A DNA stretch of 40,727 nt from an uncultured Candidatus Saccharibacteria bacterium (GTDB lineage: Bacteria; Patescibacteriota; Saccharimonadia; Saccharimonadales; UBA4665), in assembly GCA_964469755.1 (NCBI GenBank), contig CAYXYX010000001.1, forward strand, positions 1 through 40,727, read 5' to 3'. A model generated the notes under the pieces. It did not search any database. It worked only from the letters and a program-made list of their open reading frames with translations, and was not told the DNA's origin. Shown piece after piece: positions 1 to 40,727 of this stretch; the first letter of the stretch is position 1; every line of letters starts with the position of its first letter. The position numbers and the translations under genes were made by a program.

Positions 1-522
1 TTACTCGGTATTTCGCTTTTGAACGAACCGGCATCACAGATACCAGCGAGCATTTTAGGGCGATTCTATGTTGACGCATATCACATTGTGCTAAAGCACT
101 GCCGAACCGGTGTTTGGGTAGTTTTTAGTGATGCTTTTCGTCACCGCGCATGGCGCCGACGTATGCCCAAAAAAGACTTTCCAGACCTGTATATTGACCA
201 CCACCACTACCAACTATTCAGTATTCTAGACAAGCTATTGCCTGTTCGGGCCCAATTGTGGCGATCAAAGTACCTTCTGCCTGGGAAATTGCGGCGCATT
301 GCCGCCGACCACCCCTTAATAATTGGTGAATGGAGCCTTGCGTTACGAGCTGAAAAACTCCAAGGCCATGATCAATCTGCCATTGCTAAAGACTATGCGC
401 AGACACAGCTCAAAGCGCTGAATTGTAGCTCAGCATGGTTCTATTGGACCTATAAAACGGAAACTGGCGGACCGTGGAGTTTTAGGGACTGTATCGACTC
501 CGGTTTTCTGGAGCTTACATAG
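1..522 (+). CDS. Glycoside hydrolase family 5 (exo-beta-1,3-glucanase-like), C-terminal part; the 5' end is cut by the window edge
   Basis: Frame 1 is open from base 1 ([10 protein letters not shown]...). It has the GH5 acid/base motif 'LLNEP' at nt 16-30, the nucleophile motif 'IIGEWSLA', and 'WFYWTYK', as in fungal and bacterial GH5 exoglucanases. Confidence 0.6.
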
Positions 523-551
523 TTGCCTAACAGAGAGGGTTATGCTATAAT
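523..551 (+). promoter_or_regulatory. Sigma70-like promoter TTGCCT-N17-(TGc)TATAAT upstream of typA
   Basis: TTGCCT at 523-528, a 17-nt spacer, TG at 543-544 and TATAAT at 546-551. It sits in the gap between the GH5 stop (522) and the typA ATG (599). Confidence 0.5.
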
Positions 552-598
552 TTACCCTAAGAAAGCTAGCGCTGCTGACCGAGCGCTTTTTTATTGTC

Positions 599-2425
<1,827 letters not shown>

Positions 2426-2440
2426 GCGTGCGAGCATACT

Positions 2441-2467
2441 AAAAAGCGGCCATTATGGCCGCTTTTT
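2441..2467. terminator. Bidirectional rho-independent terminator between convergent genes
   Basis: AAAAA-GCGGCCA-TTA-TGGCCGC-TTTTT. This is a perfect 7-bp GC-rich stem with a 3-nt loop, flanked by an A-tract and a T-tract. Confidence 0.8.
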
Positions 2468-2486
2468 AAATTAGAAAACGGTGTGG

Positions 2487-3254
2487 CTAAAGTTGACCAA
2501 GTGCCTTGGCAACCGCCATACCTTCTTGGTAAGCGGCAACGTTTGTTGTTTGGGCGGTCTTTAAGTCCTTAAGGTATTGTACGAGCAGCGCATGATTGGA
2601 ATTGTAATCGCTTGGCTTTAGAGGCAATACTTTGTCTTCGACATTCTGGGTCAGCTTGGTAGCAGCGGCAATCTTAGCGATCATGTCATCGACTTGAGGC
2701 ACGAGTGTTGATGCTTGCGACGATGTAGCTGCCTTCGTCTTCAGCAGGTTTGCGAATACTGTTAGCGAAGCTTCCTTAGTGAGCTGATTGTCGGCAACTT
2801 TCAATATGTGCACCTTGGGCGCTACCAGCATGTAGACGCGGTAGTCGGTGAGGATTAGTCGCTCATCGGCCTTAGCTGTTGCCAGGGTTGTGTCGGCATC
2901 AAGCTTGGTCTTAAGTGCTGTTAAACCAGCTTTGGCGCTAGCAACTTCCGCAGTTAGGGCAGCTTTGTTAGCAGCGCTTAGCTTTGTAGTTGCCGCGATT
3001 TTAGCCGTGAGTGCATCCAGTGTTTTAAAACGAGCTGCAATTTTGGCATCGCCAGCCTTAATTATGGCCTGAACATTAGCCGACACTGAGGTGCTTGCTT
3101 CTGAGGTCGTTGCTGTCGCCTCGGATGTAGTGGCTCTTCCTGTCGCTGCGGGCGCAGCGTCTGTGGCGCCAGCAACGGCCGTAAATCCAAAACAGGTTAC
3201 AAATGACAGAGCAAGCGTTAGGCTGGCGAGTTTAGTGTTGAGATTTGTCTTCAT
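2487..3254 (-). CDS. Secreted Ala/Thr-rich alpha-helical protein of unknown function
   Basis: Signal peptide (KLASLTLALSFVTCFGFTAVAGA), then a low-complexity T/S/A segment and long heptad-like Ala/Lys/Thr helices. I prefer the ATG at 3254 over 3260 because AAGGA lies about 8 nt upstream. The gene starts 6-12 nt (ATG 3260 or 3254) downstream of the pilin-like gene's stop (3266). Confidence 0.6.
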   Translation of the reverse strand: MKTNLNTKLASLTLALSFVTCFGFTAVAGATDAAPAATGRATTSEATATTSEASTSVSANVQAIIKAGDAKIAARFKTLDALTAKIAATTKLSAANKAALTAEVASAKAGLTALKTKLDADTTLATAKADERLILTDYRVYMLVAPKVHILKVADNQLTKEASLTVFANLLKTKAATSSQASTLVPQVDDMIAKIAAATKLTQNVEDKVLPLKPSDYNSNHALLVQYLKDLKTAQTTNVAAYQEGMAVAKALGQL

Positions 3255-3265
3255 AGTCATATTCC

Positions 3266-3598
3266 TTAGTTGCTGGTTACTGCACTATCGGCGGCTTTAA
3301 GATCGGCAGCAGATTGGCTGGTTGATGGGTTGGCACTATCGGCAGCAGCCTTAACGGTAGTGTCGCTCGTTTTAGTGGTTGTAGTCGTAGTCCCGGATGT
3401 TTGGGTTGTAGTCGTAGTTTTTTTAGCGCCCGTTATTACAGGGGTGCTACTGCTTTCGCTGGCAGCATTGTAGGTGTCGGTCGTCTTGTTGTTGGCAGTG
3501 TAGACGTAGTAACCGGCAAAGCCGACAATTCCGACAATGACAACTAATAAAATAACTTCGATTGCACCGAAGCCTGATTGATCACGTAATTTTTGCAT
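3266..3598 (-). CDS. Type IV pilin-like protein (class III signal peptide) with a Thr/Ser-rich tail and no globular domain
   Basis: MQKLRDQSG|FGAIEVILLVVIVGIVGFAGYYVY has the prepilin G|FxxxE motif followed by a hydrophobic helix. AGGA lies 7 nt upstream of the ATG at 3598. I rejected the ORF-track extension to 3670. Confidence 0.65.
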   Translation of the reverse strand: MQKLRDQSGFGAIEVILLVVIVGIVGFAGYYVYTANNKTTDTYNAASESSSTPVITGAKKTTTTTQTSGTTTTTTKTSDTTVKAAADSANPSTSQSAADLKAADSAVTSN

Positions 3599-3635
3599 AT
3601 ATATTCCTGTTTTTACTTTTAGTAAGTATGGCGAA

Positions 3636-3664
3636 ATCATAGCGCAAAAATGGCCAAAACACAA
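3636..3664 (-). promoter_or_regulatory. Promoter TTGTGT-N17-TATGAT for the pilin-like operon
   Basis: Read on the minus strand: TTGTGT (3664-3659), a 17-nt spacer, TATGAT (3641-3636). Confidence 0.4.
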
Positions 3665-3705
3665 TAGCACTTATGCTTGTTGGCTGTGAGTTTGACAGAC
3701 TGGGC

Positions 3706-3734
3706 TTGACCACGACAGTGCTAAAACGTAGGCT
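3706..3734 (+). promoter_or_regulatory. Promoter TTGACC-N17-TAGGCT; the -10 element ends 6 nt before the trehalase ATG (leaderless-type)
   Basis: TTGACC at 3706-3711, TAGGCT at 3729-3734, ATG at 3741. Confidence 0.35.
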
Positions 3735-3740
3735 CAGTAT

Positions 3741-5021
3741 ATGGCTAGTTTCGAAAAAGCAAAAAAGATTGTCGCAAAGGCCTTACCGCTGCGAGGTTCT
3801 GTCGATCTGACGGCTGCCGATGTCCAGTCGTCACGCGACTACATACGTAATTTTTGGCAGAAGCTTGAACGCGTGCATCCCGAGGACGACGAGAGTCTTA
3901 TTGGCCTACCCAAGCCTTATTTAGTGCCCGCTTTCGAAGAAAATCACGCTTTTGATTTTAACGAGCTCTATTATTGGGATAGCTTTTTTATGGTGGAGGG
4001 CATGCTTGATGCTGAACTCGTAGCCTTGGTGAGTGGTATTTTAGAATATCTGTTAGCGCTATTTAGTCGTTTTAAAGTAATTCCTAATGCATCGCGGACC
4101 TATTTGATGGGCCGCTCTCAGCCACCATTCCTGACCACATTTATTCTTGATGTTAATCAGGCTTATCAGCCGGGTGATGTCTGGCTTAAAGAAGCCATAG
4201 CCATCGCCAAGGAAGAGTACGCAACCGTCTGGCTGGGCACCAAAAAGCCCAACGAGCGCCTCGTTCATCAGGGTTTGAGCCGCTACTACGACACGAATTA
4301 TTTGCATGACCTTGCCGAAGCCGAAAGTGGCTGGGATATGACACCGCGCTTTGGCCGTAAAGCGCTCAACTTTTTACCCGTGGATCTTAACGCCTTACTT
4401 TATAAATACGAAACTGATTTTGCGGCTGTGGCCCGTATGTTTAATGACGAAGAGGATGCTCGTCGCTGGGATACCGCTGCCGAATCACGTAAACAGGCTA
4501 TGAACGGCCTTATGTGGGACCGCATGCGTGGCCTGTACTATGACTACAACTTTGTTCGCGGTAAGCGGGGCAGCGTGAGTAGCTTAGCGGCCTATTTCCC
4601 AATGTGGGCCGGCATGGTGACACAGGACCAAGCGGCCGCATTAGTAAAGGCCTTACGACGATTCGAAAACAAGGGAGGCCTTGCTACCACTGACGTGCTG
4701 CCAGTTGGTCAATTTGTGATTGGCAGTATGCCAACTCAATGGGCGTATCCAAATGGCTGGGCACCATTGCAATACATTGTCATAAAAGGTCTTGAGCGGT
4801 ATGGCTACCATAAGGACGCGCGTCGGATTGCCATGAAGTGGCTTCGCTCTAATACGACCTGGTTTACCGAGAATGGTGTGTTCCTAGAAAAGTATAATGT
4901 TGTTGCGCCTGACAAACCCCCGGTTAAGGGTGTCTACCCTAGTCAAACTGGCTTCGGCTGGACTAACGCCGTGTACGAACGGTTGTGCCAAGATTACATT
5001 GATACGCCTGTAGCCGAATAG
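3741..5021 (+). CDS. Alpha,alpha-trehalase (GH37), apparently cytoplasmic
   Basis: 426 aa. GH37 signatures are present: 'FNELYYWDSFF' (signature 1-like), 'SQPPF', 'GWDMTPRF', 'QWAYPNGWAPLQ' (signature 2) and 'GFGWTNAV'. There is no signal peptide. Confidence 0.9.
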   Translation: MASFEKAKKIVAKALPLRGSVDLTAADVQSSRDYIRNFWQKLERVHPEDDESLIGLPKPYLVPAFEENHAFDFNELYYWDSFFMVEGMLDAELVALVSGILEYLLALFSRFKVIPNASRTYLMGRSQPPFLTTFILDVNQAYQPGDVWLKEAIAIAKEEYATVWLGTKKPNERLVHQGLSRYYDTNYLHDLAEAESGWDMTPRFGRKALNFLPVDLNALLYKYETDFAAVARMFNDEEDARRWDTAAESRKQAMNGLMWDRMRGLYYDYNFVRGKRGSVSSLAAYFPMWAGMVTQDQAAALVKALRRFENKGGLATTDVLPVGQFVIGSMPTQWAYPNGWAPLQYIVIKGLERYGYHKDARRIAMKWLRSNTTWFTENGVFLEKYNVVAPDKPPVKGVYPSQTGFGWTNAVYERLCQDYIDTPVAE

Positions 5022-5055
5022 TTATTAACTAAACGTTAACTAATGGGATTGGCAA

Positions 5056-5085
5056 CTTGCAGTCCGAATTTTGCCAGCCTATAAT
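5056..5085 (+). promoter_or_regulatory. Promoter TTGCAG-N18-TATAAT, 9 nt upstream of the ATG at 5095
   Basis: TTGCAG at 5056-5061 and TATAAT at 5080-5085. Confidence 0.4.
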
Positions 5086-5094
5086 GCAAGATCT

Positions 5095-5379
5095 ATGGCG
5101 GGCATACTTATCGACGATATTAGCAAAGACCTAGAAGCTAAGCTGATTACTTTAATTCGTCGTGTCGTACGCGAAGAAACAAAAGATTTGCGAGTCGACG
5201 TTGGAGCCATAAAAGGCATGCTCGGCAATCAGGGAATGCGCCTTCAATTAATAGAGTCAGAGCTCCGCTCAACCAAGCAGGTCTTACGAACCAATGGTCG
5301 TGAAATGAGCCGACTCGGACAGTTGCTCGAAGATCTCGAGGATCGCTTTTCGGGCACGGGCGAATTCCATAGTGCTTGA
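5095..5379 (+). CDS. Hypothetical small coiled-coil protein
   Basis: 94-aa ORF from the ATG at 5095. The promoter position argues against the TTG at 5071. It is charged and helical, with no recognisable family. Confidence 0.45.
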   Translation: MAGILIDDISKDLEAKLITLIRRVVREETKDLRVDVGAIKGMLGNQGMRLQLIESELRSTKQVLRTNGREMSRLGQLLEDLEDRFSGTGEFHSA

Positions 5380-5416
5380 ATTTGTGGCTCGGCACGCAAA
5401 ACAGTACAATACAGCT

Positions 5417-5836
5417 ATGAAAGAATTCGGCAACTGTCCCTTTTGTACCCCAACTGAGCATGTACTCAAAGAAAACAATTATGCCCAGCTAATTCTGAGT
5501 AACCCTCGTAAAGTCCCGGGTCATTTTTTAGTGATCCCAAAGCGACACGTCGAAAAGCCCTGGGAGCTTCAGCCCGAAGAACTTAAGGCAATTTTTGAGT
5601 TGATCTACTTTGTGGAGCAAAAGATTATTGGCAAATTGGGTGATGGTTGCGATATCCGCCAAAATTATCGCCCTTTTATGAAGCAGAGCCAGTTAAAAGT
5701 CGATCATTTGCATTTTCACGTTATTCCGCGAACGCTTAATGACTACATTTACACTGTCTCCGAAAAGTACGACGAAGAGCTTTTTGCCGAACTAGACGAC
5801 GCTGAGCGTGACGCCGTCGCAAAAGTACTCAAATAA
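5417..5836 (+). CDS. HIT (histidine triad) family nucleotide hydrolase/transferase
   Basis: Histidine triad 'HLHFHVIP' and an N-terminal CPFC zinc-binding-like motif. I prefer the ATG at 5417 over the upstream extension, which overlaps the preceding ORF. Confidence 0.8.
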   Translation: MKEFGNCPFCTPTEHVLKENNYAQLILSNPRKVPGHFLVIPKRHVEKPWELQPEELKAIFELIYFVEQKIIGKLGDGCDIRQNYRPFMKQSQLKVDHLHFHVIPRTLNDYIYTVSEKYDEELFAELDDAERDAVAKVLK

Positions 5837-5859
5837 AAGCCCCGCACAGCGGTTCGTAT

Positions 5860-5868
5860 CTGTTATAC
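5860..5868 (+). promoter_or_regulatory. Extended -10 promoter TGtTATACT, 9 nt upstream of the metG ATG (leaderless-type)
   Basis: TG at 5860-5861, TATACT at 5863-5868, ATG at 5878, and no Shine-Dalgarno sequence between. Confidence 0.45.
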
Positions 5869-5877
5869 TAGTTAGTA

Positions 5878-7314
5878 ATGAGCAATAAATACATTACTGC
5901 GTCGATCCCCTACGTTAATGGTGAACCACACTTAGGTCACGCCATGGAATTTGTAATGGCCGATGTGGTTGCGCGTCGTGCGCGGCAAAAGGGTGATGAG
6001 GTCATGTTTAGTATTGGTACCGATGAACATGGTAGTAAAATTGCCGAAAAGGCCACCGAAAAAGGCCAAACCCCCAAGGAGTTAGCCGACGAAATGAGCG
6101 CCCACTTTAGCACGCTGGCTAAAACGCTCAATGTAAGCAATACTCGGTTTATTCGTACTACCGACGAAGGCCATGAGCAGCGCGCCAAGCTTATCTGGAA
6201 GGCGCTGCAGGCGCACATTTATAAGGGTAAATACACTGGCTGGTACTGTACTGGCGACGAAGCCTTTTTTACCGAAACTGAAGTCAAAGCCAATAACGGT
6301 GTGGGTCCAAACCACAATCGACCCTTCGAAAAAATCGAAGAAGACAACTACTTCTATAAACTGAGTGCCTTCACCGATCAGATTCGCGAAGCTATCGAAA
6401 CTGGCGCATTCAGGGTGGTACCGGATAGCCGTCGTAACGAAATTCTAAACGTACTTAAGGACGGCCTAGACGATATAAGTGTCAGTCGCCCCAAAGAAAA
6501 GGTTATTTGGGGCATACATATTCCTGGCGACACAAAGCAAACTATGTACGTTTGGTTTGAAGCGCTCATGAACTACATTACGGTGTTAGGCTACCCCGAA
6601 CACCAAGATTTTGTTAATTTTTGGCCAGCCCAAACCCAGGTTATTGGCAAGGATATTCTGCGCTTCCACGCGGCTATCTGGCCTGCCATGCTTATGGCGC
6701 TGGATTTGCCGCTTCCTAAAGAACTTTATGTACATGGTTTTATTACCATTGCCGGCAAAAAAATGAGTAAGTCACTGGGCAACTACGTGTCACCTAACGA
6801 AGTTATTAAAAAGTACGGCACTGATCCGTTCCGCTATTACTTCTTACGGCACATCCCAAGTTACGAAGATGGCGACTTTAGCTGGCCGGCCTTTGAAGCC
6901 GCTTATAACAATGAACTTGCTAATGAGCTTGGCAATGCCGTGCAGCGCACCGCTGCCATGATTGCAAAGTACCAGAAGGGTGTTATTGGCATTATTCCAC
7001 CAGCCGAACATGACATTGCTGCCTACGAAACGGCACTCGACAATTATCGTTTTGACCGCGCCTTAGACGAAATCTGGGAACAGGTACGAGGTATCAATCA
7101 ATACATCGACGAAACCAAGCCTTGGGTGATTGCCAAGACCGGCGACGACGAACATTTGCGCGAAGTGTTGGCCTACCAATGTGGTGCTTTGATCGAAATC
7201 GCCGATATGCTCGAACCCTTCATGCCCGATTCAGCCACAAAAATTCGTAATGTTTTCATTGAGGGTGTAGTGCGACCTATCGAAGGCACGCTTTTCCCTA
7301 AACAAGAGGCTTAG
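5878..7314 (+). CDS. metG: Methionyl-tRNA synthetase, minimal form
   Basis: 478 aa. It has the class I motifs 'PHLGHAME' (HIGH) and 'KMSKS', but no Zn-knuckle insertion and no C-terminal tRNA-binding appendix. Confidence 0.95.
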   Translation: MSNKYITASIPYVNGEPHLGHAMEFVMADVVARRARQKGDEVMFSIGTDEHGSKIAEKATEKGQTPKELADEMSAHFSTLAKTLNVSNTRFIRTTDEGHEQRAKLIWKALQAHIYKGKYTGWYCTGDEAFFTETEVKANNGVGPNHNRPFEKIEEDNYFYKLSAFTDQIREAIETGAFRVVPDSRRNEILNVLKDGLDDISVSRPKEKVIWGIHIPGDTKQTMYVWFEALMNYITVLGYPEHQDFVNFWPAQTQVIGKDILRFHAAIWPAMLMALDLPLPKELYVHGFITIAGKKMSKSLGNYVSPNEVIKKYGTDPFRYYFLRHIPSYEDGDFSWPAFEAAYNNELANELGNAVQRTAAMIAKYQKGVIGIIPPAEHDIAAYETALDNYRFDRALDEIWEQVRGINQYIDETKPWVIAKTGDDEHLREVLAYQCGALIEIADMLEPFMPDSATKIRNVFIEGVVRPIEGTLFPKQEA

Positions 7315-7320
7315 TAACTA

Positions 7321-8130
7321 ATGGAACTCATCGATACGCATTGTCATATTCAATCTGTCGATTCCCCTACTGGTGAGCGATCTACCCGGGAACTTTGGGC
7401 GAAAGCAAATGATTTAACGGCAGACCAGATCATTCAAAGCGCTGCTGCAAGCGACGTAACAGCTATGATTTGTGTAGGTTGTGATCTGCCAGATAGCCAA
7501 TTGGCTATTGATTTTGTCGCGGATCGTAAGCAATGCTGGGCGAGCATCGGAATTCACCCGCACGAAGCCGCTCTGGCGACCAGTGCGGTGCAAAAAACCT
7601 TTGCCAATCTGGTAACAGCGCCAAAAGTAGTGGCAATTGGCGAATGTGGGCTAGACTATTTTTATGAACATTCTCCTCGTGAAGCTCAAATTTCCGTCCT
7701 AAAGTTTCAGCTCGATCTTGCCGCACAGGCCAACCTGCCGGTAATTTTTCATGTCCGCGAGGCGTTTGACGACTTTTGGCCCATTTTTGACAGCTACAAG
7801 GGTAAAATCAGAGGTGTTTTACACAGTTTTACAGATACACAGACTAATATGGCCATGGCCGTGGAGCGCGGTCTGTATATAGGGGTGAACGGAATTGCTA
7901 CTTTTGCCAAGGACACAGGGCAACAAGCCATGTATATGGCCATACCGCAGAGCCACTTACTCCTTGAAACCGATGCGCCCTTCTTGACACCAGCACCATT
8001 TCGTGGTACAATCAACGAACCGAAACAGATTAGAACTGTTGCGGAGTTTTTGGCCAAGCATCGGAACGAAGATTTCGACCAGCTTGCGCAAATTACAACA
8101 TCAAATGCTCGAGCATTATTCGACATTTAG
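7321..8130 (+). CDS. tatD: TatD-family metal-dependent hydrolase/DNase
   Basis: 269 aa. 'IDTHCHI' lies at the N-terminus, with 'IGECGLDY', 'HVREA', 'HSF' and 'LLETDAPF' matching the TatD motif order. Confidence 0.9.
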   Translation: MELIDTHCHIQSVDSPTGERSTRELWAKANDLTADQIIQSAAASDVTAMICVGCDLPDSQLAIDFVADRKQCWASIGIHPHEAALATSAVQKTFANLVTAPKVVAIGECGLDYFYEHSPREAQISVLKFQLDLAAQANLPVIFHVREAFDDFWPIFDSYKGKIRGVLHSFTDTQTNMAMAVERGLYIGVNGIATFAKDTGQQAMYMAIPQSHLLLETDAPFLTPAPFRGTINEPKQIRTVAEFLAKHRNEDFDQLAQITTSNARALFDI

Positions 8131-8151
8131 GACTATACTTAAAGATCGCCT

Positions 8152-8526
8152 ATGACACCACTAAACAAATCCCGAAAAGAATTTGGCAATGAGCTGAACG
8201 GTGAAAACCGCCGGTTGCTCGCTGATCACATGCGTGAGGTAGCTATGTCGTTGCCATCTATTGATTATCACCTAAAACAGAGTGACGCAGAGCTGGGTAT
8301 TGCGCCGGCTCCTGCAGTTCGATCCATCTTACGGGTTGTAGAAAATGGCGAACGCGCCCCCCAGCAGCAAGCTGTCATTGATTCAAATAACTCCGGCCTG
8401 AACCAGCAAGCGATTCAGCAGGAGGTCGCAGCTGCCTATGACCAGTCGCCAAGCAATGTTACCCCAATGCAACGTATGAATAACGGACAAAATTATGAAA
8501 CTTATTCCCAAGATATCGCCGCGTAG
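8152..8526 (+). CDS. Hypothetical protein (Gln-rich)
   Basis: 124-aa ORF on the operon strand. No recognisable domain. Confidence 0.4.
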   Translation: MTPLNKSRKEFGNELNGENRRLLADHMREVAMSLPSIDYHLKQSDAELGIAPAPAVRSILRVVENGERAPQQQAVIDSNNSGLNQQAIQQEVAAAYDQSPSNVTPMQRMNNGQNYETYSQDIAA

Positions 8527-8860
8527 TAGCGAAGAGCGCCGAGCTGAGGCTTACCGCCAGCTACTGCGACGTGAAGCTAAGATGGGCGGGCAGTTATTCG
8601 GACCAGTGCCCGCTGGTCACCGCCGCGAATTCTTTTGCCTTGACCGTTACACTTGGGTCTGGCACGAAGAGTGGATCGATGCTTCCGGTTCGCAAAGAGC
8701 CGTAACGACTCGTTACGATATCCGTCCTCAGGGCATTCTCAAATCGCAGGGAACCAACTCGTATCAGCTGGTACGTGGCACTGAGCTGCGTAATTTTTAT
8801 CATGCCGCTCGACTGTACCGCGACAATCTTCACGCCCAGTATGCCGCCATGCAGGGTTAG
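8495..8860 (+). CDS. Hypothetical protein (basic N-terminus, Trp-rich core 'FFCLDRYTWVWHEEW')
   Basis: 121-aa ORF that overlaps the previous ORF by 32 nt. The start is uncertain; an alternative is the 'MGGQLF' ATG at 8582. Confidence 0.4.
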   Translation: MKLIPKISPRSSEERRAEAYRQLLRREAKMGGQLFGPVPAGHRREFFCLDRYTWVWHEEWIDASGSQRAVTTRYDIRPQGILKSQGTNSYQLVRGTELRNFYHAARLYRDNLHAQYAAMQG

Positions 8861-8866
8861 TCCGCT

Positions 8867-10006
8867 ATGAAGTCTTTATATTTTGATTATGCTGCGGCAA
8901 CACCGCTCGATGCGCGGGTGCTACTCGCCATGCAGCCTTATCTCACTTCTGCATTCTATAATCCATCCGCGCTTTATGACGCAGCTCGACAGGTGCGCAA
9001 GGACCTCGAGACGGCACGAGCTCAGGTGGCGGCAGAATTGGGTGCGCGTCCCAGCGAAATAGTTTTTACGGCCGGTGGCACTGAATCCAATAATCTCGCA
9101 ATTAGCGGTGTTATGAACCAATACCCCAAGGCCAATGTGGTTACAAGCAGTATTGAACACGAGGCCGTTCTAGCCGCAGCTCAGGTATATGATCATCGCC
9201 AGGCGCGTGTTACATCTGATGGCACGGTTGATGTTGATCATCTGTTGTCGCTCATCGACGATCAGACGGTGTTAGTCAGTGTTATGTACGCTAACAACGA
9301 GATCGGCACATTACAGCCAATAGCCAAAATTGCAAAAAAGTTGCAATTTATTAAAGACGCAAGACGCAGGGCAGGAAACACCCTACCGCTGTATTTACAT
9401 ACCGACGCTTGCCAAGCCGGTGCTTATTTAGATCTGCACGTTGCGCGGCTCGGTGTTGACCTATTAACGCTTAACGGAGGCAAAATATATGGCCCTAAAC
9501 AGAGTGGAATGCTTTATGTTCGGGGTGGAATTAAATTGGAGCCTTTAGTACGTGGTGGTGGCCAAGAACACGGCCTACGGAGCGGTACCGAGAATGTTGC
9601 AGCCTGTATTGGTTTTGCGGCAGCACTCAAACAGGCCCAAAGCATGCGCCAAGAAGAAGGCCGTCGATTACAGGTGTTACAGCAACAGTTTATCGCGGCA
9701 TTACAGCGGCAACTGCCACAGGCAACAATTCATGGATCGCGCAAGCAGCGTTTGCCAAATAACGTCCATTTGACGATCCCCGGCATTGATAATGAGCGGG
9801 TTCTGATTCAGCTTGATGAAGCCGGTATTTTGGCAGCTGCTGGATCGGCCTGTAGTGCCAGCAGTGATACGCCATCGCATGTGCTACGGGCTATTGGTTT
9901 GAGCGATGATGAAGCCCGCACGAGCCTGCGATTTACAATGGGTCGCGGGACGACAGCCTCTCAGATACAGACCGTCGTTGATACGCTGCTTCGCCTAGTT
10001 GCGTAA
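8867..10006 (+). CDS. Cysteine desulfurase (NifS/IscS-like, class V aminotransferase)
   Basis: 379 aa. It has 'TAGGTESNN', the PLP-lysine region 'LNGGKIYGPKQSG' and the active-site loop 'AAGSACSASSDTPSHVL'. Confidence 0.85.
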   Translation: MKSLYFDYAAATPLDARVLLAMQPYLTSAFYNPSALYDAARQVRKDLETARAQVAAELGARPSEIVFTAGGTESNNLAISGVMNQYPKANVVTSSIEHEAVLAAAQVYDHRQARVTSDGTVDVDHLLSLIDDQTVLVSVMYANNEIGTLQPIAKIAKKLQFIKDARRRAGNTLPLYLHTDACQAGAYLDLHVARLGVDLLTLNGGKIYGPKQSGMLYVRGGIKLEPLVRGGGQEHGLRSGTENVAACIGFAAALKQAQSMRQEEGRRLQVLQQQFIAALQRQLPQATIHGSRKQRLPNNVHLTIPGIDNERVLIQLDEAGILAAAGSACSASSDTPSHVLRAIGLSDDEARTSLRFTMGRGTTASQIQTVVDTLLRLVA

Positions 10007-10026
10007 CCTGTCAAACCGGTTATACT
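9999..10026 (+). promoter_or_regulatory. Promoter TTGCGT-N16-TATACT upstream of the ATP-synthase-linked block
   Basis: TTGCGT at 9999-10004 (overlapping the desulfurase stop), TATACT at 10021-10026, ATG at 10041. Confidence 0.4.
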
Positions 10027-10040
10027 TAACGGCATAAACC

Positions 10041-10919
10041 ATGCTTAAAAACAAACATATCCTGAGCCTTGGACTGGCAGTATTAGTTACTGCAATTAGT
10101 TTTGTGGCGCCTGTAGCGGCTGCTAGTAAAACAGCCCCTAAAACAGCCCCTGCTACACCTATTTCGGTTCAAACGGTTGCCCAAGCTTACGGGACCACTA
10201 AACCGTTGCAGCAGGGCTTAATAGTCCAGCTAGATGATAAAAATAAAGCTAATGTGACCACAGCAACCTACAAAAAATCTAAAAACATGTTTGGCGTTAT
10301 AGTAGCCGCAGGTAATTCGGCAGTCAGCTTATCGTCATCGGCTGCGGGACAGCAGGTGTATGTGGTGACTTCGGGGCGGTATACCGTTCTGGTAAGCAAT
10401 CAAAACGGCGCTATTGCCGCCGGCGACATTGTCAGTATTTCGGCGATTGATGGCATTGGCATGAAAGCCGATACGGTTGAAGGATTTGTGCTTGGCCGGG
10501 CAGTAAACGGCTTTGATGGTAAAAAGGATGTGATTTCTACAACGACGTTAAAGGCCTCCACCGGCAAGCAAATGAAGGCGGCAATCGGTAGTATAACCGT
10601 CGATATTGCAATTACGAGTAACCCACTTCAAACCAGTGGTCAGAGTGGTGTGCCGGATTTTGTGCAAAAAATTGTAATCGGACTCGTCGGCAAACCTATA
10701 AGTTCACCCCAGTTATATGCCAGTATGGCGATTTTAATTGTGGGCATAGGTGTGGTGGCGGCGTTACTGTATGGCGGCATTGAATCGGGCATGACGGCAA
10801 TTGGTCGAAATCCTTTGGCGCGGCAATCCATTTTACGAAATATGATTCAAGTGATTGTGGCGGGATTAATGATTTTTATTGGCTGCCTTATTGCGGTATA
10901 TTTAGTACTGAAGATATAA
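10041..10919 (+). CDS. Secreted beta-rich protein with a C-terminal two-helix membrane hairpin resembling an ATP synthase c subunit
   Basis: Signal peptide (LSLGLAVLVTAISFVAPVAAAS) and an extracytoplasmic domain of about 190 aa. The last 68 aa are 'LYASMAILIVGIGVVAALLYGGIESGMTAIGRNPLARQSILRNMIQVIVAGLMIFIGCLIAVYLVLKI'. That is a Gly-rich helix, an RNP loop and a second helix, with no Asp or Glu in the second helix. Confidence 0.6.
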   Translation: MLKNKHILSLGLAVLVTAISFVAPVAAASKTAPKTAPATPISVQTVAQAYGTTKPLQQGLIVQLDDKNKANVTTATYKKSKNMFGVIVAAGNSAVSLSSSAAGQQVYVVTSGRYTVLVSNQNGAIAAGDIVSISAIDGIGMKADTVEGFVLGRAVNGFDGKKDVISTTTLKASTGKQMKAAIGSITVDIAITSNPLQTSGQSGVPDFVQKIVIGLVGKPISSPQLYASMAILIVGIGVVAALLYGGIESGMTAIGRNPLARQSILRNMIQVIVAGLMIFIGCLIAVYLVLKI

Positions 10920-10966
10920 GCATGAGCGTTAAACGCGATTGATTAAAAAATGGTGGGAAAATAGAC

Positions 10967-11578
10967 ATGATATACGGAGTAATCGGGCTAGCAGCCGTAC
11001 TAACGATCGTAGCGGTAATTATGCTGATTGTTCGGTCACAGCATGCTCATGGCGCCGAGCCAGTTGTTGCCGACACACTCGAGGAAAAGGCTCAAGAAGA
11101 TGCGGAGCATATATTCGACGATCAATTCCGTGAAGAGCTTCGTAATCGTGGGCGCTTGCACTTCGAGAAGATTATTGGTGAGAACGCTATGTTCTTGCAG
11201 CAAGATTTGCGCCTGACCACATCGCAACTTAACGAGTATATGAAAACCGAAATCACGGCTAAGTTACAGGAAGAATTTACGAAGTACGAACAATCGATTG
11301 TCGACGCCAAAGATTTAGCCGTCGATTCGATTCAAAAAACTAATGAAGTTATTGATGAACAGCGTAAGCTGTTGAGTGCTCAGTTAAGCTCACAGGTGAC
11401 AGCCGAAAAGAATAGCCTCATTGCGCGCTTCCAAGAAGATATGGCTGACATTATCAACCACTATGTGCTGGCGGCCGTTGGTAACCAAATCGACTTAACC
11501 GATCAGCTGGAATACATCATGGGCGAGTTGGAAGCTAATAAAGAAGCAATTGCTGAGGACATCAAGAATGGCGCCTAG
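10967..11578 (+). CDS. atpF: ATP synthase b-subunit-like peripheral stalk protein
   Basis: 203 aa. One N-terminal TM helix is followed by a long charged coiled coil, and the gene sits immediately upstream of the delta/alpha/gamma/beta/epsilon genes. Confidence 0.55.
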   Translation: MIYGVIGLAAVLTIVAVIMLIVRSQHAHGAEPVVADTLEEKAQEDAEHIFDDQFREELRNRGRLHFEKIIGENAMFLQQDLRLTTSQLNEYMKTEITAKLQEEFTKYEQSIVDAKDLAVDSIQKTNEVIDEQRKLLSAQLSSQVTAEKNSLIARFQEDMADIINHYVLAAVGNQIDLTDQLEYIMGELEANKEAIAEDIKNGA

Positions 11579-12101
11579 CTTTCGGTTGCTCGATAGCCTT
11601 GTTGGTGCGGCAGATGTTTCGCGGGTGAAGCGGAGCCTGGAAACACTTGATGAGCAGCATCGTCAGGCGGGATTACGCGCTAAAAAAGGTGGCAGTAATT
11701 CGCCGATTGATGAACCGGGCAGGCTATTGTTGGCACTTGCCGAGGCCAACGGCTACAACCTTGAGTCGAGTGGCGACCGCGAGTCATTGATCACTGATTT
11801 AGAAGACTTGTTGGCGACTGCGCCAACGGTCACAATGAGTTTTGCAGTTGATCCATCGGCTGTGTTTATGGCTAAAATTGTTGGCTGGATGCGCACATCT
11901 ATCAATCCTCACGTTTTAGTCCGCATTGGCCTGCAACCCAATATTGCAGCGGGTTGTGTTTTACGAACGCCAGGTAAAATTTATGACTTTAGTTTACGCA
12001 GCAAATTTACCGAACAACGACCAATGCTCATTAAGCGTCTAAAGACAGTTAAGCAGCCACTTGCTGACGTTGCAGCACCAGTTGTAGAGGCCGTCCGGTG
12101 A
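11568..12101 (+). CDS. atpH: ATP synthase delta (OSCP)-like subunit
   Basis: The ATG at 11568 has GAGGA 8 nt upstream and overlaps the b-like stop. The C-terminal part ('[10 protein letters not shown]...[31 protein letters not shown]') follows the OSCP pattern, and its stop overlaps the atpA start. Confidence 0.6.
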
Positions 12102-13692
12102 GCGACAACCGCCATTTTGATCGCTTAGTAGCCGCCGGGAATCCGGTGGGCGAAGTTGCTGGTGTTGATAACTTTTTGGTGCGCGTTAACGGACTACACC
12201 CCGTAAGTATTCATGCTCTTGTTATGTTTGAAGATGGTAGCAAGGGGTTTGTACACCACATCGATTCTCATGAAGTCACGGTCTTACACCTTGGCTCAGT
12301 AACCGTTCGAAACGGCATGATGGTGGTGGTACAGCACCAACAACTGTTGTGCAAAATTGGCAAAGAGTTTGTTGGTCGTGTCGTTTCGGTTACCGGTGAC
12401 CCGCTCGACGGAAAGGGGCCAATTGCGGCTAGTGGTGTTTGGCCAGTGTTTAATCAAGCACCGGGTATCGCAACTCGCGAGGCCCTGAGCACCCAATTGC
12501 CAACGGGCGTAACGGTGCTGGACGAGATGTTCCCTTTGGTGCGGGGTCAGCGTTTGGCGGTTTTGGGAGACAGTAAATCCGGCAAGACGACTCTCGCTAT
12601 GCAGATGCTTCTGAACCAAAAAGATACCGATATTACAGTAGTGTACGTAATGATCGCTAAGCGTCGTAGCGACATCGATGCTGTGCTTACCAAATTGACG
12701 GCGACCGGCGCTATTGAACATGCCATTGTGGTCGTGTCGACAGTTTTTGAATCACTGGTCATGAGCTATTTGGCACCTTACGTGGCTTGCTCAATGGCAG
12801 AATTTTTGTGGCAAAAATGTGACACCGATACGCTCATTATTTATGATGATTTAACCTCACATGCCCATGCCTATCGGGAAATTGCCCTCATGTCAGGGGC
12901 GAGTCCAGGACGTGACAGTTACCCGGGTGATATGTTTTACATGCACTCCAGTTTGCTTGAACGGGCCGGTAAACTTAAAGCTAACTCTAAAACATTAACA
13001 TCCTTGCCAATCGTGTTGACGCCGGGTGGCGATATCACGGCTTATTTGCCAACTAACATTATGTCCATTACCGATGGTCAGTGGATTCTGGATATGAAGG
13101 TTTTTCGCGATACAATGCGCCCAGGCGTAAGTACAGGTCTTAGCGTGACTCGTGTTGGTGGTCTTGGTCTAAACAAACGCCAAAAAGAATTAGCTGGTCA
13201 GGTAACCAAAGCGCTTAATGCCTACCGAACAGCCGAAGAGTTCGCTCACTTTGGTTCCGAAATGGGTGGTACCGCGGCGCATGACCTAATTCTGGGTAAA
13301 AGATTATATGAACTCATGAGCCAAACGCCGGAGGAGACGTACAACCCGGTCGAACAGGTATTGCTGCTCGACCTAGTGTTAAATGCACCTGATGACGAGT
13401 CGGTGGTAGACATTGCCAAGCTCAAAATTGAAGTTCGTGCCGCGGCAGCTAGTATTACGGACGAAGCTCAATATGAAGGTGTGCGTGATACGCTGCGCGT
13501 TAAAGTGACTCCAACCGTTGAAGAGCGTGCTGCCGAGGTTGCTGCAGCTCAGGCAGCTGCTCAAGCTGCTCTTAAGCCAAAACCTCAATCTCCAGCTGAC
13601 AGTGAAGTGAATGCTGTTGAGACCAAAGTCGATACCAAAGTCGCCGAGGATAAGAATATAAAATCTGAACCCGAAAAGGTTGAGACCAAGTA

Positions 13693-13693
<1 letters not shown>
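12098..13693 (+). CDS. atpA: F1 ATP synthase alpha subunit, divergent, with a low-complexity C-terminal tail
   Basis: 531 aa. The Walker A motif is 'GDSKSGKTT' (canonical GDRQTGKT). '[16 protein letters not shown]', '[21 protein letters not shown]' and 'ITDGQWIL' are also present. A tail of about 57 aa rich in Ala/Gln/Lys/Glu follows. Confidence 0.9.
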
Positions 13694-15856
<2,163 letters not shown>

Positions 15857-15857
<1 letters not shown>

Positions 15858-16192
15858 TGACCAAACGTCAAGACGCTAGTACTGGTCAAATTGTTGATGA
15901 CGGTCGGCAGGAAGCTGTTACTAAGGGGCCGAGAATGGTTGATGGCAAACAGGTCATGGCACTTAAAATCTATTCGCCGTTTAAAGTATATTTTGATGAA
16001 GATACATTTAGTATATCTGCCGAAAATGCCACCGGCCCGTTTGATATTTTGCCTAGACACCATAACTTTATGTCATTGCTTGCTGCCTGCGAATTACGGG
16101 TCGTGGCACCAACCGGCGAAAAGCGGATTAGAATTAGCGGCGGGCTGATATTGGTTGAATCCGACAGAGTAAAAGTGTTTTTAGACGTTTAG
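15857..16192 (+). CDS. atpC: F1 ATP synthase epsilon subunit (beta-sandwich domain only)
   Basis: 111 aa with a TAATG overlap onto the atpD stop. It has 'GPFDILPRHHNFMSLL' and 'ISGGLILVESDRVKVFLD', and no C-terminal helical hairpin. Confidence 0.75.
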
Positions 16193-17202
16193 CCAATTAC
16201 AAAGTAATCAAAGCCAAAACCGGCATTATCGGGGGGCGTGTTGCTGCTGCAAATACTAAAGCTGGTATTCGAGCGGTTAACATAAAAGTTAACTTCACCT
16301 GCCGCTGAGCCAACGGGGGTTACGATCACGTGCGGTGTGCTGGCGTATTTGGTAGTAAAGCTAACAGTAATAAAACAGCCGGCATTTGGACTCGAACCAG
16401 TATTTACTGTTATTGATCCTGCTGTATCACTACCACTGACGCTGGCCGTGCCACCGCTACCAACGGCTGTACCTGGGCTGCGTCCTGGCGTGCCACCGCT
16501 GGCAGTTATGTGGCGCGTGAGCGACAAGTCACCATTCAATAAGAAACTGTTGGTAGATATTTGTGGCGCCGAAACGGCTCCACTAAAGGTTCCAGCCCCA
16601 CCAACCTGTAATGACTGGGCAATAGTCTCTTGGCCTTGTACGGCCACATTGCCAGTGACTGCCAAATTTTTACTTACTGTAGCCTGACCTAAGTTAGCTG
16701 TGTCGCTTACATTAATGTTTGGCAAATTAAGGCTGCCACCAAGTTGTAAGTTACCGGCAATCTCTAGGTCGCTTCGGGCAAGCACTTTACCCGCAAAGAC
16801 TGCACTGCCTTGCACGCTCAACACTTGGCCACTGCTACCAATACTGGCATCACTTTTAGCAAGTTGATCGAGTGTGTCCTGGGATAGTGAAGTGGTGCTA
16901 ATGGTACCCGTGCTGCTCTTCCTTTTACTATAGTTGTAGCTAAACAGGACAATCAGACCGGCCACAACTAAGACGAATATGAAGAGTAAAAGGTAAATGT
17001 TGAAGCTGAAAAGCTTGTTAATAAGCCGTTTGCTAAAAGGCGGCTTTGGCGCTGGGCCAACAGGGATAGGATTAGCGTTTTCAGCTGATATAACGCCTGT
17101 TTTTTGGGCGGCGCTAGTCTGATCCTGGACAATTGTTGTCGGAGCATCCAATGACTCGAGGTCGGTGTCTTCGGCGGGGGCTGCCGGTGGTTTTTGATCC
17201 AT
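16189..17202 (-). CDS. Bitopic surface protein: Pro/Ala-rich cytoplasmic N-terminus, one TM helix, a beta-helix-like repeat region and a C-terminal beta-sandwich domain
   Basis: The TM helix is 'LFSFNIYLLLFIFVLVVAGLIVLF'. It is followed by degenerate repeats '...VQGSAVFAGKVLARSDLEIAGNLQLGGSLNL...LAVTGNVAVQGQETIAQSLQVGGAGTFSGAV...'. I prefer the ATG at 17202 (a CATAAT/TAATAT -10 lies 7-9 nt upstream) over the TTG at 17241. Confidence 0.6.
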   Translation of the reverse strand: MDQKPPAAPAEDTDLESLDAPTTIVQDQTSAAQKTGVISAENANPIPVGPAPKPPFSKRLINKLFSFNIYLLLFIFVLVVAGLIVLFSYNYSKRKSSTGTISTTSLSQDTLDQLAKSDASIGSSGQVLSVQGSAVFAGKVLARSDLEIAGNLQLGGSLNLPNINVSDTANLGQATVSKNLAVTGNVAVQGQETIAQSLQVGGAGTFSGAVSAPQISTNSFLLNGDLSLTRHITASGGTPGRSPGTAVGSGGTASVSGSDTAGSITVNTGSSPNAGCFITVSFTTKYASTPHVIVTPVGSAAGEVNFYVNRSNTSFSICSSNTPPDNAGFGFDYFVIG

Positions 17203-17305
17203 ACTCTGTATATTATGCTTACGCTTGGTCTTATAATACAAGAAATACGATTAAAGCGTAAGCGGGCTGGCATTTTGAGGGTCAATTTGCAATACTGAAA
17301 CAAGC

Positions 17306-18052
17306 ATGAGGGCAAAACAAAAACTGGTTACGGCTACATTGCTAGGGCTTCTAGCTACGTTTGGTATGGGCGGTCTTGTATTAGCCAACACTGTGCCACA
17401 GGCTACATCGAGTAGCTATGGAGTTAACGAGGTGTTTTTTGGAAGTGGCGGTTCGTTGCACGATTGTTCAGCGTCTTATTGTGCTAAAACATCGCTTGGT
17501 GAAACCGGAGTTGGGAATACATCAAGCACGAACTATCAAGCTCAAGGTGGCTTTAACACCGATAGGCAGCCATATCTACAGTTCGTAGTTAGCAACACAA
17601 ACGTAGACATTGGTACATTGAGCAGTTCTAGTACTAAAACGGCTACCGCAACCTTTTCAGTCAAAAGCTATTTGGCTAGCGGCTACGTGGTCAAGCAGAC
17701 ATCGCCCGGACCAACCAATGGATCGTACGTAATGGCTGGACTCGCCACGCCAACTGCATCGGCATCAGGCACAGAGCAATTTGGCATTAACTTGGTGGCA
17801 AATACGAGCCCTGCCACTTTTGGTGCCGTGCCGACTCAGGCACCTGACTCAACCTTTAGTCATGGGCAAGTTTCGGCTGGCTATAATACGGCCAACCTCT
17901 TTAAATATGTTCAAAATGACTCTATAGCCTATTCGGATGTCAGTAGTGGCACGACGAACTACACAATTTCATATATATTCAATGTTTCTAACCTGACTGC
18001 TGGCGGGACCTACACCTTGCGTCACGTGCTGGTGGCAACCTCTACCTTCTAG
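17306..18052 (+). CDS. Secreted paralog P1 of the surface locus (short form, module B only)
   Basis: Signal peptide, 2 Cys, 'GTEQFGINLVANTSP', and the C-terminus 'AGGTYTLRHVLVATSTF*'. It shares the C-terminal half architecture with P2-P5. Confidence 0.7.
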   Translation: MRAKQKLVTATLLGLLATFGMGGLVLANTVPQATSSSYGVNEVFFGSGGSLHDCSASYCAKTSLGETGVGNTSSTNYQAQGGFNTDRQPYLQFVVSNTNVDIGTLSSSSTKTATATFSVKSYLASGYVVKQTSPGPTNGSYVMAGLATPTASASGTEQFGINLVANTSPATFGAVPTQAPDSTFSHGQVSAGYNTANLFKYVQNDSIAYSDVSSGTTNYTISYIFNVSNLTAGGTYTLRHVLVATSTF

Positions 18053-18148
18053 GCCTTGATATATGTCACGCTCTTGAGACTTGCAAACAGATACCGCTAG
18101 TGGTAAGTTTTATATAAGAACCTTGTGCCTTGGTGGTTATGTGAGCCC

Positions 18149-19372
18149 ATGAAATATATACAAAAAGTAAAGCTATACTTTATAGGAAAGCTCCCGCTAA
18201 TATTGGCGGGAGAGTTGTTAGTGGCGTTATCACTTGCCGTATTATTACCGGGGCAAGGTCTAGCTGGACAATTGACTGGCCGATCCCTACAGTTGTCCGA
18301 CTCCGCTCCCTCTACAGCAACGACCGGTGTTGGTAGTGGTACTAACGTAGCATTTAAGCTTACCTTCCTCCCAAGTGCCGCGGCTTCCGTTGGTGGTATT
18401 GTGGTGGACTTTTGTAGTAATAGCGCCCTGGTTGGTGATTCGTGCACCGCCCCAACTGGGCTGAACGTCAACCGTTCAACGACTGCAGTGGCGGCGCAAA
18501 CTGCCAACTGTGGCGCCAACGCCTTTGCCACAACCACTACTGACGCCACGAACAACCGTATAATTATTACCCGTGCTTCACCTCAATCCATTTCCTTATC
18601 CTGTGCAGTCGATATCGGCAATGGTACTACCACCGGCATTACTAATCCCTCAACCCTTGGCACCTTCTACGCTCGTATTTATACGTATGCTACAGCAGCT
18701 GCCGCCAACGCTCACGTTACAGCGACCCCTACCGGTTATATTGATAGTGGTAGTATTGCTCTGAGTACGGTCAGCGTCATAACCATCACGGCTCGCGTTG
18801 CAGAAACCTTGATCTTCTGTGCCTCGGCCGCCTCACCATCGGCAAATTGTGGCGGTTTAACTACGCCCACCATTAGCCTTGGGCATGGCACGGTCAAGTC
18901 ACTTGACGGCTCCGCTGTCGATACAGGCATCATATATACTCAATTGTCAACGAACGCTACGAGCGGAGCGTTTGTTCGTATGCATAATAGTAACGGCACG
19001 TGCGGAGGCTTAAGCCTCGACGGTGGTGCAAGCTGTGGCATTCCGCCAGCTGGTTCGGGTGCAGCGACGGCCCCGGGAGCGGCGCTGGTCATTGGTAATA
19101 CTAGTTCTGTGCCCGCCTTTGGCCTCAATGTACCAACATCTGGTGGTGTTGCTTCCCAAGCGCCGTACGCTAGTGCCGCGGGCTACTATGGCATGGACAC
19201 GACTACAGCTGGCCAAAATGTTACTACTACCTATGGCGGGAACGTCCTTACGGCGTCAGCACCGGTTAACAACGTCACCAATACCTGGACTTTTGCAGCC
19301 ACGGCCACTAACATCGTTCCAGCCGGTTTATATAGTGCTAATATTTCGCTCATAGCTGTCGGCAGATTTTAG
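18149..19372 (+). CDS. Secreted paralog P2 (two-module, 8 Cys)
   Basis: I chose the ATG at 18149 (MKYIQKV..., signal peptide ...LLPGQGLAG). The mature N-terminus is 'QLTGRSLQLSDSAPS'. Other shared motifs are 'DFCSNSALVGDSCTAPTGL', 'ITNPSTLGTFYARIYTY' and the C-terminus 'PAGLYSANISLIAVGRF*'. Confidence 0.75.
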   Translation: MKYIQKVKLYFIGKLPLILAGELLVALSLAVLLPGQGLAGQLTGRSLQLSDSAPSTATTGVGSGTNVAFKLTFLPSAAASVGGIVVDFCSNSALVGDSCTAPTGLNVNRSTTAVAAQTANCGANAFATTTTDATNNRIIITRASPQSISLSCAVDIGNGTTTGITNPSTLGTFYARIYTYATAAAANAHVTATPTGYIDSGSIALSTVSVITITARVAETLIFCASAASPSANCGGLTTPTISLGHGTVKSLDGSAVDTGIIYTQLSTNATSGAFVRMHNSNGTCGGLSLDGGASCGIPPAGSGAATAPGAALVIGNTSSVPAFGLNVPTSGGVASQAPYASAAGYYGMDTTTAGQNVTTTYGGNVLTASAPVNNVTNTWTFAATATNIVPAGLYSANISLIAVGRF

Positions 19373-19394
19373 TGTAAAAAATACAGCAGTAAAG

Positions 19395-19423
19395 TTGCAT
19401 AAGCATTTTTGAAGTGGTACTAT
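19395..19423 (+). promoter_or_regulatory. Promoter TTGCAT-N17-(TGg)TACTAT for P3, followed by an A-rich leader with no SD
   Basis: TTGCAT at 19395-19400 and TACTAT at 19418-19423, with TG at -15/-14. The leader 19424-19463 contains AAAATCAAAAATCAAATCAAAAAG. Confidence 0.55.
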
Positions 19424-19463
19424 CTCTTTAGGTAAAGCAAAAATCAAAAATCAAATCAAAAAG

Positions 19464-20708
19464 ATGCAAGCTAAACAAACAATCAAGAATTTCTTATTCA
19501 GAGGCACATCATCGGTAGTAGCCGCGCAGTTTGTTGCGGTTTTGGTTTTTTCATCTCTACTGGCATTTCAAGGTTCAGCTTCGGCTGGTCAGTTAACGAA
19601 CCGATCATTACAGTTTTCTGACTCCGCGCCCTCAGGTGGCTCCATCACTAGCGGTGTTGGTAGCGGTACCAGGGTGGCTATGAAGCTATCACTCACTCCA
19701 AGTGCTAGTGCCGCCGTTGGCGGTATAGTCATCGACTTCTGTAGCAACAGCGCACTCGTCGGTGATAGCTGTACGGCTCCAACTGGCCTGAACGTTAACC
19801 GTGCAACCACTGCCGTTAATGCCACAATGGTAGGTGGCTGTGGTGCAACCGCCTTCACCACCTATACTTCTGATGCCACCAACAACCGTATTATTATTAC
19901 TCGCGCGACTGCTAACAATATTACTGCCGCTTGTGCGATTGATATTGGTGACGGTATTCCCGTTACCGGTAACGGTATTACCAATCCGTCAACACTCGGT
20001 ACTTTCTATGCCCGCATTTACACCTATGCCACTGCAGCCGCAGCCCAAGGCCACACCACTGCCTCACCTACTGGTTATGTCGATAGTGGTAGCCTCGCTT
20101 TGACCACTGTCAGTGTTATAACTGTTACCGCTCGTGTCCAGGAAATCCTGATCTTTTGTGCATCGGCTGCCTCACCTACCTCGAGTTGTGGTGGCTTAAC
20201 TACGCCTGCAATTAGCCTGGGGCACAACAGTCCAAAGATTCTTGACGGCTCTGCTGTCGATACTGGTGTTGTCTATACCCAGCTGTCAACAAACGCAGCC
20301 AGTGGGGCAACGGTACGCATACATAATAGTAACGGAACTTGTGGTGGCTTAAGTCTCGATGGCGGTACGACCTGTGGTATCCCACCAGCAGGCTCGGGCG
20401 CAGCTACTGCGCCTGGTGCGGCGCTGGCAATTGGTTCCTCTGGTGGCGCAGCTTTTGGCTTAAACGTTCCAACCTCTGGCGCTGTCACTTCCCAAGCACC
20501 GTACGCTAGTGCCGCCGGCTATTATGGAATGGACACGACAACGGCCAATGCAAACGCTACCACGACTTACGGTAGTACCGTTCTTGCAGCAGCAGCACCG
20601 GTTAACAACGTCACCAATACCTGGACCTTTGCAGCCACAGCAAGTAACGTCACGCCAGCCGGTCTTTACGCAGCCAATATTGCTACGATAGCAACGGGTA
20701 ACTTTTAA
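19464..20708 (+). CDS. Secreted paralog P3 (two-module, 8 Cys); close duplicate of P2
   Basis: 414 aa with a signal peptide ending ...GSASAG. It carries 'QLTNRSLQFSDSAPS' and the same Cys pattern and motifs as P2, and ends 'PAGLYAANIATIATGNF*'. Confidence 0.8.
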   Translation: MQAKQTIKNFLFRGTSSVVAAQFVAVLVFSSLLAFQGSASAGQLTNRSLQFSDSAPSGGSITSGVGSGTRVAMKLSLTPSASAAVGGIVIDFCSNSALVGDSCTAPTGLNVNRATTAVNATMVGGCGATAFTTYTSDATNNRIIITRATANNITAACAIDIGDGIPVTGNGITNPSTLGTFYARIYTYATAAAAQGHTTASPTGYVDSGSLALTTVSVITVTARVQEILIFCASAASPTSSCGGLTTPAISLGHNSPKILDGSAVDTGVVYTQLSTNAASGATVRIHNSNGTCGGLSLDGGTTCGIPPAGSGAATAPGAALAIGSSGGAAFGLNVPTSGAVTSQAPYASAAGYYGMDTTTANANATTTYGSTVLAAAAPVNNVTNTWTFAATASNVTPAGLYAANIATIATGNF

Positions 20709-20765
20709 TGAAGTACGTTATTAGAAACGATGACAAATATAGGGGACTACTCAAGCGTAAAATAC

Positions 20766-20795
20766 TTGCACTACGCAACATAAGCGTGATACGAT
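20766..20795 (+). promoter_or_regulatory. Promoter TTGCAC-N18-(TGa)TACGAT for P4
   Basis: TTGCAC at 20766-20771 and TACGAT at 20790-20795. An A-rich leader without an SD runs to the ATG at 20831. Confidence 0.4.
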
Positions 20796-20830
20796 CAAAT
20801 TACAGCAATAGTAAAACAAATAACTCAACC

Positions 20831-22105
20831 ATGAATATAACCCTCCAAGACATAATCCAATCCATCAAGCGACCAGCTTACTTCTTAGCATCATTAGCTA
20901 TGATTTTTGCAGCCAGTTCAGGCGTAGTTGAAGCCGCCGCAGTTGGTGGCCAAGTGCAATACCGATCAATCAAAATGAGTGATAACGGTGTTAGCGGTGG
21001 GACAATCACTACCGGCGTTGGTAGTGGTACAGCGGTTAGCTACCGCGTGACATTCCGCGCCGCAACTAGCTACACCATTAAGGGTATAGTGTTGGACTTT
21101 TGTGCTGGTACCGGTGGTACGCCGTTTATTGGCGACTCAACCTGTGCTGCGCCTACTGACTTTACCGTTGGGGCTACGCCAACTATTGACACCTCCGACT
21201 ATGTCGTCGGTGCATCAACTACCTCGGGTCTTGGGACTACCGCTAACTGGACGCCAACCTCAATTAACTCTGGTCAAACCTTTGAAATGACTAACTCAAC
21301 CGGCTTTGCCCTAACAAGTGGAACTGATTATACCTTTGAGATTAGCGGCATCACCAACCCAAGTGATCTTGGGACCTTCTATTCTCGTCTCGTAACCTAC
21401 ATAAGTGACACTGGTAGTATTAGCAGTTACGCCCACGGTACCCCTGGCACCTACCAGGACTACGGTGGTTTTGCCCTCAGTACTGCAGAGATCGTGCAAG
21501 TTACGGCTAAGGTCCAAGAAACAATGACGTTCTGCGTGTCTGGCACCACCACCCCACCAACCTTTACGGCGCCTACTGATTGCACGACGGCTGTTCCTGC
21601 AGCAATTACCTTAGGTCACGGCACGAACAATACATTGGATGGTACGGCAATCGATACAAATACGGTGTATACATACGTATCTACCAATGCCCTACATGGC
21701 GTCTCAATTCGGGCGCACAACAGCAATGTCTGTGGTGGTCTTAGTACCGACAGTGGAACGACTTGTGCGATTCCAGCAGTTGGTTCGGGAGCTGGTATTA
21801 TTGGCACTATCGTTGCCGGTACGGCGAGCTTTGGAATGCGTTGTCACGACAGCACCGGTGGTACCGGTTCAGTAGCCTGTGATGCTAACTACTTATACGA
21901 TGCTTTGAACACAGATAACTACGGCATGGACTCGACAACTAGTGGAACAAACGTCACGACTACCTACGGTGACGTGGTAGCGGCTTCGACAGCACCAATT
22001 AGCGGTGTAACTAACACTTACGATTTTGCAGCTACTGCTAGTGATACCACTCCAGCCGGTATTTACACTGCCAACTTCGCCCTTGTAGCTACTGGTACCT
22101 TCTAG
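20831..22105 (+). CDS. Secreted paralog P4 (two-module, 8 Cys)
   Basis: I chose the ATG at 20831 (MNITLQDII..., signal ...SSGVVEAAA). Motifs are 'GQVQYRSIKMSDNGVSGG', 'DFCAG...GDSTCAAPTDF', 'ITNPSDLGTFYSRLVTY' and the C-terminus 'PAGIYTANFALVATGTF*'. Confidence 0.75.
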   Translation: MNITLQDIIQSIKRPAYFLASLAMIFAASSGVVEAAAVGGQVQYRSIKMSDNGVSGGTITTGVGSGTAVSYRVTFRAATSYTIKGIVLDFCAGTGGTPFIGDSTCAAPTDFTVGATPTIDTSDYVVGASTTSGLGTTANWTPTSINSGQTFEMTNSTGFALTSGTDYTFEISGITNPSDLGTFYSRLVTYISDTGSISSYAHGTPGTYQDYGGFALSTAEIVQVTAKVQETMTFCVSGTTTPPTFTAPTDCTTAVPAAITLGHGTNNTLDGTAIDTNTVYTYVSTNALHGVSIRAHNSNVCGGLSTDSGTTCAIPAVGSGAGIIGTIVAGTASFGMRCHDSTGGTGSVACDANYLYDALNTDNYGMDSTTSGTNVTTTYGDVVAASTAPISGVTNTYDFAATASDTTPAGIYTANFALVATGTF

Positions 22106-22116
22106 GGCAGCCATGA

Positions 22117-23178
22117 ATGGCCCAGTCACTTCTAAAGAATCAGTCCGTTAAACGATCAGCAATTTTTGTGCTGGTGGCTGTATTTATGGCGCTTGGCGTC
22201 CTGAACACCATACAAGCCGATGGCCAGCGCTTACTCAATCGCTCGCTTAAGCTAAATAATAATCAGGCAGGCAAAACAGCTTTGTATAGTTTTGGGTTTC
22301 AGCCACCCAGCCTTGGCGTCATACAGACTATCTTATTTGAGGTCTGTGCCAACGATCCGTATCCGGGTAAACCTTGCGTGCCACCAGTTGGTTTTGATGC
22401 CTCGGCTGCAACATTAGTTAGCCAGACTGGTGATGTTGGGTTCAGTATGTCGCCACAGTCTACGGCTAATCGTATGGTAATTGAACGTTCGCCCTTCGCT
22501 TCAGATGGCGTGCCAAACAGTTATGTTTTTGATAACGTCGTTAACCCCAGTAACGACGGTTCATATTATGTGCGTATACAGACCTTTCCGGATGGTGACA
22601 TGAATGGTGTGGCCAATTATTATGGAGGCATCGCTTTTGCCATCACGAGGTTGGTGACTATTAACGCTGTGGTACCGCCATATCTGCTATTTTGCGTCGG
22701 CATAACTATAAGCGGTTACGATTGCGAAAATGTTGACGGGAATTACGTCAATTTTGGTGAGTTCGGCAGTCGGCAGGCCAGTCAAGGCGATACCCAAATG
22801 CTGGCTGCCAGTAACGCTAAGGATGGCTATAATATTCGAATACTTGGTAATACGCTGACCTCTGGTACTAACGCTATCCCTGCGATTACTAGTAATGACA
22901 TTTCACGGCCGGGCGTCAGTCAGTTTGGGTTAAACTTACGGGCAAATAGTTCACCACAAGGGGGGATTGATGTGACTGGTTTTGGCACTGGTCTACCGTC
23001 AGCGAACTACAGCCAGATTAACTTTTACCGATTTAACTCTGGTGACATTGTGGCATCATCGACCGCCCCAGACAAAGCACGCAAATTCACGGCCACTTAC
23101 GTGGTTAACATCCAAAAGGATCAGGCACCCGGCGTGTATGTTAGTACGCTAACCTATATAGCGCTGGGTAATTTTTAA
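22117..23178 (+). CDS. Secreted paralog P5 (two-module, 4 Cys)
   Basis: Signal peptide, then 'GQRLLNRSLKLNNNQAG', 'EVCANDPYPGKPCVPPVGF', 'VVNPSNDGSYYVRIQTF', 'GVSQFGLNLRANSSP' and the C-terminus 'APGVYVSTLTYIALGNF*'. It starts 11 nt after P4. Confidence 0.75.
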   Translation: MAQSLLKNQSVKRSAIFVLVAVFMALGVLNTIQADGQRLLNRSLKLNNNQAGKTALYSFGFQPPSLGVIQTILFEVCANDPYPGKPCVPPVGFDASAATLVSQTGDVGFSMSPQSTANRMVIERSPFASDGVPNSYVFDNVVNPSNDGSYYVRIQTFPDGDMNGVANYYGGIAFAITRLVTINAVVPPYLLFCVGITISGYDCENVDGNYVNFGEFGSRQASQGDTQMLAASNAKDGYNIRILGNTLTSGTNAIPAITSNDISRPGVSQFGLNLRANSSPQGGIDVTGFGTGLPSANYSQINFYRFNSGDIVASSTAPDKARKFTATYVVNIQKDQAPGVYVSTLTYIALGNF

Positions 23179-23217
23179 CGTGTAATAAGTGTCACATTAG
23201 AATAATGCAACAGGGGC

Positions 23218-23246
23218 TTGGCAAAGCGCTAATGGTTTGGTACTAT
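23218..23246 (+). promoter_or_regulatory. Promoter TTGGCA-N17-(TGg)TACTAT upstream of the tail-anchored two-domain protein
   Basis: TTGGCA at 23218-23223 and TACTAT at 23241-23246. It has the same TGgTACTAT -10 element as the P3 promoter. Confidence 0.5.
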
Positions 23247-23275
23247 GAGCTCAAACTTAAGTGGGGAAATCAAAC

Positions 23276-24343
23276 ATGGTTCGGAACAAATTGGTACGCA
23301 TAATCAGCTTGGTGGTTGCTGTAGGGGTGCTATCGACGACGACAGCATTTGCTGCTACCGCTAAAAAAACTACTGTCGTGGCAACGCCACAGCCTAACCC
23401 AGCGGCCGGCTCTGCGACCGACAACGGTCTTAAAGTATCGCCAGTTCGTTCCGATTTAACGATTCCCGATGGGACTACCCAAACAGTGGTCGTGACCGTC
23501 ACTAACGTTACATCTGGCGTTTCGGCATACCAAGTACAAGTTAACGACTTTACCGCCAGCAGCGACGAAAGTGGTCAACCACAAATCTTACTCGATGCAA
23601 CAAAGTACGCACCATCACACAGCCTTAAGCGCCTCGTAGGACCAGTTCCAAACGTTGTTCTACAACCTGGAGAATCAAAAAACATTAGTGTGCCTATTAC
23701 GGTACCTAAGGGTTACACCGCTGGGGGCTACTACGGTGCCATCCGTTTCGCTCCCCACACCGACAGCGATGCCGCTAACAAAAACGTTACCCTTTCCGCT
23801 AGCGTTGGTTCACTAGTGCTCGTTACTGTTCCTGGTGACATCAATGAACAGGTGAGCGTGGCTAGCCTTGATGCCCGTAAGGCAGTTCCAGCCAACCAAG
23901 TTGATGTTGCTAGCACCTTCTTCTTTAACCACAAGAACATTAACGGTGTTGTCCGCTTCCAAAACGGTGGCGATGTCCAAGAGCAGCCTTTTGGTAAGCT
24001 AACCGTAAAGAACTGGCGCGGAAAAGTGCTGGCTACTTACGAAATCAACAACGAAACCCCTCGCGGCAACGTGCTTCCCGACAGTATTCGTAAGTTCACC
24101 ATTCCTCTGACCTCCCTTGGAAAATTTGGTAAGTTCACCATGGTTGGTAACTTTGGCTACGGTAACTCCGGGCAACTCATAACCGCGCAGAGTACCTTCT
24201 ATGTCATTCCTTTGTACATCATTGCGCTAGTAGGTTTTCTGATTGCCGGTATTGTATACCTGATCTTCGGCCTACCACGTACCGTTAAGTGGTACAACCG
24301 CCGTGTTGTCTCTCGCTCTAAGAAGAGTAGCCGCAAGCGCTAA
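23276..24343 (+). CDS. Tail-anchored surface protein with two beta-sandwich-like domains (architecture like DUF916/DUF3324 CscA proteins); putative assembly or anchor factor
   Basis: The ATG at 23276 has GGGGA about 9 nt upstream. A signal peptide is followed by 'LKVSPVRSDLTIPDGTTQTVVVTVTNVTSG...' and 'GGYYGAIRF', then a second domain ('VRFQNGGDVQEQPFGKLTVKNW...'). A C-terminal TM helix 'VIPLYIIALVGFLIAGIVYLIFGL' and a basic tail 'SRSKKSSRKR' close the protein. It has no Cys. Confidence 0.65.
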   Translation: MVRNKLVRIISLVVAVGVLSTTTAFAATAKKTTVVATPQPNPAAGSATDNGLKVSPVRSDLTIPDGTTQTVVVTVTNVTSGVSAYQVQVNDFTASSDESGQPQILLDATKYAPSHSLKRLVGPVPNVVLQPGESKNISVPITVPKGYTAGGYYGAIRFAPHTDSDAANKNVTLSASVGSLVLVTVPGDINEQVSVASLDARKAVPANQVDVASTFFFNHKNINGVVRFQNGGDVQEQPFGKLTVKNWRGKVLATYEINNETPRGNVLPDSIRKFTIPLTSLGKFGKFTMVGNFGYGNSGQLITAQSTFYVIPLYIIALVGFLIAGIVYLIFGLPRTVKWYNRRVVSRSKKSSRKR

Positions 24344-24361
24344 CATCATTATGGTAGATTG

Positions 24362-24391
24362 GAAGGACCCGGCCGCTTGCGCTCGGGTCCT
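24362..24391 (+). terminator. Hairpin AAGGACCCG-N12-CGGGTCCTT after the two-domain gene (possible partial terminator)
   Basis: A 9-bp GC-rich perfect stem, but only a weak T-rich tail (TTACTCTATT). Confidence 0.35.
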
Positions 24392-24406
24392 TACTCTATT
24401 AAGCTA

Positions 24407-25312
24407 ATGGTTAAGATGTCTCTCAAGCGGATCAAACGAGTTCTAGGCGTAACTAGCCTTGCAATGCTGGTATTAGCTGGTCAGTTTTGCACAACCGCAT
24501 TGGCGGCCACCAATACGTCCCAAAACCCTCAGAATGGCTCTGTAGGGCTTGAGGGCACTATATCTACTGCTCCACCAACGCGTGGTGCTACCATTGCAAC
24601 ACCAGGCAACGGCGCCAGCTTTTCTACGACGCCCATTACCGTAGCCGGTTTATGTCCGACCGGCGTATTGGTCAAAATCTTCGATAACAACGTGTTCGTA
24701 GGCGCGGTACTCTGTAATAATGGCAGCTACACCTTACAAATTGACTTGTTTAGCGGCGCTAACCAGCTGGTCGCTCGGGTGTACGATGCACTGGACCAGA
24801 CTGGGCCAGATTCAAACGTTGTCACCGTGACGTTTAATGACGCGCAATTTGCCCAGTTTGGCTCACGAATCACGCTAACCAGTATTTACGCCCGCCGTGG
24901 CGCTTACCCTGGCGATCCGTTAAGCTGGCCTATTATTTTAAGTGGCGGGATCGGCCCGTACGCCATTAGTATTGACTGGGGTGACGGCTCGTCACCGCAA
25001 CTCATGAGCCAGGGTGTAGCCGGCAGCTTTGACATTAAGCACACCTACACCAACGCTGGCTACTACAAGATGGTCGTCCGCGCCACCGACAAAAACGGTA
25101 TAACCGCCTTCTTGCAGCTGGTTGCTGTGGCCAACGGCGCCACTCAAGCCGGCAATACCGACAAAAACGGTAGTTCATCCCAACTCAAAACCATCGTCCT
25201 TTGGTGGCCCGTGTTGCTTATCCTACCTCTGTTATTCGTAGCCTTCTGGCTCGGTCGTCGCCACGAACTCTACGTCCTTCGTAAAGAACTTGACAGCGCC
25301 AAACAACAGTAA
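24407..25312 (+). CDS. Surface protein with an Ig-like domain, a PKD-like domain and a C-terminal TM anchor
   Basis: Signal peptide, then 'ITVAGLCPTGVLVKIFDNNVFVGAVLCNNGSYTLQ' (an Ig-like module with a Cys pair). The PKD-type motif is 'YAISIDWGDGSS...HTYTNAGYYKMVVRATDKNG'. The C-terminal TM helix is 'IVLWWPVLLILPLLFVAFWLG'. The start could be 24407 or 24416. Confidence 0.7.
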   Translation: MVKMSLKRIKRVLGVTSLAMLVLAGQFCTTALAATNTSQNPQNGSVGLEGTISTAPPTRGATIATPGNGASFSTTPITVAGLCPTGVLVKIFDNNVFVGAVLCNNGSYTLQIDLFSGANQLVARVYDALDQTGPDSNVVTVTFNDAQFAQFGSRITLTSIYARRGAYPGDPLSWPIILSGGIGPYAISIDWGDGSSPQLMSQGVAGSFDIKHTYTNAGYYKMVVRATDKNGITAFLQLVAVANGATQAGNTDKNGSSSQLKTIVLWWPVLLILPLLFVAFWLGRRHELYVLRKELDSAKQQ

Positions 25313-25411
25313 GCTGGGCAATTACAATTTAGTTTGGTAGCACTCTACAGGCGAGCTTTGCTCGGCCTGTGGCGCTAGCAAACTGCCAAACTAAATTGTA
25401 ATTGCCCAGCT
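25312..25411. repeat. 100-nt palindromic element: 26-bp perfect inverted repeat arms with a partly self-complementary 48-nt spacer
   Basis: Arm 25312-25337 (AGCTGGGCAATTACAATTTAGTTTGG) is the exact reverse complement of arm 25386-25411. The spacer holds further imperfect pairing (CTACAGGCGAGC/GCTCGGCCTGTGG). No U-tract follows. Confidence 0.85.
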
Positions 25412-25420
25412 TGCTATACT
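25412..25420 (+). promoter_or_regulatory. Extended -10 promoter TGcTATACT, 6 nt upstream of the mnmA ATG (leaderless-type)
   Basis: TG at 25412-25413, TATACT at 25415-25420, ATG at 25427. Confidence 0.45.
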
Positions 25421-25426
25421 TAGTCG

Positions 25427-26464
25427 ATGACAAAAGTTTACCTAGGTATGTCCGGTGGAGTCGATAGCTCCGTTACGGCCGCACTCTTAAAGGAGCAGGG
25501 CTATGACGTCACGGGCGTGTATATGAAGAACTGGAGCAAGGATTTGCCTGGTTTTGCCTGTCCGTGGAAGGAAGACTTTCAAGATGCCAAGCGGGTAGCT
25601 GTGCAGCTGGGCATTGATTTTAAAATGTATGACTTCGAGACGGAGTATCGTCAAAAAGTGGTTGATTATATGGTGGCGGGCTATCAAGCAGGCATTACCC
25701 CTAACCCCGACATTATGTGCAATCAAGAAGTTAAATTTAAACTATTCTTAGACGCAGCTTTGGCGGACGGTGCAGACATGATTGCTACCGGACACTATGC
25801 CCGCATTAAGGACGGCCAATTACTTGCCGGCGAAGACGCTAAAAAGGACCAATCGTACTTTTTATACCGTGTGACCGAAGACGCTCTGCGTAAATCCCTG
25901 ATGCCAATAGGCGAAATGGAAAAGCCAGAGGTGCGTAAACTCGCCACCAAGCTCGGTTTGGCGACGGCTGATAAAAAGGACAGTCAAGGCATTTGCTTTG
26001 TGGGCAAAGTTGGCATTAAAGAGTTTTTACTGGCCGAATTAGGCGAGCAGGAACATGGGGCAATTGTAGATGAAACGGGCAATACCATTGGCGAGCACGA
26101 TGGCGCACTGTTTTACACCATCGGTCAGCGCCACGGGCTAGATGTCGGCGGCGGTCTACCATACTATGTGGTCGGCAAAGATATGGCCAAGAACGAAGTG
26201 TATGTGACCACCGACCTGCAAGACGCACGTTTGTGGCGTAACGAGCTCAGCTTAGCTAGTGTGCATTGGATTAACGGCGCGCCCGCCGCTGGTAGTTATC
26301 AGGTCCGAACCCGTTACCGCGCGCCACTTGTTACGGCCGAATTAAGCCACACCGCGCAGGGTGTAACACTCAAATTAACTGATGAAGTTCGGGCCATCAC
26401 CCCTGGGCAATCAGCGGTTTTGTACGACGGCGAGCTGGTTTTAGGTGGCGGCATTGTTATTTAA
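25427..26464 (+). CDS. mnmA: tRNA-specific 2-thiouridylase MnmA
   Basis: 345 aa. It has the PP-loop 'GMSGGVDSSV', 'NPDIMCN', 'ATGHYAR', 'KDQSYFL' and 'DSQGICFVG'. Confidence 0.93.
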   Translation: MTKVYLGMSGGVDSSVTAALLKEQGYDVTGVYMKNWSKDLPGFACPWKEDFQDAKRVAVQLGIDFKMYDFETEYRQKVVDYMVAGYQAGITPNPDIMCNQEVKFKLFLDAALADGADMIATGHYARIKDGQLLAGEDAKKDQSYFLYRVTEDALRKSLMPIGEMEKPEVRKLATKLGLATADKKDSQGICFVGKVGIKEFLLAELGEQEHGAIVDETGNTIGEHDGALFYTIGQRHGLDVGGGLPYYVVGKDMAKNEVYVTTDLQDARLWRNELSLASVHWINGAPAAGSYQVRTRYRAPLVTAELSHTAQGVTLKLTDEVRAITPGQSAVLYDGELVLGGGIVI

Positions 26465-26532
26465 TTGACAGCTTAAGCATAAGCGAGTATTTTACATCTA
26501 TAACACTATTGTAAAACACAAAACATAGCATT

Positions 26533-27135
26533 ATGACCGAAGCAATCTATCCGCTTACACCTGAATCACCAAGTAGTTGGTTGCTGCAAGCGGCTCGGTC
26601 ATCCCAGGAAACTACAGATATACAGCGGCTTGCCGCGTTGCAGCAACGTAAAACGGAGCATGTTATCGCATCGTTGGCCTCCAATAGGGTCGCTTTTTTA
26701 GATTGTGTGCACCACATTGCTCTGCTCCGACTGGCGCATAAGGAAGCATTATCCCCAAACCTTCAGGTGGCCGAAGCGGTACATGGGCTTCGAGGGAACA
26801 AGGCGTCCAGCGATGGGGTTACTCTATTCATAGAGCATGAAAAACGCGACGGCGGGGTACTGAGCATCACGGCCGATACGAGAACGGCGCCTGCTGATGG
26901 GGTCTTGGAGCGGCAGTGGACGGTTTCGGCATTTGCTCATCACGAAGCTGTTCAGCGTTACACGGAGACAATTGTTGTACCCGCGAGACCGGGTTTTGAA
27001 GGCTCTGAAACAACTAGCAAACGTACCTTAGGGCCCCAAGATGTCATAGAATTACAGCGATTGGTGATGGCGGCGTGCGTGGGGGAAAACGAACGGCTCG
27101 CGCCGCAGTCTCGGCTCTGGGCCGTTGCTGACTAG
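26533..27135 (+). CDS. Hypothetical protein
   Basis: 200-aa ORF with no signal peptide and no recognisable motif. Its stop overlaps the stop of the convergent 554-aa gene. Confidence 0.4.
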   Translation: MTEAIYPLTPESPSSWLLQAARSSQETTDIQRLAALQQRKTEHVIASLASNRVAFLDCVHHIALLRLAHKEALSPNLQVAEAVHGLRGNKASSDGVTLFIEHEKRDGGVLSITADTRTAPADGVLERQWTVSAFAHHEAVQRYTETIVVPARPGFEGSETTSKRTLGPQDVIELQRLVMAACVGENERLAPQSRLWAVAD

Positions 27136-28796
27136 TGTTTCGCAGCGGTGTCGTTACCGCTATTATTATCGCGGGCACTAAATGGTATGCCATCCATGGA
27201 CTTGATCGAAATATCTGACATAATTGAGTGCGAAATCACAACTGTAGAATCTGATTCCACAGTGAAAGCGAACACGTCCATTTGCTTGGTGACGGCATTG
27301 TACTTAAATGCCGAATAAGTGCCGGGATTTTGAGTAGATATGGTATCTGTGGATGCCTTGGTGTTGAAGTGCGCGCCACCGCTTCCGAGCGTGTATTCAA
27401 CGGCGTCAGTGGTGTCTGCAGTACCATAATTACGCATTCCAACATATTGATAATTGCGGCCATCTACTATCAGCACGGGCGGCTGAATCGCGTTGGCTGC
27501 TAATGAATCAAGGATTTGTTTTGCTAGCTTGTTGTCGTGTATGAACATGATCTGCGGTTGGTTAGCTTCAATTTCTTGCACGGCATTATCAACGAAAGTA
27601 TCAATGTCAACGTCGGGGTCGCGTAGCGAATCAACACCGTTCAAGTTGCCAATACCACTGATGCGCGGGTCGTTAAGGAGAAGCACTCGGAACCCATTGA
27701 TGACTTTTGTCTTATCATCGGCCATTATCAGGCCACGATCTTGCTCGGTTTGAATGATTTCGTCAGTGTCGTGCAGTCCTTCCGTCGCATAACTTTCAGT
27801 GTCGCCAGCTCTGTACATGTAAGCATCGATAATCGGCGTTTCGAATAATTTACCCAAGTCGGTCCAGTCACCAAGGTAGATACTGGTCTCAGCGTTGGTC
27901 AAACTGATTGATTCACCATAGATACGAGCCATACCTTGGTTGCCTTGGAAGTCATCGGCCGTAAAAAACAACTGCTCATCTTTAGTCGTTTGGAGTTCGG
28001 GTCGTTGGGCGATGGCCTCAGCTAAGTTTTTGGACACCTTGTCGTAAAAAGGGTTGTTAACTTCAAGCAGCGACTGAACGTACGGCGCTGCATCACCCAG
28101 CCCACCTACGAGTTGCGTGTTCTTACCGAGTTTTCCGCTTGCTAACTCCGGACTACCGACTACTGTTTGATGATCGTCATGGGTGTAGGCGTTCATGCCA
28201 ATCGTGTTTACTAAGACAGCACCTGATAGTAGTACTGCGGCGCTACCATACGCCCAGGGGCGTACAATTTTGTTCATGGAAGCTTGACCAGTATCGGGTT
28301 CACCTTTGATTGTTTTGCGGGTTAATTGCACCGCCCCCAAACCAAGCAGTTCAATTGCCGCCACGCCCCCAGCAACGCCTAACCCCCATTTGAGAAGATA
28401 ATTATCAGCCGTCGATTGAATACGAGCGATTTCTGGCTCAGGATCGTTCGCTAGCTGCGTAAAAGCATCGCGAGAATGCTTGTTCTGTAATTGGTGTAAA
28501 ATGTTGTTCCAATTGGCATTCACATCAAGTCCAACTGATTTATGGAGCAGAGGTACTTCGTAGTGTTCGGGCCGCAATACGGCGCCATCGGCAATTTGAG
28601 TGTGATCTTGGCCAATTACTGGCTTAACTTCAATATCTTGGCCGGCAATTTCGACATGACTCGCCGGTGCATGAGCAATGGCAGCTAGGCCGGCAGCCAC
28701 TGGGGTAGCAACTAAAAGGGCACCTACGGCAACCTTGCCAGCACGTTGCCAGCGGTTAAGAGACTGAGACTGTTCTTCGTATATCAATTCAGACAT
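27132..28796 (-). CDS. Membrane-anchored protein with a possible degenerate metallophosphoesterase-like domain
   Basis: 554 aa with TM segments (VAVGALLVATPVAAGLAAIA; WGLGVAGGVAAIELLGLGAV; WAYGSAAVLLSGAVLVNTIG). The C-terminal half has spaced motifs 'FFTADDFQGN', 'LGDWTDLG', 'EGLHDTD', 'MFIHDN' and 'SGGAHFN', which loosely follow the DxH/GDxxDxG/GNHD/H/GHxH order. Confidence 0.5.
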   Translation of the reverse strand: MSELIYEEQSQSLNRWQRAGKVAVGALLVATPVAAGLAAIAHAPASHVEIAGQDIEVKPVIGQDHTQIADGAVLRPEHYEVPLLHKSVGLDVNANWNNILHQLQNKHSRDAFTQLANDPEPEIARIQSTADNYLLKWGLGVAGGVAAIELLGLGAVQLTRKTIKGEPDTGQASMNKIVRPWAYGSAAVLLSGAVLVNTIGMNAYTHDDHQTVVGSPELASGKLGKNTQLVGGLGDAAPYVQSLLEVNNPFYDKVSKNLAEAIAQRPELQTTKDEQLFFTADDFQGNQGMARIYGESISLTNAETSIYLGDWTDLGKLFETPIIDAYMYRAGDTESYATEGLHDTDEIIQTEQDRGLIMADDKTKVINGFRVLLLNDPRISGIGNLNGVDSLRDPDVDIDTFVDNAVQEIEANQPQIMFIHDNKLAKQILDSLAANAIQPPVLIVDGRNYQYVGMRNYGTADTTDAVEYTLGSGGAHFNTKASTDTISTQNPGTYSAFKYNAVTKQMDVFAFTVESDSTVVISHSIMSDISIKSMDGIPFSARDNNSGNDTAAKH

Positions 28797-28807
28797 AAGG
28801 CTATCTT

Positions 28808-28818
28808 ATAATTATAGC
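28808..28818 (-). promoter_or_regulatory. Extended -10 promoter TGcTATAAT for the 554-aa gene
   Basis: The minus strand reads CTGTGCTATAATTATAAGATAGCCTTATG. The TATAAT ends 14 nt before the ATG at 28796. Confidence 0.4.
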
Positions 28819-28933
28819 ACAGATAATGGCTAATGTCAATATATTTGCATTTGATCACCTCTGTTATATTGTTCGCATGTAGGCCATTCATTATCAGCAA
28901 GCCATTCTCGAAGTCCAGCGGGGACATAATTAT

Positions 28934-30002
28934 TTAGGTAGGTCGGGATTCGGCCAGTATGTTCCGCATTTTTTCTGCCGCAGCTTCAATGCCAGCCCGT
29001 TCTAGTGCATGACCAGGCTCTGGGTATGTCATGACTTCACAGGGTACCCCAAAGAAGGCAAAAAAGTTCTGGTATTTTTCGTATGATTGCACCACTTTGA
29101 CCACTTGATCGGTATCTGGCTGGTCGCTCATCATGTAAATGGCCCGGGTGTCAGGAGTAATTATCCCCTCATATTTCCAGCGGTTATCCCAAAGATGCGC
29201 ATTTGCCAAGAAGCTGGTCTCGCTGGTGCGTACTTGTGGGCTAGATCCATCAAAGGTATTTTTGAAGGCCTCACGTCTATAATCGGTAAGTGCCGCAATG
29301 TCATGCCTGTTGTATTCCTTCCCAAGTTCACTAACATACTGACCGACTAGACCACCGTCATACACTCCAAAGTTATGCAGCTCAGCAATCGTTTTGGCAA
29401 AAAAGCCCCACTTGGCGTCATCTATATCGAAAGGGCTGGCGTTCATGGTTACCATTCTTACCGGTGCGCCAATCCCCCTGGCTGCGGTGAGTCCAAACAT
29501 GCCACCAGCGCTCACACCTTGTAGATCAATTGTTTTGGGTCGGTTGACGATCGAGAATTCACTACCGCAGGCCACCAAGCCTAAAGAAGGCCGCGGGATC
29601 CGATTGACTGTACACCGTTGAGTCTATTAAGCGCTCAGCAATAGACTTTCCGCTTTCTCGCCCCCATCCCCCCGAACAAAGGTTGACGTGCGCCGTTCTG
29701 GTCACTTCGTATTTTGCAAGGAATTCGATATCGATTGGTTGGTCATCAAAGGCAGCGGCAATAAGTGGCCGTTCAACAATACCGAGGACGTGGTTAAAGG
29801 CTGCCATGCTACTAACGGCGATGCCGGCGCCGAGCAGCGCTCGTCTTCCTATTACCACCGGATTTCGCGCTGAAGTCGGAGCTTCGTCTAAGAGTGCCGT
29901 TTCGGCATATTGATCGGGAGTATATTCCGTCATGTTGTTTCCGTTGGCATCAGTATGCTCCTGCTGATACCAGATTTCAACGGGGGTATTGTTGTTAAAC
30001 AT
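28934..30002 (-). pseudogene. Alpha/beta-hydrolase (esterase/lipase-like) with a Tat-like signal, split by a +1 frame change into two ORFs (29562-30002/30110 and 28934-29578)
   Basis: The upstream ORF has 'VVIGRRALLGAGIAVSSMAAF' (RRxLL plus a hydrophobic region) and '...VNLCSGGWGRESG...'. The downstream ORF continues in the +1 frame with the nucleophile elbow 'GVSAGG' and has only a TTG start. The two frames overlap by 17 nt around 29562-29578. Confidence 0.5.
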
Positions 30003-30026
30003 AAGACGGTTTTTTAAGCATGAAAA

Positions 30027-30135
30027 AAGCCGCATAAGTGAGTAAGGTGGGAGGGAAGAGATAAAAATCTCAATTCGATCCCGCTCATGCGGCTTGCCTC
30101 TGGTTCTCACTGTTGTGAGCGTCTTTGTCCAGAGG
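30027..30135 (-). terminator. Compound hairpin structure downstream of the small membrane-protein gene (terminator or cis-regulatory RNA)
   Basis: Read on the minus strand, hairpin 1 pairs CCTCTGG (30135-30129) with CCAGAGG (30103-30097) and has an inner CTCAC/GTGAG stem. Hairpin 2 pairs AAGCCGCAT (30095-30087) with ATGCGGCTT (30035-30027) across a 51-nt loop and is followed by TTTT. Confidence 0.4.
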
Positions 30136-30153
30136 ACTTCGTTCGTGTGTTGT

Positions 30154-30402
30154 TCAGTCGTCGACCTCCGATTTTTTGTGTGTAGCGGGCTGCGCCTCTT
30201 TCATGGGGAAGCGCTCGGAGATGACTTCTGATGCTACGTAGTTCGCGATGCACAAGATTGCCCAATAGAGGGAGGCGGTGCTCACACCTGTCAGTATCGC
30301 ATCAGACCATGTAAATGTCTGAATTAGCATTGCTGATAGACAATTGACACCGACAAGCAGGCAAGCGGCTCCGATGATGAGTTGGCCGGTCTTGATGGGC
30401 AT
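30154..30402 (-). CDS. Small two-TM membrane protein of unknown function
   Basis: The ATG at 30402 has AAGGAAG about 8 nt upstream. The product is 82 aa with two hydrophobic helices and a charged C-terminus. Confidence 0.55.
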   Translation of the reverse strand: MPIKTGQLIIGAACLLVGVNCLSAMLIQTFTWSDAILTGVSTASLYWAILCIANYVASEVISERFPMKEAQPATHKKSEVDD

Positions 30403-30514
30403 GGTTAAGTCTTCCTTTGCGGTGGGAGGTACAGGGACGAAACTAAAGTTACGAACTCTCTTAATCATAGCACAAAATAGACACAAAGTCAATAGATTCA
30501 CTGCCGCATACCTC

Positions 30515-30523
30515 TGTTATAAT
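30515..30523 (+). promoter_or_regulatory. Extended -10 promoter TGtTATAAT, 8 nt upstream of the alaS ATG (leaderless-type)
   Basis: TG at 30515-30516, TATAAT at 30518-30523, ATG at 30532. Confidence 0.45.
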
Positions 30524-30531
30524 TATTGGCA

Positions 30532-32481
30532 ATGAACGCTCAACAAATTCGCAACGCCTATCTAGAATTCTTTAAGGACCGTGGTCATGTTATAGTGCCG
30601 CGCGCCCCGCTGGTATTACAAGACGATCCCACTACGTTGTTCACTGGTTCTGGTATGCAGCCCATGATTCCGTATCTGTTAGGCGAACCACACCCGCATG
30701 GTCAACGCATTGTCGACAGTCAAACCTGTTTGCGCGCCCAAGACATCAACGACATTGGCGACAATCGCCACACCACGTTTTTTGAAATGCTGGGTAACTG
30801 GAGCATGGGTGACTACTTTAAAGAGCAACAAATCGAGTGGATGTTCGACTTCCTCGACACCGTTGTTGGGCTGGATATGAGTCGTCTGTATGTTACTTGC
30901 TTTGAGGGCGCCGCCGATTACGGCATTGCCAAAGACACCGAAGCCGCCGAAGTGTGGAAGCGGTTATTTGAAGCTAAAGGTTTGTCGTCTGGCGAAGCGC
31001 AAATTGGTTCTGAAGAGGATGGCTACCAGCGTGGTATGCGCGACGGCGAGCGCATCTTTTATTACGATGGCTCTAAAAACTGGTGGAGCCGCAACGGCGG
31101 CCCCGAAACCACACCGCTCGGTGACCCGTGTGGTCCCGATAGCGAAATGTTCTACGATTTTGAAACCGAACACGACACTGCTTTTGGCGAACACTGTCAC
31201 CCCAACTGTGACTGCGGTCGCTTTATGGAAATCGGCAATAACGTGTTTATGGCTTACCGCAAAGTGGCCGAGGGTAAGTTTGAACCCCTCGAAAAGCCCA
31301 ACATTGACCACGGCTCCGGCCTAGAGCGCATTGCCGCCGCTAAACTCGGCGATCCAGATGTGTTTAAAATCAGCCTGATGTGGCCAATCGTCGAAACATT
31401 ACAAACGATTAGTGGCAAGAAGTACGCCGATCATACTCAGGCTATGCGCGTGATTGCCGATCACTTGCGCGCCGCTACCTTTTTAGCCGTAGACGGTTGC
31501 GTGCCCAGCAACAAAGAGCAGGGCTACGTCATGCGCCGCCTAGTGCGCCGCGCCGTACGTTTTGCCTTTGAACTGGGCGTGGAACAAAACTTTATGGAGC
31601 AAATTGTCCCCGTTATAGCCGATTTATATGCCAACGACTTCCCCGAAGTGCTGGCCAACCGCGACACCGTCATAGAAGTGCTGGTTAAAGAAGAAAAAGT
31701 TTTCCGTCAAACTTTGCGCAAGGGGCTTAAAGAATTCGAGCGTTATTTTGTGCCGGGTAAAGAATTTGACTCAAATGCAGATAGTAAGACTCGAGCAGAA
31801 TCGATGGGTCACTCCGTGCAGCCGGTTTTGACTGGTGCACTTTTGTTTAAGCTGTACGATACCTACGGTTTTCCGGTCGAACTGTCAAAAGAGGAAGCTT
31901 CTCAGCAAAACATAAGCATAACATCAGATACTGATCTTGAGTTTGAGAAACTTATGGCCGAGCAGCGGGCGCGATCGCAGACCGCTGCTAAGGGCATTTT
32001 TAAAGGTGGTTTGGGCGGTCAAACTGAGCAGCACAAAAAGTACCACACTGCGACGCACCTCATGTACCAGTCCCTCCGGACGGTACTCGGTGATCACGTT
32101 ATTCAGCACGGTTCAAATATAACGCAGGAGCGCTTGCGCTTCGATTTTAGCCACCCCGAAAAGGTAACTCCAGAGCAAATTGCCACTGTTGAACAGATGG
32201 TAAACGAGCAAATTGCTAACGATCTACCGGTGTTCTGGAAGGAATATCCAACCGCCGAGGCTCATGCCCTGGGCGCTCTTGGCGCCTTTGGTGATCGCTA
32301 TGGAGATATCGTTAAAATTTATCAAATGGGCGAGGGCGATGCCCGCTTTAGCTTCGAGATTTGCGGCGGCCCACACGTTGACCACACCGGCCAATTAGCC
32401 GAAGGCGGCAAAGTCTTTAAAATCGTTAAAGAAGAGTCTTCTAGCTCCGGTATTCGCCGCGTAAAAGCAGTGCTCAAGTAA
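30532..32481 (+). CDS. alaS: Alanyl-tRNA synthetase lacking the C-Ala domain
   Basis: 649 aa. The class II catalytic core is present ('FFKDRGH', 'DPTTLFTGSGMQP', 'RHTTFFEMLGNWS'), as are the editing-domain motifs 'HTATHLM' and 'CGGPHV'. The protein ends right after '...SSSGIRRVKAVLK'. Confidence 0.93.
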   Translation: MNAQQIRNAYLEFFKDRGHVIVPRAPLVLQDDPTTLFTGSGMQPMIPYLLGEPHPHGQRIVDSQTCLRAQDINDIGDNRHTTFFEMLGNWSMGDYFKEQQIEWMFDFLDTVVGLDMSRLYVTCFEGAADYGIAKDTEAAEVWKRLFEAKGLSSGEAQIGSEEDGYQRGMRDGERIFYYDGSKNWWSRNGGPETTPLGDPCGPDSEMFYDFETEHDTAFGEHCHPNCDCGRFMEIGNNVFMAYRKVAEGKFEPLEKPNIDHGSGLERIAAAKLGDPDVFKISLMWPIVETLQTISGKKYADHTQAMRVIADHLRAATFLAVDGCVPSNKEQGYVMRRLVRRAVRFAFELGVEQNFMEQIVPVIADLYANDFPEVLANRDTVIEVLVKEEKVFRQTLRKGLKEFERYFVPGKEFDSNADSKTRAESMGHSVQPVLTGALLFKLYDTYGFPVELSKEEASQQNISITSDTDLEFEKLMAEQRARSQTAAKGIFKGGLGGQTEQHKKYHTATHLMYQSLRTVLGDHVIQHGSNITQERLRFDFSHPEKVTPEQIATVEQMVNEQIANDLPVFWKEYPTAEAHALGALGAFGDRYGDIVKIYQMGEGDARFSFEICGGPHVDHTGQLAEGGKVFKIVKEESSSSGIRRVKAVLK

Positions 32482-32542
32482 GCACTAGCGTATCTGTAAA
32501 AAGGTTGTATACTGGTACCTAGGTTACTAGTATTGCAAGGCT

Positions 32543-33694
32543 ATGCCAGCATCAAAAAATAAAAAACCAGTTGTAAAAAAAGCGCCCTCGCGACGAGTGG
32601 TGTCTTCAAGGCGCACCAAACGCCGTTCGGTGATGTCGCCACACTTGGTGCACCCGCGGCATACCTTTAGATTAGTACCGCATATCCATACAAGTTATCC
32701 TATGCTGGCTTACATGCTGCTATTGGTGGGTATTTTTAGCATCGGATGGACCAATTTTGTATCTGGCGACAGCTTTAGCGTAAGAGCCAAAATTCCAGCC
32801 GAGCCTTTGTTGGTGGCCGCCCAAATTACGGGGCCTAAAGATGGTGAAGTAGTCGACGATAAAGTCATTACCGTGACTGGTACCTGCCCGTATCATTCCT
32901 ACGTTAGGCTGTACCGCAACGATAGCTTTACGGGTATAGCACTGTGTCAGCCGACTGGTGAGTGGTCAATTCAAACCATGCTTATACTTGGTGAAAACAT
33001 GCTGTTTGCCCAAGATTATAATATTACCGATGATATTGGGCCGGTATCTGATCCAATATCTGTCACGAACCGACCGACGCCGGCACCTGTCAAAGTGGAT
33101 CCTTCGGCTGCGCGCTTAACTAATCCCGAAACTACTACCGATGCGACAACAATTGCCGCCGAAAAAGCGGCTAAAAATCCGTTAATATTAACCAGCGACT
33201 TTTTGTACAAAGGCGTATACGCCGGTGATCCATTTACCCAAACACTCAAATTAAGTGGTGGTAAAGCTCCCTATGCTGTCAGTATCGACTGGGGTGACGG
33301 CAGCTCGGAACTCAGCAGTCACGCTGAAGCCGGTGACTTTACCTTGACGCATACTTATGCACGGCCAAGTGATAATGGTAGTAGTTATGTGATTAAGGTA
33401 ACTGCCACAGATAATGATGGCCAAATTGCCTTGTTCCAAACCATAGCAATCATAACCTCACAGCAAACTGGTACCGGGGCATCTGGCTTGCCAAATGGCG
33501 GTAGTGGTACGGCAACCGATGTGAACAGTAATAGTGCTAGCGGATCAACACCGATTGAAAGATTCTGGAAAGTTGCCACTCCAGTTTATGTCGTGACGGT
33601 GGTGTCAGTTGCCAGTTTTTGGCTCGGACAGCATCAAGAAATCCAGTTATTACACCGCCAGGCGGTTCGAATGCACCGCAAGCGGCCACTCTAA
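32543..33694 (+). CDS. Ig-like plus PKD-like surface protein with N- and C-terminal TM segments; paralog of 24407-25312
   Basis: It has a basic N-terminus and a TM helix. The Ig-like module is 'ITVTGTCPYHSYVRLYRNDSFTGIALCQPTGEWSIQ'. The PKD motif is 'YAVSIDWGDGSS...HTYARPSDNGSSYVIKVTATDNDG'. The C-terminal TM helix is 'VATPVYVVTVVSVASFWLG'. Confidence 0.7.
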   Translation: MPASKNKKPVVKKAPSRRVVSSRRTKRRSVMSPHLVHPRHTFRLVPHIHTSYPMLAYMLLLVGIFSIGWTNFVSGDSFSVRAKIPAEPLLVAAQITGPKDGEVVDDKVITVTGTCPYHSYVRLYRNDSFTGIALCQPTGEWSIQTMLILGENMLFAQDYNITDDIGPVSDPISVTNRPTPAPVKVDPSAARLTNPETTTDATTIAAEKAAKNPLILTSDFLYKGVYAGDPFTQTLKLSGGKAPYAVSIDWGDGSSELSSHAEAGDFTLTHTYARPSDNGSSYVIKVTATDNDGQIALFQTIAIITSQQTGTGASGLPNGGSGTATDVNSNSASGSTPIERFWKVATPVYVVTVVSVASFWLGQHQEIQLLHRQAVRMHRKRPL

Positions 33695-33745
33695 TAACAA
33701 ACGATCCTAAAGCTGCTTTTCAGCTGGAGGAGTTCTACTCATAGG

Positions 33746-33760
33746 TGATATACTTATACT
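33746..33760 (+). promoter_or_regulatory. Extended -10 TGaTATACT, with a tandem second TATACT, just upstream of ftsA
   Basis: TG at 33746-33747, TATACT at 33749-33754 and again at 33755-33760, ATG at 33765. Confidence 0.4.
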
Positions 33761-33764
33761 GATT

Positions 33765-35096
33765 ATGCTTGATAAATTTAAAGCCACCTCACAATCGTTT
33801 GCCAAGCAGGCAGTTTCATCCGCCAAAGGTACGGTTAAATCCGCCCGCACCAAAGTTAAAAAAGGTGGCGATCAGCATTTAGTAGCTCTCGACATCGGTA
33901 CGGAATTTGTTAAGGCCCTAATTGGGCATGTGAAACCCGACGGTACGATTGAGATTATTGGCGTTGGGCGTCAGCACCAGGCTTTGACTGATATGCAAGC
34001 CGGTGCCATCGCCGACATAGCCGGCGTTGTCGATAACTGCGATAAAGCCCTGAGTGAAGCCGAAGAGCAAGCTGGTGTCAGCGTTCGTCAAGCCATTATC
34101 GGTATTGCCGGTGAACTGGTCAAAGGTACTACGACCACAGTGCGGGTCAGTCGCAAAGACTCAGCTAAGCAATTAGATGTCGGCGAGATGGAAACGATTA
34201 TTCACTTAGTACAAGAACGAGCCGAAAAGCGTGCTAAAACGGAACTAGCCTGGGAGCTTGGCGGCAAGGAAGTCGCCGTGCGTCTAGTTAACAGCGCGTT
34301 GGTAAGTATCGAAATTGACGGCTATCCAGTGACGAACCCAATTGGTTTTCAGGGAAAAGACGTGGTAGTGCAGCTTTACACCGCTTTTGCGCCGATGATT
34401 CACATTGGGGCGCTCGAAAAGACCGCCCAGGAGCTGGATCTTGATCTGTTGGCAGTCGCTGCTGAGCCATTTGCCGTATCGCGAGCGGTGATTGGTGACA
34501 CGCCAAACCAATCACTTAGCGCAATTTTGATGGACGTTGGTGGCGGTACGACTGATATTGCCGTTATTAACGACGGAGGGGTGCAGGGAACTAAAATGTT
34601 CGGCATTGGCGGCCGAGCCTACACCCGCGCCATCGAACGTGATTTGAGCGTGGACTTTGATGTCGCTGAAGAATTAAAGATAGGTCTAAGCAGTAATAAA
34701 ATACCGGCCCAAAAACGTCCGTCCATCGAAACTGCGCTTGGCAAAACCGCCGATGTTTGGATTAGCGGTATTGAACTGGCCCTCGCTGAGTTTCCGAAGC
34801 TTGATCACTTGCCGCACCGCATGTTCCTTTGTGGTGGTGGTTCCAGTCTAGACATGCTTATGAACCGGCTAGAAGGTAGCACTTGGTACAAGCAACTGCC
34901 GTTCACCCGAAAGCCATCAGTGCACTATATTCGCCCTGAACAGGTGGTTGGTATTACCGATAGTACGGGTAAAGTGAATGACCACACATTTATTACGGCC
35001 ATGGGATTGCTGCGTGTCGGATTAGATACGCTGCAGCTTGGCGGTAGCGGTGGTGGTACAATTCGTGAGAAACTAGATAGGATGTTAAGCGTTTAG
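33765..35096 (+). CDS. ftsA: Actin-like cell division ATPase FtsA
   Basis: 443 aa. It has 'LVALDIGTEFVKALIG', 'MDVGGGTTDIAV', 'AEELKI' and 'LCGGGSSL', plus a short amphipathic C-terminus. A PilM-type assignment is less likely but not excluded. Confidence 0.75.
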   Translation: MLDKFKATSQSFAKQAVSSAKGTVKSARTKVKKGGDQHLVALDIGTEFVKALIGHVKPDGTIEIIGVGRQHQALTDMQAGAIADIAGVVDNCDKALSEAEEQAGVSVRQAIIGIAGELVKGTTTTVRVSRKDSAKQLDVGEMETIIHLVQERAEKRAKTELAWELGGKEVAVRLVNSALVSIEIDGYPVTNPIGFQGKDVVVQLYTAFAPMIHIGALEKTAQELDLDLLAVAAEPFAVSRAVIGDTPNQSLSAILMDVGGGTTDIAVINDGGVQGTKMFGIGGRAYTRAIERDLSVDFDVAEELKIGLSSNKIPAQKRPSIETALGKTADVWISGIELALAEFPKLDHLPHRMFLCGGGSSLDMLMNRLEGSTWYKQLPFTRKPSVHYIRPEQVVGITDSTGKVNDHTFITAMGLLRVGLDTLQLGGSGGGTIREKLDRMLSV

Positions 35097-35106
35097 CGGG
35101 AATATT

Positions 35107-36831
35107 ATGGCAGATCCAAATAAAGATACGATTTATGTAGATATTGATGACGAAATTACCGTCATTATTGATAAAGTCCGCGCTAGTTCCGCCAAGGTCG
35201 TTGCCCTGGTATTACCAAAGCGCGCCACTACCTTACAGAGCATTGTGAATATGAAGCTGCTTAAGCGCAGTGCCGACGAAGCAAAGAAGAATTTAGTACT
35301 TATAACCACCGAATCTGGCCTGCTGCCGTTAGCGGGCGCTGTTGGGCTGCATGTTGCTAAAACTCCAAGTAGTCACCCCGAAATTCCGGCTGCACCAGTA
35401 GCCATGGGTGCGAATGAAGAACTTGTAGATGAAGACGTTAATCTTAATGACGACGAGCCTGAGCCCGCCACAGCCGCAAATTCCGGTGCTCGTACCGTGG
35501 GTGAACTTGCCGCAGCCACAATGCTTTTGCCCGAACGTCCAGCTGCCGATAATGGTATAGAAACTCTAGAGCTTGATAATGAAGATGCTTCGGCCGCAGC
35601 GCCAATTGCTGCATCAAGCGCCACCAAAGCAAAGCCAAAAAAAGACAAAAAACTGAAAGTACCGGACTTTGATCGTTTTAAGATGATTCTTATTTTCGGA
35701 AGTATCCTCCTCGGTTTACTGGTGGTTGGCGGTTACTTTGCGTTGGTGGTGATGCCAAAAGCGACTATAGATGTTAAGACTAATGCCAGCAACGTAAACA
35801 CCAATGTAACGCTCACGTTGAGCACGACTGCGACCTCTGTTGATCCAAGCACCAATACGATTCCGGCTAAGCAAGTTCAGGCGCAAAAAACCTACACAGG
35901 TAACGCGCCGGCCACCGGACAAAAGAATAATGGCGATAAAGCTACCGGTAGTATCACTATGAGCGCAGGCAGCTGTAGTGCGAATATTCCGTCCAGCGTG
36001 CCAAGTGGTTCGGGCGTGAGTTCTGGTGGCAAAACCTACATCACCCAGTCAGTTACGTCCTTCTTCCCAACATCACAGGGTAATAAGTGTGTATATAAGG
36101 CCACGCAAGCCACCGACATAAAGGCTCAGCTTGGTGGAGCTGGTTATAACACCGATGCCAACGCCACCTTTAGTGTTTCTGGCCGCTCTGACATTAGTGC
36201 GACAGGTTCAGCAAGTGGTGGCACCGACGAAATTCAGACAATCGTTATCCAAGCAGACATCGAAAACGCTAAGGGCAAGATCAACACCACCGATAACACC
36301 GTGCAGGCTGACTTAAGCGATCAGCTTGAGGCGCAAGGCTTGTTTGCAGTCGCAGCTACCTATAACGTGGGCACGCCAACAGTAACAAGCAGTGCAAATG
36401 TTGGTGACGCGGCTACGTCTGTAACGGTCACCGAGAATGTTACCTATACGATGTTGGGCGTTAAAGAAACTGACGTTCAGACACTGGTTGACAATGATAT
36501 TAAGGGTCAAATCGATACCTCAAAACAGGCTATTCTTAGCCGTGGCATTACGCAAGCAGCTTTCAAACTTAAAACAGTAACCACGAGCACCGGTGCGGTT
36601 ATGACACTCCAGACGGTCGCCACCGTTGGCCCGTCGATTGATACCGCGCAGATTGCCAAAGATGCCGCCGGTAAGAAGAGCGGGGCAATTCAGTCAGACC
36701 TCAAAGAAAATCCAGACGTCACTGAAGTGACCGTTAAATTCAGTCCGTTCTGGGTCAACAAAGCACCAAAGAACGTCGACAAGATTACTGTCATCGTTCA
36801 GAAACCAACTAAAACTGCCGATGCTAACTAG
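35107..36831 (+). CDS. Bitopic membrane protein of unknown function
   Basis: 574 aa. The N-terminal domain is 'IYVDIDDEITVIIDKVRASSAKVVALVLPKRATTLQSIVNMKLLKRSA...'. An acidic/Ala-rich linker follows, then the TM helix 'MILIFGSILLGLLVVGGYFALVVM', then a beta-rich domain of about 350 aa. Confidence 0.6.
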   Translation: MADPNKDTIYVDIDDEITVIIDKVRASSAKVVALVLPKRATTLQSIVNMKLLKRSADEAKKNLVLITTESGLLPLAGAVGLHVAKTPSSHPEIPAAPVAMGANEELVDEDVNLNDDEPEPATAANSGARTVGELAAATMLLPERPAADNGIETLELDNEDASAAAPIAASSATKAKPKKDKKLKVPDFDRFKMILIFGSILLGLLVVGGYFALVVMPKATIDVKTNASNVNTNVTLTLSTTATSVDPSTNTIPAKQVQAQKTYTGNAPATGQKNNGDKATGSITMSAGSCSANIPSSVPSGSGVSSGGKTYITQSVTSFFPTSQGNKCVYKATQATDIKAQLGGAGYNTDANATFSVSGRSDISATGSASGGTDEIQTIVIQADIENAKGKINTTDNTVQADLSDQLEAQGLFAVAATYNVGTPTVTSSANVGDAATSVTVTENVTYTMLGVKETDVQTLVDNDIKGQIDTSKQAILSRGITQAAFKLKTVTTSTGAVMTLQTVATVGPSIDTAQIAKDAAGKKSGAIQSDLKENPDVTEVTVKFSPFWVNKAPKNVDKITVIVQKPTKTADAN

Positions 36832-37228
36832 CTACCTTGCACTAGATGTAGGGAGGGCCAGAATTGGTATTGCCTTGGCAAATGACATTGCTCGTATTGC
36901 CAGTCCATTGCCAACACTGGCCAACGACGAGTTATTTGTCGAGCGTTTGCAGGCATTAATCAAGCAGCACGATGTTAGTCGCATAATCATCGGTTGGCCA
37001 CGAGGCTTGGATGGCCAAATGACCGATCAGACCAGATATGTAGAATCATTTATGGCTAATTTAGCCAAAGTGATTACGTTACCGATGGGACGACAAGATG
37101 AAGCGTTGACATCAGTAAAGGCCGAAAGCGAGCTTGAGCGACGAGGCGTTCCTTATGAAAGAGGTGACATCGACAGTCTGAGTGCGGTATTTATTCTAGA
37201 TGATTTTTTGGCTGAAGGAGTACACTAG
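36821..37228 (+). CDS. ruvX: Holliday junction resolvase-like / pre-16S rRNA nuclease RuvX (YqgF)
   Basis: 135 aa with 'LALDVGRARIGIALA', 'IIIGWPRGLDG' and 'DEALTSV'. Confidence 0.85.
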   Translation: MLTSYLALDVGRARIGIALANDIARIASPLPTLANDELFVERLQALIKQHDVSRIIIGWPRGLDGQMTDQTRYVESFMANLAKVITLPMGRQDEALTSVKAESELERRGVPYERGDIDSLSAVFILDDFLAEGVH

Positions 37229-37236
37229 TAGGGTTT

Positions 37237-38289
37237 ATGAGGTTTACATCGAGCAAGAAGCGTCCGCATGCGCCGTTTAAACGGCTGATTGTCGTTGGGT
37301 TTATACTGCTTATTGCGCTTATCGGTACCGCAATTTTTGTGCGTCACGCGTATTACCAGAATCTTAAACCCGTCAGCTCTAGTCAGACAACAACAATTGT
37401 GAACATCCCCAGTGGTAGTTCCGTTAAACAGATTGCCAATAAACTGGCCGACGCCGGCGTTATTCATAATGCCTGGGTGTTTGAGTGGTATGTGCATAGT
37501 AAGGAGCTTGGGGACAAATTACAGGCGGGCACCTATGCCTTTTCGCCTAGTGAAAACCTGCCCCACATTGTAAGTACACTCACAAAGGGTAAAGTCACGA
37601 CTCGTTTGGTGACGATTTTGCCCGGCCGAAGTATTAATCAAGTGCGAGCTGATCTGATTAACGATGGCTTTAGCGTGGCATCAGTTGACGCAGCACTTGT
37701 ACCGAGCCGTTATAGTGATGTGCCGGTTATGTCGTTCGTACCGGAAGGCACAAACTCGCTAGAGGGTATGTTGTACCCCGATTCATTCCAGCGCACCGAA
37801 AACACCCAACCAACACAGATTATCCGTGAATCACTTATTGAGATGGGCAATCATTTGCCACCGAGTCTGCAAGCTGCCTATGCAACAAAAGGGTTGAATG
37901 TGTACGAAGCCATTACAATCGCTTCGATTATTGAAAAGGAAGTGTCTAAGACGAGCGATCGTGAGCAAGTTGCTCAAGTATTCTTATCGCGACGCGCACA
38001 GGGCATGTCGCTAGGATCGGATGTGACAGCCTTTTACGGTTCGGTGATAGCTGGTCGAGAACCTTCGGTCAAATATGATTCCCCCTACAACACCCTCATC
38101 CACACTGGGTTGCCGCCAACCCCTATAAGTACGGTGAGCGAAACTTCGTTGCATGCTGTAGCCTTCCCAGCGGCTACCAGTTGGCTCTTTTTTGTGGCCG
38201 GCGACGACGGCACAACCCACTTTTCGCAGACAAATGAGCAGCACCAGGCCGATGCCGACCAGTATTGCCACAAGCTTTGCGGGCGCTAA
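37237..38289 (+). CDS. mltG: Endolytic murein transglycosylase MltG (YceG-like)
   Basis: 350 aa. It has an N-terminal TM helix, 'LQAGTYAF', 'ASIIEKE', 'LGSDVT', 'YNTLIHTGLPPTPISTVS' and 'FVAGDDGTTHFSQTNEQH'. Confidence 0.88.
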   Translation: MRFTSSKKRPHAPFKRLIVVGFILLIALIGTAIFVRHAYYQNLKPVSSSQTTTIVNIPSGSSVKQIANKLADAGVIHNAWVFEWYVHSKELGDKLQAGTYAFSPSENLPHIVSTLTKGKVTTRLVTILPGRSINQVRADLINDGFSVASVDAALVPSRYSDVPVMSFVPEGTNSLEGMLYPDSFQRTENTQPTQIIRESLIEMGNHLPPSLQAAYATKGLNVYEAITIASIIEKEVSKTSDREQVAQVFLSRRAQGMSLGSDVTAFYGSVIAGREPSVKYDSPYNTLIHTGLPPTPISTVSETSLHAVAFPAATSWLFFVAGDDGTTHFSQTNEQHQADADQYCHKLCGR

Positions 38290-38470
38290 AAATATCACCT
38301 CAGAGCGCTTATGTTTGCACATTGCTGCATTTTTGATAAACTTAAGAGGTAATTTGTGGGTCTCGCAGCGTTAACTGACCCCTGTTACCACTACATAGAA
38401 TCTTACACTGATCGAAGCATTAAGGAGTTAGGTTATTAGTAATCCAACCGGCAGAACTGCGGTAGCACCC

Positions 38471-39565
38471 GTGCCGCATATCGCGCGTTCCTCGACTCGT
38501 ACATCGTACGGTCGCTTCACTAAATTATTTCGTAAAAAGAGCAACCGACGTCGTGTGATCACGGCGTCCATTATTGTTGGTAATGTTGCCATATTAGCCA
38601 TCGTCACGAGTGTTATTTTAATTAGCTCTAAGCAAGGTTCGGCGGATGTTCCGCTCGCCGCTACCGTTGACAGTACCAATCAGGTTGCAGCAAACCCGCT
38701 TGATCAGGTATCTTCGGCAAATATCGCCGAAACGGTGGCTCGCATGAGTAGCTTGCCCGAAACAACTGCCGTTACCAACCAAGCCGATAGCGAAACCACC
38801 GAATTAGCCATGGCTCCAACCACATCTAATGTTGTCGATAAGCCGCAAGTAGTCAGTACGTCGGCGTTTGCCTCGAATAAAGATATAAAGACCTACACTG
38901 CGGTCGCCGGCGACACCATCAACTCGATTGCTGCCAAATTTGGAATTACCTCCGACAGTATTCGTTGGTCGAACAACCTTACCGGTGATGCTGTCGCTCC
39001 TGGCGCGCAATTATTAATACCACCGGTCACTGGCATGGTCTATACAGTTGCCGCCGGTGACACCCCCACTACACTTGCAGCTAAATACAAAGCTGATCAG
39101 AATAAAATTATTGCCTTCAACGATGCCGAACTGAGCGGTATTCAGGTTGGTCAACGTATTCTCATACCAGATGGCAGTAAAGCTGCCGCAATTGTGACTG
39201 CTGCCGCCAGCCGGTCTGGCTCATTCACAGGTTCGGCGAGCTATGGCGGTTACAATGGCTATGACTTTGGGTACTGTACCTACTGGGTGGCAAAATTGCG
39301 TGCGGCTGCCGGCAACCCCGTACCAACAAACCTTGGCAATGCGGCGACCTGGGCTGTCCGAGCTGCTGGCATGGGTCTCGCAACGGGCACAACGCCACGT
39401 GTCGGTGCAGCGGTTGTTACTAAGAGCACCGGCGCAGGTCACGTTGCTTACGTGACTGGCGTCAACGATGACGGCAGCATTACGATTTCCGAGATGAACC
39501 ACGCTGGCTGGAACCGTACCGACACTCGCGTTATTAGCGGCTCGGGCTTCCGCTACGTCTATTAG
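38471..39565 (+). CDS. Peptidoglycan hydrolase with two LysM repeats and a C-terminal CHAP domain
   Basis: TM or signal anchor, then LysM repeats 'YTAVAGDTINSIAAKFGITSDSIRWSNNL' and 'YTVAAGDTPTTLAAKYKADQNKIIAFNDA'. The CHAP Cys and His motifs are 'GYCTYWVA' and 'GHVAYV'. The start is uncertain (GTG 38471, or ATT 38435 behind a strong SD). Confidence 0.8.
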   Translation: MPHIARSSTRTSYGRFTKLFRKKSNRRRVITASIIVGNVAILAIVTSVILISSKQGSADVPLAATVDSTNQVAANPLDQVSSANIAETVARMSSLPETTAVTNQADSETTELAMAPTTSNVVDKPQVVSTSAFASNKDIKTYTAVAGDTINSIAAKFGITSDSIRWSNNLTGDAVAPGAQLLIPPVTGMVYTVAAGDTPTTLAAKYKADQNKIIAFNDAELSGIQVGQRILIPDGSKAAAIVTAAASRSGSFTGSASYGGYNGYDFGYCTYWVAKLRAAAGNPVPTNLGNAATWAVRAAGMGLATGTTPRVGAAVVTKSTGAGHVAYVTGVNDDGSITISEMNHAGWNRTDTRVISGSGFRYVY

Positions 39566-39594
39566 TTTACATTTTAAATATTTTAGTTTATAGT
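39566..39594 (+). promoter_or_regulatory. Promoter TTTACA-N17-TATAGT upstream of obg
   Basis: TTTACA at 39566-39571 and TATAGT at 39589-39594. Confidence 0.4.
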
Positions 39595-39620
39595 AATATA
39601 CTTAACCCCACCCAAGAATT

Positions 39621-40727
39621 ATGAATTTTATTGATAGCGTATCGGTCTCAGTGCAGGCAGGTGAAGGCGGCCACGGCAAGCTGAGCTTTAGGCATGAAAA
39701 ATTCGAGTCGCGCGGCGGTCCCGACGGTGGTGACGGTGGCAACGGTGGTAATGTCGTTCTAGTTGCCAGCCGTAATCAAAACACGCTTGTGCAGTTCCGT
39801 TTTAAAAAAGAAATTATTGCTGAACCTGGTAAGCCCGGTGGCACCAACAACAAACATGGTCGTAGCGCCAAGCACTTGTTAGTACCAGTTCCGGTCGGCA
39901 CAATTGTCACTAATGCCGATGGCGTCATGGTGGCCGATCTTGTGGTTGATGGACAGGAAGTTATTATTGCGCGCGGCGGTCGCGGCGGCTTTGGCAATGC
40001 ACACTTTGTGTCATCTCGTCGTCAAGCTCCGAACTTTGCCGAAAAGGGTGAACCCGGTGATGAATTCGAACTTAAATTCGAACTTAAAATGATTGCCGAT
40101 GTTGGTCTAGTTGGGCTCCCGAACGCAGGCAAATCAACCCTGTTAAGTCGTATTAGTAATGCTCGACCCGAAATCGCCGATTATCCCTTTACGACGCTTA
40201 CACCTAACCTGGGCGTTGTGAGCATTGATGACGAAACGTCAGTGCTATTTGCCGATATCCCTGGCTTGATTGAAGGCGCTGCTGATGGCCGTGGCCTGGG
40301 GCATGACTTTTTAAAGCACGTCGAGCGCACGGCTGTAATTGTTCACCTTATTGACGCATACCAAGACGACGTGGTGGCTACTTACAAAGTAATCCGCACG
40401 GAACTTGAAGCCTACGCTAAAGAAATGGCCGAACGCCCCGAAATCATTGCCCTCACCAAAGTTGAGGGTTTGGATGACGAGATAGTTGACGACCTTAAGA
40501 AGCAATTAAAAAAAGCTGCTGGCAAGAATGCCCAAGTCATGGCAATTTCATCGGCCGCGGGCACAGGTCTTAAAGAAATGCTTTTTGCTGTTAAAAAGGT
40601 CGTCGCCATGGAACGCGCCAAAGTTATTGAAGCCGAAGCTGCTCCTCGAATCCCAACACTCAAGCTAGCCGAAACAGCTGCTTCGTGGCGGTTTAGTAAG
40701 GAAAACGGCGTATTCCTGATAACCGAC
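39621..40727 (+). CDS. obg: GTPase Obg/CgtA; the 3' end runs off the window
   Basis: The frame is open from the ATG at 39621 to the window end. It has the Obg fold 'GGHGKLSFRHEKF...GGPDGGDGGNGG' and G-motifs 'GLPNAGKST' and 'DIPGLIEGA'. This ORF is absent from the supplied track because it has no stop in the window. Confidence 0.9.
   Translation, partial: MNFIDSVSVSVQAGEGGHGKLSFRHEKFESRGGPDGGDGGNGGNVVLVASRNQNTLVQFRFKKEIIAEPGKPGGTNNKHGRSAKHLLVPVPVGTIVTNADGVMVADLVVDGQEVIIARGGRGGFGNAHFVSSRRQAPNFAEKGEPGDEFELKFELKMIADVGLVGLPNAGKSTLLSRISNARPEIADYPFTTLTPNLGVVSIDDETSVLFADIPGLIEGAADGRGLGHDFLKHVERTAVIVHLIDAYQDDVVATYKVIRTELEAYAKEMAERPEIIALTKVEGLDDEIVDDLKKQLKKAAGKNAQVMAISSAAGTGLKEMLFAVKKVVAMERAKVIEAEAAPRIPTLKLAETAASWRFSKENGVFLITD

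Follow-up and report, generated by a model that had tools for sequence, protein, structure and literature searches.

A probable pam pilus operon in a wastewater Saccharimonadia bacterium and the likely donor strand of its pilins

Analysis of a 40.7-kb window (the whole stretch of DNA analysed, 40,727 nucleotides) revealed that a Saccharimonadia bacterium from wastewater very probably carries a pam operon (CPR-type pilus) at positions 17306-25312. From their sequences, the five paralogs P1-P5 were assigned to the pilin set of the "Pam" pilus, newly reported from ultrasmall CPR bacteria. These proteins probably polymerise by strand exchange, as the original prediction had proposed and as cryo-EM of homologues supports (preprint, bioRxiv 10.64898/2026.03.03.709456). 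Most likely, however, each pilin donates the linker that joins its two domains and not the conserved N-terminal motif that had been put forward as the donor; in covariation analysis the motif pairs with strands B and I of its own domain, and the linker is the donor in the preprint. The P1-P5 products are predicted to form filaments, and there is a high probability that the operon does what its homologues do, linker donation included.

Table 1. Features of the putative pam operon; the motif coordinates were checked by reading the DNA and by script.
Feature	Position (nt)	Strand	Profile	Remarks
P1, PamT	17306..18052	+	NCBIfam NF058579	248 aa
P2, major two-domain pilin	18149..19372	+		407 aa from ATG
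P2 motif GQLTGRSLQLSDSAPS	18266-18313	+		probable strand A of N-terminal domain, at mature N-terminus
P2 inter-domain linker VSVITITARVAE	18770..18805	+		proposed donor strand
P3, major two-domain pilin	19464..20708	+		414 aa, residue-numbering reference
P3 motif GQLTNRSLQFSDSAPS	19587-19634	+		residues 42-57, predicted strand E44-51
P3 linker VSVITVTARVQE	20109..20144	+		residues 216-227, proposed donor strand
P3 C-terminal strand PAGLYAANIATIATGNF	20655..20705	+		G400/Y402/F414, proposed groove-lining acceptor strand
P4, larger major pilin	ORF 20708..22105	+		signal peptide probably from Met42 (nt 20831)
P4 motif GQVQYRSIKMSDNGVS	20948-20995	+
P4 linker AEIVQVTAKVQE	21485-21520	+
P4 C-terminal strand	22052-22102	+
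P5, PamE-like pilin	22117..23178	+	NF058581	353 aa
P5 motif GQRLLNRSLKLNNNQA	22222-22269	+
P5 linker TRLVTINAVVPP	22645-22680	+
P5 C-terminal strand	23125-23175	+
Chaperone candidate, membrane-anchored	23261..24343	+	PF06030	360 aa, PamD position
Most conserved chaperone stretch LSASVGSLVLVTVPG	23792-23836			candidate G1-like complementing strand
Chaperone C-terminal TM helix	24212-24274			read from sequence
PamR, RbmA-like terminator/anchor	24359..25312	+	NF058578	start probably Met17 (nt 24407)
PamR N-terminal strand GSVGLEGTIS	24536-24565			conserved
PamR C-terminal TM helix	25196-25255			read in sequence

The order of the genes, with PamT (P1) followed by the majors P2-P4, the PamE-like P5, the DUF916 chaperone and PamR, was that of pamT-pamA-pamE-(pamD)-pamR in Candidatus Mycosynbacter amalyticus (M. 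amalyticus) and was the same in about 70 Saccharibacteria loci; ATP synthase genes adjoined the operon. NCBIfam gave equivalog matches for PamT (P1, 297.6 bits against NF058579 CPR_pilus_PamT, cutoff 240) and PamR (414 bits against NF058578, cutoff 300) and a domain match for P5. The Pam pilin C-terminal domain (CPR_Pam_pilin_C, NF058581, cutoff 55) was scored above the cutoff in P5 (151.6 bits) and P1 (149 bits) and under it in P2-P4 (21-40 bits), with an E-value of 2.7e-4 for P2 and 3e-10 for P4. P5 matched the major pilins by BLASTP (2e-14), and hhalign of the family profiles gave 100% over the full length for P5 against the major pilins, 97% for PamT against the major pilins and 99.9% for PamT against P5. 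The P5-like gene was single copy in most related operons and lay directly 5' of the chaperone (73 proteins, 78 loci), at the position of pamE in M. amalyticus.

P2-P4 were three paralogs that occupy the PamA position as major pilins, with 74% identity between P2 and P3, and P3 had 308 close homologues and 1405 clusters at 50% identity. The AF2 monomer of P3 was all-beta (pLDDT 90.6, pTM 0.66), and its strands at 44-215, unpaired residues at 216-228 and strands at 229-412 indicated a two-domain architecture with an N-terminal domain (~42-215), a linker (216-228) and a C-terminal domain (229-414). P3 had three Cys pairs conserved in the family and one extra pair, and P5 had two pairs. Foldseek returned the chaperone-usher adhesins CfaE (6k73_D), CupB6 (5cyl_F) and PapG (6cd2_B) at E ~1e-4 with a TM of only ~0.2, among generic tandem-Ig matches, and the fold matches to TLP-1b and BslA were weak.

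The P3 linker followed the pattern I-x-I/V-x-A-x-V with an invariant E227, ranked among the most conserved stretches of the 98-homologue alignment, and was unpaired (DSSP '-') in the AF2 monomer. Its top partner in mean-field DCA (195 and 325 sequences, 710 diagonals ranked) was the C-terminal strand at 397-409, in antiparallel orientation, with z 3.9-5.0; the DCA z-scores were moderate, and covariation alone cannot tell intra- from inter-subunit contacts. All five paralogs finished in G-x-Y-x10-[F/Y] (AVGRF, ATGNF, ATGTF, ALGNF and, in P1, ATSTF), which bore out the shared C-terminal strand ending in Phe that had been described, and Gly at -14, Tyr at -12 and the terminal F/Y were kept in about 225/229 Pam-type proteins. 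This strand probably lines the acceptor groove because it covaries with the proposed donor strand, and the part assigned to it in polymerisation thus gained support. In M. amalyticus, cryo-EM showed donor-strand exchange in which the linker between the domains was donated, and the filament rise of 51-52 Å fits one domain per axial repeat (bioRxiv 10.64898/2026.03.03.709456). According to the same preprint, the N-terminal domain contributes additional interface between subunits, and conservation is highest in the surroundings of the donated linker. In a concatenated PamT+P2 AF2 run, used as a multimer surrogate, the PamT half was not folded.

The motif Q-x3-R-S-[IL]-x-[LMF]-[SN] was present directly after the signal peptide in P2-P5, starting about 1-5 residues past the predicted cleavage site. 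The coordinates given for this common motif in the original prediction were correct, and its conservation was beyond chance: the Arg (R47 in P3) was invariant in 98/98 P3 homologues, and Q, S, I, S, D and S were each found in at least 84/98. Across 78 related loci, a strict regex matched 58/90 major pilins, 17/73 P5-like and 0/66 PamT-like proteins, and 1/1498 background ORFs. The motif had also been read as a strand with an alternating hydrophobic core. The strand stood, at residues 44-51 of the P3 monomer model (pLDDT 87-95), but only two core positions were hydrophobic (I/L49 and M/L/F51), and there were four in the linker and four in the N-terminal strand of PamR. The partner of strand 44-51 was taken from DCA, not from the AF2 model. 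The top partner was antiparallel 72-80, strand B of the same domain (z 5.6 and 5.0, first of 710), followed by parallel 279-287 in the C-terminal domain (z 4.4) and parallel 206-214, strand I of the same domain (z 3.4-3.6). Couplings with the core of the N-terminal domain (L49-L75 and F51-F181) were also found, and the loop from the motif to strand B in P5 had at most ~8 residues. The motif is thus in all likelihood strand A of the N-terminal domain of its own subunit and not a free extension.

P1 consisted of a signal peptide, an N-terminal segment of ~60 residues with one Cys pair and the Pam pilin C-terminal domain; in its sequence the N-terminal domain, the linker strand and the N-terminal motif were all absent, the last as had been noted. 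The BLASTP homology of P1 and P5 started at residue 89 of P1 (PYLQFVVS) and residue 188 of P5 (PYLLFCVG), immediately past the P5 linker. These data support P1 as a tip pilin, which would accept a strand and be unable to donate one. P1 had been suggested as a cap or terminator; the PamT equivalog match and BLASTP identify it as the distal cap (initiator), but the role of terminator belongs to PamR. The N-terminal strand of PamR was conserved as G-S-V-G-L-[QE]-G-T-I in 69 orthologues, and its pattern V-x-L-x-G-x-I resembled that of the linker, I-x-I-x-A-x-V, and not the motif.

The family membership, conservation, monomer secondary structure and covariation partners observed here are consistent with the following mechanism. 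P2-P5 would each leave the cytoplasm by the Sec route, be cleaved behind A-x-A and fold into an N-terminal beta-sandwich and an incomplete Ig-like C-terminal domain. The motif would be strand A, flanked by strand B in antiparallel and by the last strand of the N-terminal domain in parallel orientation; this last strand would continue straight into the linker. The linker (P3 216-227, I-x-I-x-A-x-V) would then enter the preceding subunit and lie antiparallel alongside its C-terminal G-x-Y...F strand. The motif is probably conserved because of where it sits, namely at the donor-strand root and on the face with which the N-terminal domain would dock on the neighbouring subunit. PamT has the acceptor domain only and would therefore cap the distal end, P5 would serve as a PamE-like base pilin, and PamR would provide the final linker-like strand and the membrane anchor.

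Possibly, strand A also has a second role, in which its polar face (R47, S48, Q50 and S52) docks on the C-terminal domain of the preceding subunit; this tentative reading adds to the linker mechanism rather than replacing it, and if it were true, all paralogs could co-polymerise in any order. It would account for the parallel pairing with 279-287 and the Q50-R285 coupling among the top 25 pairs, and the S54-V216 and P56-L178 couplings place the end of the motif at the linker root. The pTM, low beside the pLDDT, suggests loosely packed domains within one chain, and the interface of the N-terminal domain and the conservation peak near the donated linker in the preprint point the same way. However, the statistics are weak, the contact might lie within one subunit, the Arg, being invariant, yields no covariation signal, and sandwich folding alone could explain the conservation.

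There is little likelihood that the products in this organism form no filaments and are surface proteins of the wall, retained there by a WxLIP-like partner in the way proposed for the WxL clusters of Firmicutes. The chaperone does fall in the DUF916/WxLIP_PGBD family, and the parts list parallels that of WxL clusters (small, large and TM-anchored WxLIP), but the orthologous products of M. amalyticus form filaments in cryo-EM, PamT and PamR have equivalog matches, the linker covaries with the C-terminal strand, and the pilins have no sequence similarity to WxL domains. It is likewise improbable that the motif is a free N-terminal extension inserted into the next subunit, in the chaperone-usher, TasA or archaeal style. 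Its high conservation directly after the cleavage site, its absence from P1 and its second DCA partner in the C-terminal domain would suit such a donor, as would one supplementary legend of the preprint with the ambiguous wording 'donated N-terminal linker' (bioRxiv 10.64898/2026.03.03.709456). The main text of that preprint, however, has the inter-domain linker as the donor, and a rise of 51-52 Å cannot fit two domains in series. The motif also covaries best with its own strand B, with strand I as a further partner, forms a short hairpin with strand B in P5, has two hydrophobic positions only and is modelled with confidence as a strand in the monomer, in which the linker is the unpaired element, and the donor-like strand of PamR resembles the linker. 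That the motif is a sorting signal or propeptide which is cut off once the protein is exported, a reading to which only the location directly behind the signal peptide points, is very unlikely, as the motif is predicted to be ordered and covaries with the N-terminal-domain core, and no second cleavage motif, sortase or LPXTG signal was found when the sequences were read.

The closest known system is the Pam pilus of M. amalyticus, with PamA/PamB/PamE/PamT/PamR/PamC/PamD (Troman et al., bioRxiv 10.64898/2026.03.03.709456; NF058578, NF058579, NF058581). The two share the PamT/PamR equivalogs, the pilin C-terminal domain, two-domain pilins with a linker, a TM-anchored chaperone, the gene order, ATP synthase and tail-fibre-like neighbours and a wastewater habitat, a likeness drawn here from NCBIfam profiles and gene order. 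In contrast to M. amalyticus, three tandem major paralogs (41-47 kDa) took the place of the single PamA of 55 kDa, and P2-P4 had four Cys pairs (three family-conserved) instead of the two reported for PamA. The second pamB-pamC module was absent from the 40.7-kb window, which therefore held only one chaperone.

Like the chaperone-usher pili (Pap/Fim), the Pam pili would use donor-strand exchange to fill an incomplete Ig-like domain, with a tip subunit that only accepts and a groove thought to be complemented by the chaperone. The C-terminal strand of chaperone-usher pilins ends in an aromatic residue and has a Gly 14 residues before the end, and the Pam pilins have the same conserved strand. 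Unlike in that system, the donor strand would be internal, each subunit carries an additional N-terminal domain, the filament is extended and not coiled, and the usher and outer membrane are absent; no usher or PapD match (Pfam/NCBIfam) was found among the scanned ORFs of the window, in which PapC_C gave a chance-level match (E 0.079) to another protein. The chaperone is also membrane-anchored and matches DUF916, not the PapD Pfam families. A donor of the chaperone-usher N-terminal extension type was not supported, as the covariation partners of the motif include strands B and I of the domain to which it belongs. TasA and archaeal fibres similarly have beta-rich secreted subunits and strand complementation, but the N-terminal strand donated there is internal to its own domain here, and the pilins had no Pfam or PDB sequence match to these fibres.

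The chaperone contained a signal peptide, a DUF916/WxLIP_PGBD Ig-like domain, a second beta domain, a TM helix and a basic tail. It scored 34 bits against PF06030 (cutoff 27.3), a family also matched by 43/43 orthologues, and 92% against E. faecium WxLIP by hhalign; DUF3324 was not detected in the second domain. Of the side observations, this membership of the chaperone in the WxLIP/DUF916 family, which belongs to the WxL clusters of Firmicutes, most deserves follow-up. [quoted passage not shown] 2023, PMC10599100). WxL clusters share with Pam the DUF916 first domain of the chaperone (43/43), the C-terminal TM anchor, and one small single-domain protein beside larger ones that carry the shared domain C-terminally. 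The Pam pilin domains, however, had neither Trp-x-Leu motifs nor detectable sequence similarity to the WxL domain: Pfam WxL gave no match in P1-P5 and 55 PamT homologues, and hhalign of six Firmicute WxL proteins with the PamT, P5 and major families stayed <10%. Because the chaperones have DUF916 in common and the parts lists are parallel, Pam pili and WxL clusters might, speculatively, belong as two branches to a single superfamily of surface systems that lack an usher and rely on a TM-anchored chaperone for assembly. If so, the motif here would be a docking face that allows paralogous pilins to co-polymerise, and the WxL proteins, long regarded as adhesins bound non-covalently to the wall, would be subunits completed by a strand from a partner, or even subunits that polymerise.

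The NCBIfam models showed that P1, the tip pilin, matched the CPR-type pilus protein PamT (297.6 bits, cutoff 240) and that the 317-aa ORF matched PamR (414 bits, cutoff 300), names that come from a 2026 preprint on Ca. Mycosynbacter amalyticus (10.64898/2026.03.03.709456). The NCBIfam Pam pilin C-terminal domain was matched above cutoff by P1 and by P5, the PamE-like pilin, and below it by the major two-domain pilins P2, P3 and P4. Profile-profile comparison revealed that this domain was common to the pilin families (PamT against P5, 99.9%; PamT against the major pilins, 97%), and that the P5 and major pilin families matched over their whole length (100%). The pilin region was flanked by F1 ATP synthase genes upstream and mnmA downstream. 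A search with an alignment of 22 sequences as the query gave 78 related loci from species-representative genomes, all Saccharibacteria and M. amalyticus not among them. As seen in about 70 Saccharibacteria loci with the same operon, the usual arrangement is PamT, one to three major pilins, a PamE-like pilin, one chaperone and PamR. The operon shows those defining features of the Pam system that were tested; for linker donation the support is indirect.

Coordinates of the pilin operon, its motifs and neighbouring features (nt)
Feature	Position	Strand	Remark
P1 ORF	17306-18052		same strand as P2-P5
P2 ORF	18149-19372		same strand as P1, P3-P5
P3 ORF	19464-20708		same strand as P1, P2, P4, P5
P4 ORF	20708-22105		same strand as P1-P3, P5
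P5 ORF	22117-23178		same strand as P1-P4
Chaperone ORF, 360 aa	23261-24343	+	after P5
PamR ORF, 317 aa	24359-25312		after chaperone ORF
P2 N-terminal motif	18266-18313		GQLTGRSLQLSDSAPS; coordinates as noted earlier, checked directly
P3 N-terminal motif	19587-19634		GQLTNRSLQFSDSAPS; coordinates as noted earlier, checked directly
P4 N-terminal motif	20948-20995
P5 N-terminal motif	22222-22269
P3 residues 44-52	19593-19619
P3 residues 279-287	20298-20324		C-terminal-domain strand
Conserved chaperone stretch	23792-23836
PamR N-terminal strand	24536-24565		GSVGLEGTIS
Membrane protein, 350 aa	16189-17241	-	divergent transcription
Second PamR-like ORF, 383 aa	32543-33694	+
ftsA-like gene	33765-35096		adjoins second PamR-like ORF

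The ATG of P4 at 20708 overlapped the stop codon of P3 (TAATG) and would put 41 extra residues ahead of the signal peptide; translation of P4 more likely begins at Met42 (nt 20831). For PamR, Met17 (nt 24407) is the probable start, in place of the TTG at 24359. P2 and P3, which were 74% identical (nearest other homologue 59%), are a recent tandem duplication, and both contained an extra cysteine pair (C126/C157 in P3) that was not conserved across the family. The 350-aa membrane protein, which had a weak Bactofilin match (E 0.0018) and whose C-terminal part was repetitive and rich in beta structure, is probably the “tail fibre-like protein” of the preprint, a conserved neighbour of pam operons. 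The Pfam matches to DUF2534, DUF2808, Bactofilin and PapC_C were weak and below cutoff, and were disregarded. The second PamR-like ORF (NF058578, E 1.4e-54, below cutoff) had a basic N-terminal tail and a TM helix at both its N-terminal and C-terminal ends, and many related loci (e.g. L006, L008, L012, L014, L021, L022, L023, L026) contained a comparable ORF 4-6 kb downstream of pamR. Residues 570-934 of another protein, P0373 (934 aa), matched the major-pilin profile (E 6e-80), and it is possibly a Pam pilin fused to a large N-terminal region. Sequence near-identical to 17306-23178 occurred in runs from wastewater metagenomes (80% of the sampled words in the best run) and in one viral-fraction metagenome (50% of words), with a low word share in freshwater metagenomes; wastewater is also the habitat of M. 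amalyticus.

The conserved N-terminal motif directly after the signal peptide was confirmed in P2-P5 and was absent from P1, and the last residue was aromatic in all five pilins, as had been noted. The close homologues of P3 numbered 308, every one from Saccharibacteria/Patescibacteria assemblies, and a profile of P3 homologues retrieved 1405 clusters at 50% identity. In an alignment of 98 sequences, R47 (P3 numbering) was invariant, and Q43, S48, I49, S52, D53, S54 and S57 were each conserved in at least 84. Across the 78 related loci, a strict motif expression matched 58 of 90 major pilins, 17 of 73 P5-like and none of 66 PamT-like proteins, and one of 1498 other ORFs, while Gly at -14, Tyr at -12 and a terminal Phe or Tyr were near-universal in all three pilin classes. 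The conserved pattern exceeds chance.

The motif had been proposed as the donor strand in a polymerisation by strand exchange. This assignment was not borne out, because six lines of evidence favour the linker between the two pilin domains instead. First, in the AF2 monomer model of P3 (pLDDT 90.6), the motif formed a confident strand (44-51), and residues 216-228 (VSVITVTARVQEI) were partnerless between the last strand of the N-terminal domain (207-215) and the first of the C-terminal domain (229-234). Second, mean-field DCA of 195 sequences, repeated with 325 (Meff 159 and 280; about 710 strand-length diagonals), paired the motif most strongly with antiparallel 72-80, strand B of its own domain (z 5.6 and 5.0; L49-L75, N46-T78), and also in parallel with the last strand of that domain, 206-214 (z 3.4-3.6). 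The top partner of the linker was the antiparallel C-terminal strand 397-409 (z 3.9-5.0), a contact absent from the monomer model. Third, the gap between the motif and strand B was at most about 8 residues in P5, so the motif cannot leave its own domain. Fourth, the conserved N-terminal strand of PamR, G-S-V-G-L-[QE]-G-T-I, showed the same pattern (hydrophobic, hydrophobic, small, hydrophobic) as the linker I-x-I-x-A-x-V, and the motif contained only two hydrophobic positions; PamR was described as a membrane-tethered terminator whose N-terminal strand enters PamE (10.64898/2026.03.03.709456). Fifth, the similarity between P1 and P5 began at PYLQFVVS/PYLLFCVG, exactly past the P5 linker. Sixth, the published rise of 51-52 Å per two-domain subunit (10.64898/2026.03.03.709456) is consistent with a single domain per axial repeat, as would be expected if subunits were bridged by the linker and not by the N-terminus. 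In an AF2 surrogate of concatenated PamT and P2, the linker was unpaired, but the PamT half was unfolded (pLDDT <50), so the unpaired linker carries no weight there; the MAFFT block alignment of this construct was correct only with at most 5 PamT rows. Sequence searches of the PDB with P3, P5 and the PamT profile gave nothing meaningful and no PamA or PamB entry, and the only PDB structures that Foldseek matched to the P3 model were generic tandem-Ig ones (TM ~0.2). The preprint and the indirect sequence evidence together point to the linker as the donor strand in this operon. Strand-exchange polymerisation itself is supported, by the homologous filaments (10.64898/2026.03.03.709456) and the covariation of the linker with the C-terminal strand, and so is the predicted role of P1 as a cap, given its PamT match and its homology to P5 only after the linker.

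The motif is probably strand A of the N-terminal sandwich, starting at the mature N-terminus and probably running parallel to the strand that leads into the linker. The couplings S54-V216, P56-L178 and S57-S176 place the end of the motif, together with the Gly-rich loop after it, at the donor-strand root. The second-ranked coupling (z 4.4) was between strand A (44-52) and strand 279-287 of the C-terminal domain, and Q50-R285 was among the top 25 pairs, which suggests that the polar face of the motif touches a C-terminal domain, possibly that of a neighbouring subunit. Such a contact would explain the conservation of the motif across paralogs that must co-polymerise.

The 360-aa chaperone matched Pfam WxLIP_PGBD (DUF916) with 34 bits in the window, as did all 43 of its orthologues, which NCBI already calls “DUF916 domain-containing protein”. 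Comparison with E. faecium WxLIP gave 92% in hhalign, and with EfmWxLIP1 in the PDB E 0.011; judged by these sequence matches, the Pam chaperone belongs to the DUF916/WxLIP family. PamC and PamD of M. amalyticus are TM-anchored chaperones, and WxL is not mentioned in the preprint (10.64898/2026.03.03.709456). Firmicute WxL clusters have the same parts list of a small protein, large proteins and a TM-anchored WxLIP, and AF2 predicts there that a WxLIP strand completes the WxL sandwich (PMC10599100). Resemblances seen by eye between the Pam C-terminal and WxL sequences (V-x-N-T-N-x-x-[FI]-G; G-[WY]-x-[LV]; A-G-x-Y-T-A) did not hold up in hhalign (<10%), which detected no sequence similarity between Pam pilin and WxL domains. 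The WxL link therefore remains a lead, and homology of the pilin domains is not claimed. The most conserved chaperone stretch, L-[AS]-[AG]-S-V-G-S-L-[IV]-L-[VL]-x-V-P-G, just past the first Ig-like domain, is a candidate groove-complementing (G1-like) strand. This stretch and the PamR N-terminal strand had S-V-G-(S)-L in common.

Chaperone-usher pilins have a C-terminal Gly/aromatic strand, as do the Pam pilins, and the two systems are alike in strand exchange and in a tip acceptor. However, the operon does not belong to the chaperone-usher pili, as it lacks an N-terminal extension and an usher and gave no match to the PapD family. Nor is it a TasA-type fibre. Family models and gene order instead liken it to M. 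amalyticus, in which PamA and PamB filaments were resolved by cryo-EM at 2.8 and 3.3-3.6 Å, the tip protein PamT has one domain and “lacked a linker strand”, and the supplementary accessions run pamB, pamR, (pamD), pamE, pamA, pamT (10.64898/2026.03.03.709456), matching P1, P2-P4, P5, chaperone and PamR here. Since the Pam system was already described in 2026 and is covered by NCBIfam models, the finding mainly re-derives strand-exchange polymerisation from sequence alone; the analysis adds the correction of which strand is donated and independent covariation support for linker donation from several hundred homologues. The residual interest lies in the invariant Arg motif and in the WxLIP connection, through which a pilus specific to CPR bacteria could be tied to a Gram-positive surface system that is widespread and poorly understood.
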